From the IMG/VR virus record IMGVR_UViG_2851976983_000001, positions 36,474-100,473 of that record: 64,000 bases of DNA; one strand, written 5' to 3'. The number at the start of each line of letters is the position of its first letter. Position 1 is the stretch's first letter. The position numbers and the translations under genes are program-made. Shown piece after piece: positions 1 to 64,000 of this stretch. Below the pieces are notes generated by a model. The model did not search any database, was not told where the DNA came from, and saw nothing but the letters and a program-made list of their open reading frames with translations. The stretch is from a virus (lineage: Duplodnaviria; Heunggongvirae; Uroviricota; Caudoviricetes).

Positions 1-83
1 TTGATGCAGCTATCGCATCTGCGGTCGACAATATTGAATCAGCCGGTATCGGTGCAATTGTTGAATCCGTCGACTCGGCTCTT

Positions 84-410
84 GTGGGCTTAAGCGATAT
101 CGCGGAACTGACAGACCTGTCTCGCCAGGCAGTGGCGTTGCTCAAAGACGGTAAGCGCGGAAGCGGCGACTTCCCTTGCCCTGTACAACGCATAAAAGGC
201 CAGTCTCCTCTCTGGGATTGGGCTGATGTGGCTGAATGGCTCATGAATAACGGACGACTTAAAGAGGGCGATCAAATTGTCCAAAATGCCCGAACTTTGA
301 GTAAATGGAATCTGGCGCTTCGAAACAGCGTCTCGAAAGATTTCAACGAAATAGAGCAAATTGCGGAGAAACTGATTAAACGCCGCAAAGATATTGCGAA
401 ATGCGCATAA
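84..410 (+). CDS. hypothetical protein; frame is open to the window start, so possibly 5'-truncated
   Basis: ORF track 84..410 (alternative start); in-frame codons 3..83 contain no stop; followed by a hairpin terminator. Confidence 0.4.
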   Translation: MGLSDIAELTDLSRQAVALLKDGKRGSGDFPCPVQRIKGQSPLWDWADVAEWLMNNGRLKEGDQIVQNARTLSKWNLALRNSVSKDFNEIEQIAEKLIKRRKDIAKCA

Positions 411-411
411 T

Positions 412-445
412 GATGCCCGCCAATTGGCGGGCATCTGTTCTCTGT
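412..445 (+). terminator. rho-independent terminator-like hairpin
   Basis: GATGCCCGCC-AATT-GGCGGGCATC stem-loop followed by a T-rich tract. Confidence 0.5.
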
Positions 446-526
446 AAAGGTGTCTGGCATCGTCTGGTTCGTTAACGTTTACTAAACCAATGGTGACAAA
501 AATTAGTTATCTTTGAAAAATAAAGG

Positions 527-557
527 TTGCATGAAAAGAAGGGGTATGCGTTAATAG
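527..557 (+). promoter_or_regulatory. sigma70-type promoter candidate for the cold-shock gene
   Basis: -35 TTGCAT (527..532), 17-18 nt spacer, -10 TTAATA (551..556); resembles the E. coli cspA promoter; would give a ~175-nt leader. Confidence 0.45.
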
Positions 558-739
558 CATCGTTGGTTTGCAAGACAGACCTTATGTAAGCAGTTTTAGT
601 AAAGCAGTCTCAGTTCAGTGTTATCTTCTGATTTCCCTTCTTCGTGAGTCTCCTCCTTAAGTGCCTAAGTAAGTCCCAATCTATACAGATCAAATTCTCG
701 CCGCACTATGTGGCTCACAAAATTAAGAAGGTAATATCT

Positions 740-955
740 ATGTCTAATAAAATGACTGGTTTAGTAAAATGGTTTAACTCTGATAAAGGCTTTGGCTTTA
801 TTTCTCCTGCTGATGGCAGTAAAGATGTTTTTGTACATTTTTCGGCAATTCAGAGTAATAATTTCCGCACTTTGGAAGAAGGCCAGCAGGTCGAATTCTC
901 TATCGAGAATGGGGCTAAAGGCCCAGCAGCAGCAAATGTCGTTGCTCTAAGCTGA
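740..955 (+). CDS. csp: cold-shock protein, CspA family
   Basis: [23 protein letters not shown]...VFVHFSAIQ with RNP1/RNP2-like motifs; start refined to the internal ATG at 740 within ORF 644..955. Confidence 0.9.
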
Positions 956-1230
956 TTCAACGCTGATGATCCTCATTTCTACAATAACGAAGACGGTGTA
1001 AGCCTGAGTGGATAGATTTGTAGGATTGTACAAGTTGAATAAATTAGCATGGTAAGGCCATGCTAATTAAATCGACACAACGGCCAGTTTATTCCATAAA
1101 AGTGAATTGCCCATTGTGGCGAAATGCGGGGTTGCCGCATGAATAGTCAAAGGCAGAAGCTAACTGCCGGCATGGCAAAACAAAGTGCGTAAGAGGAGTG
1201 ACTTCCTCAACAAGCGCCATAATTCTTTAT

Positions 1231-1260
1231 AAACCCGCCAACAGGCGGGTTTTCTTTATT
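1231..1260. terminator. bidirectional terminator between csp and the polymerase gene
   Basis: CCCGCC-AACA-GGCGGG hairpin flanked by an A-tract upstream and TTTTCTTTATT downstream. Confidence 0.6.
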
Positions 1261-4200
1261 ACTTATTTATTGTCTCCGCGATATCAGCCAGAATGGCCTC
1301 CAGTCGCTCTCCTTCTTCCGGTCGGAAGTACAGGATATTCGGGTTAAATCCGTAGAAGACGGTTGCATCAAGCTCTGGGAAGTACTCCTTACGACCAATC
1401 AGATCTGATGGTTTACTCTTATTGTTAAATAGTGCGGTTGAACGACTACCACACGTCAAAATGTAGGTTGGTCGTACAAGATTAATTTCTTCCCGCATAA
1501 AGTCTGTGAACTGGCCTATCTCGTCTTTGGTATAGTCTTTCTCTTTGTCCTTAACCTTCTTACAAACACCCGTGACATAAAGATCGCCCATGCGCAGATC
1601 TCCAACTGTCAGTAGTTTTGCCTTAAAGTCGTCGTATCCGTTCTCCATGAAGTAGCCGGTACGAGCGTCATTGCCGTTCGCATTGTCCAGAATGATCATG
1701 ATTTTGGGTTTAATACCAATAGTCGGGCGTATCAACTCCTCACCCAAGCCCATTTCAGCCGCCATACGTGTCATGAGTACGTTGATTTCGGCAGAACGCT
1801 TAGGATTCATTTCGAACGGACGTGATGCTTTAACAGCGTCAATGATGAGATTGCCCATCAGTTCAGCCTGGTCGCGCAGTCGTTCAGGATCAGTTGCTGG
1901 CAGACTGCCTGGCTCAATTGACGCAAAAGCCCCTACTTTATGAAGCGACTCGCGTACACGACTGTTACATGCACGCTTCTCGACCGCTTCATCGAATTGT
2001 GCCACTGACTCGAATTTGCCACCAACTTTCTCACGCGCACGCATAATTGCCTGACAACCATTTTCAGAACAGCCTTTCACAGCAGAGAATGGCGCATACA
2101 GTGCCTGACTGCCGTCTTCGAGTGTGCGGATCTCAATTCGGTTAGATGACACATTAACGTCTGGTGGCAATACGCGAATGCCATAGGTCAGCGCATCCTT
2201 CACCAGCCCCTGATGCTTATCCTCGCCCAGAATGGTGAGCGCAGCTGCGAAGAACTCAGCAGGGTAGTGCGTCTTTAGCCACATAGACTGATAACTGATT
2301 AAAGAATAAGCAACGGAGTGTGATTTATTGAACTGATAGGCTCCGTTTTTCTCAAATGCAGTCCATATCTCTTTTGCCTTCGTCTCAGACAGACCTGGAT
2401 GTGACGTTGTAACGCGCACAACTGGCATTGGCAGCTTCACTCCATGCTCCAACGCCTCTTCAACTGTCCTCAGAGTACCGTCCTCGCATTTAAAATGTTC
2501 TGCGCGATGAATCCGTTGTATTGCGCCATTTTCAAGCTCTACGTCGATCCACCCAGCTTGAGCCTGAATGACAAATTTCTCACCCATGCTCCTCATCTTT
2601 TCCATGTTCTTCTTACCGATTGCTGAACGCACACCATCCGCCTCGGCCATTGTGAAACCAGCAAGAAGCCTTGTTGCGTTCATCGTTTGTTCCTGATAGA
2701 GAATCACTCCATTTGTTTCAGAGGTCAGTTCATCCAAGACAGGATGTAGTGATGTAGGCGTCATAAATCCTTTCGCAACGGAAACATAGTCATCCAACAT
2801 GCCGGATTGAATCGGTCCCGGTCGGAAGAGGGCGGTAGTTGCGACAACGGTTTTGAAACTCATTGGCTCGATGCCACCGCCCAGATCTTTAAGCAGCTTA
2901 CGCATGGGGCCGGACTCCAGCTGGAATACGCCCTGCGTGTACCCTGCAGCGAACCCATCCAGAACCTTGCGATCGTCCAGTGGGATAGCGTCGAGATTGA
3001 TGTCTTCACCGGTACTCTCTTTGATGTAGCGTTTCGCGCTATCCAGAAGATCGAGTGTTGCCAGACCGAGAACGTCCAACTTAATCAGCCCCATCGCCTC
3101 GCAGTAACGTTTATCGAACGCAATACATCGAGCATTGCCACGCAGCTCGACGGGCGTGCGCTCTACTAATGGAACGCCAGCGACGATCATCCCCGCAGCG
3201 TGACGACCAAAACCACGCATCAGGCTTTGCAGCTTACACGCCGCTTTGAACGCTTCCGGGTTTTTCGTGGCGTATTTGTCCAGGCTGGCCAGTTGCTCGC
3301 GCAGCTCTTCCAGAGACAGGCTGTCGTCCTCCATATTCTTGAACTCTTTGGATACCGCCATATCCGCAGCATCGACACCGTAAATACGTGCAGTGTCACG
3401 CAGCGCAGATGCCGCGCCCAGATAGGTGAAGTTCGGAATGCCTGCAACGTAATCTTCGCCGTAGCGTTCATTCAGATACTCGATCACCTCATGGCGACGT
3501 GCCTGGCTGAAGTCCAAGTCCGCATCCGGCAAGTCGAGACGCTCAGGGTTGATGAAACGCTCAAACAGAAGACCGTGACGGATTGGGTCGACGTTGGTTA
3601 TGCCTATGCACCACGCCACCAGAGAACCGGCAGAGGAACCACGACCAGGCCCGACAGGAATGCCAGTTTCACGGCTGTGATTCATCAGATCGCGTACCAT
3701 CAGGAAGTAACCACAGAATCCCAGGCGAGTCAGCGTGTCCATTTCGTACTTTAGCCGCTCAACATAAACCCTGTTCTCAGAAGCAGGTGGTGTGTATCCA
3801 AACTCTTTTGTGGTAAGACGTTTACGCAGCCCTGCAACAGCCAGTTTCATCAGCGTTGCAGGTTCGTCGTCTGCCATCTTGGGCAGTGCTGGTGGCAATT
3901 CATGCCAGCGCCATGTGCAGGCATCGATAATGGAGTCCTGCGTTGTTGAGGCCATTGCAGCTGTTACCGGCACATCCATGCGAACGGAGAAGGCTTTAAG
4001 CGCCTCAAGGAGATGGCGACGACCATTGATGGCGTTATCTCGCTGGTGGGGGATACGCAGACGATGCGGCTGGTCGATTTTTATGTTGTTCGTAACCATG
4101 TGCGCAATGTCTTTAATGTCTGCATCGTCGATCGATTCGTAATAAGCGGGATAGAACGCCACTGGCTCTATTTTCAATGCGCTGGCGACTTTCATCGCCC

Positions 4201-4777
4201 GGACGTTAATCTGGTCGTAGAATGGGGTAGGGTGCGGATAAACCACACTATAGAAGTTGTCTTTTCCACCCGCTGTAATCAGTGTGCTTATGATTTTTGC
4301 AAAATCGTTGCGTTGGAACACGCTACCGATGTCGGAAGTAAGCAGGATGATGTTACCTTTGGCATATGTAGAAACCAACTGTTCGAGCGAGAGACGCGGT
4401 ACAAAGTAGAACTGTTCTCGTGTGTTGGCCGCCGTCATTAGTTCGCAGATGTCGCGATATCCTTTCTCATTTTTAATTAGAGCGGTAAACGAGTAGTTAC
4501 GTCCTCGCTCCAATGATTCCATACATCCCTTAGACTCTTTAGCAAGTTTAGCCCGGTGCTCGTATGTGGGATCATCAACGATGTTTAGTTTCACACCACA
4601 AATAACCGCCATGTCGTCACCAGCGGCACGTTGTAGTGGAATAACGCTCGCAATATTCATGCTATCTGCTGAAATTACAGCGGTGTAGCCAGCTTCTCTG
4701 GCAATCTTCACCGCGTTTTCTGCTTTTAAAGCCGACTCCCCAAGTGAGAAGTCAGTTCGAACCATCAGTGCCTTCAT
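1259..4777 (-). CDS. dnaE: DNA polymerase III alpha subunit (DnaE-type replicative polymerase)
   Basis: 1172 aa; N-terminal PHP domain; core GFCGYFLMVRDLMNHSRETGIPVGPGRGSSAGSLVAWCIGITNVDP typical of Pol III alpha. Confidence 0.9.
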   Translation of the reverse strand: MKALMVRTDFSLGESALKAENAVKIAREAGYTAVISADSMNIASVIPLQRAAGDDMAVICGVKLNIVDDPTYEHRAKLAKESKGCMESLERGRNYSFTALIKNEKGYRDICELMTAANTREQFYFVPRLSLEQLVSTYAKGNIILLTSDIGSVFQRNDFAKIISTLITAGGKDNFYSVVYPHPTPFYDQINVRAMKVASALKIEPVAFYPAYYESIDDADIKDIAHMVTNNIKIDQPHRLRIPHQRDNAINGRRHLLEALKAFSVRMDVPVTAAMASTTQDSIIDACTWRWHELPPALPKMADDEPATLMKLAVAGLRKRLTTKEFGYTPPASENRVYVERLKYEMDTLTRLGFCGYFLMVRDLMNHSRETGIPVGPGRGSSAGSLVAWCIGITNVDPIRHGLLFERFINPERLDLPDADLDFSQARRHEVIEYLNERYGEDYVAGIPNFTYLGAASALRDTARIYGVDAADMAVSKEFKNMEDDSLSLEELREQLASLDKYATKNPEAFKAACKLQSLMRGFGRHAAGMIVAGVPLVERTPVELRGNARCIAFDKRYCEAMGLIKLDVLGLATLDLLDSAKRYIKESTGEDINLDAIPLDDRKVLDGFAAGYTQGVFQLESGPMRKLLKDLGGGIEPMSFKTVVATTALFRPGPIQSGMLDDYVSVAKGFMTPTSLHPVLDELTSETNGVILYQEQTMNATRLLAGFTMAEADGVRSAIGKKNMEKMRSMGEKFVIQAQAGWIDVELENGAIQRIHRAEHFKCEDGTLRTVEEALEHGVKLPMPVVRVTTSHPGLSETKAKEIWTAFEKNGAYQFNKSHSVAYSLISYQSMWLKTHYPAEFFAAALTILGEDKHQGLVKDALTYGIRVLPPDVNVSSNRIEIRTLEDGSQALYAPFSAVKGCSENGCQAIMRAREKVGGKFESVAQFDEAVEKRACNSRVRESLHKVGAFASIEPGSLPATDPERLRDQAELMGNLIIDAVKASRPFEMNPKRSAEINVLMTRMAAEMGLGEELIRPTIGIKPKIMIILDNANGNDARTGYFMENGYDDFKAKLLTVGDLRMGDLYVTGVCKKVKDKEKDYTKDEIGQFTDFMREEINLVRPTYILTCGSRSTALFNNKSKPSDLIGRKEYFPELDATVFYGFNPNILYFRPEEGERLEAILADIAETINK

Positions 4778-4957
4778 GTGTTTTTACCTTTCTGGTTTTT
4801 TTGATTTTGTCATTTGGGAAGCCTACGAACTTCCCATGCATCGAAATCGCAACTTCTTTTGCTGATTGGTGACAATCGGGCTTGTCTGGACACACCAGAC
4901 AAGCCTTACCAGTTTCAGAAGCAGCGATAAGAGAGCCGAAACATCCTTTACGCACGA

Positions 4958-6193
4958 TCAACCAAATATTTTTTGAACAACTTCACGAGCCGCTTGTGCA
5001 GAAGCTGAAGGGAGTTTGTTAATGAAAGAACGCTCAATACCTGTCACAAAGTCGCCTCGCATCATTCCAATCTTGGCCGACAACAAAAGTTCACGAGGGC
5101 CAATTGGCTGACTGATAAGGTGTTCTTCGTATCCATCGCGAACGATACCGGCAAACTTAACCATCTTTTCTGCGTATTCATCCACGATACCGGCATTTAT
5201 CAACATGTTGATCTCTGCCTCTTTGCTCATGTATTTCACATTCGAAACGATGCCAAAACGCGAAAAGTTCGCGGCGTTCTGGATGTTTGTACCCTGGTAC
5301 AAGCCGGTTTCATCACCAGATCCGTTCGTGTTGCCAGTGCCAATGAAAGCAAACCGTTCATGCGGAGTAATGCGACGCCATTCTGGAGTCGCCTCTTTGA
5401 TGACTAACGCTTCACCTTCCAGCACTGGCTGATACACGCCAAGAATTTGTGGAAACGCAAAGTCGTATTCATCCGCGAGGTAAACCCAGCCATGCTTCAT
5501 TGCGAGCGCAAGCAAGCCAGGCTCGAAATACGTAGAGCCATCACGCGCCAGAATTTGCCCCGTAACATGTGCCTCTTCCATTGATGCTGTATGTTGGGCA
5601 CGGATCAACGGACGATTGAGCAAAGCACATAGTTGTGTAGGCAATGACGATTTGCCTGTTCCTGCATGACCCCACAAATAGCCAGGTATGCCAAGTTCAA
5701 GCATCATGAAAATGTCTTTGATCAGTTCGAAGTCGCCATATACGTATCCCTTCTTCACTTCTGGAACGAACTCTGGAAACGGCGTATTGACGTTGACGCT
5801 AACCATGAGCGGCGTCCCACGTTTTGTTCCGAGTTCTTTCACCGTTACATTTAGCAGTTCGTGAGCTGCGACCAGATCTGTCTTGTACTCAACTGTGCCT
5901 GTGTAGCCTGGGCTACTGGTCACGCCAGATGATTTGGCCATTTCGCTTTTTTGCTCGGCACGTTTAGCTTGAATTGCATCAAGTGCCTTTTTCGATAGCG
6001 TTGGCTCATCTGGAAACTGTGTTGTGTACATTTTCAGTACGGTGTCAGGATCGGCATCTTTTACTGACTCAGGAATGCCCTCGCAATTACCATTGGCTAC
6101 ATGGGACTTAAAATAGTGAAATGATTTTCCGCACCACTTGCAAACAAGGTAATCAGAAGGATTTTTTTCATTTTGCAGTGCAGTAGTAGTCAT
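4958..6193 (-). CDS. AAA+ ATPase, CobS/MoxR-like
   Basis: Walker A GHAGTGKSS, Walker B-like VYLADEYD; N-terminal Cys cluster CKWCGK; immediately followed by a vWA partner. Confidence 0.6.
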   Translation of the reverse strand: MTTTALQNEKNPSDYLVCKWCGKSFHYFKSHVANGNCEGIPESVKDADPDTVLKMYTTQFPDEPTLSKKALDAIQAKRAEQKSEMAKSSGVTSSPGYTGTVEYKTDLVAAHELLNVTVKELGTKRGTPLMVSVNVNTPFPEFVPEVKKGYVYGDFELIKDIFMMLELGIPGYLWGHAGTGKSSLPTQLCALLNRPLIRAQHTASMEEAHVTGQILARDGSTYFEPGLLALAMKHGWVYLADEYDFAFPQILGVYQPVLEGEALVIKEATPEWRRITPHERFAFIGTGNTNGSGDETGLYQGTNIQNAANFSRFGIVSNVKYMSKEAEINMLINAGIVDEYAEKMVKFAGIVRDGYEEHLISQPIGPRELLLSAKIGMMRGDFVTGIERSFINKLPSASAQAAREVVQKIFG

Positions 6194-6288
6194 GCGTTTT
6201 TCCTTTGTTTTCTAATGAGCGTTCAACTTCTTATATAAATATATCATTATCTATCGTAAGTGGTTACTTATCGTTAAGGCTGTTTTGT

Positions 6289-8397
6289 TCACTTTAAAAT
6301 GATACGAGATAGTTCAGTAACTACAGATGAACCAAGACTATCAACGCTCGTTACCAGGGCATGTTTTGAGTAAAATCTCTCCGGTGCGTCAGTCATGATG
6401 CCAATTGCCATCAAATCAATGTCAGTCTGCGTTTCAATTTGCTTCGCAACCGAACGCAAATGAGCGTCAAAACCTCTCCCAACAGCCCACGGCGCGCCAT
6501 CACTCAGAACAAGCATGATCTTCCTGTCCTCCATGCGACCGGAAAATAACGATGCAAGGCTGGCTATGCTTTCACCATCCACGTTATTAAGAAGTGGGAA
6601 TGTGTAGCCTACGCACCCCATACGTGAGCGAACTTCGCGAGAATTTACCTTTTCATTCCAATTTTTGATGATAGGTAGCATTAAAGATTCAAAGCGAGAG
6701 AACTCATACTTGACAGCCTTAAGTTCTCCTGCCGCCATATGACTACCAAATGTAGTGAAGCCGGTGATAATGTTGGGAACATTTATTCGATCAAGGGCAT
6801 CGGCGATGGTATATGCACTTGCAAGAGCCAATTGTATCGTTATACCACTCATTGAACCTGATAAATCAATCACTTGTTGAACACAGGCGTTAACGGCTTT
6901 AGATTCTTCTTTTTTACGAAACACGCGATCATCATTCATTGCTAATCTGTAGATACTAGAACCATGAATGCGCCCCCGACGCTGGCCCGGTATAAACTGA
7001 ACTCTGTTTCTGCTTGCTATTGCTCGCTCCAGGTCTTTTGCCAGCGTCGACGAAACACCTGACGAAAGATGCTTTTCAATATATTTGTCGAAGAGCTGGT
7101 TGCCTTCAGGAACGATGCGATAGCGGCTGATTGGATATCCTCCTAAATCAATATCGGAGAATGTTTTAATAAGCCGTTTGATATGGGCTTCTGCCTGATC
7201 AATCGAGCCGATGAAGTCGTATGAGCGATTGTATGGCCTGTATTCGCTTTTCGAGCTTTCTGTTAACTCGCTTTTAATCGTTTCGGATAGAGCATCTTCT
7301 GTCATGCCTCCGACTTCATCTTCTATGCTATCCAGCTCCTCTAAAGCCTCTTCCAGACTCATTTTTGACGGAGTTGGGATATCTGAAGAGCCGTCTTCTG
7401 TCGTTTTTCTTTTTTCGTGGTCAGCGGTTAATGATTCTGACGCCGCGTTATCAGAAGCATCAGAATCTGATACCTCTTTATCATTTTCTGTATCATCGAA
7501 TATTGTTTCTGATGATTCAGAATTATCTGAATCATCACTGTCATTATTATCATGTTTGTACTTACTGTGTGACTCTGGTTTGATAGATTTGTGATTATCT
7601 AGCGATGAGGGTGTCTCATGATCTTCGTCGTCTTCATTGTTTTCTCCAGAGGCATCCGTCTGGTCAGCGTCTGAAGGATCGGAAGTTTTTCCCGGAGCTG
7701 ACTCCTTACCTTTGCTTTCACTTTCAGTGTCTTTGAGGATCTTAGCTATGGTCGCAGCCACCTTTACACAATCCTCGGTGCAAGACATGTTACGCACGGC
7801 CACATCGATACCATGTTCTTTTAATAATGAAATTGGTTTCTCAATGACAGGCCAGTATTCATCCATGAAATCTACGAACGGTGCTTGGCCATCCCAGGCT
7901 CTTACAACCGGACAGAGAAAGAAGTTTAGAAAAAGCGCGCGCTGATCTTTGCCACAATAAGCAATAGCCTCTGAAGCCTTTGGTTTAAAGACTTTTTCGA
8001 TTATAAGGCGTTGAGTTGCCATCAGATTACGTCTTGTTCCGTTAAAGACCTGCCCCATTTTTCGCTCGATGAACACGTCTTCTAAGGCATTCCATAGCGA
8101 CCAGGAAGGAACGCGTCCTTTTTCTCTCATTTTGTTGGACACACGAATATCGGTAAACAAAATGTGAGCAACCTCATGATCGAGAAATCCGCGCACAGCA
8201 TTCATCAATGCCGGTGTTGCGTTATCCGGGATTGATGGGATGTTTACGAGAATTGGCTCTCCATCATCGTTATAGCGTACATAAGCGTCGTCTCCTCGTT
8301 CTGCAACAGGGATGTTTTTACCTGAAAGGAGAGCGACTACTCGTTTTACACTGTCACGGAAGTCCTGAACCTCTTTGATGGAACGTTTTTTAGACAT
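6289..8397 (-). CDS. CobT-like von Willebrand factor A domain protein with acidic low-complexity linker
   Basis: C-terminal vWA MIDAS motif VIDLSGSMSG (DxSxS); central D/E/S-rich region; paired with the upstream AAA+ ATPase. Confidence 0.6.
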   Translation of the reverse strand: MSKKRSIKEVQDFRDSVKRVVALLSGKNIPVAERGDDAYVRYNDDGEPILVNIPSIPDNATPALMNAVRGFLDHEVAHILFTDIRVSNKMREKGRVPSWSLWNALEDVFIERKMGQVFNGTRRNLMATQRLIIEKVFKPKASEAIAYCGKDQRALFLNFFLCPVVRAWDGQAPFVDFMDEYWPVIEKPISLLKEHGIDVAVRNMSCTEDCVKVAATIAKILKDTESESKGKESAPGKTSDPSDADQTDASGENNEDDEDHETPSSLDNHKSIKPESHSKYKHDNNDSDDSDNSESSETIFDDTENDKEVSDSDASDNAASESLTADHEKRKTTEDGSSDIPTPSKMSLEEALEELDSIEDEVGGMTEDALSETIKSELTESSKSEYRPYNRSYDFIGSIDQAEAHIKRLIKTFSDIDLGGYPISRYRIVPEGNQLFDKYIEKHLSSGVSSTLAKDLERAIASRNRVQFIPGQRRGRIHGSSIYRLAMNDDRVFRKKEESKAVNACVQQVIDLSGSMSGITIQLALASAYTIADALDRINVPNIITGFTTFGSHMAAGELKAVKYEFSRFESLMLPIIKNWNEKVNSREVRSRMGCVGYTFPLLNNVDGESIASLASLFSGRMEDRKIMLVLSDGAPWAVGRGFDAHLRSVAKQIETQTDIDLMAIGIMTDAPERFYSKHALVTSVDSLGSSVVTELSRIILK

Positions 8398-8495
8398 GGC
8401 TAATCCTTTGTTATGAAAACAAATTATTTACTAGTGTGTTTAATGTAGCACTGCGCGAACAGGGAACTAAGCCATTCGCGCAGGGAGAAGAGGGG

Positions 8496-8708
8496 TTAAC
8501 AGATTCTGACGGCTAAAGACCCGGAGCCGGTATTGAGAAGCGTGAAGCGTTTGTTGTTAAGTTCGAATATAAAGCCAGTTGTGTCATTCACACCAACCTG
8601 AATCTGCTCATTCGGTAGATCGGTGAGGATGTCAGCTACACACTCATCAGCTAATTTCTGTACGTGTCCGATCTCAAGAGCGATTAGGCTGGAAATAGTG
8701 GTGTTCAT
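8496..8708 (-). CDS. hypothetical small protein
   Basis: 70-aa ORF in an otherwise non-coding, AT-rich divergent region. Confidence 0.3.
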   Translation of the reverse strand: MNTTISSLIALEIGHVQKLADECVADILTDLPNEQIQVGVNDTTGFIFELNNKRFTLLNTGSGSLAVRIC

Positions 8709-8884
8709 TCAATCAATCCATTCTAACTTATACTATGGTAAGGAATACTACTAAAATTTGTATCAATACTGAATACATTCATATCATATGCAAGTTAATT
8801 TTCTTACCTATTTTGGGCTAATTTTTCTCCGTGCAATGGCCTTTAACCGGTCTTTTAAGTGCCTATCGAAAATAATGATAATAG

Positions 8885-8912
8885 CTTTACAACCCTAACC
8901 TTTGATGTAATA
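8885..8912 (+). promoter_or_regulatory. sigma70-like promoter candidate for the HTH gene
   Basis: TTTACA (8885..8890), 16-nt spacer, TAATAT (8907..8912), ~50 nt upstream of the ATG at 8960. Confidence 0.35.
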
Positions 8913-8959
8913 TCGGTAAGCACTTACCAGAGAGAATTGAACGCGCAAAGGTTGTAACC

Positions 8960-9346
8960 ATGTCTGATAACAAGATTGAATTTATAGAAAGTCGCTACGC
9001 TGCTTTTATCGCAGGGTTGATTGAATCCTCACCTATGAGCCAGGCCCAGATAGCCAAAACAATTGGGTATAAAAACGCCAACAACCTTTCTTTAATTAAA
9101 AGTGGCAAAATTCCTTTGCCTATCGATAAGGTTCGTCCGCTGGCGCTGGCGCTGGGTATTGAGCCTAGTCGTCTTATGATGATGGTGCTGGAAGAACGCC
9201 AACCTGAACTCGCAGCATTTTTGTACAAAGAAGGCACCGCTCCTCTTAACGAGGACGAAAAACAGGTTCTTGCTGCATATAACGAGCGATTCGGTAAAGA
9301 GAAAGGCGCATCACAAAAGGTTGTTGAGGCCATAAAGTCTCTATGA
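8960..9346 (+). CDS. helix-turn-helix DNA-binding protein (XRE/Cro-CI-like regulator)
   Basis: SQAQIAKTIGYKNANNLSLIKSGK HTH-like segment; convergent with and overlapping the integrase 3' end. Confidence 0.5.
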   Translation: MSDNKIEFIESRYAAFIAGLIESSPMSQAQIAKTIGYKNANNLSLIKSGKIPLPIDKVRPLALALGIEPSRLMMMVLEERQPELAAFLYKEGTAPLNEDEKQVLAAYNERFGKEKGASQKVVEAIKSL

Positions 9347-10444
9347 AAAATTTACACGAATAAGCTCTGTTGATAGACGATCTCCCTTGAATTTGTGGTC
9401 AATTTCGTCTAAATCCGGTTGATCTACGATTGATGCGATGTACGTCGAGAAACTTTCTAAGGCGTCTCGCATCTCGTCCATATAATCGTGCCGGTCGTAG
9501 ACCCGATCTATCCCCTCAAGACTGTGGTTCATGATTTTGCGTGATACCTCCTGGCTTATGCCTAATGCTGGGAAGTAACTACGCGCAGTACGGCGCAAAT
9601 CTCGGGGTGTAAATGGCTCAAGCTCCATCAGTTCTGGTCGTTCCAGAATACGACGTAATGCCTGGGCTATTGCCACTTTAGACATAGGAAGGTCTTTCCC
9701 GATTTTTTTATTCGAAGGCACGAGCCACTGGCTGTCTTTACCGTATTCGAACAACTCTTCAATGCATGTGCGCATTAATGTGCTTAAAGGCAGCGAATGC
9801 TCACGTGCTGACTTGTTTCTCTTGCCTTGATTCCAAACTCCACGCTTAAGATTGAACTCACTTTTTTTAGCCCGCAGTACTTCGTCAGGTCGTCTTGCTG
9901 ATACAAGACACAGTCTGGCCGCCCATTTTGTACCAGCGCACACATTGAAGTAGTCCCATATATTCCAGAACACCCATACCTCTGCGTCGGTCAGCTTCCG
10001 CTCGCGAGGTGTGGGCTTTGCGCCACCGGCAACTTTGTTTAGTGACATATCGTTTAGCGGTGACACGTCTATCATCCCCTGGAAGGCGCACCAGCTAAGG
10101 AACTGCTTCATCAGAGAGAAAACGCGGCGGCCCATAACAATTTTGCCATCCAATATTAGAGGGTTGACCAGTTGGTTCACCATGAACCTATTAATGTCAC
10201 TTACTTTTACATCAGCAATGTGCGGCAAAACATGTATCAAAATACAATGAACAGCGATCTCTGGCCGACGTCTGGTTATCAGCAGAGATAAGCGAGTGAA
10301 TAACATGAATGCGTCCGAGAATCTCATATCATTGCTAACCTGCGAGATCATAACGGCCTGCATTTGAGATGCTCTTTCGAGATACTCAATCGCCTCTTTT
10401 GAGGTGTTCTCCGCAGCGCGTGCTCTGTCAAAGCTATTTTTCAT
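9341..10444 (-). CDS. int: tyrosine recombinase / phage integrase
   Basis: C-terminal catalytic signature FTPRDLRRTARSY...IMNHSLEG...VYDRHDY (R...HxxR...Y). Confidence 0.85.
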   Translation of the reverse strand: MKNSFDRARAAENTSKEAIEYLERASQMQAVMISQVSNDMRFSDAFMLFTRLSLLITRRRPEIAVHCILIHVLPHIADVKVSDINRFMVNQLVNPLILDGKIVMGRRVFSLMKQFLSWCAFQGMIDVSPLNDMSLNKVAGGAKPTPRERKLTDAEVWVFWNIWDYFNVCAGTKWAARLCLVSARRPDEVLRAKKSEFNLKRGVWNQGKRNKSAREHSLPLSTLMRTCIEELFEYGKDSQWLVPSNKKIGKDLPMSKVAIAQALRRILERPELMELEPFTPRDLRRTARSYFPALGISQEVSRKIMNHSLEGIDRVYDRHDYMDEMRDALESFSTYIASIVDQPDLDEIDHKFKGDRLSTELIRVNFS

Positions 10445-10542
10445 ATGACAATCACCGAGTTACGCCGATTCACTGTATAAGTAAACAGTATATTAGGCAT
10501 AGATTCTTATAGGATCAAGAGTAAAAGTAACTCATTTTCAGC

Positions 10543-10575
10543 AATGATTCCATACATAGTAGGTATGGAATCATT
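10543..10575. promoter_or_regulatory. 13-bp inverted-repeat operator-like site upstream of the integrase
   Basis: AATGATTCCATAC-N7-GTATGGAATCATT perfect inverted repeat ~100 bp upstream of the int start; half-site copies at 15560..15577 and 16582..16598. Confidence 0.45.
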
Positions 10576-10655
10576 TAGATGTTGTTTTTTGAATTTTAAG
10601 GGAAACAGGAGTGAGTTTGGTGGGAATAAAAAACGGCTCCTGTGAGCCGTTAAAA

Positions 10656-10904
10656 TCAGAGGGGGCTGACGTATGCAGCCAGTTCTGTGTATCCGCCAAT
10701 CGGTTGACCATCGATCAGTACTTGGGGGATAGTCTCTACCGGTTTACCAACAATTTCACTTAGTTTTTCCTTGTCGATACCGGCAGTGGTGATGTCGATG
10801 TACTCATAATCACCGTAGCCATGTCCCTTTAGTTGCTTCGCCATCTCGACCGCACGTTTGCAGTATGAGCAATTATCGCGTCCGTAGATAACGACCTTCA
10901 TCAC
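10656..10904 (-). CDS. glutaredoxin / NrdH-like redoxin
   Basis: MKVVIYGRDNCSYCKRA with CxxC active site; ~80 aa. Confidence 0.75.
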   Translation of the reverse strand: MMKVVIYGRDNCSYCKRAVEMAKQLKGHGYGDYEYIDITTAGIDKEKLSEIVGKPVETIPQVLIDGQPIGGYTELAAYVSPL

Positions 10905-11266
10905 TTCACCTCGTGCAACTGCTGCTTGAGAAGATAGCCTTCCAGGGGCCAGATTTTGGCAATCGCGTTCTGGCGTGCAATTTTACGTCCGATCTCCGGA
11001 TCAAAGTTCTCCGGGCTGGCGCACGCAGACTCGCCGGTTACGGTGTAGCCGTTCTCCAGCACAAGAACGCAGAAGGTCAGCAGTTCGAGTGATTGCAGGG
11101 CCGGTTCAGGCTCTTCCTGCTTCAGCCACAACGGTGAGCTGCGATATCCGTCCGCGCCGGTAAAGTAAAACTCGCCTGAGATAACAGCTTCAATGCGTTC
11201 CGGGGTAACACGCGCGGCCGTTTTGCCTTTGGCCACAATCTCTTTTTCGATATCCATATCGGTCAT
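10901..11266 (-). CDS. hypothetical protein
   Basis: 121-aa ORF; stop overlaps the glutaredoxin start (ATGA coupling). Confidence 0.5.
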   Translation of the reverse strand: MTDMDIEKEIVAKGKTAARVTPERIEAVISGEFYFTGADGYRSSPLWLKQEEPEPALQSLELLTFCVLVLENGYTVTGESACASPENFDPEIGRKIARQNAIAKIWPLEGYLLKQQLHEVK

Positions 11267-11281
11267 TTTGGTTTCCTTACG

Positions 11282-11488
11282 TTAAAAACGAGCGATCCGA
11301 GCAAGAAGAATCAGGTCATACGCCTTCATCGTGTCCAGCTGCTTAATGAGGATGATGCGGTCGACATACAGCAGGCGAGCAAACACGTCGCCTGCAATGT
11401 ACGCCTCCTGTTCTTTGATGCGACCACACAGTTCTTCGTGTTCATCCATGACACGTTTCTGGTGTGGCAGGTACTCTTTGGTCATTGG
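11282..11488 (-). CDS. hypothetical small protein
   Basis: ORF 11282..11626 trimmed to the internal ATG (MTKEYLPHQ...) that begins just after the PhoH stop. Confidence 0.4.
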   Translation of the reverse strand, partial: PMTKEYLPHQKRVMDEHEELCGRIKEQEAYIAGDVFARLLYVDRIILIKQLDTMKAYDLILLARIARF

Positions 11489-11495
11489 CTTTCCC

Positions 11496-12269
11496 TTACT
11501 GATAGGCTTCCAGTGCGACTTTGCATAGCTCAGAACGCACGCAATCTTCGGTCGCAAACTCAATAAGGCCAACATGGGAGGAAGGTTTAAATCGCTCCAG
11601 TGCATCTTCCAGACCAGACTTAACATTGCTTGGCAGGTCGCATTGCGTCACATCTCCGTTCACAATGACGGTTACGTTCTCGCCCATACGGGTCAGGAAT
11701 ATTTTCATTTGTGACGCTGTAACGTTTTGCGCCTCATCGAGAATGACTACAGCGTTCTCGAACGTGCGCCCACGCATGTAAGCGAATGGGGCAATCTCTA
11801 CTTTGGCCACCTCTGGCTTTAAGCAATATTCAAGGAACGAGCCACCCAAACGCTTCTGTAACACGTCATAGACGGGACGGAAGAACGGAGCGAACTTCTC
11901 GCTCATGTCGCCCGGAAGGAAGCCCAGATCTTCTTCTGCTTGCAATACTGGACGCGTCACGATGATCTTCCCGACTTCCTTATCCAGCAGACGCTGCGCT
12001 GCGACGGCAGCTGCCAGGTAGGTCTTGCCGCAACCGGCTTCACCAGTGGCGAACGTCAGAGGTTTGGTATCGAGGGATATAAGATAGTGGGCCTGGGCCT
12101 CGTTACGTGCTTCGATGGGAGAGTTGTCACGTTTAGGTTTTGGTGGCAGAGCAGGGGCGGCAGCCAGCTCGTCAACGATGATTGTGTCAATTTCGTAGCC
12201 GTGGATGCGTGGTTTTGACTTCAGCGCCTGACGAGCTGCGCGACGCGCCTGTTTACGTTTGTTTCCCAT
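11496..12269 (-). CDS. phoH: PhoH-family ATPase
   Basis: Walker A GEAGCGKTYLA and conserved PhoH core; start refined to MGNKRK with AAAGGA RBS. Confidence 0.85.
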   Translation of the reverse strand: MGNKRKQARRAARQALKSKPRIHGYEIDTIIVDELAAAPALPPKPKRDNSPIEARNEAQAHYLISLDTKPLTFATGEAGCGKTYLAAAVAAQRLLDKEVGKIIVTRPVLQAEEDLGFLPGDMSEKFAPFFRPVYDVLQKRLGGSFLEYCLKPEVAKVEIAPFAYMRGRTFENAVVILDEAQNVTASQMKIFLTRMGENVTVIVNGDVTQCDLPSNVKSGLEDALERFKPSSHVGLIEFATEDCVRSELCKVALEAYQ

Positions 12270-12382
12270 ATTGAGTCCTTTCAAGTGAGTAACTGAAAGA
12301 ACTATACCGACAAATCATAGGTAAGTCATTACCTATTTTTTGTGTATTATCCCTCTACCATATAGAGGGATATCTTCATGAC

Positions 12383-13171
12383 TCACGGCAGTTTTGCTCT
12401 AATTTCGAGTAATTTTTGTGCCGTGACGCTGATGTCATAAGCCAGATCTTGGGTTTGGTTAATGATTCCGTAAAAGCGCTCAACCTCTTCAGGATAAAAA
12501 CGTCTGATATGGGGGATGTCGATATAATCATAATACCCAAGCCCACCCGCGGAATATTCTCTGAAAAGCGCCCAAAAGTTGTTCACTTTCCCGACCAACT
12601 CCATACGGATTGTTTCTAAAACAACATCATTGAAGCTGTAAAAGGGGTTATAGGCAATATTATCAAATGCGTAGAGTGGGTCGGTAATGTTGGTGCTTAC
12701 TTTTGCCCGGAACTGTTCGCTCTTCAGCATTTGGAGGTAGTTATAATTAAAAATATCAGTAATAGCTTTTAGAACACCGATGTCTCTATCTGAGTAATTG
12801 TTCTGGCTCACCTGGTGCGTCATTTGAAGCAGTAAAGATTGCCGAGTTTCGGCCAGTTGCTTCCAGTTTTTCAATTGCTCAACAGAATAGATAGTGTGGT
12901 CAGAGTCAATGAGTGCGCCATGTGAACGACACATCCATATACCGTTATCAATCGAGCTTCGCTGTTCTGGGGTCAAGCTAGGATCATATCTCGGCCCACC
13001 TGGCGCTGCTGCTGTAATATGGGCCGCAATACCATTATTAATCCTGCCGTTTGTATCACTGCTATCCGGGCCTACTGTTGTCTGGTTGCAGCCAAGAAAA
13101 GAGCATTTCCAGCCTACGCGTTCGGCCAGTGTTCGCTTCACCGATTGGGGAAAATCATCTCTGTTACTCAC
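12383..13171 (-). CDS. HNH endonuclease-like domain protein with uncharacterised C-terminal domain
   Basis: N-terminal WKCSFLGCN...AAHI...NGIWMCRSHGALID (Cys pairs plus His/Asn spacing of HNH nucleases); the remaining ~150 aa match nothing I recognise. Confidence 0.5.
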   Translation of the reverse strand: MSNRDDFPQSVKRTLAERVGWKCSFLGCNQTTVGPDSSDTNGRINNGIAAHITAAAPGGPRYDPSLTPEQRSSIDNGIWMCRSHGALIDSDHTIYSVEQLKNWKQLAETRQSLLLQMTHQVSQNNYSDRDIGVLKAITDIFNYNYLQMLKSEQFRAKVSTNITDPLYAFDNIAYNPFYSFNDVVLETIRMELVGKVNNFWALFREYSAGGLGYYDYIDIPHIRRFYPEEVERFYGIINQTQDLAYDISVTAQKLLEIRAKLP

Positions 13172-13211
13172 GATTAACCTCGCTGTGTTTAAACAATCTT
13201 ATGGTTATTTG

Positions 13212-13781
13212 TTAGTGGCGTTTGTCTTCTTCCAGACGCGCCGTTTTTAAGTGTTTGTCGGTAAAGGTAAGTAACGTTACGCCCTCATCTTTATTCATGA
13301 AACCGGCACCGTTTATCATCATGATCAGGCGCTCTTTGCCGCGGAATACCTCATAATACTTTCCCGCTGCACATGACATTGTCTTGGCGCACTCCAACCC
13401 ATTCAAGGCTGTTTCATCAAATACCTGATCTTTAGTGGCAACCGGCTTCCCGTATTCTTTCGTAAGCATTTCGTCGAGCTGCATGAAGGTATACTTGCCG
13501 ACGTTGGTAGTCATGCTTGACTCAACTTTGCCATCAATCAATCCACCGGTGGTATGCGGTTCCTTACCTTCAGCCGCTGCTTTATCGAACAAAGCGAAGG
13601 CTTCGATGTTTGGGGTTCGTTTTTCAAAGTGGGTTTTGTACTGGCTCTCAAGGGAGTTTTTGTCCTGACCGATTAGTGTAATTTTATCGACTTCAGACTC
13701 GTTGCATCCCGTGAGTGTGAACGCGATTATTAGAGAGGTGAGAATAGTGAAGTTGCGCTTTTTCATTGATGCTATCTCCAT
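13212..13781 (-). CDS. lipoprotein
   Basis: MKKRNFTILTSLIIAFTLTGC signal peptide with LTGC lipobox. Confidence 0.6.
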   Translation of the reverse strand: MEIASMKKRNFTILTSLIIAFTLTGCNESEVDKITLIGQDKNSLESQYKTHFEKRTPNIEAFALFDKAAAEGKEPHTTGGLIDGKVESSMTTNVGKYTFMQLDEMLTKEYGKPVATKDQVFDETALNGLECAKTMSCAAGKYYEVFRGKERLIMMINGAGFMNKDEGVTLLTFTDKHLKTARLEEDKRH

Positions 13782-13844
13782 GCAAACAGCTACGTTCCTA
13801 CTACGGGTGGCACTTCAGATAAATACTTTAGACCTTGGCAGATA

Positions 13845-14573
13845 TTAACCGATGCTGTTTTGATACCTGCGAACTGCCGCATCCAATTCACTAACATATC
13901 GATTAAACTCACCCACAACATACTCCAAAAATTGATCGTCCATGAGGACACCGTTGAAGAAATTTACTGTTATACCGGCGTTTTCATTCTTTGCACGATT
14001 GATTGCGCGGATATCTCGCTTCTGTGTTTCTGACTTCTTTGCTTTTGATTTTAAAAGGTTATGATAGTTTTCGGCAACACCATCGTTGTGAGCCATGATA
14101 TTTCTGATGGCCGCCAGATGAGCAATATCCCTGATGCCTTTGCCTCCTATGGTTCCAGTAAGTCGCTTATGGCAATCTTCGACCGTTTTGAATCTTTTGT
14201 CTGTCACCTCGCCCGACAATCTATCCATGACCTCAAGGCATTCAACCATGCGGTGTTCAAATAACCCGAACATCGTCAGAAATGCCGAACGACGAGTAAG
14301 TTGTGAAATCAAGTGCTTGTATTCCGATTTGACTTCATCAGCATCGAATCCAGAACATGAACCGCAGGTAAAATACTGTACCGTATATAGATGAATTTTA
14401 CCTTCATCGTCCTCATGCTCATCGTCATACTCACCCTCCGAGACTGCGCCCGGAAGATCGGCATCACTAAGAGCGCGAGCAATGTTTACTTCAGCCTGTT
14501 CAGCTAGCATCTTCATGATTGTAATTGATTTCGTGGCTCCCCAAAGTTGTAGATTAATAAATATCTTTGCCAT
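13845..14573 (-). CDS. hypothetical protein with HEPN-like Rx4H motif
   Basis: IAHLAAIRNIMAHND contains R-x4-H; acidic N-terminal stretch; last gene upstream of the tRNA region. Confidence 0.3.
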   Translation of the reverse strand: MAKIFINLQLWGATKSITIMKMLAEQAEVNIARALSDADLPGAVSEGEYDDEHEDDEGKIHLYTVQYFTCGSCSGFDADEVKSEYKHLISQLTRRSAFLTMFGLFEHRMVECLEVMDRLSGEVTDKRFKTVEDCHKRLTGTIGGKGIRDIAHLAAIRNIMAHNDGVAENYHNLLKSKAKKSETQKRDIRAINRAKNENAGITVNFFNGVLMDDQFLEYVVGEFNRYVSELDAAVRRYQNSIG

Positions 14574-14656
14574 CTTCCTTGTTCCTTAGAGTGTTCGGAG
14601 AAGATCCAAATAGCGTCAACCAAATGCCGCTGAATTCATATGTACGACCGCAAAGC

Positions 14657-14680
14657 AAAATGGGGCCGAAGCCCCATTTT
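14657..14680. terminator. bidirectional terminator hairpin
   Basis: AAAATGGGGCCGAAGCCCCATTTT; same GGGGCCGAAGCCCC core as 15141..15164. Confidence 0.55.
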
Positions 14681-14835
14681 ATTCAAACTATTTATTCTGC
14701 TGGCACCTAAACAAAAGGTAAAGCATAAGCAGAGATAGGACTTGGCTATGCAGAGGAGCCTGAATAAATGTCGTTAGCATTTCACTCATCGAAAGATACC
14801 TCTATTCGATTAATCAAATGCGCTACGAGACCAAA

Positions 14836-14864
14836 TTGACGTAGATTCACCTTAGTTGTAAGAT
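14836..14864 (+). promoter_or_regulatory. strong sigma70 promoter candidate on the plus strand
   Basis: -35 TTGACG (14836..14841), 17-nt spacer, -10 TAAGAT (14859..14864). Confidence 0.45.
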
Positions 14865-14870
14865 GAACTT

Positions 14871-14969
14871 GTATTGACGTATCCGTTCTCGTAACGCGAT
14901 ATGAGGTTTTTAACGATGGCAGTCGTTAAAAACCAGAAAGAACTCCCGTTCGGGGGTTCTTTTTTTTTT
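14871..14969 (+). ncRNA. candidate ~100-nt small RNA
   Basis: Downstream of the promoter above; two hairpins (14905..14934 with an 11-bp stem; 14939..14960) followed by a T9 tract; no plausible ORF. Confidence 0.3.
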
Positions 14970-15140
14970 GCGTAGTAGTCACTTTCCCATTGCACTTCCC
15001 TCTCGTTGTATGAAAACTACGGATTGTAGCATTTCCAATAGCTTGTTTATAATTTGCATAGCATAGCACAACCCACATGCGCATGTAGGACTGACAGGAA
15101 TTGCCCCACAACGTATAAAAAAGTTTGTGATTATCAAAGA

Positions 15141-15164
15141 AAAAAGGGGCCGAAGCCCCTTTGG
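15141..15164. terminator. bidirectional terminator hairpin
   Basis: AAAAAGGGGCCGAAGCCCCTTTGG. Confidence 0.5.
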
Positions 15165-15236
15165 ATTATGGTTTGCGCTAAAAAAGTGTTGCTACGATGC
15201 TAAGAAGCAATGGTTAAGAACGTCTGCCGTGTCTAT

Positions 15237-15319
15237 CACAGCGCTGAACGGTTTGGCGACATTTGCGGAGTCTTTCCGTTCGGACGGTGGTGGCGAACTC
15301 CAAACCGTTCAGCGCTGTG
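15237..15319. repeat. long perfect inverted repeat (20-bp arms) abutting the tRNA 3' end
   Basis: CACAGCGCTGAACGGTTTGG ... CCAAACCGTTCAGCGCTGTG with ~43-nt loop. Confidence 0.6.
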
Positions 15320-15320
15320 T

Positions 15321-15395
15321 TGGCGATGGTGGGTGGACTCGAACCACCGACCAGTTGATTAACAGTCAACCGCTCTACCACTGAGCTACACCATC
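15321..15395 (-). tRNA. tRNA-Asn (anticodon GUU)
   Basis: Minus-strand sequence GATGGTG-TA-GCTC-AGTGGTA-GAGC-G-GTTGA-CTGTTAA-TCAAC-TGGTC-GGTGG-TTCGAGT-CCACC-CACCATC-G-CCA folds as a cloverleaf with encoded CCA; 75 nt. Confidence 0.85.
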
Positions 15396-15834
15396 ATATT
15401 TCGCGGCGGTACTTGTTGATGGACAACCAGGCAACCAGGAACTTTCCCGCAACTTGCACTTTACGTTAGTGCCAGACGAGGCTTGTGGCGCGCTCACATA
15501 GAGCAAAGATCTGGAATCCTTCTCGGTGGTTGACGGCCGCCAGATTCTTCGATCTTATTGGATGTATGGAATCATCCATGTTGTGAAACCAGGGGCTACA
15601 TAGGCAACAATGATTTCACCAGAGGGTTAAAGAATCCTGCTTTCACAACGTTGAGGCCGCTGAACCGATTTATGTTCGACCCAACATATTGATCAGTCAC
15701 TACAGCTCTGTGGAATCACCTGTATGATTAAAAGAAAAACAGTGACCTCAACGTTGTGCGCTGGCTAACCAAGCCAGCCGGGTTACGTCGCCGCTTTTAA
15801 CCCAAGATTAAACGACATAAGTAATGGAAATGAC

Positions 15835-15949
15835 GTAACAGGATGGACGGTCAGCTGGCTGAAACCGGGATGATGGAATGGAATGAGGAAACCAACCGTC
15901 CATCCTGTTACTTCATCGAATAGGGCATGGGTGGTGCAACATGCCCTAT
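15835..15949. repeat. two consecutive strong hairpins in an ORF-free region
   Basis: 16-bp perfect stem GTAACAGGATGGACGG/CCGTCCATCCTGTTAC (15835..15911) then 10-bp stem ATAGGGCATG/CATGCCCTAT (15920..15949). Confidence 0.5.
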
Positions 15950-16143
15950 CCTGCGTTCTGAAATCACACTCGCTCAGTGTGTCCCATTTCGGTGACGAGG
16001 CTGGAAACTGACCTCGCTGGTGTTTGGCTTCTTAGGCTACTGCCAGGTACGTATCTTCGTTTGCAGTTATATTTAACGTTCAAACAGTCGCATCTCAACG
16101 AAAACAAGTGAATCTTATACGTATTAAATAAGTAAGTAAATGC

Positions 16144-16449
16144 TTATTTTTCTGTGGCTCGTTCAGTTGCTATCTTTTTGATCAAACTCACCTTCTGTTC
16201 CGGCGTTCTCGTGATGATGGCCGTAAAACGCTTCGCATGAATAGTGATAGTTTCGTTCTCCTTCAGTTCACCGTAGTGAGTCTCCAGCAGAGAACCCAGG
16301 CGCCACAGGCCGTCGTCTATGCGTTTATGGCTGGCAAATCTGATCAGCAGTAGCTTTACGATTAACTGACCAATGTAAAAGGCATATCCGAAGCCGGCCG
16401 CCACAAGGTAGGTTACCAGCCACCAGTAGAAAGAGGTCAAATTGCTCAT
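16144..16449 (-). CDS. hypothetical membrane protein
   Basis: N-terminal hydrophobic helix FYWWLVTYLVAAGFGYAFYIGQLIV; start overlaps the upstream stop. Confidence 0.5.
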   Translation of the reverse strand: MSNLTSFYWWLVTYLVAAGFGYAFYIGQLIVKLLLIRFASHKRIDDGLWRLGSLLETHYGELKENETITIHAKRFTAIITRTPEQKVSLIKKIATERATEK

Positions 16450-16598
16450 TTCCGCACTCCCGTCTCGTGAACAACCCGATACAGACGCTTACCGATGCGA
16501 AGCGTTTTGGTTTCCAGTTCCTGCCTGACCATATCGCGACAGATACTGAAGCCGAGGGCCACGCCCCCAGCAAAAGATAATAGGATGTATGGAATCAT
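16446..16598 (-). CDS. small membrane protein (50 aa) missing from the ORF track
   Basis: Hand translation MIPYILLSFAGGVALGFSICRDMVRQELETKTLRIGKRLYRVVHETGVRK; start and stop overlap both neighbours. Confidence 0.4.
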   Translation of the reverse strand: MIPYILLSFAGGVALGFSICRDMVRQELETKTLRIGKRLYRVVHETGVRK

Positions 16599-16810
16599 CA
16601 GAACGCCCCCGCCTCAGTCAATTGCTGCAACAGTGAGTGTCCTTTTTCAGTGAGTTGATAGTTCTCCACACATCCCTTTGGCGAAACGTTAGCGACAAGA
16701 TTCATACGTTCCAGTTTGGCGCGGGTCTTTGGCTTCCAGTTGGAATAGAACTCTTTCCATTGGCTGATTTCACGCAGAGTTTCCTTCTCCCGTTTACTTA
16801 ACATGATCAT
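16598..16810 (-). CDS. hypothetical protein
   Basis: 70-aa ORF translationally coupled to both neighbours. Confidence 0.5.
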   Translation of the reverse strand: MIMLSKREKETLREISQWKEFYSNWKPKTRAKLERMNLVANVSPKGCVENYQLTEKGHSLLQQLTEAGAF

Positions 16811-16970
16811 CCTTAATCTCCTTCAGTGTGTACGTGATATCTACAATGCGGTTAATGCGGCCGCGCCTCTGCATGACACCGGCTTTTACGTAATCGTTGA
16901 TGCAGCTGGACGTAACCAGACTGCCGATAACAATGCCGACGACCAAAAATACAATCATCCAGCCGAGCAT
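16794..16970 (-). CDS. small membrane protein (58 aa) missing from the ORF track
   Basis: Hand translation MLGWMIVFLVVGIVIGSLVTSSCINDYVKAGVMQRRGRINRIVDITYTLKEIKDDHVK; ATG overlaps the ligase stop. Confidence 0.4.
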   Translation of the reverse strand: MLGWMIVFLVVGIVIGSLVTSSCINDYVKAGVMQRRGRINRIVDITYTLKEIKDDHVK

Positions 16971-18292
16971 CAGTCTTTATCTCCAATACGGTCTTCGGTA
17001 TCTCGCAGACATTTCGGCCACTTCAGACGTGGGTGGCGTAAGCTACCGTCCGGCGTTTTCTCATGGCAGTGAACCTCGACGATGCGTCCACGATACTTCT
17101 CCTGATTGTTCCAGATCTCATCCAGGTACTTATGCTTGATACCGCTGGCACGAACGATGACGCCGTTCTCCAGACGAATCACTATCTTGCCCAGCGTATG
17201 CGCAAAGCCAGAGTCCGGGTCGCCTGGCTCGAAGTCGATGATTTCACCGTCTTCGGAATCCTCGTCTTTCAACTTCCACCAGCTGCGGGTACGCTTGAAC
17301 TCGTAAACAGAATCCGGATCTTTGCCCATCTCCCCCTCTTCGTTCTCGTCCAGGCGCTTCATGAAGCGTTCGATAAAGTCTCCATGGCTATGGATGATGT
17401 AGAACGGATGCAGGTGGATATCTTGCGCGTAATCTTCCCCGCAAGTGTTGCGGAACAACGCCACCAGCATAGCCAGGCGCTCTTTCAGCTTCATGCCGGT
17501 CTTCAGGTACTCTTTGCTTTTTGCCTGAGCACGCCACTCCGGTAAGAAGAAATCGAAGATGTGGTAAACGGCACCAATGGCTTTCACGTTCTTCTTGCGA
17601 AGCGCCGATACGGACTGGTTGAACGTACCTGCAGTACCCTCACCATCGAAGAAGATGTGCTTGAACCCGGAGAGTCTGCCTCGCTCCAGCATGGCCGGTT
17701 TAAGGTGATCGAGTGACGTAATCGGATTTCCGGTACGCGTCAGGAAGTTCACCTCTTCCTCGTCAACGATGACTTCGCAGATAACCCGGAGACCATCGAG
17801 TTTGAGGCTGCCGATCATTGGCCACTTGGCCTTTGGATTTGGTTTAAATGGGTATTTGTCGCCTTTCTCCTTGTACGGAGACGCCAGCTGTACCTCAAAC
17901 TTCGGAATTGGGTTTTCGAACACCTTGTTGCACAGGCTGATGCCGACGCCGGCTTTCGGATCTTTCAGCAGGAAGCGACGAAACACGTCCTGCCCGTCAG
18001 CGCACATTGAGGCAACGAGTGATTCGACAGCAGTAATGGCCGCGTTCCCGGTCAGTTCGCGCGCCGCCAGCTTCTCCAGCAGCTCGACTACCTTCTGGTC
18101 GATGGGTACGGAAGTATCGAGTGGCTCGACCACTTTGTACTTCTTCACACCGAATCGAATGAATGGGTTGAGCATTAGCGAGACCATGCTCTGCTCAAAT
18201 TCATCAAGGTTGGCCAGCGCCTCTTTTTTGGCGTTGGTTCCCATCGTTTTTATGGCATCCAGCTTGTGCTTTAGGGCGATCAGTTTTTCCAT
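16970..18292 (-). CDS. ATP-dependent DNA ligase
   Basis: Adenylation motif I SLKLDGLR (KxDGxR); 440 aa. Confidence 0.85.
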   Translation of the reverse strand: MEKLIALKHKLDAIKTMGTNAKKEALANLDEFEQSMVSLMLNPFIRFGVKKYKVVEPLDTSVPIDQKVVELLEKLAARELTGNAAITAVESLVASMCADGQDVFRRFLLKDPKAGVGISLCNKVFENPIPKFEVQLASPYKEKGDKYPFKPNPKAKWPMIGSLKLDGLRVICEVIVDEEEVNFLTRTGNPITSLDHLKPAMLERGRLSGFKHIFFDGEGTAGTFNQSVSALRKKNVKAIGAVYHIFDFFLPEWRAQAKSKEYLKTGMKLKERLAMLVALFRNTCGEDYAQDIHLHPFYIIHSHGDFIERFMKRLDENEEGEMGKDPDSVYEFKRTRSWWKLKDEDSEDGEIIDFEPGDPDSGFAHTLGKIVIRLENGVIVRASGIKHKYLDEIWNNQEKYRGRIVEVHCHEKTPDGSLRHPRLKWPKCLRDTEDRIGDKD

Positions 18293-18326
18293 TAGTGTTT
18301 AACCTCCATCGGTCGCTCGGGAGTTT

Positions 18327-18791
18327 TCATGTGTTTTCTTTGGTTGCTTCTTCAATGAGTGCCGCGTACACGTCAGTGACAGGCCCCAGTGAATCGGTGG
18401 ACGTGGTTTCGGGTTTGGCTGGTTCTGTTTTCTTCGTGCGTTGAATCGTCATGGTGTTGCGCTTCCGGGTAAGCGTTCTGGCGTGGTCGTTTTGCTCTTC
18501 CACTTCTTTGATAAGCGCAGCCATATCGATGAAGTAGAGCTGTTCGCCTTTGCGGATCTCTTCGACCATCATCTTCAGCGCCTGGCATTTTCCAGCAGCA
18601 ATGGCCGCAGCGCAGGACTGGAACGATGTCGCTGGGAGACGCTTCTCTTTGTAGGCGAGGATGGTGTGCTGGCAGACTGTATAGCTGCAATGGGCCTCAT
18701 GGCCGTTGATCTTCACTTCCTGACAGCGCAGCGAATAACCGTTGTTTCCGGAGATAGACGGGATTTTCGACAAATCTGTTTTTGTGGACAT
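18327..18791 (-). CDS. hypothetical Cys/His-rich protein
   Basis: Trimmed to MSTKTDL; CQEVKINGHEAHCSYTVCQH zinc-binding-like cluster; ATAAGTAAGTAC motif ~20 nt upstream. Confidence 0.5.
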   Translation of the reverse strand: MSTKTDLSKIPSISGNNGYSLRCQEVKINGHEAHCSYTVCQHTILAYKEKRLPATSFQSCAAAIAAGKCQALKMMVEEIRKGEQLYFIDMAALIKEVEEQNDHARTLTRKRNTMTIQRTKKTEPAKPETTSTDSLGPVTDVYAALIEEATKENT

Positions 18792-18872
18792 GCTTCTAAC
18801 CGTAGTCGTGTACTTACTTATTGAGCGCAGTTTAAAAAAGCCCCACCAGGGGGCTAAATGGTTTATCAAGGC

Positions 18873-19667
18873 TTACCAGGTAGCCCAGCCAGTCATTTTG
18901 TCCTGAGCGGCTTCGAACCGGTATGGTTCCAGTAAATCGTTGGCATGGTGGACGGCGTAGGATTTTGCCTCCTGTTTAATCATCGGCAGCTCGTTGGCCA
19001 GGCGTGCCACCTGCCCTGCAAAACTGGCGAGCACACCGTCACATGTCTGACCCGCGTCGACAATGATGCGCACCAGGTCTAAGTCGCTGCGGCACATATC
19101 GCAGATGATGCCGTATTCCACCTCACGAATGCGCTCAACGGCTTTTTTGGTATCGCCACTGACCACCAACTCCAGCAAACCAGGTGGGGTTGTCAGATCT
19201 GTAACGCGTTCGGTAACTTCAGGCAGTTCGACAATGCTCAGGAACGCCGCGATAGAAGGATCATCCTCTACGCCAGCCCTGCCTTTGATCGCGCGAAGAG
19301 TCGCGTCGACAATTTCCTCAAACCGTTCACCTTCATCGCACACTGCCTGATTGGTGTAGACAACGCGACCGTCGTACCATGCACCGGCGCGTACTTCGAC
19401 CGTTGCGTCCTTCATTTTGCGAGTGAACGCCACGAGTGCCGCGCGTTTCTGTTTAACACCAGGCAGCTCCGGGGACTCCCCAAAACGAACCCAGACCCGC
19501 ATGTATTTCGAGCCTTCCGAAAGAGGTGCGGTGCTCACAGACGTGGCGATGTGCTCCAGCGCAGTCTGGATCGCCTCATCGATAATCTTCTGGCGCTCTT
19601 CTGTATCAATTTCTACGCCTGATTTGTCGATGATTTCGGTAACGGACTTCTGAATATCTGCTTTCAT
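18873..19667 (-). CDS. hypothetical protein
   Basis: 264-aa ORF; perfect ATAAGTA-N6-TACTTAT palindrome upstream at 19711..19730. Confidence 0.5.
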   Translation of the reverse strand: MKADIQKSVTEIIDKSGVEIDTEERQKIIDEAIQTALEHIATSVSTAPLSEGSKYMRVWVRFGESPELPGVKQKRAALVAFTRKMKDATVEVRAGAWYDGRVVYTNQAVCDEGERFEEIVDATLRAIKGRAGVEDDPSIAAFLSIVELPEVTERVTDLTTPPGLLELVVSGDTKKAVERIREVEYGIICDMCRSDLDLVRIIVDAGQTCDGVLASFAGQVARLANELPMIKQEAKSYAVHHANDLLEPYRFEAAQDKMTGWATW

Positions 19668-19850
19668 AAAGGTTCCTCAATTCCTTCGTCGAGCATATTC
19701 TTACAGAAATATAAGTATGTATCTACTTATCAATGTAGGCGTTTAGTTTCGTTTATAAAAAATGCTCTTAATCTTGTCCAGTTGTAGCTGTCAGGTCACT
19801 TCTATATGATTTCACTTAACTAATACGTTAAACACACAAGGCTTAGGTCT

Positions 19851-20903
19851 ATGACAACGTTGTCCAAAAACGTGATGCAACACAGGAAGGTATTGAAAGA
19901 AACTGGTTTGGCGTTTGCCAAATCTATACCGCTTGTTGGACCTCATATTGAGGCAGCGGAAAAAATGTTCACGTTGTTCTCAGAGATAAATGCGACGACT
20001 TGTCGTGATCGATTCAACCGTTACATTATGGGCATTGGTGAAATTTGCGACGATGAGGTCGATATCTCAAGAGAACACTTTTCGGCGTTAGTCAAAAAGC
20101 TCGTGCTTGATGATGAAGACAAGAAAACAGAATACTACATTCGCTTGACGGTAAGCCTAGCCCGCAGCAGCCTTAACGACGATGAAAAACTATTTTTTAT
20201 CCACATACTGAGTGGGTTAACCTGCTTTGATATTGAATATGCGCGCAAACTTTACATCACAACAAGCTCGCCAATAAAAGGCTATAAATCAACTGTATTA
20301 GCCCAAGTTAGCCTCACATCACAAAAAAGTGGAATGGCTCTGAGATCGCTAAATAAGCTCATAACCTCGGGTCTCGTCTACGAAGACAGGGCTGGCGAGA
20401 TCCAAGCGAACCCCATGTTCAAATTAACAGATGAACTTGAGCGTCTTTTAGGATTTATTTTTCACAAGGATGATTTGGAGCCTGAAGCTTTATCTATTGA
20501 GCCAAAGGAAGAATACGACGTCATTATCATTGAAAGCAGCGAAATCTATAGTGGGGCATATCCAAACAGCATTTATCGTAGTTTGAAAGCCGCCGGCATT
20601 AAGGTTTGCATAGAAAAAAATGAAGACTGCATTACAACCAAGCTGGCAAAGTACTTCATCTCAGTCAAAACAGGGAGCGGACTCAATGGTGAAGGTGAGT
20701 GGATTGAATTTGGGCAAATTTACGTCCTCAAACGCCTAGATTCAAGCAGTAAACGTTTCTATGAAAATGAGCACAGTGAGACAGTCAGTATCAGCAATTT
20801 TAAACCTAAGGATAACGACCAAACATATGATGCAAGTTTGCTAAATATAGCACTAAATAATATCGCTGCGTTTGTCCTGAACCGTCTGTCTCCCACAACT
20901 TAA
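19851..20903 (+). CDS. hypothetical protein; orphan plus-strand AT-rich gene
   Basis: 350-aa ORF opposite to the surrounding minus-strand replication genes; no motif I recognise. Confidence 0.6.
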   Translation: MTTLSKNVMQHRKVLKETGLAFAKSIPLVGPHIEAAEKMFTLFSEINATTCRDRFNRYIMGIGEICDDEVDISREHFSALVKKLVLDDEDKKTEYYIRLTVSLARSSLNDDEKLFFIHILSGLTCFDIEYARKLYITTSSPIKGYKSTVLAQVSLTSQKSGMALRSLNKLITSGLVYEDRAGEIQANPMFKLTDELERLLGFIFHKDDLEPEALSIEPKEEYDVIIIESSEIYSGAYPNSIYRSLKAAGIKVCIEKNEDCITTKLAKYFISVKTGSGLNGEGEWIEFGQIYVLKRLDSSSKRFYENEHSETVSISNFKPKDNDQTYDASLLNIALNNIAAFVLNRLSPTT

Positions 20904-20904
20904 A

Positions 20905-22086
20905 CTACACGAGTGACTCGATACCGAGCACTTTGCATTTTAACTCCAGCTGTTTGGAGTAAGGCTTGGCACGATAATAGGCTTTGAGGATCTGCTCTGG
21001 CGTCGCGTCGCCGGGGTCGAGACCTTCTTCGCCCAGACAGGCCACTTTGACATTTAGTCCGATGCTGGTGAGGCGTTTGGCCGCCGACATGGTGTTGCGG
21101 ATCGCTTGCTTCTCGCTATCCCACATCATGATGACGTTGCGTAATCCACGCGCCTTGAGCGTCAGGAACGCGCCCAACTGATCTTCAGCGTCCTCATTCA
21201 TATTTCCGGACAAGTGCATCCCGAACGTGCCAATTGGCTCTACATAATCCCTCAGCGTCTTTTCGTCGAAGATGGCTCGCTTCACGCCCATTACGTCAAA
21301 TGCCCCTTCACACACAACGACTGTTTGTTTCCCGACTGCGTTGTGGCCGTTGTAGAGAAACTTACCCGACGCCGGCAGCTGCATAGGGAAGAGATAACGG
21401 CGTTCTGCTGCACCGGTAATGTCACGCCCCTGGAAGGTCTTCATCACGCCATCCAGATCGTAAACCGGTATCAGGATGCGCATATCAAACACCTGCCCTT
21501 TGACCTGGTCTGTGTACGGATCGACGTATGCGTGCTTGCCTTCGACGCAGTAACGCAGATCAAAGTATTTGGCCAGATCCGGGGAGATATGGCGCTCCAC
21601 CAGATAATCAGGAAGACGACCGTCAATGGGGAGTTCGTAATGTCGAGGGAGAGCTACTGGCCCTTCGAGTTCAACCTTGCTGGCCAGCACGACCTCTTCC
21701 TTCTTCGGCGCCCATCCTTGTGAGATCAGCGCGTTCTGCACATATTCCTCGAACTGTCGTCGTGATTTACCGCTGTAGTGCTTGAGGAAGACCAGCTTAT
21801 TGAACTGAATCTCTTCGGGATGATCACCAGCAAAGCATTTGCCGACGCCACTGGTCAGATTGAAATATACCTTCCAGTTGGAGCTGCCACATACCGGACA
21901 CTCCTTGATATTCACTTCACGACCGCGAGCACTCACGCCTCCACGTCGATAAACGATACCTTCAGTGTCCAACCATTGTTCAAAATCTAATTCGGTAATT
22001 AGCTCTTTCAGCTCGCTCACGATAATTCCACTTTTAATAGGCAATATTGTGACCAACCTAAATGTTGATATAACATAAAGGCTCAT
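20905..22086 (-). CDS. DNA primase (zinc-ribbon + TOPRIM)
   Basis: CPVCGSS...CFAGDH zinc-binding motif and TOPRIM VVVCEGAFD; start uncertain (ATG at 22086 or GTG near 22021; the ORF-track start 22158 lies beyond a hairpin). Confidence 0.7.
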   Translation of the reverse strand: MSLYVISTFRLVTILPIKSGIIVSELKELITELDFEQWLDTEGIVYRRGGVSARGREVNIKECPVCGSSNWKVYFNLTSGVGKCFAGDHPEEIQFNKLVFLKHYSGKSRRQFEEYVQNALISQGWAPKKEEVVLASKVELEGPVALPRHYELPIDGRLPDYLVERHISPDLAKYFDLRYCVEGKHAYVDPYTDQVKGQVFDMRILIPVYDLDGVMKTFQGRDITGAAERRYLFPMQLPASGKFLYNGHNAVGKQTVVVCEGAFDVMGVKRAIFDEKTLRDYVEPIGTFGMHLSGNMNEDAEDQLGAFLTLKARGLRNVIMMWDSEKQAIRNTMSAAKRLTSIGLNVKVACLGEEGLDPGDATPEQILKAYYRAKPYSKQLELKCKVLGIESLV

Positions 22087-22167
22087 GTGTTTTTCTTTTG
22101 TGGTTTGGCAAAAGAAAAGTTGTTTCACCAATGAATCAAGCGTGGAGGTGTTCTCCACGCTTATTTT

Positions 22168-23508
22168 TTAGGTAACGTCTAAGATTCGCTCAATGAAGCG
22201 CATTTGTTCGAGTTTTTGTTTAACGCGAATGCTGATCCCTCCCTGCTGGTTACGTGAACCAGCAAAGTAGAGACGAGCCTCTCCTTTCGCTTCTTCTTCT
22301 TCGGTTTTGTTGATCGTTATTACCAGGTCAGCAATACGTACTTTTTCGATGTTGTCGGCGGCGTGCATCATTGTGGCAACTTCTGACGCGCCACCTTCAC
22401 GGTTTGTCTGCGATGCCGTGATTCCAGCAACGTTATGTTTGTCATAAAGAGCACGTAAATCGGTGTAGATACTACGAATGTTGGCGCGATCATCACGAAG
22501 GTCATAACTGGCACGCATCAAATCTGCGTAGTCGACAACAACCATGTCAGGCACCATGCCGTTGGCTTTCATGCTGTTAAGCATACGGTCCAGATCTGCC
22601 GGTGACATACTTCCTGACGGACGCTCAACCACCCACAAACTACCAATCCCCTTCGTGGCTCCCAACTCTGCCAACTTACGATGAACCTCATCGCGCCGTT
22701 CCACCAGCTTGGACATTTCCGTCTCCGACAATCTTGCATCAAAACGGTCGGATAAAATGGTAGTGTGAACCTCCAGCGAGAGATACAGAACATTGTAGCC
22801 AGCAAGCGTTGCGTTTATGGAAAACTCACCCATTGCGGTCGATTTACCGGATTTAGCGAACCCCATGAAGAGCACCATTTCACGCTTCGCCCAGCCTTTT
22901 TGGTACAGCAACCTATCGAGCAGAGGGAGTCCAGTTGTAATGCTGTTTGGCACATACTCCTCTGAAGCCTCATATTCACGCGCTTTCAATCGCTCACTTG
23001 CGGAGGTGTAGTAGTCATAGATTCCGGTCGCTTCGTTCGATCCAATCTGCTGAACCTTGGCCATGATTGCCATCGCCCCCTGAAAGTCGCCTTTCTCTTT
23101 CAGTTCAGCAGCCTTAATCAGAGCATCATCAAACGCTACGCTTTTTGCGAAGGTTGATACCTGGTCAACCATGTACGAGGTATCGGACAATTTTTCTGCA
23201 AGGATGCGCTTAAACGCAGCAACAACATCGGCGAATAGTTCCTCACGGATAGTCTTATCGCGTTTCGCACGCTTAAGCATATCCAGAATTGCAGATGAAG
23301 AGGGCGCGCTCTTGTACATACGGTAATAGCCCGAAACCATATTAACCAATATGGCATTGGCCGCATTGGCAAATTGGCTAGGCACAACCAGATCTCCCGC
23401 ACGAGTAAGAAACTCGTGATCACGACAAAAATATGCCGTCAGTCTGTTCTGGAAATCTTCATCAAACTCTTCGGACAGCCCGCGTCCTGTATGGCAAAGT
23501 TCGGTCAT
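22168..23508 (-). CDS. DnaB-type replicative helicase
   Basis: Walker A GFAKSGKST and RecA-like C-terminal core; 446 aa. Confidence 0.85.
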   Translation of the reverse strand: MTELCHTGRGLSEEFDEDFQNRLTAYFCRDHEFLTRAGDLVVPSQFANAANAILVNMVSGYYRMYKSAPSSSAILDMLKRAKRDKTIREELFADVVAAFKRILAEKLSDTSYMVDQVSTFAKSVAFDDALIKAAELKEKGDFQGAMAIMAKVQQIGSNEATGIYDYYTSASERLKAREYEASEEYVPNSITTGLPLLDRLLYQKGWAKREMVLFMGFAKSGKSTAMGEFSINATLAGYNVLYLSLEVHTTILSDRFDARLSETEMSKLVERRDEVHRKLAELGATKGIGSLWVVERPSGSMSPADLDRMLNSMKANGMVPDMVVVDYADLMRASYDLRDDRANIRSIYTDLRALYDKHNVAGITASQTNREGGASEVATMMHAADNIEKVRIADLVITINKTEEEEAKGEARLYFAGSRNQQGGISIRVKQKLEQMRFIERILDVT

Positions 23509-23551
23509 GTGCTTTCCTTTGTTTTTTAAACAAATTGTTTTCTAGTATTAG

Positions 23552-24292
23552 TTAATTAGATAGGGGATCAATAAACCGCCGTGCTTCTTCCAGTTCTTCT
23601 GGAAAGTGGGCGGAAATAAGGCGCTCTGGAACGATTTCCATTAGCCAGATAGCGGAGAAAATTGCGCGTATGCGCTTGCTGCGGGGGATGGTGCGTAAAC
23701 GCTCCAGAATCCACTCAAAATAGCTTTCCTGGATCGGGTTGAACTGCATGTCTCCCATATGCTTAAAGCTAACCAGAGAGTCATCCAGACGGGTTGTTGC
23801 GCGTCTGGCTAATTTCTCTTCAAATATCTCAATCAGTTCTGGCTGCCATAAATGCTGTGGGCGCGGCAGCTTGTCCCACAGCCGTCGTGCAGCTGCGGAA
23901 AGAACGGTGGAGATAAAGTAGTCGTATGAGCAGCAATAGCGGTCAGCAAACTGGCGTGCTTTCCATAGAGACGTTTTATTGGCAGTCGACAACTCCTGAT
24001 AAGGCAGGCGTTTTAACCCGGTGGTGAACGGAGCTGTTTCAAAGTGTTCTCGACCGTGCGTCAGCATGATATTTGAGTACTGACGTTTGTATGCCTCCGT
24101 AAAAAGACAGGTGGCCATGAGAGGATGCATGTCGCGGTAATCAAACCACTTCGTCTCGAAGAGTTCAGCCTCGTCTTTACAGCGCGACAAACCAATGTTT
24201 TCAGCGACCCACTTGTCCATAACAGCGGTATTCCACTCTGTCATGAAGTCGTACTGGTCGTTGTCGATGGTATCGAAAAAGATTTGGCTCAT
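23552..24292 (-). CDS. hypothetical protein (possible helicase loader by position)
   Basis: 246-aa ORF immediately upstream of the helicase; GATAAGTAAGTAA motif ~20 nt upstream of the ATG. Confidence 0.45.
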   Translation of the reverse strand: MSQIFFDTIDNDQYDFMTEWNTAVMDKWVAENIGLSRCKDEAELFETKWFDYRDMHPLMATCLFTEAYKRQYSNIMLTHGREHFETAPFTTGLKRLPYQELSTANKTSLWKARQFADRYCCSYDYFISTVLSAAARRLWDKLPRPQHLWQPELIEIFEEKLARRATTRLDDSLVSFKHMGDMQFNPIQESYFEWILERLRTIPRSKRIRAIFSAIWLMEIVPERLISAHFPEELEEARRFIDPLSN

Positions 24293-24408
24293 GTGGCTCG
24301 CCTGGTAGGTAGTTACTTACTTATCACAATGAGCGAATGATAGCGACTGGTGGCAGTTTTTGGAAGTGGAAACGGAAGGGAGTTGTTCTGGTGGTGTCTT
24401 TTAAAAGA

Positions 24409-24463
24409 CCTGCTTCCGTATATATTTAATAAGTTACTTATTATTTATATATACAGAAGCAGG
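24409..24463. repeat. 55-bp palindromic element, copy A
   Basis: CCTGCTTCCGTATATATTTAATAAGTTACTTATTATTTATATATACAGAAGCAGG; near-identical copy at 61865..61919. Confidence 0.8.
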
Positions 24464-24574
24464 CATAACTTGTCGTCTTAGACGCCCAGAAGCTCTACAC
24501 TTTGAGCCTGTTAAATTGATTAAAAACTTATGTGTAAAATAGAACGCATTAGTCAGTAGCTAAGAGATGCAATA

Positions 24575-25342
24575 ATGGACGATTTATCGGTATACGCGAG
24601 ATCATTGGATAAGGCTAAATACTATGTTTACTGTCTCTATGATACAGAAGACAAGATGAAAAGACCGTTTTACATAGGAAAAGGCAAATCGACTCGTTGT
24701 CTCGATCACATCAAGTATCCCGATGACTCTCCCAAATCCATGCGGATCAAAGAACTTTTGGCTAATAAAAAATTAGGCATAGATATACTTCGTCATGGTA
24801 TGGATGAAACCACAGCCAAACTTGTTGAGGCGACATGCATCGACCTTATGGGGGTCGGAGAGCTTACGAATAAGGTTCGAGGAAGTGGTTCCATGATGGG
24901 CAGAATATCACTGGACGCCTACCATCACTTAGTGCTGCAAGAGGAAACTGAAATTGCTCCTGAGCACGCCGGTCTTGCCTTCCTGCTAAACAGCACCTAC
25001 AAGTCAGGAATGTCCGCTCTGGCATTATATGAAGCTACGCGTGGCGTATGGGCAAAGGTTCCAAGAGACGAGAATCTCAAATATGCCTACGCTACATATG
25101 GTGGGCTGATAATGGAAGTTTATCAGATTGAATGCTGGGTCAAAGCCGGTTCTCAGCAGTACTTTACAAGGGATATAGCTCTTGGCCCCGACACAAAACG
25201 TTATGAATTTGTTGGCAGAATAGCCGATGAGCATATTAGAAAACTGTATGTAGGCAAATTAATCAAGAAGCCACCAAGCTACGGTAGCCCTTTTGTGAAG
25301 GTTGGGGTGGTTAGGACTGAACATAGTGTTAGCGCGGCATAA
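24575..25342 (+). CDS. GIY-YIG nuclease-domain protein (homing-endonuclease-like)
   Basis: N-terminal YYVYCLYD...PFYIGKGKSTRCLDH resembles the GIY-(x10-13)-YIG...R core; plus strand, own terminator. Confidence 0.45.
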   Translation: MDDLSVYARSLDKAKYYVYCLYDTEDKMKRPFYIGKGKSTRCLDHIKYPDDSPKSMRIKELLANKKLGIDILRHGMDETTAKLVEATCIDLMGVGELTNKVRGSGSMMGRISLDAYHHLVLQEETEIAPEHAGLAFLLNSTYKSGMSALALYEATRGVWAKVPRDENLKYAYATYGGLIMEVYQIECWVKAGSQQYFTRDIALGPDTKRYEFVGRIADEHIRKLYVGKLIKKPPSYGSPFVKVGVVRTEHSVSAA

Positions 25343-25359
25343 AGCTGACACAGTAGTTA

Positions 25360-25396
25360 TGCATTGGCGCAACGTACGCGCCAATGCATGATTTTT
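25360..25396 (+). terminator. rho-independent terminator of the GIY-YIG gene
   Basis: TGCATTGGCGC-AACGTAC-GCGCCAATGCA followed by TGATTTTT. Confidence 0.6.
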
Positions 25397-25754
25397 AACC
25401 TTTTTTCATCAACTCTCGTTTGATTTCATCGGTACGCATCGTGACATCGGCAGCTGTGATCGCCTCGTTAAGTTTCACGATGTCCTCGATTTCCTGCGGT
25501 GACTTCTCTGCCAGATGGAAAATGGCTGCGCGAATCACGTCTGAACGGGTGAACTTCTCGAAGCGAGGGATGAACTTCATCATCTCCAGCAGTTCGAAGT
25601 ATTCGTCCTCCAGTGACATTGTGCGGCTTTTAATTTTCTCTTTGCCACGAGTCGGGCGTCCCTGTGGTCTGACTGGTTGGCGCAAAGGAGTTGTGTTCTT
25701 AGCCGGTGCATCAGGCTCTTTGCGCTTTGCTAGGTCACCCATTTTCATGGACAT
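25395..25754 (-). CDS. small partition/centromere-binding protein candidate (ParG/ParB-like)
   Basis: 119 aa, basic N-terminus; translationally coupled to the ParA gene (ATGA overlap). Confidence 0.4.
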   Translation of the reverse strand: MSMKMGDLAKRKEPDAPAKNTTPLRQPVRPQGRPTRGKEKIKSRTMSLEDEYFELLEMMKFIPRFEKFTRSDVIRAAIFHLAEKSPQEIEDIVKLNEAITAADVTMRTDEIKRELMKKG

Positions 25755-26422
25755 TATTCTTCTTCCTCCAGACTCAACAGATAATCTACAAATTCTTCAA
25801 ACTCGGCTTCCGCCTTTTTGTCGCGCTCGCTACCGGTCATTTCAAAGATAGAACGACCAGACTCTTCCGCATCATCATAGACGTTGCGGTTATATAGATT
25901 GACTGGCGCAGACTCGATGCCAAACGTCTCAACAATCTCTTTAGCCGCCAGAATGCGAGACACTTGTGATGGCAAAGCCGGGCACTGGTTCATGACCGCG
26001 CGGACCTTCACTTTATCGTTTACATTACGAACATTGTCGATAATAGGATCGATGTCACGCAGAGATTTCAAATCACGACGCTTAGGACGAAGCGGGATAA
26101 TGATAACGTCGGCCATCAGCATCGCTTGTCGCTGAATTTCGGAGTCAAAGCCACCAGCATCTACCACTACATACTCAGCTCTACCCTGAAGCGATTTTAG
26201 GTGCTTAATGATGTCATCCTGAACGTATGCAAAAGGAATCAGCTCAAGGTCTTCGTTCTGTCGACGGTCTTCACACCAGCTCGTTGTCGTGCGCTGAATA
26301 TCTATATCGGTGATATAAACCTTCTTCTTCTTTTTGACTTTCAGGCAAACGGCAATTTGCTGGGCAACGGTGGATTTGCCAGGCCCGCCCTTTGTGCCGC
26401 CAACCACAAAGATCTTGGTCAT
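25754..26422 (-). CDS. parA: ParA-family partition ATPase
   Basis: Deviant Walker A VGGTKGGPGKST; 222 aa, typical of small type Ib ParA. Confidence 0.8.
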   Translation of the reverse strand: MTKIFVVGGTKGGPGKSTVAQQIAVCLKVKKKKKVYITDIDIQRTTTSWCEDRRQNEDLELIPFAYVQDDIIKHLKSLQGRAEYVVVDAGGFDSEIQRQAMLMADVIIIPLRPKRRDLKSLRDIDPIIDNVRNVNDKVKVRAVMNQCPALPSQVSRILAAKEIVETFGIESAPVNLYNRNVYDDAEESGRSIFEMTGSERDKKAEAEFEEFVDYLLSLEEEE

Positions 26423-26568
26423 TGGAGAGTTCCCTTTGCGTATATAATTATCGTCTGAAACAACTTGTTTTCTTATATGTGATATAGCCTAAATGCCTAC
26501 GGCTGTGGTGTAAAGGTTAAATGGTAGGTGCTGCCTTAGAATTTTTAGGCGAGAATCAATGGCTGTTA

Positions 26569-26594
26569 ACAAAAAAGGCGACCAAAGTCGCCTG
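26569..26594 (-). terminator. rho-independent terminator after the 26599..27351 gene
   Basis: On the minus strand: GGCGAC-TTTG-GTCGCC followed by TTTTTT. Confidence 0.6.
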
Positions 26595-26598
26595 ATTT

Positions 26599-27351
26599 TT
26601 AATCTTTTAGGTATAAACCTACTGGAGTTCTTGTTTTGCGGGAGATGATAAGTACGATAAATTTCTGAACGTTAACTTGCACTTTGTTTGGGAGCCAAGA
26701 GCTTAACTCTGCATCAAGCAACAATCCTCTGTTCCACGGCAAAAATCCGGTTTCTTTCCCCATCCCGTACTCGCCTAACACATCCTCGAACGTTTCTGTT
26801 TTGGCATTGTATATACGCACATCGCCGGTTCGCATGAGAGGCCCTGCCCAGATCTTAGCACCAGGAATGGTTTGTGTATCGTCGCAGACTAAATGCTCAT
26901 ACCAATGAAGAAGAAAGAGATAGGTACGGTGACACAATCCTCGCTGACGACGCTCTCTGACAGTTTCGACACCAGCTACCTGGTAACATTCGATCTCATT
27001 ACCGTCTTCAACAAAACTATATTCACGCAGAGCTATCCTACCAGCGATCGTATTTTTGTTTTCGTCCAGAAGCCCGGACTGGAGCACCTCTTTGATAATC
27101 TCTTCTTCAGGGGCATCTTCATCCGCTCGATCTAAGATGAATTCGCTCAGGTCGCCTTGGTCGCGCGCACCTACACGTTCCATAGAGACATACAGGCAAA
27201 TGTCATCTTCTGGTTCAATGATTTCAATTTCTGAGATTTTATAGAGGGAGGCTTCATTGATAAGAAAGCCAAAACGAACAACACGAGTCTCCCCTTTATG
27301 AGGAAACTCGCTTAGATCTTTTGAATATGCGCTATCTAGTGTAGGAGCCAT
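26599..27351 (-). CDS. hypothetical protein
   Basis: 250-aa ORF overlapping the upstream 127-aa gene. Confidence 0.5.
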   Translation of the reverse strand: MAPTLDSAYSKDLSEFPHKGETRVVRFGFLINEASLYKISEIEIIEPEDDICLYVSMERVGARDQGDLSEFILDRADEDAPEEEIIKEVLQSGLLDENKNTIAGRIALREYSFVEDGNEIECYQVAGVETVRERRQRGLCHRTYLFLLHWYEHLVCDDTQTIPGAKIWAGPLMRTGDVRIYNAKTETFEDVLGEYGMGKETGFLPWNRGLLLDAELSSWLPNKVQVNVQKFIVLIISRKTRTPVGLYLKD

Positions 27352-27719
27352 TTTGTAGCAGAATCATCAGCCTTAACCGTGCTGACAATGCTACCATGAT
27401 TGCGTAAGAAGCGGCGAATAGAATGTTCAATAACCTCCGAAAAAGCCTCGATAAAACGAGACAGCTCAGGGTACTGTTTAGCTGGCTTGACTACAAAACG
27501 AACACGACCATTCAGGTAAATTGCTTCAGCTAATGGCTTCACGCTTGCACCAGCGCGCTCAACATCGTCTTTGAAGGTAACGATGAAGCGTGAGTCTTCC
27601 GGTTCAATAGCGTCATTATTGAGCTTACGTACTTCAAGCTTGTGCTGATTCAGCACATGAGTCTCGATAATACTCGTGCAATCGCGAATAGTTTGTATAG
27701 AACGTTTCTCGTTCAGCAT
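27336..27719 (-). CDS. hypothetical protein
   Basis: 127-aa ORF; first gene of a two-gene unit downstream of the lysis cassette. Confidence 0.5.
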   Translation of the reverse strand: MLNEKRSIQTIRDCTSIIETHVLNQHKLEVRKLNNDAIEPEDSRFIVTFKDDVERAGASVKPLAEAIYLNGRVRFVVKPAKQYPELSRFIEAFSEVIEHSIRRFLRNHGSIVSTVKADDSATKWLLH

Positions 27720-27943
27720 GTGTCCACCTTAGCCGTTAACACAAGTGTCATTGCGGCACCCCTCTCGGGGTTGAAGGCTACGAGGATGCGTAGCCTGTAT
27801 GTGCCCACTTACGTGGATGCCTAATAAATCTACATCAAATTACTAAATGATTCAACATGAGCTTGAGTGAACAGGCGTGTATATGAGTGAAGATGCCATC
27901 TTTAGGATAAAAGGTAAACTGAGACCACTCATCAATCATCGCC

Positions 27944-28171
27944 TCAGTTCAGGTGCCCCCACTCACACAGCCTTTCACCTATCGTATTGTGGATAAGCAA
28001 CTGTCGCTCCGTTTCCTCAGTCATAAAATCCTCTCTACTCACATAGATAGGATTTGCAGCATCGCAGAATAGCACGCCTGGAGCCTGCGTCTTAATCACG
28101 CACCCATTTATCAAGCAGCTCGCGATGAACACCAGAGGCATCTTTTTGCCGCACTTCATTAACCGTTTCAT
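27944..28171 (-). CDS. outer-membrane spanin candidate (Rz1-like lipoprotein)
   Basis: MKRLMKCGKKMPLVFIASCLINGC with lipobox, encoded in an alternative frame overlapping the 3' part of the Rz-like gene; start uncertain. Confidence 0.5.
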   Translation of the reverse strand: MKRLMKCGKKMPLVFIASCLINGCVIKTQAPGVLFCDAANPIYVSREDFMTEETERQLLIHNTIGERLCEWGHLN

Positions 28172-28343
28172 TTTTGACATCCACTGTGCTTTGAAGTCGT
28201 TTTCTGTCTTCCTGTTTTGCCTTCTCTTCCATTGCTCGTCGCGCCGCATTTCCGCCCATCGTGTAAGCGCCGACAAGAACGAAAAGAACGGCAGCCAGCG
28301 TAATCAAAGCAACTTTTAGCTTTGTCATCAGGCTGCCTAGCAT
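28092..28343 (-). CDS. inner-membrane spanin candidate (Rz-like)
   Basis: N-terminal TM ALITLAAVLFVLVGAY followed by a charged region. Confidence 0.55.
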   Translation of the reverse strand: MLGSLMTKLKVALITLAAVLFVLVGAYTMGGNAARRAMEEKAKQEDRKRLQSTVDVKNETVNEVRQKDASGVHRELLDKWVRD

Positions 28344-28344
28344 A

Positions 28345-29064
28345 TTAGACCATCCCTTTCTGGTGTCTTCTTACCTGCGACCAGGCGATAAATCCAGCCA
28401 CAACAATAGTGGCAATACCGAAGATGATGCGTACTGTATCCCCGCTAGAGATATGACCTTGTGCTTTATCCATAGCAGCGGAAACCTGCGGCATAACATC
28501 TGCCAGCTGCGCCAGACCAATACCTGCTGTAACAGTTGCGCCAGCGGTTTCTTTAGTTACAGGAACAGCCTTCACGGTTTTCACCGGCTTAACGACGCCA
28601 GCTCGACGCAGACCTTCCTCAATAACTTCTGCCGCATACCAGGTGTTCAGCGTTTTTAGTGGACCTCGACCATTCTCGTGGCGAATGATTGCCTCAACCA
28701 AAGGTCGAAGGATGTCGTAATCATGCAGATCGATGATCATGTCTGCGGTTACACCAACGGCTTTAGACACCTCATTAATGTAGGCGTCAGTGTTGTTTTC
28801 ATTCGGCGGTGCCCAACGTTCAATAACTTCACGAATGGTATCGATACTTGAGCCGTCTTTTGCGCGACGTTTGTCGTGGTAGGTAATTAGAGTCACCGCC
28901 AGCGCACGAATCCCCCAAACAGGGTCTTTAAACGTGCAAAAGCGCGGTTCGTCTGGATTCGCAACCAGACCTTGCCACGGTGATCCTTTATCAAGATTAC
29001 CGGGGTTATTATTACGAATGCCTCTCGGAGTCTTCATCCTTGATCTCCTGTTATTGCAGTCCAT
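28345..29064 (-). CDS. lysis-cassette protein, possible endolysin/peptidoglycan-associated with C-terminal TM anchor
   Basis: Sits between holin-like and spanin genes; N-terminal GIRNNNPGNL motif; C-terminal hydrophobic helix IIFGIATIVVAGFIAWSQV; enzymatic class not established. Confidence 0.35.
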   Translation of the reverse strand: MDCNNRRSRMKTPRGIRNNNPGNLDKGSPWQGLVANPDEPRFCTFKDPVWGIRALAVTLITYHDKRRAKDGSSIDTIREVIERWAPPNENNTDAYINEVSKAVGVTADMIIDLHDYDILRPLVEAIIRHENGRGPLKTLNTWYAAEVIEEGLRRAGVVKPVKTVKAVPVTKETAGATVTAGIGLAQLADVMPQVSAAMDKAQGHISSGDTVRIIFGIATIVVAGFIAWSQVRRHQKGMV

Positions 29065-29386
29065 TTTTTACGCCATACGCGGCTAACCCCAAAAGCAGTG
29101 CAGTAATAATGAACGACGTTATTTTAGAAACAATGCCGCCAAAGAACCCACTGGAGATGGAATCTAACCGGTTAAGGAGCTTGTCCAGGTTGGAGTGTTG
29201 AATACTATGTTGCGCTGGGGTCATATCACCAAAGTAGGTTTTCAGCTGATCATTGACCTCCTGGCCAATTTCTTCACGTAGCTCTTTGCCTAATTTGCCA
29301 ACAACCTCCCGAGCAACGATCGCGGCAATACGCTCAACTTGCTCTGTTGTAACGCCCGCCATCTCGTTCGACATGTTTTCCTCCAT
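29051..29386 (-). CDS. holin-like small membrane protein
   Basis: 111 aa with C-terminal TM ITSFIITALLLGLAAYGV; first gene of the lysis cassette. Confidence 0.45.
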   Translation of the reverse strand: MEENMSNEMAGVTTEQVERIAAIVAREVVGKLGKELREEIGQEVNDQLKTYFGDMTPAQHSIQHSNLDKLLNRLDSISSGFFGGIVSKITSFIITALLLGLAAYGVKNGLQ

Positions 29387-29452
29387 GAAAAGTCAAATCG
29401 GGATGGCGGATTTATATCACATTTCACCCTTTTGTTGTAGGTGTGTACTTAC

Positions 29453-29689
29453 CTACCATTCAGCATTGCAACGGACTGATGAGAAAGCACCTACTCCTAC
29501 CCATCGCCAGTTATAGATGCTACCCGCTTTGTATAAGGTATAGTCGTTCACTTTTTTAACAGCATATATGGGTATGACTGTCTCCTGTCCACCAATGATA
29601 GCCTCACCATAACATATAGGTGTCGGCAATTTCTGGCAGCCAGTAAGAGAGAGAACAACAGCTATTGTTAGAAATAATCTTTTCATCAT
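29453..29689 (-). CDS. small lipoprotein
   Basis: MMKRLFLTIAVVLSLTGC signal peptide with LTGC lipobox; 78 aa. Confidence 0.6.
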   Translation of the reverse strand: MMKRLFLTIAVVLSLTGCQKLPTPICYGEAIIGGQETVIPIYAVKKVNDYTLYKAGSIYNWRWVGVGAFSSVRCNAEW

Positions 29690-29696
29690 TTACTCA

Positions 29697-30305
29697 TCAG
29701 TTATACAGATTTCTATTTATTACCGGTACTCTGCCATTTACGCTAAAACTATGGCCGCCATTAAGTTGGTTTACGAATATAGAGCTAACAGTATTTCCAT
29801 ATGCCGCATATCCATAAACCATTGTCATGGCCCCGCCCGGTACTGGAACCGCGAACACATTTGCATATGTTGGGATTATCGCTGGCGGGTAATCAAAAAC
29901 ATGCCCTCCAGAACTGTTCCACTCCGTATTATTAAGAAAGGTAAATGAAAGTGGGATATTTGCCGTATTATAGATCTCCTCTCCTCGCGCATTGAAAAAA
30001 CTCATGCCCCAAGTTTCTTTTTTGGCTATACCTTTCGAAAATACGTATATCGTGGCACTAGAGTCGCTACCCTGACCTCCGAAACTGTAAATCACCTGGT
30101 TGTTACGCACTATTCTGTTGGCTATTAATGAAACAGCTTTCGAATAGGAAACAAAAATCATCGGTGAACGATCTGGAGATATTTGGGTGTTAAACTCTGT
30201 CCCGCCAGACAAAGAAACAACCTGCTTTCTCTGAAAAACGATAGGAGACAAAGAAGGAGACATCCAGACCTTCCCGTCAGATCGATATATCTTGCTTCCG
30301 TACAT
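29697..30305 (-). CDS. hypothetical protein downstream of the tail fibre
   Basis: 202-aa ORF. Confidence 0.5.
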   Translation of the reverse strand: MYGSKIYRSDGKVWMSPSLSPIVFQRKQVVSLSGGTEFNTQISPDRSPMIFVSYSKAVSLIANRIVRNNQVIYSFGGQGSDSSATIYVFSKGIAKKETWGMSFFNARGEEIYNTANIPLSFTFLNNTEWNSSGGHVFDYPPAIIPTYANVFAVPVPGGAMTMVYGYAAYGNTVSSIFVNQLNGGHSFSVNGRVPVINRNLYN

Positions 30306-30559
30306 TATTTTTGAAAAACCAATATGTTTAAATTGCCACTAGCTCCAGACCATGAAATGGTATTTCCAGAAACCGTAAGACTTGTGTATTTCCCATTGGT
30401 TACGTCCATTATGTAATAGTCGATTCCCAATCCCGCCTCAACCTCATATGTTCTACTTCCAGAACCAGAGGGAGTAAAATAATCGAGGTAATAAACAGGG
30501 GCCAACGCATCGACCATCTCCTGTCTTGATGGCGACCATACCTGTGCACCATAGCTCAT
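30305..30559 (-). CDS. hypothetical protein downstream of the tail fibre
   Basis: 84-aa ORF; start overlaps the next gene's stop. Confidence 0.45.
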   Translation of the reverse strand: MSYGAQVWSPSRQEMVDALAPVYYLDYFTPSGSGSRTYEVEAGLGIDYYIMDVTNGKYTSLTVSGNTISWSGASGNLNILVFQK

Positions 30560-32023
30560 AAATATATCCTTATACTTTTAAGCAGGGGCTGGTTTAGTTC
30601 CAGCCCCGATTGAAGTTGTTTATTCTTTAGGTGAATTTAACTTCGTTTCAAGCTCCTCAACCCTTTTGGTCAATTGCTGAATATGATGAATGAGTGGTAC
30701 AACCAAACGCTCATACATCACCCCTTCAGCGACCATACCATTTGAGGAAATATCTTCTGGAGAATCATTATTTGTTGGTTCACGCCAATGGACATATTGC
30801 GGGGCAATCTCACCTACCTCTTCAGCAATAAGGCCGTAATACCCCCAATCCTTTCGGTCACCTCGACAAATTGAACGATACCAAACAGGTCTTAATGACA
30901 AAAGTTCATCAGCATATCGATCTTGTAATGTTTCAATATCCTTTTTATAGCGCCTTGAAGATGTTGAACGCCAAACTGTATTGATACCTGGGTTTGGATC
31001 AATGTACATATTGGCACCGCTAGTAGTTGTGCCAATATCCCATATAGCAAACCCTCCACTACCGCCTGATTTGACAACCAGTGTTTCAGCAATAATATCC
31101 AGGTTGCCACTATAGCCTGTCAGTGATGATCTGCTTGCATAGGAACTTAGAAGGTTTGTTACCTCTGTTTTCGTGTAAGCATTAAGGTTAGCCGCAGTCA
31201 AAGTAATATCGGCAGAGCCATCAAACGCCACACCAGCAATTTTCCTTGCTGTCTGCAATTTTGTGGCTGTTGCGGCATTACCAGTAGTATTCTGATTACC
31301 GGTTGTATTCACACCAGGGATTGAATCCTTAGCAGTATATACCTGCGCCCACGCTGACCATGCCGCATCTGTGGTATCTCTTCGTGAGCGAATGAAAACT
31401 GGCGCATGTGCACCGCTCGTACCACTCCAGCCAATAAGCAACTCGCCCTCACCAGCAGCACTCGCACCTTTCATGTGCAATACGTTGCCATACGTGGTCG
31501 GATAGCTATTGTTGTACGCCTCGTACATTTGAATGCCAGCAGTGCCTTGAGTAGAGCCGCTTAATGCCGTAACTCGGCCACGAGATACCAGTGTATTAAT
31601 GTTGATATCGCCTGAGCCATCAAACTTAACACCATTGATGTTTCTCGCTGTTTGCAACTTCGTAGCTGTTGAAGCATTACCGTTCAAACTACCATTTACG
31701 CCACCAGTCACATTTAGTCCATTACCAATTGATACCGCACCGCTGGTATTATTAATTGTAATAGGTCGCAAACCGTTCCATGAACCTAATGTGTCTCCTG
31801 ATGCTGTTAGCATGAAATATGTGTTCGATCCATCATTACGGATAAAGAACCCAAAGCTACCGTAAGCAATGCGGAAACCATTTGCATATTTTGAAATGAT
31901 CTCACCAGAAGACGTTAATCCGCCAGTTAACGCTCCTCCAGATAGTGGTAAAGCTCCGACATCAGCCGCAGTAGGCTTGTTTTTAGTGTTATACGCTCTG
32001 CGCCATCCTGGTTGGATTTGCCC

Positions 32024-32929
32024 CTATATTTCCAGACATCTGTTATCACTTAACCCATTACAAGCCCGCTGCCGCAGATATTCCCGTGGCGAGCGATAAC
32101 CCAGCGCACTATGCGGATGCCATTCGTTATAATGCTCGAACGCCTCTGCAAGGTTCTTTGCTGCCGTTAACCCGTCTGGTTTGGGCATGATACTGATGTA
32201 GTCACGCTTTATCGTTTTCACGAAGCTCTCTGCTATTCCGTTACTCTCCGGACTCCGCACCGCCGTGTTCTTCGGTTCAAGTCCCAACATCCGGGCGAAC
32301 TGGCGTGTTTCATTAGCCCGGTAGCATGAACCATTATCCGTCAGCCACTCCACTGGAGACGACGGAAGATCGTTGCCGAAGCGGCGTTCCACCGCTCCCA
32401 GCATGACGTCCTGTACTGTTTCACTGTTGAAGCCGCCGGTAGTCACCGCCCAGTGCAGTGCCTCACGATCACAGCAGTCCAGCGCGAACGTGACACGCAG
32501 TCTCTCTCCGTTATCACAGCAGAACTCGAACCCGTCAGAGCACCATCGCTGATTGCTTTCTTTCACGGCCACTCTGCCTGTATGTGCCCGTTTCGATGGC
32601 GGTACAGCAGGTTTTCGCTCAAGCAACAGCGCATTCTGGCGCATGATCCGGTAAACACGTTTGGCATTGATCGCAGGCATACCATCAAGTTCTGCCTGTC
32701 TGCGAAGCAGCGCCCATACCCGACGATAACCATACGTGGGCAGCTCTCCGATAACATGGTGTATACGGAGAAGCACATCCGTATCATCAGTGTGACGACT
32801 GCGGCGGCCATCCATCCAGTCATCGGTTCGTCTGAGAATGACGTGCAACTGCGCACGCGACACCCGGAGACAACGGCTGACTAAGCTTACTCCCCATCCC
32901 CGGGCAATAAGGGCGCGTGCGCTATCCAC
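32024..32929 (-). CDS. insD: IS2 transposase OrfB
   Basis: 301 aa, recognised as IS2 InsD. Confidence 0.9.
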
Positions 32930-33252
32930 TTTTTTGCCCGTCCATATTCAACGGCTTCTTTGAGGAGTTCATTTTCCATCGTTTTCTTGCCGAGCAGGCG
33001 CTGGAGTTCTTTAATCTGCTTCATGGCGGCAGCAAGTTCAGAGGCAGGAACAACCTGTTCTCCGGCGGCGACAGCAGTAAGACTTCCTTCCTGGTATTGC
33101 TTACGCCAGAGAAATAACTGGCTGGCTGCTACACCATGTTGCCGGGCAACGAGGGAGACCGTCATCCCCGGTTCAAAGCTCTGCTGAACAATTGCGATCT
33201 TTTCCTGTGTGGTACGCCGTCTGCGTTTCTCCGGCCCTAAGACATCAATCAT
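32887..33252 (-). CDS. insC: IS2 OrfA (HTH)
   Basis: [41 protein letters not shown]...; ORF-track start trimmed to the IS2 orfA ATG. Confidence 0.9.
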
Positions 33253-36134
33253 CTGTTCTCCAATGACTAGTCTAAAAACTAGTATTAAGACTATCACTTA
33301 TTTAAGTGATACTGGTTGTCTGGAGATTCAGGGGGCCAGTCTACTGGTGAATAGCTCGTCCCGTTAAATACATAGATAAACTCCGCATTAGTGAGAGCAC
33401 CAGAGACACTCGTCGTTGTGGCCGTTGTTATACGGATCGTATAATTGTTTGAGCTACTACCGTTATTAAATACCTCTATAACAGCTCCTGCTAATGGAAT
33501 AACGCCACAACCAGTTTCACTATTTGGTATGGTTGCACTATTGGCATAGGCCCACGCACATCGAGCAATCCATGACTTTGTGTTAAATGCTCCATTATTT
33601 TGCAATAACGTCACTAACTGTGCTGTTGTTATTGCTCCGCCATTACTTCCTGTAGTTAACCAACCAGTAGGAGATGCCGGGCAACCTATATTTGCTGGCG
33701 ACAAGGAAATATTTGCCGAGCCGTCAAACGACACCCCATTGATAGTACGCGCAGTCTGCAACTTCGTAGCAGTAGCCGCGTTGCCCGTTGTATTCTGATT
33801 ACCAGTCGTATTAACACCTGGCAAATTAATATTCGCAGTACCATCAAAGCTCACGCCGCCGATAGTTCTTGCCGTCTGAAGTTTTGTAGCAGTTGCAGCA
33901 TTACCAGTGGTGTTCTGATTACCCGTAGTATTTACACCTGGAAGGTTGATATTTGCAGAACCGTCGAAACCAACTCCACCGATAGATCTTGCCGTCTGCA
34001 ATTTCGTTGCTGTACTTGCATTACCATTTAATGTTCCGGTGATCCCACCAGTAACAGACAACGGACCTGAAACTGTTCCTCCGGTTGTTGGCAGTGCTCC
34101 AATATCTAACGGCGTCGGTTTCTGATGTGTGCTATACATCGTATAAACAACACCATCGGTAACGCTGGAAGGCTTACTAGCTGAATATGTTGGCGATGTA
34201 TAAATAGAAACTGTCGCATTTGCAGTACAATCCCAATGGATATTTACACGAGTCGCATAATTGCCAATCTCAACGTAAATATCATATGTATCGCCGGATG
34301 TGTTGATCCAGGCGAAATTCGTTAATCCGACAGCTGTACGCTTCCACAAAGCACCTGTAATCCCTTTGGGGTTTCCATTGCCTGCTCGTAGAACCAGTTC
34401 TGAAATGCCTGCCTGATGTGGGGAGCCGACGTTGTAACCAGCGCCACCAATCAATGCGATGTAAACGATGGAACTCGCTTGTGGCATTGTAACAGTAGCC
34501 AGTTTGAACCACCCGGCCCCGCCAGAGAAAGACATCGTTATTGAATTTAAAGTACCAATATCTTTCGGCGTTAATGTGATATCCGCAGTCAGTGCTTTCC
34601 CGTTAATTTTTCGGTTAGATGGCACCCTGCTGTTCGCATTGTCATTGACTACTTTAACTGCTTTTGGCGTTGCGGCCAGCGATTCACTGGTGCTGTCGAC
34701 AGCACTGCTAAGTTTCACAACACCTTTAGTTGTAAGGCTTGCGTCTTCCATCGCAACTGCACCGGCAATCTCTTCAGCACGATCAGCAGCAGCTTCCGCA
34801 CGGGTCGCAGCGGATTCAGCAGCAGTTTTGCTCTGAGATGCTGCCGTCGCACTGCCTGCCGCCTCTGTTGCTTTCGTGGATGCCGTCGTGGCGCTGCCCT
34901 TCGCTGCTGACGCCTGTCTGGTCGCCTCATCTTTTGAAGCAGACGCAGATGATGCCGATGACGCTGCCGAACTGGCGGACGATGCGGCTGCCGTTTTTGA
35001 GGATTCTGCACGGGTTTCCGACGCTTTCGCGTTCGTTTCGGATGTCTTCGCTGCGGAAGCAGACCTCGCTGCTGCGCTGGCCTGTTCAGTGGCTTCGCCA
35101 GCCTTCGTTGTGGCTGTTGAAGCAGACGATGCGGCACTTTCTGCCGATTTTCCGGCGGCGGTGGCACTGGCTGAGGCCTGCCCGGCACTTGTTGACGCGG
35201 CACTGGCAGACGACGCAGCCGCTGTTTTTGAGCCTGCCGCAGCCGAGGCGCTCTGTCCCGCTGCCGTTTCAGAAGACCTGGCGTTCGTCTCGGACGTTTT
35301 TGCCGCCTTCGCGGAATTTCCTGCCGCCGTTGCCGAGGAAGCGGCATTACTGGCGCTCGAGGCTGCGCTCGTTTCTGATGATTTCGCTGCCTCTTTTGAG
35401 GCCGCCGCATCCCGGGCTGAGGTGGCAGCTTCTGACGCCTTCGTGGTCGCGGTGGATGCAGAAGTGGCTGCAGATTTTTGTGACGCTGCAGCATTCGTTT
35501 CAGACGTTTTCGCGGCACCGGCACTGGTGGCCGCCGCGCTTTTTGAGGACTCTGCAGCGGATGCACTTTGAGACGCTTGAGAGGCTTTTTCTCCAGCGGT
35601 ATTGGCGCTTTCTGCTGCTGCGGCAGCACTGGCCGCCGCCTCACGAGCTTTGTCGCCAGCAGCATCAATCGCGTCAGTGTTATTTTTATACCACTCAACG
35701 TTTTCGTTGTGCTCGTTGACGATCTGCATTAGCGGCTTAACGGCCACTTCTGTACCGTCTTCACGCTCGATTGTCACCTCATCCAGAGCAGTCAACCAAC
35801 TGCGCATGGACTTGGAATCAGCCGACATACGCGACATTAGTGCTGTAAAGCGCGCGCTAAACTGTGTTAAGTCGCCTTCATAGGTCGTAATGATTCGGCA
35901 CGGAACTTCAGACTGAGTTTCGCCGGTATAAGGTTCTGAGAGAACAATGTTCGTATCACTGGTTACGCGCTTGATCTCATACAGCTTATTGTCGGGGCCA
36001 ATGACGATCATCCCCGGCAACACACCATTAGCTGTTACGTTCCAGGCTGTCCCTGCCCCAACCAGAGTATTGCTGCCCTGTGTAAATGTGATAGTACCTT
36101 CCCTGTACCACATGTTGAATATGCTCCTTGATTT

Positions 36135-36155
36135 GGTGGGCTATCCTTGCCCACC
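36135..36155. promoter_or_regulatory. hairpin between the J-like stop and the tail-fibre start
   Basis: GGTGGGC-TATCCTT-GCCCACC; preceded on the minus strand by an ATAAGTA-type palindrome (36156..36176). Confidence 0.4.
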
Positions 36156-39100
36156 ATTAAGTATGTACCTACTTATTTTTACCTATATAAATATTTTTTT
36201 CTACATTACAGAAGGCCAATTCTTACTCGTAGGACGTTGTTATCGTCATAAACGTCAATCCGCTGACCATTTATGACCAGTCGCCCATTACCCCCGCTAT
36301 TACCGTTGATCTCAAGCGTTCCATTTTTGCCGAACCGCCATCCAGATCTACCGCTAACAAAATTGGTAGATTGCAGATCGCCTACTTTTGCATTGGTGAT
36401 TGTGCCATCCTTGATATACGCACCATTCATATAGGCGATACTGTTTTCGATAACAAATGGCGTGGTGATCTTCCCGTTAACAGAGTTGACCAAACCAAAC
36501 CTGTCAGCCTGCACCAAAAACTGAGAAAGGCCAGTGGTGTCGATACCAAGCGCAATACCAGCAACATACTTCTGCCCTCCGCTCGTTGAAGTCTCCATTT
36601 TCAACGTCCACGCGGTTGACACTTTTTTGTTGGTATCAGCAATAGCTGTTGCCTGCTGTTGAATTGTCGCGGTATTTCCATCCACCTCTGCTTTCAGAGT
36701 GTCGATTCGCCCACTTAGAGCATTATCTGCCTGCGTTCTCGCTGTCGTTTCAGTTGTGACCGCCGCAGAAATGTTGGCTGCTGTTTGAGACTCTAAGTTT
36801 GTGATTTGAGTCGCCAATGCCGCATCTTGCTCTGTACGCGTTTTCGTTTCGGTTGCTACAGCCGCTTTAATATCCTCTTTGTATTGAGAGGTCAGCTTGG
36901 TGATCTGAGACGACAACGCCGAGTCAGCATCAGTTCGAGCCTGCGTTTCAACTGCAACGGCCGCACTAATATCTTTCGCTGTCTGTGCTTTTAAACTTGA
37001 AACCTCTTTTGTTAAAGCGGTATCACCATCAGCACGAGCCGTTGTTTCTCTGGCAAGAGATGCCTCGAGATCATTAGCTTTTGCTGTAAGAGACGAAATC
37101 TGAGTGGACAATGCACTATCGGCATCAGTCCTTGCCTTTGTCTCTACAGCAACCGCTGCGGCAATATCAGTTCCGGTTTGTGCTCGCAGGCTGTTAATTT
37201 CTCGTGAGAGCGCCTGGTCAGCACTTGCTCTGGTCTCCTGCTCCTGAGTGATGGCAGCGGATATATCACCGTCAACCTTTGACTGAAGCTGGTTTATTTG
37301 TTTGGCTAACGCAGAGTCCCCGCTTGCTCGGGCCTCCTGCTCACTACGTATTGCAGCAGAAATATCATCATCAACCTTTGCCTGAAGTTGGGTGATCTGG
37401 CTTGCCAGAGCCGAATCTTCCGTTGCTCGGGCTTCTTGCTCTTCCTTAATAGCTGCGACGATATCGTTGCTTACTTTCGACTCAAGCTGAGTGATCTGTG
37501 TCGTCAGAGCTTCATCGGCAGATGTGCGAGCCTCCTGCTCTGTACTAATCGCCGCGCTGATATCTCCTTCAAACTTAGATTGCAGCTGAGTGACACGCTT
37601 TGCCAACGCTTCATCGCCATCGGCACGAGCGGTGGACTCTTCCAGAATACTGGCCTTAATGTCTTCGCCAATTTCTACGCGAATTTCCTCAACCTTCGTG
37701 GCCATTGCAGACATATCATCAGCAAAGGTTTTCTGTGTTGTTGCGATCTTCGCGTTATTGACCATCTGCTTGTGCTGGTCTTCATCTTGACGAAGAGCCA
37801 GGTCAATATTTGTTTTGGCTAACGCCTCAATGTTCGTAGTCAGTTCTGCACTGGCACGATCGACCTCTGCAACCGTCTTTTTCATTTCTTCAACGGCAGC
37901 GGAGCTTTCCTCTACCGTTGACTGCAACACTTCCAGTTGTTTAGCGTTTGCAGCATCGCCTTCAACACGAGCCTCGCTTTCCTTAGCAATAAGAGCCGCC
38001 GCTTCATCTCTTGCAGCCTTTATTGCCTCGACTGTATTAGCGAGAGCTTTATCGTGTTCAGATACGGTGTTTTCGATTTCAACAATTGCAGCATCAGTAG
38101 CATCAATTTTTTCAAACGCTTCATTGACCTTGTCGATCGTTGCCGAAACCTCACCTTTAAGCTCGGTTTGTGCGTTCTCCAAAGCATCGCTACGCTCGTT
38201 GAATTTTATTTCAAAACCCGCGAGGTTATCGCTGAACTGCTTATCTAATTCAGCTATATCTTCCTTAACGTCGTTTACCGACCCCTCCAAAGATTCGACG
38301 CTCTGGTTGATATGCTCATTTAACTCGTCAACTGCTTCTTGAGAGGCTTTGCTGTTGATGTCCTCAAGCAGAGCCTGACCAAGCTCGGAAGATGTAATTT
38401 TGCCAGCCAGGAACGACAGTACATCGCGAGTTGTCGCCTCTGTACCCAAGTTTGAGTTCGGAGGGCTTAACATACCTCGCTTGTTCGATGCTCGAACCCA
38501 GTAATACCACGTTTCGCTATCCCCAAGACCAGCATGTGTAAAGGTGGTGCTTGCAGACTCTGCGATCAGTTTCGCCGTATCCAGATTGTTGGTCTGGGAT
38601 GCGTAAACATTAATGTGATCAAGGTCTACCGAATCTGGATTAACCCAATTCAGTATCACATTACGATAGTCTCCAACGGCCGTTAATGACGTTGGGGCAT
38701 CCGGCGGTGTCATTGTGCCCAACACCTGATAAACGGTACTGATAATCTCTGTTTTTTTACCGTTGAATGAAACCGCATACAGTTGGAAGTCGTAGTGTCC
38801 ATTCTCCGCGACATTAACGATTTCGTATTGCTCTTCGGTTACACGCGCCGATTGCCAGTTCGATACATTGTTTTCATCAGAACGTCGCCAACTGATCCAA
38901 TACTCTGGAGATTTTCCTTCCCATGTTGCAGTCAGTTTTACTGACAGGTTGCCCGGGCTTGAGAGATAAGTCCCTTCAGTGATTTGCAGATTAGATGGCT
39001 TGGAGTAAGTTGGGTCCAATACCGTCGTATTCTGCGGGATCAGCGTTGCGCCATTGTCGATTGCCTCATATTTAGACGGATTGTTCTCAACAGCGGTGAT

Positions 39101-39229
39101 GTCAAAGCTACCCGGCGTTTCCCCCTGCGCGATGTTAACGATGCGAACGCGCATAGGTTCGAGATCTGGTTCTGTAATTGTCCAGACACCGTTCAAAACA
39201 GGCGTTTCCGCTGACGACAGGGCTTTTGA

Positions 39230-41174
<1,945 letters not shown>

Positions 41175-41199
41175 ACTTCCTGAGAAAGAGGTAAACAGG

Positions 41200-41522
41200 A
41201 TGACTAAAAATACTCGTTTTTCCCCCGAAGTCCGTCAACGGGCAGTCCGTATGGTTCTGGAAAGTCAGGATGAATATGACTCACAGTGGGCGGCAATTTG
41301 TTCCATTGCCCCAAAGATTGGCTGTACGCCGGAGACTCTGCGTGTCTGGGTTCGCCAGCATGAGCGGGATACCGGGGGCGGTGATGGTGGGCTCACCAGC
41401 GCTGAACGTCAGCGTCTGAAAGAGCTGGAACGTGAAAATCGTGAACTGCGCCGCAGTAACGATATCCTTCGCCAGGCTTCCGCTTATTTTGCGAAGGCGG
41501 AGTTCGACCGCCTCTGGAAGAA

Positions 41523-41526
<4 letters not shown>
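41200..41526 (+). CDS. IS3-family transposase OrfA
   Basis: [57 protein letters not shown] (HTH + leucine zipper). Confidence 0.9.
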
Positions 41527-42551
<1,025 letters not shown>

Positions 42552-44219
42552 CGATTTTGCCTTCCTGATTCAATATCCGAATAAAGCTGCCACTTTTAGC
42601 TAACGACACAGGCGCATCGAGAGTGATGCTGTTTTTGGTAAACTCCACAATTCGACCGGAGTTACGTTTACCTGCACGATATTTGTTCTGAATCAGAACG
42701 GTTTCACCAGGCATCAGAAATGAGGCGTCTAAGCCGGCAGTAAATGTAATTACATCCGACTCCATTCTGGCGGTATACAAAAGCCACAAACCAACTCGGT
42801 GAGCCTGGCCTCGGCTTGTACATCCAAATGCTACGACTTCTGTTTTACGCTCACCATAACGGCGCATTGCGTCCTGATCTTCAACGTATTCGATGTTTTG
42901 CTTATAACCGTCCTCCTTGTTGTTGTAGGTTACGAGCGCAACGGATGGGCGATCTTTACGCGCAGAACCTTTATAGGTAAACAGTCCATCTTTGACGTTG
43001 GAGTTGGTAAACATCATTACCGGATCTGATGGGCTATCCTGCATGATGTTAACCATGCCACCAGCCCAAAACACCATGCCGCGGAATGCACCGGCAATAT
43101 CCTGAATTAATCGGTATGCGTCTTGTCGACTGGTGATCTGCGTATTGATTGCAAAGCGTTTCTCTTTACCCCCAAAGCCATCATCGACCTCTTCGTCACA
43201 ATATCGACCAATCTGGTAGAGCTGGCCGAGGTCAATCATGGATTCCGACACAAATTGCCCAAGACCATACCGAGTATTGGTAAGCAAATCGTAGAGAATC
43301 CACGCAGGGTTTGAAGAAGACAACAGCTTAAAAGTACCGTCCCATACGCCGACATAAGTATTGGTGTATTCGTTGTAGTTTGACGGTACTCGGATTTTGA
43401 TACCGCGCACCAAATACGAACGGGAAGGGATTGTGCTACCAAACTGCTCTGAATTGACCTTCAAGCCAACAAGAGCAGAGTTAGGGTAGTTCATTGGCGT
43501 GTCGACAATCTCACCGATGGAATCAACCCATGTGTCGTTGTAGAGGTACTGGCTACTATTATCATCTGTAAGACGAATCACCCTAACCTTGTATGCACGA
43601 CCAGGCTTAGGCAGTTTCAGCTCATAGCTACGGTAATACACGCCGGTTTTCTTTGCCGTTAGCGTGATATCAACGCTTTTCTCACCTTCTGCCACTACAT
43701 CAGAAAATGTTGCGTCTGCGTTGGCGATCTGGAATTTGTACTTCACCGTAGTGCCATTTGTATCGCCAGAGCTTTTATCAACGCTACGTAAAGAGGGGAA
43801 TTTCATGATGACACGAACGCGATCAGCTTCATCGTTATCGATTGAAACCGTAACGTCGTGTGTTTTTTTAAGCTGAATATTTACGGACTTAGGCGTTTCG
43901 ACAAAATCAAAACCAGCCATTGGCGTCTGATCTTGTGAGCCGTCACGAAAATCCCATGTAATACCGCTGAAGTTGGAAGAGCCATCTTCATTCAAGATCG
44001 GTAAATCGTCGATGAAGATCGACTTTGCGCCATTTACCAGGCCACCGATAACCCCCTCGCCAAGAAGGTCGAGGATGGCTGCCATAGCACGAGAATTGAC
44101 AGTATCATCAGCTTCAACCGGGGTACGGCTGGAGCTTTTACTTTTCTTGCCACCAGCACCGGCAATAAGAAGCGGTAATTTTTTCTTCTTGAACTGTTCC
44201 ATGTCCAAAAAATCCTTGA

Positions 44220-44810
44220 TTACATAAGCTGGTCGATGGTGATAGAAGAACTCACGACCTGTGAGCCAACTAAAATTTCCTCGCCATAGATAAGCTGTAC
44301 AGGGTTCCCCTGGTTTGTTGTGTTTTGAGGTCCATCAAAGTAATAAGAGTTCGAGTTATCCGCCTGCCTCACACTTTCGTTAGTGGCTTGCGGAGATATG
44401 ATTTGCGCTATACCGCCCATCATCAGTGACAAACCGAGAGGCGCAAGAGCGGGCACCCATATCGAGGCAACCATTAATACTGCTCCAACAACCGTCTGAA
44501 ACCATCCAAAAGCAGATCCACCACTTCCTCGCGGAACAGGGGTAATGCGGATTTTTGCAATATTGTCAGACTGCCCCATCATCTGATATTCACTCTCGTC
44601 CACAGACCACTTGTGGCCCTGTTTATTGGTGATCTGGATGTGGTATCTGTCATAGGTTTTGATATTGCGCTTCATCCATGCTTTAAACCCAGGCTTGTTG
44701 GCCTCAATTAAATCCAGAGCCTGTTTTGTATTACGCACCTTTAGATGCCAGTGGCGGCCAAAATGTTTGGCCATAGGGCCGCCAAGCTGCACATGAACTA
44801 ACTCAGACAC
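44220..44810 (-). CDS. tail assembly protein, lambda gpI-like
   Basis: 196 aa; hydrophobic central segment; position between K-like and J-like genes. Confidence 0.65.
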   Translation of the reverse strand: MSELVHVQLGGPMAKHFGRHWHLKVRNTKQALDLIEANKPGFKAWMKRNIKTYDRYHIQITNKQGHKWSVDESEYQMMGQSDNIAKIRITPVPRGSGGSAFGWFQTVVGAVLMVASIWVPALAPLGLSLMMGGIAQIISPQATNESVRQADNSNSYYFDGPQNTTNQGNPVQLIYGEEILVGSQVVSSSITIDQLM

Positions 44811-45622
44811 GTCTCATCTCCCTTGAGCAAGTCTCTGTGACGCAAGTGATGCGTCGTATGTTTCTGATACATCCCGCCGTAATAAGCACGACAACTAAGG
44901 CGGTCGATCTGGTGATGAAGAATCATTCCATCGCCGATATAAACCGCACAGTGGTCAGGCATTTTTCCGTATTGGATAAAGAAGACGTCCCCACGTTGAG
45001 GTTCTGTTCCGGGCGCAAGCCGTACCAATCCTTCGTTTCGGTAGTTCTGATCGAGAATGTCGTTATCGCCGGTGTACCACGATGGAATATGCAGGTGTGC
45101 GTTCGGGTTTAGTTCGACGTTAAACTCACGCTTCAAATAGTCCCGACACAACATCCAGCAATCAAATACGCCAAATACATACGGTCTGCCCAGGTATGGC
45201 ATTTCGAAACCATCAGGAGTGATCACATTCATCTCGCTAAAATGGAAAGGGGCATCTCCCTCAACATTCTTGCGAATAGCCAGAATCATCCACGGAACTT
45301 CCGTCGCTTCGCAGCCTGCACGATCGGCATCAGATGCTTCTGCTGATTCATCAGTATGTGAATGCCAGATTGCGATAACATCACCCGCATCCTCTGCCGC
45401 CATAATGTCGTCAACGTGCATTACAAAAGTGTTCTGCGGGTTCTCCGAAACATTCCGCGCTTCCATAAAGCGATATTTGTCGCCATTAGTTCTAACCAGA
45501 AAGCCACACGCTTCATTAGGGTAGCGATTTATGGCGCAGAGATAGATTTGCTGCATAACGTCAGAGCCAAGCTCAGGGATTGCTTTATTACCCATACCGC
45601 GTAGCTCCAATAAATCCGCCAA
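44798..45622 (-). CDS. tail assembly protein, lambda gpK-like (JAB/MPN + NlpC/P60)
   Basis: EACGFL...HSH JAB-like motifs and DCWMLCRDY NlpC/P60-like Cys motif. Confidence 0.75.
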   Translation of the reverse strand: MADLLELRGMGNKAIPELGSDVMQQIYLCAINRYPNEACGFLVRTNGDKYRFMEARNVSENPQNTFVMHVDDIMAAEDAGDVIAIWHSHTDESAEASDADRAGCEATEVPWMILAIRKNVEGDAPFHFSEMNVITPDGFEMPYLGRPYVFGVFDCWMLCRDYLKREFNVELNPNAHLHIPSWYTGDNDILDQNYRNEGLVRLAPGTEPQRGDVFFIQYGKMPDHCAVYIGDGMILHHQIDRLSCRAYYGGMYQKHTTHHLRHRDLLKGDETCLS

Positions 45623-46286
45623 AATGGATCACACCGTCGGCAAAATAATTCCGACGCGCATTACAGGCGTCATAACGTTTTGTGCAGTAATCAGCACCAG
45701 ACATAGACGTCTGCTGGTTATTTTTGTCGAAATATGGACCGGTATAGCCGCATTCTGGCCCTCGGTATTTCCACGGGCAGGTGTTTTTAATGATCTGACG
45801 ATACGGCAGTTGCACCCCCATCAAATCGAACACACTGGACAATTCAAACTCGACAACCTGATGAGTTTCGAGAGTTTTCTGTTCGATAAACCACATTTCA
45901 TCCGGGAAATGTTGGTTTGGATCTGCTGTTGGGTTGCCGTCTTTAAAATTAACGGCATCGAGGAAGCGAGCCAGCGTCATCTTGCGAATAATGCGGCAGC
46001 CAACAAGATCGTCGTTCGCCTGAACTTCCGCAGAGACGGTTCCGGCAAAGTTCGATACCTGAATTTTTGGACGTGGCAACGTTCCCTGGCCAGTTTTGTC
46101 AAAGCCTGATGCTTTGATTGGCCACGGCTCGTATGTCACTCCTTGCCAGACGACCGGTTGCATCAGTTCGTTTGTTCCGGCGTGGAAGAATAGCTTCCCC
46201 CCTGAAGTTGTGTTCGACATATCCAGTACGAACAACTCAATGAGTGCAGAGGGAGATAAGCTCTGAATATCAGCTTTAATTCCCAT
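45588..46286 (-). CDS. minor tail protein, lambda gpL-like
   Basis: Collinear with lambda L (...VVWQGVTYEPWPIKASGFD..., C-terminal Cys cluster); start trimmed to MGIKADIQ with AAGGA RBS. Confidence 0.8.
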   Translation of the reverse strand: MGIKADIQSLSPSALIELFVLDMSNTTSGGKLFFHAGTNELMQPVVWQGVTYEPWPIKASGFDKTGQGTLPRPKIQVSNFAGTVSAEVQANDDLVGCRIIRKMTLARFLDAVNFKDGNPTADPNQHFPDEMWFIEQKTLETHQVVEFELSSVFDLMGVQLPYRQIIKNTCPWKYRGPECGYTGPYFDKNNQQTSMSGADYCTKRYDACNARRNYFADGVIHFGGFIGATRYG

Positions 46287-46368
46287 TGTTTCATCCTTGA
46301 AATAAGTAGGCGCTGACATCCTGTCAGCGCCACAATGATAGTAAATTAGTACTTACTTATCCAGATAC

Positions 46369-46704
46369 TTAAGCCTCAAATACTTGTCTGAATGTAGCAG
46401 TTAAGACACAGTACCCCTGATATCGCTTGACCGTATGACTGTCACATACAACTACAATCTGCTTGCCTCTTGGATTAACCCAATAGAACGATTCAACGCC
46501 TGATCGCTCAGTCAGGAAGTCATCGATTGCATTAATTTCGTTGTATGATCTGGTAAAGGTTAACGACCATTCTTCTTTAATACGATTAAGACCTTGAGCC
46601 TGTCGCTGCTCGTAGTCATCACCAAAATTAAGTACCGTTACATTCGGTTTTACGCTTTTTTCAGATTCGTAATCTGGATACCAATTAAACGTTTGTCTTT
46701 CCAT
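46369..46704 (-). CDS. minor tail protein, lambda gpM-like
   Basis: 111 aa; position and size match lambda M. Confidence 0.65.
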   Translation of the reverse strand: MERQTFNWYPDYESEKSVKPNVTVLNFGDDYEQRQAQGLNRIKEEWSLTFTRSYNEINAIDDFLTERSGVESFYWVNPRGKQIVVVCDSHTVKRYQGYCVLTATFRQVFEA

Positions 46705-46746
46705 CTCACATCCTTGTGAGACTGCCCCGGTCGGGGCAGTCGATAG

Positions 46747-49700
46747 TTAGTTACGTTGAGTGTTTGGGTTGAGTGATCCGCCAGGGCGTTTCTCTTGAGC
46801 GATAGTCTCAAGCGCGATTGCTTTCATCCGTTGAGCGGCATTGTTCCATATGCTTTCTGTATCGCCGGATTCAGTTGTGCTACCGTCACTATGGACGTTG
46901 ATCTCAATTGATACCGGAGAAAGAACATTTCCTCCTCCACTCATACCATCGGTACTGAGCGTTACAGGGATTGTTCGACCATCAGGCAATGGAACATACG
47001 CCTCATTCATATCGCCTTCCCCAAACAACGCCAATTGAGGTGAGTTGGCGATACCGCCTTTCTGGTATGCCCGGAGCGGGATCACGCCGTCTTTTCCGAA
47101 TATGCCACCATTTGCAAACTTCGGAATTGCAGGAATACCATTCGTGCCATCGGCAGCAGAACTGGTCAGATTGTTGAACCCGGAAGTTGAGCCAGAAGAA
47201 CCGGACATCAATCCATCGAATCCACCACCAGCCCATACTGAAACCAAACCAGATGCAACTGTCGCGCCGAAATTCAACCACTTATTACCAGAGCCGGAAG
47301 CATTAGCTCCAAGCATTGCAAACGCGGCAGACAGAGCGCCGGTAACAGAGCTGAGGTTCTGCATCGAGAAGATGGAGTCCTTCACTGCTTTTGTCTCAGC
47401 ATCTTTGGCTTCGGTGCTATCAAATAGCCCCGATACCCAGCTACCAATCGCATTTGTTGCTGTGCCAATTGCGCTGGTGGTCTGCTGTGTTGTTTGCCCC
47501 AATCCAGTTACCGAACTGGACGTCTCCTTCGTGGCTTCTCCTACCGACTTGTCGCCATTAACAGTGTTGCCCATTCGTACACCTTGATTGGCAACGGCAG
47601 AAGCAACTCCAGTGAGCAAATTGCCACTCTGTGAACTACCAGCTGCGGTGGTTCCCATCCCCAACATGTTCATTAGAGGCAGCGTGATTTGCGACTTCAC
47701 GACCATATTGGTGATATCTTTCAAAATGGACTGAGATAGGCTGGAGAAGCTCATCTTCCCGTTAATAACGAAATCAGTCAGGACATCAGTTAAGCCACTA
47801 AACAAATCAGTCCAGGTGCTTTCGATCTGCTCTGCCAAGTTTTCGTATTCCAGTGCCAACTTCTGCGTCGCAGTCCCCGTCTCTTTAATAAGCGCGGTAT
47901 TGCCAGCAGCAATCAGTTGATTGATTTTCTTTGTATAAAGCGCCACAACTTTAGGATCAGACGCCTTATCACGAAGTTCTATCAACGCTTTGAGATTGCG
48001 GTTGTAGGTGTCTTCGAAATCAGCAACTTTCTCTTCGCGAGACGGCGTATAGCCAGCACTAATAATGGAATCCGCCTCCGGTGCCCAAGTGGAGATCATC
48101 TGCTCAACATTGCGGCGATTAAACATCTCGCGATATTCAGGTGTCGCATTTTTGAGGTCTTCAAGACGTTTTTTCGCCTTGTCGATCATCTCTTGAGTGA
48201 TGAACTCGTTAGGAACCGCATTAGCCAAATCTGTCAGCGATTTCGTTGTATCGCGAAGAGACTGATCAAACGATACCGTAGCCTTAGAGCTTTCACCCAT
48301 TTGCCCCATAAGCTGATCGGCTTTGTCCAGAGCCTTCTGGTATCCGGCTGCCAGTTTCTGTTGCGCTGCCTGTTCCTTCTTGGCCGCACGCTGCGAGGCG
48401 TTAGCTGATCGTTGGGCTGCTTTCTCGGCAGCTGCTGCATCCTGTTCACGAGCTTTAGTTAGTGCAGCAATGGCTGCGGCACGCTCTTCATCGCTCATTT
48501 TCTCCAGAGAGCTGGCGCTGGATGCTTTCTGCAAATTAAGCTGCGTCTTGAGTTGTTTAGGCCCAATAATCGGCTTACCTTCGAAGTCCATCATCGGAGT
48601 GCCGTCAGGCAAAGTACGCTGATAAGTCGCAGAATCCATCTGGTTTCGCATATATTGCGCCAACGCCTTCTGAGCAGCTTTATCAGTTGTACCTAACCCA
48701 AGAACAGTCCCCTGGTTTGACATTACGCCCTTACCAGTTTTGGCCGCGTTATCTCTCTCGAACTCTGCCTGAGTAAGTTCCTGAGCAACGGCTTCCAAAT
48801 GCTCCTGATAACCACGAATACTGCCTTGCAGTTTCTGGATTTGCTCGGTATTGCCATCCTTTTTGGCTTTTTCAAGCTGATCATTAAGAGTCGCGATTTG
48901 CTTCTCGGTCGCATTCTTACGAGAAGAAAGTGAATCAACCAGTTTTTGCGCAGGCTCCAGATAGCTTTTGTTTACCGTTTCACGTAACGGTGCCAATAGC
49001 TTGTTCTTTTCGTCATCTGAAAGTGAACCGTCATCATTGATTTTCTGGATCTTGTCCAGAGCCTCCTGCCGGGCTTTCACGAATGTTGCCGCGAAAATCT
49101 GGTTTTCCGCTCGAATTTTCTCAATCTGAGATTCGGCAGCCTCTTTAGCCAAACGCTTTGCTACAGCGCCGTCACCAAGAGCTATCGTGCCGGTTATCTT
49201 TTGATATTCTTCCTGATTTTTTTTCAGGCGTGCTTCGATGTCAGCCTTCGACTCTTTGTGAGTAATAACACCGGCAGAGTTAGATACGTAATTAACACCC
49301 TCACCAGTTTTTAATGCTCGTTGATCAGCAAGAATCTGCTTTTCGAGCTTTTCTGCGCGGTCGGCCATTTGTGCACGTTTGGCCGCCGTCATCGCCTCTG
49401 GTATTTTCCTAATCTCGTCAACGACCTTTGAAGTTTCGCTGCGGAGCATGGTCATGTACGTGATTAGGCCAGCAACAGCTACAGTGGCAACTGTAAATGC
49501 TGCCCCTATAGGGTTTGCTGCAATGAACGCCGTTAATCCAGCAAAAGCGCCTTTAAGCCCCGTAATCGCCCCACGGATGGCGAAAATAAGAGAGGGGATC
49601 GGAGCCAGCCCCATACGTGCCGCACGATTGAATCGAGTTACTGCTGTAGCGCCGAGGTTAAATGGAGTCTGTATGGCGGTCGCCATCGTGGCAAAGGTGC

Positions 49701-51339
49701 TAACCATCTGGCTCCCAGCGCCAACTACCCCCATGATCCCTGCTCGCATCAGTTTGAACGCAACCATCGCGGCCACGACCTTACCGAGATTAATTACCAG
49801 TTCTTGGTTCTTTGCTAACCATTGAGCAAGCTGACGCAACCCATCGATTGCCGTTGTTAACCCCGAACCTAAAGAATTGGCAAACGAAATCCCTTCGGCG
49901 CTATTCATGATTGAAGCCAGTTCTTTCATCCCCTTCGATAGAGAATCCAGATATCCGGCCTGACCAACCCGATCAGCAAATAACGTGAATGACGTCTGAA
50001 GTTGCGCCAGCGCACCTGTGTAGGTTTGCATCATGTCTTTCGCTGCGTTCTCATTCTCCGCACGCAGACCAACAAACATCAGAGACAACGCCTGTTTTGC
50101 CTCAACCGTACCGCTGGCAACGGCTTTAGTCAGTTCCCCCATAGTGATGCCTGCGGCGTCTGCCATTGCCTGCATCGCGTTAGGAACGGCTTCACCTAAT
50201 TGCTGACGTAGCTCTTCCATTGACACAACGCCCTTACCGGACATCTGCTGAACGGCCACAGCCGCACGTTTCAACAGCTCACTATCACCACCAAAACGAG
50301 CAACGGAGTCCACCAGCGCCTTCAGAGAACCATCGGTTGGATCTAAGCCAGCAGAACGAAACTTCACGAAGGAGTCTGTTAACGCCTGCATCGCGAACGG
50401 CGCATTTTGAGCCATGTCTACGATGTACTTCATATCATCAGCCGCAGCCTGGCCCGGGTTGGACTTCTCCTTATTCAACCCTCGAAGCATCACCCGCATA
50501 CGTTCCATTTCGGCCGCAGCTTCAACAATAGGCTTCTGCCACCCAAACATGATGTCAGTAACCGTTCTGGCTGCATCTCCGATCTCGCCAAGCAGGAAAA
50601 TGTTGCCACGAAGGCCAGAGAACATACCTCCTTCGTTACTTTTACCGCTATGGCCAGAAGCGCCGCTACGCCGCCCGCTACCACCATCGCCACTTCCAGA
50701 TGTACGAACGCGTACCGGCTTGCTAATCAGTTGCTGACGTCCGATAACTTCGTCCATCTGCTCACGAACCTTTTTCAGTCCCTCGGCAGCCTGACTCGTT
50801 GTGACACCCCAATTACTGAGTCGCTTCGTCGTGGTATTAAGGCGCGTATTCATGCCACTCACGGACACAGAGGCTTCTTTGACCTCCGTACCAAAGCGGC
50901 TTGCGCTTTTGCTTGCATAGGTCGCCCAATCAGAGAAATCATTTAGCTCTGATTGCACTTTACGTAATGACGCGGTGAGTTTATCTACTGAAGAAGTTGT
51001 CGTATCGACGCGCTCAATCAGGGCTTTAAGACCAGAATTGAGGCTGGTGATGTTGCCACGCATTTTACGCGTAGCATCTGAAGCAAGCTCAAAACCGGCA
51101 GCTACATCCTGTAGTTTATCTGCCGTAGAATCGAGCTTGCTTTCCAGAACGCCAATGATACGGGCGACCGAACCCAAAGAGCGTTCAAAGGTTTGGATTT
51201 TTTGAGCAGGCTTTGTTACCTGCTCACCAAATCGAGTAAGCAGTTTCCCCGCACGATCGATTGACGCTGTAAACTGTTTGTCTTCCAGCGACAGGATAAA
51301 CTCTACGTTTTGTGACATTCCCTTGTCATCCTCTGCCAA
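46747..51339 (-). CDS. tail tape-measure protein
   Basis: 1530 aa, long helical/coiled-coil core, Gly-rich hydrophobic segments, lambda gpH-like C-terminal region. Confidence 0.9.
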   Translation of the reverse strand: MAEDDKGMSQNVEFILSLEDKQFTASIDRAGKLLTRFGEQVTKPAQKIQTFERSLGSVARIIGVLESKLDSTADKLQDVAAGFELASDATRKMRGNITSLNSGLKALIERVDTTTSSVDKLTASLRKVQSELNDFSDWATYASKSASRFGTEVKEASVSVSGMNTRLNTTTKRLSNWGVTTSQAAEGLKKVREQMDEVIGRQQLISKPVRVRTSGSGDGGSGRRSGASGHSGKSNEGGMFSGLRGNIFLLGEIGDAARTVTDIMFGWQKPIVEAAAEMERMRVMLRGLNKEKSNPGQAAADDMKYIVDMAQNAPFAMQALTDSFVKFRSAGLDPTDGSLKALVDSVARFGGDSELLKRAAVAVQQMSGKGVVSMEELRQQLGEAVPNAMQAMADAAGITMGELTKAVASGTVEAKQALSLMFVGLRAENENAAKDMMQTYTGALAQLQTSFTLFADRVGQAGYLDSLSKGMKELASIMNSAEGISFANSLGSGLTTAIDGLRQLAQWLAKNQELVINLGKVVAAMVAFKLMRAGIMGVVGAGSQMVSTFATMATAIQTPFNLGATAVTRFNRAARMGLAPIPSLIFAIRGAITGLKGAFAGLTAFIAANPIGAAFTVATVAVAGLITYMTMLRSETSKVVDEIRKIPEAMTAAKRAQMADRAEKLEKQILADQRALKTGEGVNYVSNSAGVITHKESKADIEARLKKNQEEYQKITGTIALGDGAVAKRLAKEAAESQIEKIRAENQIFAATFVKARQEALDKIQKINDDGSLSDDEKNKLLAPLRETVNKSYLEPAQKLVDSLSSRKNATEKQIATLNDQLEKAKKDGNTEQIQKLQGSIRGYQEHLEAVAQELTQAEFERDNAAKTGKGVMSNQGTVLGLGTTDKAAQKALAQYMRNQMDSATYQRTLPDGTPMMDFEGKPIIGPKQLKTQLNLQKASSASSLEKMSDEERAAAIAALTKAREQDAAAAEKAAQRSANASQRAAKKEQAAQQKLAAGYQKALDKADQLMGQMGESSKATVSFDQSLRDTTKSLTDLANAVPNEFITQEMIDKAKKRLEDLKNATPEYREMFNRRNVEQMISTWAPEADSIISAGYTPSREEKVADFEDTYNRNLKALIELRDKASDPKVVALYTKKINQLIAAGNTALIKETGTATQKLALEYENLAEQIESTWTDLFSGLTDVLTDFVINGKMSFSSLSQSILKDITNMVVKSQITLPLMNMLGMGTTAAGSSQSGNLLTGVASAVANQGVRMGNTVNGDKSVGEATKETSSSVTGLGQTTQQTTSAIGTATNAIGSWVSGLFDSTEAKDAETKAVKDSIFSMQNLSSVTGALSAAFAMLGANASGSGNKWLNFGATVASGLVSVWAGGGFDGLMSGSSGSTSGFNNLTSSAADGTNGIPAIPKFANGGIFGKDGVIPLRAYQKGGIANSPQLALFGEGDMNEAYVPLPDGRTIPVTLSTDGMSGGGNVLSPVSIEINVHSDGSTTESGDTESIWNNAAQRMKAIALETIAQEKRPGGSLNPNTQRN

Positions 51340-51595
51340 ATATTTGCATCAGTTGCTCTTTGGCGTCAGGGTCTGCCTTATCCTGGCTTGGATCGTAGAC
51401 TTTATCTGTTACGACTGGTCTTCCAATCCTGAGTTGCAAACCCTCCATGAACGCCTTCACAGCCTCGCCATCCGCCTGGGACGCACGAGCGACTTGTAAG
51501 TTGCGGACATCCTCTTCCGCACGCAGACGGTCTATATTGCGACTGAGCATCCAGAACATCGTGAGAGGAACGTTCAGTAGCTCTAATGGCGACAC
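51326..51595 (-). CDS. tail assembly chaperone T-portion (GT frameshift product)
   Basis: Frame stays open upstream of the annotated start and overlaps the G stop in the -1 frame. Confidence 0.5.
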   Translation of the reverse strand: MSPLELLNVPLTMFWMLSRNIDRLRAEEDVRNLQVARASQADGEAVKAFMEGLQLRIGRPVVTDKVYDPSQDKADPDAKEQLMQIFGRG

Positions 51596-51675
51596 GGCGT
51601 AGTGAGCAACTACACGACTGAAATAGAATCCGAGATCTATTGAGACGGTCCTTGTCCCGGATTCATCGCGGGAAA

Positions 51676-51993
51676 TTACTTTGCCCCTTCGCCAGCCGCT
51701 TTTTCGTTTTCTTCATCAATCACTTCCATAGCGAAGGTGAAGATCTGCTGGAGTTGCGGAACAGTCAGTTTTTCAAGAACTTCGTCAGGTACTGAAGGGA
51801 TAACCTTACGAACCAGATCTGCATAAGCTGTCACTTGCTCAACAGGAGACATGTTCATGAGATCTTTACCTTCCATCTGCTTGATGGAAACGAACAGACC
51901 TACCGTCATTTCAACGATGGGATATTCCTGACCGCCAAATTTGATGCTTTTCTTCGGAGGCAGAATGGAATCGAGATCGAGTAATTTGGTCAT
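51676..51993 (-). CDS. tail assembly chaperone (gpG-like)
   Basis: 105 aa acidic protein between major tail and tape-measure genes. Confidence 0.6.
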   Translation of the reverse strand: MTKLLDLDSILPPKKSIKFGGQEYPIVEMTVGLFVSIKQMEGKDLMNMSPVEQVTAYADLVRKVIPSVPDEVLEKLTVPQLQQIFTFAMEVIDEENEKAAGEGAK

Positions 51994-52048
51994 TGGTTAA
52001 AATCCTTTTAAAAGAGAGGCCCATCCTGAGCCTCTGCTTAATTACTGA

Positions 52049-52795
52049 TTAATCTGCGGGGTTAATCGTTACTGATTTAGTTGCCTTCTTACCACCGCTA
52101 TTGCTGGTGAAGGAGATATTTGTAGAACCCTGCGCCACACCACGTACCAGACCCGTTTGATCTACCGTGGCCTTTTCCTGGTCTTCGGATTCCCAAACAC
52201 CGGTTTTGTCTGCGGCATCAGCTGGAGTGATTTCGGCTGTCAGTTGCACAGTTTCTCCAGCTTTTACGGTTGGAGATTCCGGTGCGATCGACACAGTTTT
52301 TACCGGTTTAGGGCCGCTCATTCTTCCCAGAACGCCTTCGTCATCAGGGTATGCGCTGAACTGAACAGAGAACACACGAACATCATCAGACTGGTAGGTC
52401 ATAGTGAAGTTGCCCGCGGTTGCCGCTTTCGGGATGGTCAACACATAGTCGGTGGTGTCCTGCGGAGTCAGAACCAGCTCCTTCGCCACATCAATCAGGT
52501 TAACGCCCTGTGCAGATGTGATCGTGACAGAGTTGTCATCTTCGCTCAGAGTAGAACCAGGCATCAGGTCAACCATGTTTTGGAGTACAGACTCAGCCAG
52601 AGGCGCGGTGATGGTAATGTTGCGCCCCTGAACTAATTCGGAAATTACGGTCTGCCCCAACTGATCGACGGTGACTTTCAGTGTTTCAGTGGCTACTTCA
52701 ACCTGAACACCACCTTTGGTGTAACCCAAATCCACACCACCAAACGACACCTTACAGGCACCAAGTTTGATGTTTTTTACATGGGTATTAGACAT
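52049..52795 (-). CDS. major tail protein with C-terminal Ig-like (Big_2) domain
   Basis: Start trimmed to MSNTHVK with AAGGAG RBS; C-terminal Ig-like segment VKTVSIAPESPTVKAGETVQLTAEITP... Confidence 0.7.
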   Translation of the reverse strand: MSNTHVKNIKLGACKVSFGGVDLGYTKGGVQVEVATETLKVTVDQLGQTVISELVQGRNITITAPLAESVLQNMVDLMPGSTLSEDDNSVTITSAQGVNLIDVAKELVLTPQDTTDYVLTIPKAATAGNFTMTYQSDDVRVFSVQFSAYPDDEGVLGRMSGPKPVKTVSIAPESPTVKAGETVQLTAEITPADAADKTGVWESEDQEKATVDQTGLVRGVAQGSTNISFTSNSGGKKATKSVTINPAD

Positions 52796-52844
52796 TGATG
52801 GAAAACTCCTTTTTCCGTTAATTCTACGCATTCATTGCGCTAAT

Positions 52845-52862
52845 AGTAAGTATATACTTACT
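52845..52862. promoter_or_regulatory. perfect 18-bp palindrome upstream of the major tail gene
   Basis: AGTAAGTATATACTTACT. Confidence 0.45.
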
Positions 52863-52869
52863 AATTGAG

Positions 52870-53376
52870 TTAATTCAATAAATAGCCAGCAAATTCAACA
52901 GGAATGCCTGCTTCTATTAATGCCCCATCATTTTTGGGATAAATGATTGGCATCGCCATCGGTCGAACAAGTCGAAAATAAACACCACCAGATTCCGTTT
53001 CCTCTACTGGAAACATCTCAATGATTTTATTGGCTTTCTCAACCGTCGTAGTAATTGACGAACCACGCACAATTATTGTGAATGATTCGTGGTAAAAGCC
53101 CTGTAGCTCATGATCGATGCTGATACCGGTATTTGGGTTAATAAGCAGGACGCCAGATTTCACATTGGCAGGCAAGTAGTGACAGAAAATGTCAGTCCCG
53201 ACCGTGCCAATCTTTGCCTTCTGCATCAAACTTGCAAACGCTTCAATAAACACATTAACCTCTCGTAAAACCGGCTTTTCTGGCAGCCTCAAGAATCGCT
53301 TCTGAGAACTGCTTCTCGCTAATTTCCACCGCTCTTTCCAGAAAGTGTGGCCCAACACGAGGTTTAACACCGGCAA
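52870..53376 (-). CDS. tail completion/terminator-like protein (by position)
   Basis: ORF 168 aa; true start probably internal because of overlap with the upstream gene. Confidence 0.4.
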   Translation of the reverse strand: MPVLNLVLGHTFWKERWKLARSSSQKRFLRLPEKPVLREVNVFIEAFASLMQKAKIGTVGTDIFCHYLPANVKSGVLLINPNTGISIDHELQGFYHESFTIIVRGSSITTTVEKANKIIEMFPVEETESGGVYFRLVRPMAMPIIYPKNDGALIEAGIPVEFAGYLLN

Positions 53377-53728
53377 TTGGTGGGTTTGTCACGTTCTTCA
53401 TTCGAGAAAGATAACCGAGTCGGTATTTACCCAGCTCCATGTACTTAGCATAGTCACCTACTTCTACGCCCGGATGCCCCTGACGTGGTTTTGCTCCAGA
53501 CACAGAAAGCTCAATACGCAGCCCTGAATAACCTTCTTTAATCACCCTGGCAAAGATGGCTGTCTCCAGAGATCCGGTTTCCAGCGGGGCCATTGCACGG
53601 CTGAGACGCTCAACCAAACGCGCCAGCTTTTCCATGTCCCGAATAAGATATCGCTTAAATGCTTTCTGGCTGTTGTTGAGTCGATTCCCCGCACGTTTGA
53701 ACTGATGCGCATCGTATTTCAGACCCAT
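53255..53728 (-). CDS. head-tail joining/tail component protein (by position)
   Basis: 157-aa ORF in the head-tail connector block. Confidence 0.4.
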   Translation of the reverse strand: MGLKYDAHQFKRAGNRLNNSQKAFKRYLIRDMEKLARLVERLSRAMAPLETGSLETAIFARVIKEGYSGLRIELSVSGAKPRQGHPGVEVGDYAKYMELGKYRLGYLSRMKNVTNPPIAGVKPRVGPHFLERAVEISEKQFSEAILEAARKAGFTRG

Positions 53729-54159
53729 ATATTCGCCCCTACTTCAAGATGCCCTGGTCTTCCTCGTAGCCCCCAGCGGCGATGAACACTGGACACCTTT
53801 AATTTTTGACCTTCAAGGATCAGTACATCATCAAGTTGTACAGCCGCTTCCAAAGGGACAACTAACACAGCATCAAACAGCTCCAGACTCGCCTTACCAC
53901 GACTACCAGAGCTATCAGCACGAACTGACGATTTCTCATTACTCTGTTCGAACTTAACCACGCCGACATTCGTCTTCCTGACGAATTGTAATTGCGCCTC
54001 ACCGTAAACGTTCTTTGCGCCAAAGCGGTAGATCGCAATTTCTGTTTGCCATGAAATATTCATGCTCTCTCCCTGTTGTTGTCGGTCGCTCTCATTACTG
54101 GCCAAAAACCCTTTAGACCAAAAGTAAATAATGCGACTGGCGTTACGCACGGCGAACAA
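53719..54159 (-). CDS. head closure/head-tail adaptor (by position)
   Basis: ORF 146 aa, probable internal start MNISWQTE. Confidence 0.4.
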   Translation of the reverse strand: MFAVRNASRIIYFWSKGFLASNESDRQQQGESMNISWQTEIAIYRFGAKNVYGEAQLQFVRKTNVGVVKFEQSNEKSSVRADSSGSRGKASLELFDAVLVVPLEAAVQLDDVLILEGQKLKVSSVHRRWGLRGRPGHLEVGANIWV

Positions 54160-54976
54160 TCATACGGTTGTTGATGTAACTGACCAGCAAGCGCCAGGTA
54201 CTGCGAGCCACATGCACGTTTGCAGCTTTACCGGTACGGTACATGTTGGTTGTTTCACCGATTGACTCTGACAAAATGCCATCCTCTCGTGCTGCGGCAA
54301 CATCATTGCCATTTGCGATCTCACACGCTTCGTTGACAACGGCAAGCATCAACGCTTCTTTGAAGTAGTCAGGGAACTCTTCAAACTTCTCCTGCGTCAT
54401 CTTTTCCCAATCGACTAAATCATGCCGGTACGCTCCATCTGCTCCCCACGGAATGTCATACACATTCAGCATATTTTGAGGGCGATCGTATCGGTCAAAG
54501 TCGATACGTAGAATTTTGCGGATTGAGAACGGTAAAGTTTTAATTCGTCTGGTAGCCTCAATGAGACGCTTGCGCATTAAGCCTTCACCATCCGACAGCA
54601 AAGTGTCCCCATTCAGCATATCGATCGCCTGCATTTGAGCATCAGCGACAGTTGCAAACGACTGTTCTGGTATCGACAGTTCAAAACTATTCAGCAGAAC
54701 ATACATTTGCCGCTCTTCATGCATCAGACCCGATGCAACAGCCTTCACAATGACGTACCGCAGATCGCGTTCTTTCTCAGAGAGCTGGTTATATTCAGCC
54801 GACACGACAACCGGAATCGACATTTGACCGCTGGTGATTTCTAGCGGCTCGCCATCAACGAGAATAGCCCCGGTGCTGTCCTTTACTGTGTAGGTAGCAG
54901 ATTCGATATCCAGCACGTTGAAGGCAAATGAAAGGGAAACAGCTTCACCGCTACGATACGAGTCGATCTGCGCCAT
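54143..54976 (-). CDS. hypothetical virion protein
   Basis: 277-aa ORF in the head-tail block. Confidence 0.4.
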   Translation of the reverse strand: MAQIDSYRSGEAVSLSFAFNVLDIESATYTVKDSTGAILVDGEPLEITSGQMSIPVVVSAEYNQLSEKERDLRYVIVKAVASGLMHEERQMYVLLNSFELSIPEQSFATVADAQMQAIDMLNGDTLLSDGEGLMRKRLIEATRRIKTLPFSIRKILRIDFDRYDRPQNMLNVYDIPWGADGAYRHDLVDWEKMTQEKFEEFPDYFKEALMLAVVNEACEIANGNDVAAAREDGILSESIGETTNMYRTGKAANVHVARSTWRLLVSYINNRMIVRRA

Positions 54977-55410
54977 TACTCACCGCCTTGTGCTTTCAGG
55001 ATGCCTTCAATCATCTCGACAATTCCTTTCGCTTTGACACCAACCTGATTACCAATCACACGTAGACCGGCAATGCCTTCATTGTCTGCAATTGACTCCA
55101 ACTCTTCTCGTGTGAAAGTCTGGATCTGTTTGGCCGGTTCATCTGGTGTCCCACGTTTCATTGGCACAATGTCAGGTGCTGCTGGCTCGGTAATCAGGTC
55201 TGCGGTCAACTCGCCACGATCACTGTATGCGGCAGACGGAGAAACATTTTTGCCCTCGACTGTTGATGCTCGCATTGAGGCACAAATCCTTTGCTGATCG
55301 ATAAAAGGCAACTCCGCTACGGACACCCCGTTCTCGAACTGAACGCCGCACAACATTCCCGAATAACCGGAAAATTGCGGTTCTAATAAAACAATTTTTG
55401 CTGGTTTCAT
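54976..55410 (-). CDS. hypothetical virion protein
   Basis: 144-aa ORF. Confidence 0.4.
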   Translation of the reverse strand: MKPAKIVLLEPQFSGYSGMLCGVQFENGVSVAELPFIDQQRICASMRASTVEGKNVSPSAAYSDRGELTADLITEPAAPDIVPMKRGTPDEPAKQIQTFTREELESIADNEGIAGLRVIGNQVGVKAKGIVEMIEGILKAQGGE

Positions 55411-55454
55411 AACGCATTCTCTCTACATGGGCGGCTTTCGCCGCCCAATATTGA

Positions 55455-56375
55455 TTATTCCTGTGCAGCAGTGACTTCTACGGTCGCTGTCGCTTTGTGG
55501 CTACCATCTTGGGTAGTAACCTCGATTGTGGCAGTACCAGCCGCAACGCCAGTTACAACACCGGTTTCGCTATCCACCGTTGCAAACTCGGTATTTTTGG
55601 ATTCCCAAGTAACGGTTTTATTTGTTGCTCCTGCCGGCTCGACATTTGCGGTCAGCTGAACAGTTTTGTTTGCCTCAACGGTTGTGCTATTTGGGTCGAT
55701 TTCGACGCCGGTAACAGCCACAACAGGCGCAGTTACTTCCACCGTTGCAGTTGCCTTTTTGCTGCCATCTTGGGAAACGATCTCAATCGTCGCAGTGCCA
55801 ACTTCTACACCAGTAACGTTCCCGCTCTGGTCTACCGTTGCCTTATCTTCATTTTTGGAAGACCAGGTAACAGCCTTATTCGTCGCATTTGACGGCTGAA
55901 CATTCGCTTTCAGACTGACTGATTTCCCTTTCTCAACAGACGTTGATTCTGGCGTTACCGTTACGGATTGAACGGCTACCGGATTTACGGTGACTTCCAC
56001 TGAAGCGGAAAGCTGGGTTTCCTGATCAGTTGCAGTAATTTTTACTTTGCCTGGTGCTACGCCAGTTACTAATCCAGTGCCGTTAACGGTTGCAATTTGG
56101 TCATTGGCTGACTTCCAGGTGAATGAACTGGCACTCTTACCCATACTAATACCTGCACTAAGTTGAACAGTTTTCCCAACCAAAACTGACGGTGAAGCCG
56201 GGGTTATGTTTACGGATTGGGAGAGGGGAACCGCCTGCAAACAAGCAGATAGCTGACTTTGTTGCCGCTCGGTTAAAGGTTCATCGGAGATAGAATTGGT
56301 AAATCCGGCACGGCACATATGCCCCGTAAAATCCGAAAATGCCTCTTCCGTAATCTTCATCTTTTGTTCTGGCAT
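55455..56375 (-). CDS. Ig-like (Big_2) repeat protein, probable capsid decoration protein
   Basis: Three tandem ~90-aa Ig-like repeats (TVQLTANVEPAGATNKTVTWES... pattern), also visible as DNA-level tandem repeats. Confidence 0.6.
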   Translation of the reverse strand: MPEQKMKITEEAFSDFTGHMCRAGFTNSISDEPLTERQQSQLSACLQAVPLSQSVNITPASPSVLVGKTVQLSAGISMGKSASSFTWKSANDQIATVNGTGLVTGVAPGKVKITATDQETQLSASVEVTVNPVAVQSVTVTPESTSVEKGKSVSLKANVQPSNATNKAVTWSSKNEDKATVDQSGNVTGVEVGTATIEIVSQDGSKKATATVEVTAPVVAVTGVEIDPNSTTVEANKTVQLTANVEPAGATNKTVTWESKNTEFATVDSETGVVTGVAAGTATIEVTTQDGSHKATATVEVTAAQE

Positions 56376-56385
56376 TTCTCGCTCC

Positions 56386-56416
56386 TACAAAAAGGGTGGG
56401 CGTATAGCCCACCCTT
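56386..56416 (-). terminator. terminator/attenuator hairpin between capsid and decoration genes
   Basis: Minus strand: AGGGTGGGC-TATA-CGCCCACCCT followed by TTTTTGT. Confidence 0.55.
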
Positions 56417-56448
56417 TAACATAGATAACTACTTATCTACTACACTGA

Positions 56449-57324
56449 TTAAATTTTTACATTGGTCAGTGCAGCGATAGCCTTATCGTGCTTATTCGCC
56501 AGAGAGCAGTACCACTTCACACGGGTACGTACTGCGTCTTTGTTCTGTACAGTACCAATGTTTTCAACAACGATACCTGCGTTGTCGCCGCCATACAGAC
56601 CAGTAACGCCGTTCTCTTCTGACAGATGCAGGCAGTAGATGCTTGCTTTGCCAGAATCGGTCGGGATGAAGTCGTTGATGATGAACGGAACGCCGTTATG
56701 ACACAGCATCGGACGACCGAAGTTCTCCATCATGATTTCAGACGGACCTACGTTTACTGTACGCAGCAGCGCACGGTAAGCACGCAGGTGCTCTGAACGC
56801 ATCATGATGCAGTCAGCACCAAGATCTTTCACCGCATCGACCAGTTCGTCGAACATAGAGAAAGTCATAGATGCACCGGCGATATCGATCTTCTGATCTG
56901 CGTGCATCAGGCGTGGAATGCCGTCAAACGCCTTGTTGTTGGAGCTGGAGTCACCCAAAATCAGGTTGCGACGGAACGCACGAGCCAGACCTTTAACTTT
57001 CTGACGAACCTGAATAGCCAACTGGTTGTTGGTGTCGGCCATAGTGGTCGCCAGGAATTTATCAACGTCTACGTCACCTGCCAGAATACGCAGTTTCGCA
57101 ACGCATTCTTCGAAGGTTGCTGCACCTTCAGGGATGGTGTCGTTAACGTCGATGAAGGTAGCTTCACTCAGCGTTTTTTCACGGTTGTACAGATATGCCT
57201 TTGAATTAATTTTCATAAAAGGCAGGATGGCAAACAGGTCATCGCGATCGATGATGGTTTCAATCACGCCCTGTTCAAGTTCGTTGTTAGACAGCTTTTC
57301 AGCTTCTTCACGCAGTAATGGCAT
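56449..57324 (-). CDS. major capsid protein candidate
   Basis: 291 aa, directly downstream of the scaffold-like gene and followed by a terminator; abundant-protein context. Confidence 0.6.
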   Translation of the reverse strand: MPLLREEAEKLSNNELEQGVIETIIDRDDLFAILPFMKINSKAYLYNREKTLSEATFIDVNDTIPEGAATFEECVAKLRILAGDVDVDKFLATTMADTNNQLAIQVRQKVKGLARAFRRNLILGDSSSNNKAFDGIPRLMHADQKIDIAGASMTFSMFDELVDAVKDLGADCIMMRSEHLRAYRALLRTVNVGPSEIMMENFGRPMLCHNGVPFIINDFIPTDSGKASIYCLHLSEENGVTGLYGGDNAGIVVENIGTVQNKDAVRTRVKWYCSLANKHDKAIAALTNVKI

Positions 57325-57349
57325 CTATCAATTCCCTTTGATTTAGATG

Positions 57350-58237
57350 TTACTTAAGTCCAATTTTCCCCAGACCGGAGGCCAACTTATCCATAGTCGA
57401 CTTGTTCTTCGGTTGGGATATTGTGTAGGTCGATTTGGAATGTGAGCCTACACCCTGCTTGGCTTCGCTACGCATCAATGCGTCAGCTTCCGGATCTGCC
57501 CGCACAATGCGTTCAATCGCGGATTCAAACGGCAACGGCTTACCTTCACCGTCAACCAGAACAGCTCGTTCTTTGTGACCTGCCGGTTTGTCATAACCCA
57601 CTACGCTACCGTCTTCACCCACTTCAAAATGAGAACCGTAGATCACGCGGGCTTTTGCCGGAGTCATCAGAACTTTGTCACGTAGGAAGAGAGAGTTACT
57701 GAAGGAAGCGCCCACGGTCATCTCGACTAATTGAGATTTCAGTGATGCGTTTTCACTTTCCAGTGCTGCATAACGTTCGTCACGCTGTGCCAGCTCTGCC
57801 TGGTGTGCTTCGATCATCTGTTTTTTAACAGCATCGAACTCACCACGACGCTCCAGTTCAGCTTGCTCCGCCTCACGACGTGCGTTTTCTGCGGCCTGTT
57901 CAGCTTCTAAAAGCTGGCGAGCACGAGCCGGATCGATATCACCGTACTGAGCAAGCTGATCGGCCAATGTGCGCTCTTTCTCTTTGCGCTTCATGTTCTC
58001 CTTCAGCAGTTCAGCACCAGCTTTCTTGGTTTTACGAAGTTCGGCCAGTAACTCTTCCTGAGTCATGCCAGCGTATTCGTCATCGCCCTTCGGCTGCTCT
58101 TTTTGTTCACCCTGTTTGTCAGGATCTTGTGTACTCTGCTCATTATCAGCAGCTACACCGCCAGCGCCTCCACGCTCATGCGCTTCAGCGACATCCATCA
58201 GACCACGACGGGCCAAAAGCATTTGCCACAGATTCAT
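57350..58237 (-). CDS. scaffolding protein candidate
   Basis: 295 aa, strongly charged coiled-coil-like centre (EAEQAAENARREAEQAELERRGE...). Confidence 0.55.
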   Translation of the reverse strand: MNLWQMLLARRGLMDVAEAHERGGAGGVAADNEQSTQDPDKQGEQKEQPKGDDEYAGMTQEELLAELRKTKKAGAELLKENMKRKEKERTLADQLAQYGDIDPARARQLLEAEQAAENARREAEQAELERRGEFDAVKKQMIEAHQAELAQRDERYAALESENASLKSQLVEMTVGASFSNSLFLRDKVLMTPAKARVIYGSHFEVGEDGSVVGYDKPAGHKERAVLVDGEGKPLPFESAIERIVRADPEADALMRSEAKQGVGSHSKSTYTISQPKNKSTMDKLASGLGKIGLK

Positions 58238-58258
58238 AAAAATTCCTTTTGTTACTTA

Positions 58259-59833
58259 TCACTCGTTCTCTTGAGTAGATGAGTCCCCATTCCCTCGGGG
58301 TTGATCTTGCCCGCTTTCTTGGGCTGCACCACGATCATAAGTAAGTACTGACTTATTTTCAAGGGTATTTAGATCATTTTTTGGAGGAAAATTCAAGAGA
58401 TCTTTATCAAATTCCTTTTTCATCGCCTCAGTAATGTTCGGGAAAATCTTCTCAATAAGCATTTCCATCTGGTGACGACGTACAGAGTCCGGTGCCTGAA
58501 GTAATGACAGTTTCTCGGCAACAGAAAATTCATCAGTAAGGCCACGAATATCGAAACTTTCTGGATACGCAATTAAAGAGTGGTCTTCGTCCAGATCTAC
58601 CCCCATCCATTTCGCAACCAGTAGCATGATTTGGCGTTCAGCCCTTTCCAGACGCTCTGCTTTTGTGACAAGCAAGCTATTTACACGCTGGAAGTCATAC
58701 ATTTTTGCGGCACCAGATGAGTTATCGATTCCCTGTGCGTTGTCCTGCTTCGTTCGCTCACCAGCTACACCAACTGAATGGTAGATTTCGTTAATCACCG
58801 TCTTAATCGTAGTGATGATCATCTGAGCTTGTTTCGGGTCTGGTGACAGATAAAACGGCTGGTTTCCACCTTCAGAATCGTAGGTGAAGACTCGCTTTGT
58901 GCCCATTTCAAGCACTTTAGTGTGGTTTTCATCACCAGGTAAAAGCGACTGTACTGGTATAGCCAACTGGCTAAATGTCTGATCCTGAATAATGGCATCA
59001 AGGTTTGACAGATAGTTTGCAACCGCACGATCAAGATAAGCGATATCATCGATCAACGATGGGCTGAAATACGGTGATTCACTTTCTCCAATACAATCAA
59101 CAGGAAACACAGGAACTACGCCGAGATTATGCTCACCGCTATCCTCTAAAATAACTTTTGCCTGACGGCGACCTGCTCCACCAGCGCCCTTCTTCACTTC
59201 CTCACGGAACAGATACCACTCGTTTTGTGTCCACAGACGATAACGTTGGTATTCCTGACCTGTAGAAGTAAAAGGATCTGCGTCATCGCGAGCGACTTCC
59301 ACAATTAACGCCCATAACATATTCCCGTCGTCGTCCCATGCCACATCCAGCATTTGCTGAGGTGAAATCCAGTAGGCGTAGGCGCGAGCATCTTTCTTTT
59401 TCTCGTCAGCTACTGACTCAACATCACCACTCATCGTGCTATCGACAACAACCCATATGCGACCGTAAATAGACGACTGCAAATCAATAGCGGCCATAAA
59501 TGAGTCAATAGAGGCATTCTGGCGAGTCGCACGTTTCCAGAAATTGCGGATCTGCTCTGGTGCCTCTTCGATATTTCTATGAATGTCTTCTTTAAAGAGA
59601 TATTTGTTGATGAGGTTTACCACCTCACGAGTGTGGTTGAAGCGATAAGCACGTTCAACTCGCTCCTTAAACTCCTGATCTCCCTCTTTAAAGTAACGAA
59701 AGATATTGTCTGTAAACCAACCACGCCCGCCAGCGTAAGTGCTGGCGAGGAAGTCCCAATGTTCTTTTTTCTTTTCGTATTCCGGGTGGCGTCGCGCCAC
59801 CAGATCCTTAATTTGTTTGTCGTTCAATTCCAT
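58259..59833 (-). CDS. portal protein
   Basis: 524 aa between large terminase and scaffold; acidic C-terminus. Confidence 0.7.
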   Translation of the reverse strand: MELNDKQIKDLVARRHPEYEKKKEHWDFLASTYAGGRGWFTDNIFRYFKEGDQEFKERVERAYRFNHTREVVNLINKYLFKEDIHRNIEEAPEQIRNFWKRATRQNASIDSFMAAIDLQSSIYGRIWVVVDSTMSGDVESVADEKKKDARAYAYWISPQQMLDVAWDDDGNMLWALIVEVARDDADPFTSTGQEYQRYRLWTQNEWYLFREEVKKGAGGAGRRQAKVILEDSGEHNLGVVPVFPVDCIGESESPYFSPSLIDDIAYLDRAVANYLSNLDAIIQDQTFSQLAIPVQSLLPGDENHTKVLEMGTKRVFTYDSEGGNQPFYLSPDPKQAQMIITTIKTVINEIYHSVGVAGERTKQDNAQGIDNSSGAAKMYDFQRVNSLLVTKAERLERAERQIMLLVAKWMGVDLDEDHSLIAYPESFDIRGLTDEFSVAEKLSLLQAPDSVRRHQMEMLIEKIFPNITEAMKKEFDKDLLNFPPKNDLNTLENKSVLTYDRGAAQESGQDQPRGNGDSSTQENE

Positions 59834-59859
59834 TTGAATAACCTTAGATAATTACTTAC

Positions 59860-61116
59860 CTATCGAGAACCACCAAGAATAACACGGTTTTTGACTGGAT
59901 ACCTACGATGTACTGGATAGCCCAATGCGTCTGCACTATGCTCAATGCCACCTGTCTTATCCATATCTCGTGTTCCAGGCTTGTAGATGACTTTTTCCAG
60001 TGAATCAATCAAATGCTTGCACTTCGGATCGATATACAGCCGGATATCTCCAGATGCGGTCATCAGCATTCGGTTAACAGCATTAACACGATCCGCAATT
60101 GGCGGGTGCTTTTTCGAATAATCGACACGTAAGAATCCCTTCTCTTTGAATATGTCGACGTCAGACTCCCCGCGAGCATGTTGGCGATAAGCACCTGCCG
60201 GATCTGGAAATACCGTTATCTGTGATTTCCAGCGCCAGAAGCGTCTCTCAAGCTCATCACAAACCTCTGCCGTGTTAGAGGAAAAGAGCACCAATTCATC
60301 AATTGCCCATAGCTCACCATTTGGCTGAGGTTGCAAAATTACGGAAGACATCGGGTCAATGTTGAAGTCCTGCCCTACCCATATAGGCAACCGAGGGTTG
60401 AACTGAAGCGGTTTTACATGCACGTTACGATCGAACGGGTAGTAAACGCGCCCGGACATGTTCTCAAAGCTGGCCAGGTACTCCTGAGCGAACGATTTGG
60501 GGTCCATATCGTTCTTAGCAGCTTCAATTTCCGCCGTAGGTACAAACGGAGAATCGGCAGTTACAAACTGCCAGCTCTTCCACTGTCCCTTTCTTTGCAG
60601 CTCTACGTTCTGGCCTATAGTCCACAGTTTGTGAAATTCCGAGAAGCCTTTTGGCGTACCAATGATCAGTGCACCGCCGCGTGTCGATGAAAGAGTAGGT
60701 CGTAACACCTTGTACCAAGTGTCAGCCTTCATATCCTGAAATTCATCAAGCACTACAAAATGCAACGCTACGCCGCGCAGAGTGTCAGGCTTATCAGCAC
60801 CTTTGAGGGCGATCTCCGAACCGTTCTTCAACACGATTGTCATCGTGGTGTCGTTCTTTTTCCTAACCCACTTACGAGGCAGAACTTCCTGTAGATCGTC
60901 CCACAAAATCTGGCGAGCCATCTGGTAAGTAGGAGCGACATACCAGACCCTTTGCTTTTTTTCCTTTGCCGCCGCACGAATAATAGTGGAGATCGACAAC
61001 CGGGATTTTCCCCAGCGTCGACCAGCACAAACAACTTTAAATCGATGCGGAGACTGGAAGACTTTCATCTGTCCAGAATGCAGTTGCACAAGACTGAGCG
61101 AGGACGGGATTGCCAT
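59860..61116 (-). CDS. terminase large subunit
   Basis: Walker A VCAGRRWGKS, Walker B-like HFVVLDEF; 418 aa. Confidence 0.8.
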   Translation of the reverse strand: MAIPSSLSLVQLHSGQMKVFQSPHRFKVVCAGRRWGKSRLSISTIIRAAAKEKKQRVWYVAPTYQMARQILWDDLQEVLPRKWVRKKNDTTMTIVLKNGSEIALKGADKPDTLRGVALHFVVLDEFQDMKADTWYKVLRPTLSSTRGGALIIGTPKGFSEFHKLWTIGQNVELQRKGQWKSWQFVTADSPFVPTAEIEAAKNDMDPKSFAQEYLASFENMSGRVYYPFDRNVHVKPLQFNPRLPIWVGQDFNIDPMSSVILQPQPNGELWAIDELVLFSSNTAEVCDELERRFWRWKSQITVFPDPAGAYRQHARGESDVDIFKEKGFLRVDYSKKHPPIADRVNAVNRMLMTASGDIRLYIDPKCKHLIDSLEKVIYKPGTRDMDKTGGIEHSADALGYPVHRRYPVKNRVILGGSR

Positions 61117-61748
61117 TATTCGTCCTCCCCTTCACTTCCATCATCTGTCGCATCAAATTCGCTTAGAGCTTCTTCTTCCAACGTCTCAAGCAATTCGTCA
61201 TCGATGATTTCAGGCTCGTCGTCTTCCTGACGTAATTTCGCCACCTGGGAAGGCGTAAGCTCACCAAATACCAGATTCGGAATTTCTTCCTCGTCATTTT
61301 CCGCATGATCCATGCCCAATGCTTTGGACGAAACTTCAAAGCATTTTGCAAGGGTATTACTGGCTCTCTGTAAGCTCTTGAGAGAATCCTCAATCGCCCC
61401 TAAAGGCTTACCCTCACGTTTGGCCGTAGTGACTTCGACCATCACCATCTGCCCCAACGCATACGCCCAGCCGTCATAACGTGTACGACGTTCTTCTATC
61501 TTTTCTGCACGGGCTTTAGCGCGAAGCTCTGCGTCAGATTTAAGAGACTCACGAACCATCTTCCCAACAGAGTCCGCGCCTTTCTCTAATCCTCGCTTTT
61601 TGAAATGTCTGGAGAGTGTTTCACGACGAATGCCGTACTCTTCCTCCAGCTTTGAGAGTGTATATTCGCCTGACGTCCATTTGGCTTCAGCTTCGGCCCA
61701 CTCCGCTGGTGTCAGGCGAGTTTTTACCTCGTCTTTTTCGACCGTCAT
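61116..61748 (-). CDS. terminase small subunit candidate
   Basis: 210 aa, N-terminal HTH-like segment, acidic C-terminus, ATGA-coupled to the large subunit. Confidence 0.6.
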   Translation of the reverse strand: MTVEKDEVKTRLTPAEWAEAEAKWTSGEYTLSKLEEEYGIRRETLSRHFKKRGLEKGADSVGKMVRESLKSDAELRAKARAEKIEERRTRYDGWAYALGQMVMVEVTTAKREGKPLGAIEDSLKSLQRASNTLAKCFEVSSKALGMDHAENDEEEIPNLVFGELTPSQVAKLRQEDDEPEIIDDELLETLEEEALSEFDATDDGSEGEDE

Positions 61749-61864
61749 AGATCCCTCTAAAACACACAGAGCGCGTCCATGCGCTCTAAAACAACTTGTT
61801 TACTGCATCTGCTAACCAACTTGTTTTCTGGGGTGTTTAATTAGGTCTGGCATGTCTTACGAAG

Positions 61865-61919
61865 CCTGCTTCCGTATATATTTAATAAGTTACTTATTAT
61901 TTATATATACAGATGCAGG
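61865..61919. repeat. 55-bp palindromic element, copy B
   Basis: CCTGCTTCCGTATATATTTAATAAGTTACTTATTATTTATATATACAGATGCAGG; one mismatch relative to copy A. Confidence 0.8.
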
Positions 61920-61943
61920 TCTTTAAATAAGCTCCCAGACCGA

Positions 61944-62210
61944 TTACATCACCAGTAACTTCGCTTTGGCTCGACCTAAAGTGGTTAACCCAAGAGTTCG
62001 GCGGTGATAGCGATTGTCACTGCGTTGGCGCGTATGCCCTTTCTCCACCAGCCCCTTTTTTATCAGAGCGCGAATTGAGAACTGGATACTTTGCTTGGTT
62101 GTCTTGTACGGCAAAACTTCAAGCAATTCGTCCAGGTCAAGTAGATGACCTCGCTCATAACCGAGATTGAGCGTTTTGATGATGTCCTTTTGTTTATCGG
62201 TTAACGTCAT
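61944..62210 (-). CDS. small DNA-binding protein (winged-helix-like)
   Basis: 88 aa, basic; ...KQSIQFSIRALIKKGLVEK... recognition-helix-like segment. Confidence 0.4.
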   Translation of the reverse strand: MTLTDKQKDIIKTLNLGYERGHLLDLDELLEVLPYKTTKQSIQFSIRALIKKGLVEKGHTRQRSDNRYHRRTLGLTTLGRAKAKLLVM

Positions 62211-62219
62211 GGCAAATCC

Positions 62220-63110
62220 TTATGCCGGTAAAGCAATTTCTAACGGTTTATCCAAAGGTTGTTTGTCGAATGCCAGCAGTGGCAGCGTGTCAGGCAGTCG
62301 ACGGCCAAAGTCAGGGTTTCGGTACACACCATACAACGGAGACGTAAAGCTCAGGTTGTGAATGTCCTTGAGCAGCTTCACAATGCTGGCCTCGTCCACC
62401 AGACTGTCGGCAATGTCCTGAATCGTCGTGCCACGATTCCGCCCAGCTTTTGCCAGGGAACTGTTCTTGTGGTAGTCCGCCACCAGATCACGCAGTGCAC
62501 GGCGACGACGAGACTCGCTCATTGCGAACAACTCTTTGACGATCGCCTCGTTATCACCCGGGTCGGAACGGAAATGGCGCTGGAATACACGCAGTGCACT
62601 TTCATAGCTCTTCGGTCGCTCAGGGCGGATGAACTTAAACCCTGCTTTCATGGCGAAGGGATTGTATTTGCTCATCGAGGACTGGATCTCAATGATTGGC
62701 CGGTCATGCATCCTGCTAACCAGGTTAATCATTCGATAAGAGACGCCTACGCCACGATACTGAGTATCCACAACTGAGCGACTGATCACCGCAAAGTTGT
62801 TATTTACGTACCGACCCCAGTACTGGTTAGCCACGGTGGTATTAGTGGTTGGTTTCAACTTAGGAAACATGCGGTGGCGAGGTGCCAGCAGTAGTTTCGG
62901 GTAAGCCATAACCACGACGCCCACCAGACGGTCATCAAGTTCGCAGCGATAGTAAGTTGGCGCGAAAGGTTTGCCGTCTGTTTTGTAGTGAAGCGACTTA
63001 AGAGCGTGCCAGTCCTCTACAGTTCCCTTTGTGACAGTCATTCGCTCCAGAAAGTCCAGATGACGCGGAAACTCTTCAGGGCGGTAGCGTTTAATGATGA
63101 TGTCCGTCAT
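62220..63110 (-). CDS. GNAT-fold acetyltransferase-like protein with C-terminal extension
   Basis: VVDTQYRGVGVSYRMINLV (Q/RxxGxG motif A) and ...NPFAMKAGFKFI; ATGA-coupled to the upstream ATPase. Confidence 0.45.
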   Translation of the reverse strand: MTDIIIKRYRPEEFPRHLDFLERMTVTKGTVEDWHALKSLHYKTDGKPFAPTYYRCELDDRLVGVVVMAYPKLLLAPRHRMFPKLKPTTNTTVANQYWGRYVNNNFAVISRSVVDTQYRGVGVSYRMINLVSRMHDRPIIEIQSSMSKYNPFAMKAGFKFIRPERPKSYESALRVFQRHFRSDPGDNEAIVKELFAMSESRRRRALRDLVADYHKNSSLAKAGRNRGTTIQDIADSLVDEASIVKLLKDIHNLSFTSPLYGVYRNPDFGRRLPDTLPLLAFDKQPLDKPLEIALPA

Positions 63111-63772
63111 AAATGAACCTCATCATGACTACCATTGTGATATTCCACCTTCACGCGTTCTTTGTAGTGCTTGGTTATCTGCATATCCGGGCGCAGCGCG
63201 TTCTTCAGGTCTTCGTGAGTCGTCGCCACCATTACCGTTGCACCAACCTTTCGAGCGGCACGCTGGAGGTTAGATGCCACAACCTGAGCGGTTACACGGT
63301 CTAGAACAGCACCGAACTCGTCAGCAGCCCACACTTTAGCGCCTGACTCAATCAGTTTGGCAATCTTGAGACGATATTTCTGACCGTCTGACATTTCAGA
63401 AGGCTTGCGAACAAACAGATATGCATCGTTCAGACCAGCCATAGATAACAACCCAAGCGCATCGCTGGTCGTTTTGCCCAACTGATCGATGACGTTAACC
63501 TCATTATCGAAGGTAAAATCATCGATGGAGGCTACAGACAGCCCTTCATCCTTCATCTGTCGTTGCAACTCGCGCAGCACAACGGATTTGCCGGAACCGG
63601 ATTGGCCGGTGATGTACACCACATCGCCCTGCTTCACTTCCAGCTCCAGATTGTCGTAAAGCGTCCACTCTTTTTCGTCCAGGCCAAGCCCGAACGACTC
63701 AGCGATTTCCAACGTGCGCGTGGTTTTATTTACGCGTGTCTGAAACGATACGTTGATGATGTATTTGCTCAT
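63107..63772 (-). CDS. soluble ABC-type ATPase (nucleotide-binding domain only)
   Basis: Walker A GQSGSGKS, signature-like MSDGQKYR, Walker B VWAADEF, H-loop ATTHE; 221 aa, no TM segments. Confidence 0.65.
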   Translation of the reverse strand: MSKYIINVSFQTRVNKTTRTLEIAESFGLGLDEKEWTLYDNLELEVKQGDVVYITGQSGSGKSVVLRELQRQMKDEGLSVASIDDFTFDNEVNVIDQLGKTTSDALGLLSMAGLNDAYLFVRKPSEMSDGQKYRLKIAKLIESGAKVWAADEFGAVLDRVTAQVVASNLQRAARKVGATVMVATTHEDLKNALRPDMQITKHYKERVKVEYHNGSHDEVHL

Positions 63773-64000
63773 GCAGCCATCTCCCCGGAAGAGATCTTCT
63801 CCGCATATGCCACAAATGCGTCTACCCCGCTTTCTCCCGTCATTTCTTCCATGTGGGCAAGCAAATCACCAACAACAATGGCAGAGCCAGCAGGAAGCGT
63901 TTTAAAGCCCAATACGTCGACAACACGTACTTCTTCCGCTGCAACTTCACGACTGATCTCGGTGTGTTCATCCTTCTGTCGTTTAGTTTCTTCGCCAAGA
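63769..64000 (-). CDS. hypothetical protein, 5' end beyond the window
   Basis: Open frame from the window edge ending ...FVAYAEKISSGEMAA with a stop overlapping the ATPase start. Confidence 0.4.
   Translation of the reverse strand, partial: LGEETKRQKDEHTEISREVAAEEVRVVDVLGFKTLPAGSAIVVGDLLAHMEEMTGESGVDAFVAYAEKISSGEMAA

Follow-up and report, generated by a model that had tools for sequence, protein, structure and literature searches.

Gene organisation of the locus

The window analysed here is a stretch of 64,000 nucleotides from a virus of the class Caudoviricetes (positions 36,474 to 100,473 of IMG/VR record IMGVR_UViG_2851976983_000001). The window belongs to an SSU5-like phage-plasmid of Escherichia coli that shares 99% identity with phages Cyrano and PhiR41_1, the latter of which grows on E. 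coli K-12 MG1655. A tRNA-Asn gene is also included in the window. The open reading frames (ORFs) of the region that was studied are all located on the minus strand.

Read from upstream to downstream, the region begins with the 3' part of a ParB-like gene (63769..64000), which consists of the last 76 codons and the stop codon. It is followed by the gene of a soluble ABC ATPase of 221 aa (63107..63772), the gene of a GNAT-fold acyltransferase-like protein of 296 aa with a pI of 9.8 (62220..63110), and the gene of a winged-helix-like basic protein of 88 aa with a pI of 10.2 (61944..62210). A structured intergenic region of 195 bp (61749..61943) separates these genes from the gene of a TerS-like DNA-binding protein of 210 aa with an acidic tail (61116..61748; PHROG 867, E = 2e-100) and the gene of the terminase large subunit TerL of 418 aa (59860..61116; Pfam Terminase_6N, E = 3e-9; PHROG 10250/2). 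The TerS-like gene lies directly upstream of the TerL gene, overlaps it, and is translationally coupled to it.

TCAT is found on the plus strand at 63107-63110 and at 63769-63772; therefore, ATGA overlaps are present on the minus strand at the ABC/GNAT and the ParB/ABC junctions, respectively. A preliminary description of this DNA had proposed that the ATPase gene is coupled to the gene of the 296-aa protein through ATGA and that the partial upstream gene is coupled as well, and both proposals are borne out by these overlaps. The truncated upstream gene encodes the C-terminal part of a 222-aa ParB_N protein, which is complete in PhiR41_1, and is identical in this part to the C-terminus of the PhiR41_1 protein XSB42497. 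It is the second of two ParB_N genes, where the first copy (226 aa) is located further upstream, beyond the window. The ParB_N domain is the only domain that both proteins match (Pfam E = 3.2e-13 for copy 1 and 1.3e-8 for copy 2), and the proteins also match PHROG 930/723. The functional unit takes in these ParB-like genes, and the operon consists of five small genes that encode the two ParB-like proteins, the ABC ATPase, the GNAT-like protein, and the 88-aa protein.

The operon ends with the 88-aa gene, which begins 9 nt past the stop codon of the GNAT-like gene. Its product matches PHROG 900 (E = 1.9e-45) and shows weak winged helix-turn-helix matches to LexA_DNA_bind, Sta1, and Lrs14. An ORF of similar size (87-113 aa) occupies the same position in L003, L004, and nickie, whereas tblastn similarity to the 88-aa protein was detected in L003, L004, and JGB6 and none was detected in nickie. 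The 88-aa protein is probably a DNA-binding component or a regulator.

The intergenic region contains a terminator-like hairpin with a T-run, two palindromic 17-nt repeats, and a long AT-rich palindrome. The database records of SSU5 and Cyrano were both opened within this gap. The pair of ABC ATPase and GNAT-like genes had been placed just upstream of the terminase. This position stands, but the pair is separated from the TerS-like gene by the 88-aa gene and the structured gap.

The ABC ATPase

The ABC ATPase matches Pfam ABC_tran (E = 5.8e-13) and carries Walker A (GQSGSGKS, residue 56), the signature motif (MSDGQ, residue 127), Walker B (VWAADE, residue 147), and the H-loop (TTH, residue 184) within a fold of the transporter type of nucleotide-binding domain (NBD). 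The ATPase is predicted to be catalytically competent from this complete set of motifs. Neither the window nor any of the 23 related loci that were examined contains a permease gene. A soluble ATPase with the full motif set and no permease partner, as had been described earlier, is thus what the locus encodes. The fusion partners of ATPases of this family are GNAT, PolB, intein, or TFIIB-like domains and never membrane domains.

Both genes are called 'ABC transporter ATP-binding' in GenBank, RefSeq, and PHROG. If these labels were right, the pair would encode ATP-binding subunits of an ABC transporter, as an auxiliary metabolic gene, or the ParB-like proteins and the ATPase would form a plasmid partition system. 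The nearest ABC relatives by sequence and by structure are indeed transporter NBDs, and ParB-like genes are present on this phage-plasmid. However, no locus has a permease or other membrane protein in the vicinity, fusions of the ATPase are to GNAT and never to a membrane domain, and the second 'ABC' gene encodes a GNAT protein and not an ATPase. A partition system is at odds with the lack of ParA, with the presence of ParB-ABC-GNAT in integrated prophages and in phages without signs of a plasmid lifestyle, and with the ParB-less form in archaeal proviruses. We regard this explanation as extremely improbable, and it is already contradicted by the present data. The labels are wrong, and the pair should not be counted among auxiliary metabolic genes.

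Several identities were rejected. An ABC transporter subunit was rejected on the permease result in the window and the 23 loci. A ParABS system was rejected on the lack of an adjacent ParA, on the ParB-like proteins of 222-226 aa that match ParB_N only, and on the presence of the module in integrated prophages. A terminase small subunit or packaging component was rejected since no Pfam, PHROG, or PDB match was found and a separate TerS-like gene is present (61748..61116). A known anti-phage defence system was rejected since no full-length PADLOC match was found. The PADLOC models gave no specific full-length match to the ATPase: the strongest, mad3, covers the P-loop alone, and a weaker match to mad8 (E = 1.2e-8) extends over most of the NBD, an extent that any two ABC ATPases would be expected to share. 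PADLOC gave zero matches for the GNAT-like protein, and neither NCBIfam nor PADLOC has a specific family for the pair.

The GNAT-like protein

The partner protein has the GNAT fold with intact acyl-CoA motifs. On the basis of secondary structure only, the GNAT core takes up about residues 1-164, about 90 residues (approximately 165-255) form a helical insert, and the terminal strand with its conserved motif is located at 257-267. The sequence QYRGVG that had been noticed earlier as GNAT motif A is located at residues 117-122. The preliminary description had also noted an extension of about 130 aa; an extra region past the GNAT core is present, but it is better described as the helical insert followed by the conserved strand. 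This strand carries the motif PLYGVYxNPD, in which Y260, G261, N265, P266, and D267 are invariant. Motif A (RGxG) and motif B (NPFAxKAGF) show little or no variation among 43 sequences that are 42-75% identical to the GNAT-like protein of the window. Many invariant residues are Arg, Lys, or His; these residues and the basic character of the protein were counted in favour of DNA as the acceptor.

The match to Pfam Acetyltransf_10 scores 14.4 bits, which is below the gathering cutoff of 23.6 bits, and shorter homologues in other phages score above the Pfam GNAT threshold (for example, 35-37 bits for Acetyltransf_1). Nothing significant was found in PDB sequence searches with the protein alone or with the 43-sequence profile. 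In the structure search, the GNAT-fold enzyme Mom ranked sixth in PDB and a phage Mom ranked second in the viral library, with no sequence match. The structural matches are generic, where N-terminal protein acetyltransferases and other generic GNATs score equal to Mom and the E value in the viral library is only about 1e-4. Such generic matches were counted against acylation of DNA, the function that is proposed below.

The pair as a probable single enzyme

A profile search identified 988 relatives, many of which are fusions of 450-500 aa with the ABC domain at the N-terminus and the GNAT domain at the C-terminus. Fusion of both domains in the same order (COG2401) is found in hundreds of viral and proviral proteins, both bacterial and archaeal. 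The diversity of the family was obtained from a representative search, exact-protein look-ups, and tblastn against phage records, whereas the scan of viral contigs with the SSU5-type alignment recovered near-identical loci only. The N-terminal domain of the fusions matches the window ATPase with phmmer E values of 1e-40 to 1e-64, which is much stronger than the similarity among ABC domains in general. The GNAT profile matches the C-terminal halves of the 450-500-aa fusions at about E = 1e-15 to 1e-28, and the HMM matches are reciprocal. A fused homologue is predicted to form a rigid two-domain body (pLDDT 92, pTM 0.88), and its layout of core, insert, and strand motif matches that of the GNAT-like protein. 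There is no solved structure that spans both domains. The ABC ATPase and the GNAT protein are best explained as two halves of one enzyme that is fused in most relatives, and the two proteins would interact physically in the split form.

The GNAT-like ORF is intact in 80 of 80 related viral loci and the ATPase in 78 of the 79 loci with an ATPase match, and the E values of the best homologues go down to 1e-195; hence, the pair does not represent chance ORFs. The ATPase is conserved to roughly the level of TerL (54-59% identity across the clade compared to 56-62%), which was counted among the points in favour of the function proposed below. Co-occurrence of the two genes outside this element had been named as a decisive point in the preliminary description, and the same-order fusions in hundreds of viral proteins settle it strongly in favour of the pair. 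The lack of homology to a known terminase accessory or structural component also holds across Pfam, PHROG, and PDB.

Gene neighbourhoods and accessory enzymes

ParB-like genes were found immediately upstream of the pair in 12 of the 23 sampled loci, in Proteobacteria, Actinobacteria, Firmicutes, and Spirochaetes. The order ParB-ABC-GNAT followed by TerS/TerL recurs in phages of five bacterial phyla, and TerS/TerL are present in most of the ParB-bearing loci. In archaeal proviruses, which have no ParB, the fusion is located directly after TerL in three of the four loci and after tail genes in the fourth. In other phages, ABC-GNAT is fused to PolB or adjoins it, or has RuvC-like, DnaB, DHH, or primase genes as neighbours. 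In the Mu-like phage phiE255, ABC-GNAT is found after tail-fibre genes, which is also the place of mom in phage Mu. Two of the N-terminal extensions of longer fusions are PolB and the rest have no match; a search for ParB domains in these extensions was negative. The pair had been regarded as a non-standard part of a packaging module. This is correct in that the pair is unusual in general, but it is a recurrent neighbour of TerS/TerL in unrelated phages and in archaeal proviruses, thus its position is no oddity of this element. The neighbourhoods with ParB, TerL, PolB, RuvC-like, DnaB, DHH, and primase genes were counted in favour of DNA as the target.

Accessory enzymes are encoded directly downstream of the pair in several lineages. 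These are Formyl_trans_N proteins in three unrelated phages, PanD aspartate decarboxylase and a family-III CoA-transferase in Gordonia phage Jace, and ASCH domains in Streptococcus and Oenococcus phages. Taken together, these enzymes would suit an acyl group that is CoA-activated, bears an amine, and undergoes further processing, which suggests an elaborated acyl mark on nucleic acid. None of these enzymes is found in the SSU5-type operon, and this counts against acylation of DNA.

An ATP-regulated protein acyltransferase has also been considered. The target of such an enzyme would be a protein of the phage or the host (for example, a DNA-bound protein, a component of the terminase or portal, a ParB-like partner, a nucleoid protein, or RNA polymerase), and its acetylation would govern the transition from replication to packaging or serve the takeover of the host. 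PanD with the CoA-transferase, the formyltransferases, and ASCH would be hard to explain by protein acylation. The association with ParB has its experimental precedent in DNA modification, and the PolB fusion and replication-module contexts are not packaging-specific. We regard protein acylation as unlikely.

The enzymes TmcA and NAT10 follow a logic in which an ATPase is joined to GNAT. An RNA or tRNA cytidine acyltransferase of this kind would use its NTPase to present a structured RNA base to the GNAT domain, which would make N4-acetylcytidine (ac4C) and tune translation during infection. The combination of ATPase and GNAT is exactly that of TmcA/NAT10, the ASCH proteins that adjoin the pair in Streptococcus and Oenococcus phages belong to a group that erases TmcA-written tRNA ac4C, and the Formyl_trans_N family includes Met-tRNA formyltransferase. 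Genes of tRNA-Met and tRNA-Asn are also located about 2-4 kb from the operon in phage nickie, and a tRNA-Asn gene is present in the window. However, the ATPase is an ABC NBD, no tRNA genes were found in the prophage and provirus stretches that were examined, the ParB, TerL, PolB, RuvC, and helicase neighbourhoods point to DNA, and TmcA is already present in E. coli. Membership in TmcA/NAT10 was rejected since the RecD-like helicase, GNAT_acetyltr_2, and the tRNA-binding domain are all absent in Pfam and NCBIfam searches. RNA acylation is quite unlikely in our view. ASCH proteins have so far been shown to hydrolyse N4-acetylcytidine on tRNA and not on DNA (bioRxiv 10.64898/2026.02.27.708502), which counts against acylation of DNA.

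Acylation of a small molecule (a polyamine, a nucleotide or defence signal, or an antibiotic-like compound) would serve counter-defence or the adjustment of counter-ions for DNA packaging. It would leave the dedicated fused ABC ATPase, the basic surface, and the ParB partner unexplained, nothing specific was given by PADLOC, and bacterial and archaeal viruses alike keep the pair within replication and packaging modules. We consider it very unlikely.

Predicted function of the module

The best explanation, which we propose tentatively, is a ParB-assisted, ATP-dependent acylation of phage DNA. The ABC-GNAT enzyme and the ParB-like proteins encoded upstream would constitute a post-replicative nucleic-acid modification module of the phage. 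ATP binding closes the dimer in all ABC NBDs; here, closure of the ABC dimer would bring the basic GNAT domains that are attached to it into position on double-stranded phage DNA or activate them there, with the ParB-like proteins as putative cognate activators or loaders. The GNAT domain would then move an acyl group from acyl-CoA to the exocyclic amine of a base, where cytosine N4 and adenine N6 are the obvious candidates. The acyl group would probably come from acetyl-CoA or another of the common acyl-CoAs of the host in SSU5-like phages, and from amino-acyl-type donors in some other lineages. The DNA that awaits packaging would be marked, most plausibly against host restriction or other DNA-targeting defences.

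Further observations were counted against this proposal. About half of the sampled loci have no adjacent ParB, hence ParB is not obligatory. Conservation at the level of TerL exceeds what is usual for a dispensable anti-restriction modification. The ABC domain is like transporter-type NBDs and unlike the DNA-clamping Rad50, SMC, MutS, and UvrA. Co-expression of the operon with the packaging genes is not a given since the terminator-like hairpin lies between them. No report of a modified base in SSU5-like phages was found in the literature. No biochemical report of ATP-dependent acyl transfer to a DNA base by an ABC-GNAT protein and no literature on COG2401, by identifier or by COG name, were found either. 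Literature on nicked Pseudomonas phage DNA and on N4-acetyldeoxycytosine was set aside since it has no bearing on the pair.

A broader proposal, which is possible and more doubtful, is that SSU5-like phage-plasmids, many bacterial phages, and archaeal tailed proviruses carry an undetected post-replicative N-acyl modification of DNA bases that is made by the ATP-driven ABC-GNAT enzyme with ParB-like loaders or activators. Some lineages would use an amino-acyl-type CoA donor (for example, beta-alanyl-CoA through PanD and the CoA-transferase), and the product would be N-formylated. If true, this would be a new class of DNA hypermodification, a second and independent ParB-dependent DNA modification, and a new mode of coupling an ABC ATPase to catalysis on nucleic acid. 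SSU5-like phage-plasmids are common in E. coli, Salmonella, and Klebsiella. If the prediction holds, a widespread family of phages and these clinically common phage-plasmids would mark their DNA chemically in an undetected way, with consequences for restriction evasion, the host range in phage therapy, and the interpretation of nanopore and SMRT data for such elements.

Comparison with known systems

The pair is not new. It corresponds to COG2401 and PHROG 293+886, as already labelled in phage Cyrano. COG2401, 'ABC-type ATPase fused to a predicted acetyltransferase domain', has the same two domains in the same order and a viral context, and the name is used for homologues by JGI and in the Cyrano record. 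The window pair is of this type in that the ABC motifs are intact, a GNAT fold with acyl-CoA motifs is encoded alongside, and both halves are homologous to the fusions. The window enzyme differs from the fusions in being split into two translationally coupled genes, in the helical insert of about 90 residues in its GNAT protein, which falls below the Pfam GNAT threshold, and in the two ParB-like genes and the small winged-helix gene that its operon adds. Acylation of a DNA base by ABC ATPase-GNAT proteins was predicted in silico by Iyer, Zhang, Burroughs & Aravind (NAR 2013), as restated in Viruses (2021, PMC7824862). The preliminary description had suggested that DNA, a protein, or a small molecule is acylated in an ATP-driven manner, which agrees with this published prediction. 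Phage pT24, which is named in that prediction, has an ATPase of the same family (HMM E = 4.7e-33); the sole link of its GNAT half is a 16-residue match at motif A, with no Pfam match.

Mom of phage Mu is a GNAT-fold DNA adenine-modifying enzyme that shows no similarity to the GNAT-like protein at the sequence level and has neither an ATPase partner nor ParB. Its chemistry is specialised and nothing indicates the same chemistry for the window pair. TmcA/NAT10 is alike in that an NTPase coupled to GNAT acetylates a nucleic-acid base with acetyl-CoA and ATP and that ASCH erasers are tied to the same chemistry. However, RNA is the substrate of TmcA, whose ATPase is of the RecD-like helicase kind and which also has a tRNA-binding domain. 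Its homology to the pair is limited to the GNAT fold. Other proteins with non-transport ABC NBDs (PhnK/PhnL of C-P lyase, component A2 of MCR activation, ABCE1, and ABC-F) are neither GNAT-coupled nor viral.

Phage ParB-like proteins have been shown experimentally to be required activators of the post-replicative thymine dioxygenases (5mYOX) on double-stranded DNA (PNAS 2026, PMC13229309). There, the modifying enzyme is encoded beside a short phage ParB-like protein that has an NTP-binding domain and matches no canonical DNA-binding domain. The enzyme in that system is an Fe/2-oxoglutarate dioxygenase, whereas the operon of the window has an ABC-GNAT enzyme with two ParB paralogues. The gene arrangement, ParB and then the enzyme, is the same, and a similar role of the ParB-like proteins is suggested by analogy. 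The window system is easy to test, where co-expression in E. coli followed by LC-MS of nucleosides is available as a ready assay from the 5mYOX/ParB work.

Organisation of the operon

The pair is encoded on the minus strand, at the right edge of the window. The genes of the ABC ATPase (221 aa, 63772..63107) and the GNAT-like protein (296 aa, 63110..62220) are followed on the same strand by the gene of a small winged-helix-like protein (wHTH; 88 aa, 62210..61944) and, after an intergenic region of 195 bp (61943..61749), by a TerS-like gene (210 aa, 61748..61116), TerL (418 aa, 61116..59860), and portal (524 aa, 59833..58259). The ATGA coupling previously described for the ATPase and GNAT genes is present as a four-base overlap (TCAT at plus-strand 63107-63110). 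The partial gene upstream, also described as coupled, runs off the window (last 76 codons, minus strand, stop at 63769-63771) and does share a four-base ATGA overlap with the ATPase gene (TCAT at plus-strand 63769-63772). There are two genes with a ParB_N domain (226 and 222 aa), and the truncated gene is the second of them. The operon is therefore ParB-ParB-ABC-GNAT-wHTH, and a helicase gene is divergent from it. The element is an SSU5-like phage-plasmid. Its pair region shares 98.4-99.5% identity with Escherichia phages CMS-2020a, Cyrano, and PhiR41_1, and 88% identity with Salmonella phage SSU5. The window has a single tRNA-Asn (GTT) gene (15321-15395, minus strand), and tRNA-Met and tRNA-Asn genes adjoin the helicase/ParB operon of the related phage nickie (L093:1267-1428).

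The 61749-61943 gap is strongly structured. A terminator-like hairpin with a T-run (minus strand, 61788..61767) ends about 10-20 nt ahead of the TerS start. Two 17-nt repeats, each palindromic, lie at 61789 (AAACAACTTGTTTACTG) and at 61814 (a near-copy), and positions 61865-61919 form a long palindrome rich in A and T. The GenBank records of SSU5 and Cyrano are both opened within this gap, which may serve as an operator, late promoter, or packaging site.

Features of the ATPase and the GNAT-like protein

The ATPase exhibits the full ABC motif set, as the preliminary description had stated: Walker A GQSGSGKS, signature MSDGQ, Walker B VWAADE, and H-loop TTH. It matches Pfam ABC_tran (E 5.8e-13). 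The GNAT identity of the 296-aa protein is barely visible from sequence alone: the Acetyltransf_10 match reaches only E 0.037, under the Pfam threshold, and no match was found in NCBIfam or in PDB sequence searches. The GNAT fold of this protein is well supported. Its pyrophosphate-binding RGxG (R119, G120, G122) and its motif-B-like NPFAxKAGF (150-158) show no or almost no variation, Arg, Lys, and His account for many of its invariant positions, and it is basic (pI 9.8, versus 5.8 for the ATPase). Because of these features, it is predicted to be catalytically active, with a polyanion as its target. By secondary structure, the extension of about 130 aa that had been reported looks like a helical insert (about 165-255); the strand motif after it, PLYGVYxNPD, is highly conserved. 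The layout of a fused homologue matches this arrangement.

The ATPase and the GNAT-like protein as one unit

A profile search covering 1.8 billion representative proteins identified 988 relatives. Among them are many proteins of 450-500 aa in which the GNAT-like part is C-terminal and the N-terminal half matches Pfam ABC_tran. The window ATPase matches these N-terminal halves with E 1e-40 to 1e-64 (phmmer). The family ATPase profile gives only E 1e-5 for an unrelated Rad50-like ABC protein encoded in one of the same loci. The phage pair therefore corresponds to a same-order gene fusion, and the two genes co-occur well beyond this element. That they form one functional unit is well supported. 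The family is named by JGI as 'ABC-type ATPase with predicted acetyltransferase domain' (COG2401). The label 'ABC transporter' was rejected for the pair, and this rejection is also well supported. Two fused homologues carry additional parts: an intein with LAGLIDADG endonuclease inside the ABC domain (P0179, 847 aa) and a C-terminal TFIIB-like cyclin repeat (P0155, 665 aa).

Conservation in the SSU5/nickie clade

The split form in this clade follows the order helicase / ParB, ParB, ABC, 0-3 small inserted genes, GNAT, small wHTH, TerS-like, TerL, and portal. The order is kept in Ectothiorhodospira, an ENA chromosome, Pseudomonas phage nickie, and Xanthomonas phage JGB6. Across the clade, identity to the window's element is 54-59% for the ABC ATPase, 56-62% for TerL, 47-55% for portal, and about 34-45% for the GNAT-like protein. 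The GNAT gene is intact in all 80 near relatives, and Rhizobium and Stenotrophomonas phages with genomes of similar size have homologues as well. The ATGA coupling is not universal, since small unrelated genes separate the ATPase gene from the GNAT gene in several relatives: a PHROG 796 protein gene in SSU5 (84 aa, SSU5_128, L002:1235-1489), Phage_gp49_66 and RyR-domain genes in Ectothiorhodospira (L003:6961-7999), and a DUF2829 gene in Rhizobium phages. A few genes past the divergent helicase, two distant relatives have a dCMP deaminase-like gene (L003:1108-1569, L004:2695-3183), and L003 also has a radical-SAM gene there.

Wider distribution

The wide viral distribution of ABC-GNAT is well supported. 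Shorter versions, either fusions of 364-418 aa or split pairs, were identified in Gordonia, Arthrobacter, Leptospira, Pasteurella, Porphyromonas, Burkholderia (Mu-like), Nonlabens, Streptococcus, and Oenococcus phages. Pfam detected the GNAT domain in 10 of 10 proteins tested and ABC_tran in all eight fusions among them. In Streptococcus phage phiNIH1.1 (NC_003157), an unannotated 164-codon ORF (L099:5558-6049) between the ABC ATPase (p25) and ASCH (p26) genes is a GNAT (Acetyltransf_1, E 4e-9). This prophage family therefore has the split pair with only the ATPase annotated.

TerS and TerL lie within a few genes downstream in most loci. Of four archaeal tailed-provirus loci, three (Bathyarchaeia and related lineages) have the fusion right after TerL, and the fourth (Nitrososphaerota) has it after tail genes; in phiE255, it comes after tail-fibre genes. 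At other loci, ABC-GNAT is beside or fused to PolB, adjoins a RuvC-like gene, or lies amid DnaB, DHH, primase, and helicase genes. In one abundant group of uncultured phages (35 collection blocks), it forms the C-terminal part of a 1260-aa fusion with a family-B DNA polymerase (L087/L088:10001-13783), and a relative has PolB, a 224-aa gene, ABC-GNAT, and a RuvC-like gene as separate genes (L091:3312-7755).

A ParB-like gene is immediately upstream in 12 of the 23 sampled loci. Two apparent misannotations concern ParB-like genes: the 'DNA modification methylase' of PhiR41_1 (L001:10072-10740) is a ParB_N-type protein with no Pfam methyltransferase match, and the 'type II adenine-specific methyltransferase' of Oenococcus phage Vinitor-27 (L109:4297-4980) is ParB_N-type by its match to a ParB profile.

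Predicted substrate and donor

All arguments on the substrate of the pair are contextual. We tentatively favour ParB-assisted, ATP-dependent acylation of phage DNA, which would take place between replication and packaging. Three findings weaken this reading: ParB is missing from about half of the sampled loci, the terminator-like hairpin separates the operon from TerS/TerL, and the ABC domain belongs to the transporter type, not the DNA-clamp type. Among the alternatives, acylation of protein is doubtful, RNA acylation of the TmcA type rather unlikely, acylation of a small molecule very unlikely, and transport or partition, taken jointly, extremely improbable. The remaining probability belongs to some explanation outside these.

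Immediately downstream of ABC-GNAT, three phages unrelated to one another encode Formyl_trans_N proteins: phiE255 (gp30), a Porphyromonas phage, and Gordonia phage BiggityBass (gp3, L100:1823-2473, apparently misannotated as 'tRNA-methyltransferase'). This neighbour suggests that the transferred group has a free amine. In Gordonia phage Jace, gp87-gp88 (L106:6092-7203), aspartate 1-decarboxylase (PanD, E 2e-33) and a truncated family-III CoA-transferase directly follow ParB and ABC-GNAT. A beta-alanine-making decarboxylase with a CoA-transferase is what the supply of an unusual acyl-CoA donor would need, and the Jace genes could form a phage pathway to beta-alanyl-CoA. ASCH domains are immediately downstream in Streptococcus and Oenococcus phages, and ASCH proteins hydrolyse N4-acetylcytidine (bioRxiv 10.64898/2026.02.27.708502). 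The SSU5-type operon lacks the formyltransferase, decarboxylase/CoA-transferase, and ASCH genes; the simplest donor there would thus be a common host acyl-CoA. These clues to the chemistry are inferred from gene neighbourhoods.

Comparison with described systems

The family to which the module belongs is known from computational descriptions, and no experimental work on any ABC-GNAT protein was found in the literature. A passage in PMC7824862 cites Iyer et al. (2013, NAR) for the prediction that such proteins acylate a DNA base, with Tenacibaculum phage pT24 as an example. The pT24 ATPase belongs to the ABC-GNAT family (HMM match, E 4.7e-33). The interest of the module is that the 2013 prediction is now directly testable in an E. 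coli K-12 phage. A subclass of post-replicative thymine dioxygenases has been shown experimentally to require short phage ParB-like proteins for activation on dsDNA (PMC13229309, PNAS 2026), and the ParB-plus-enzyme arrangement therefore has a tested precedent in DNA modification.
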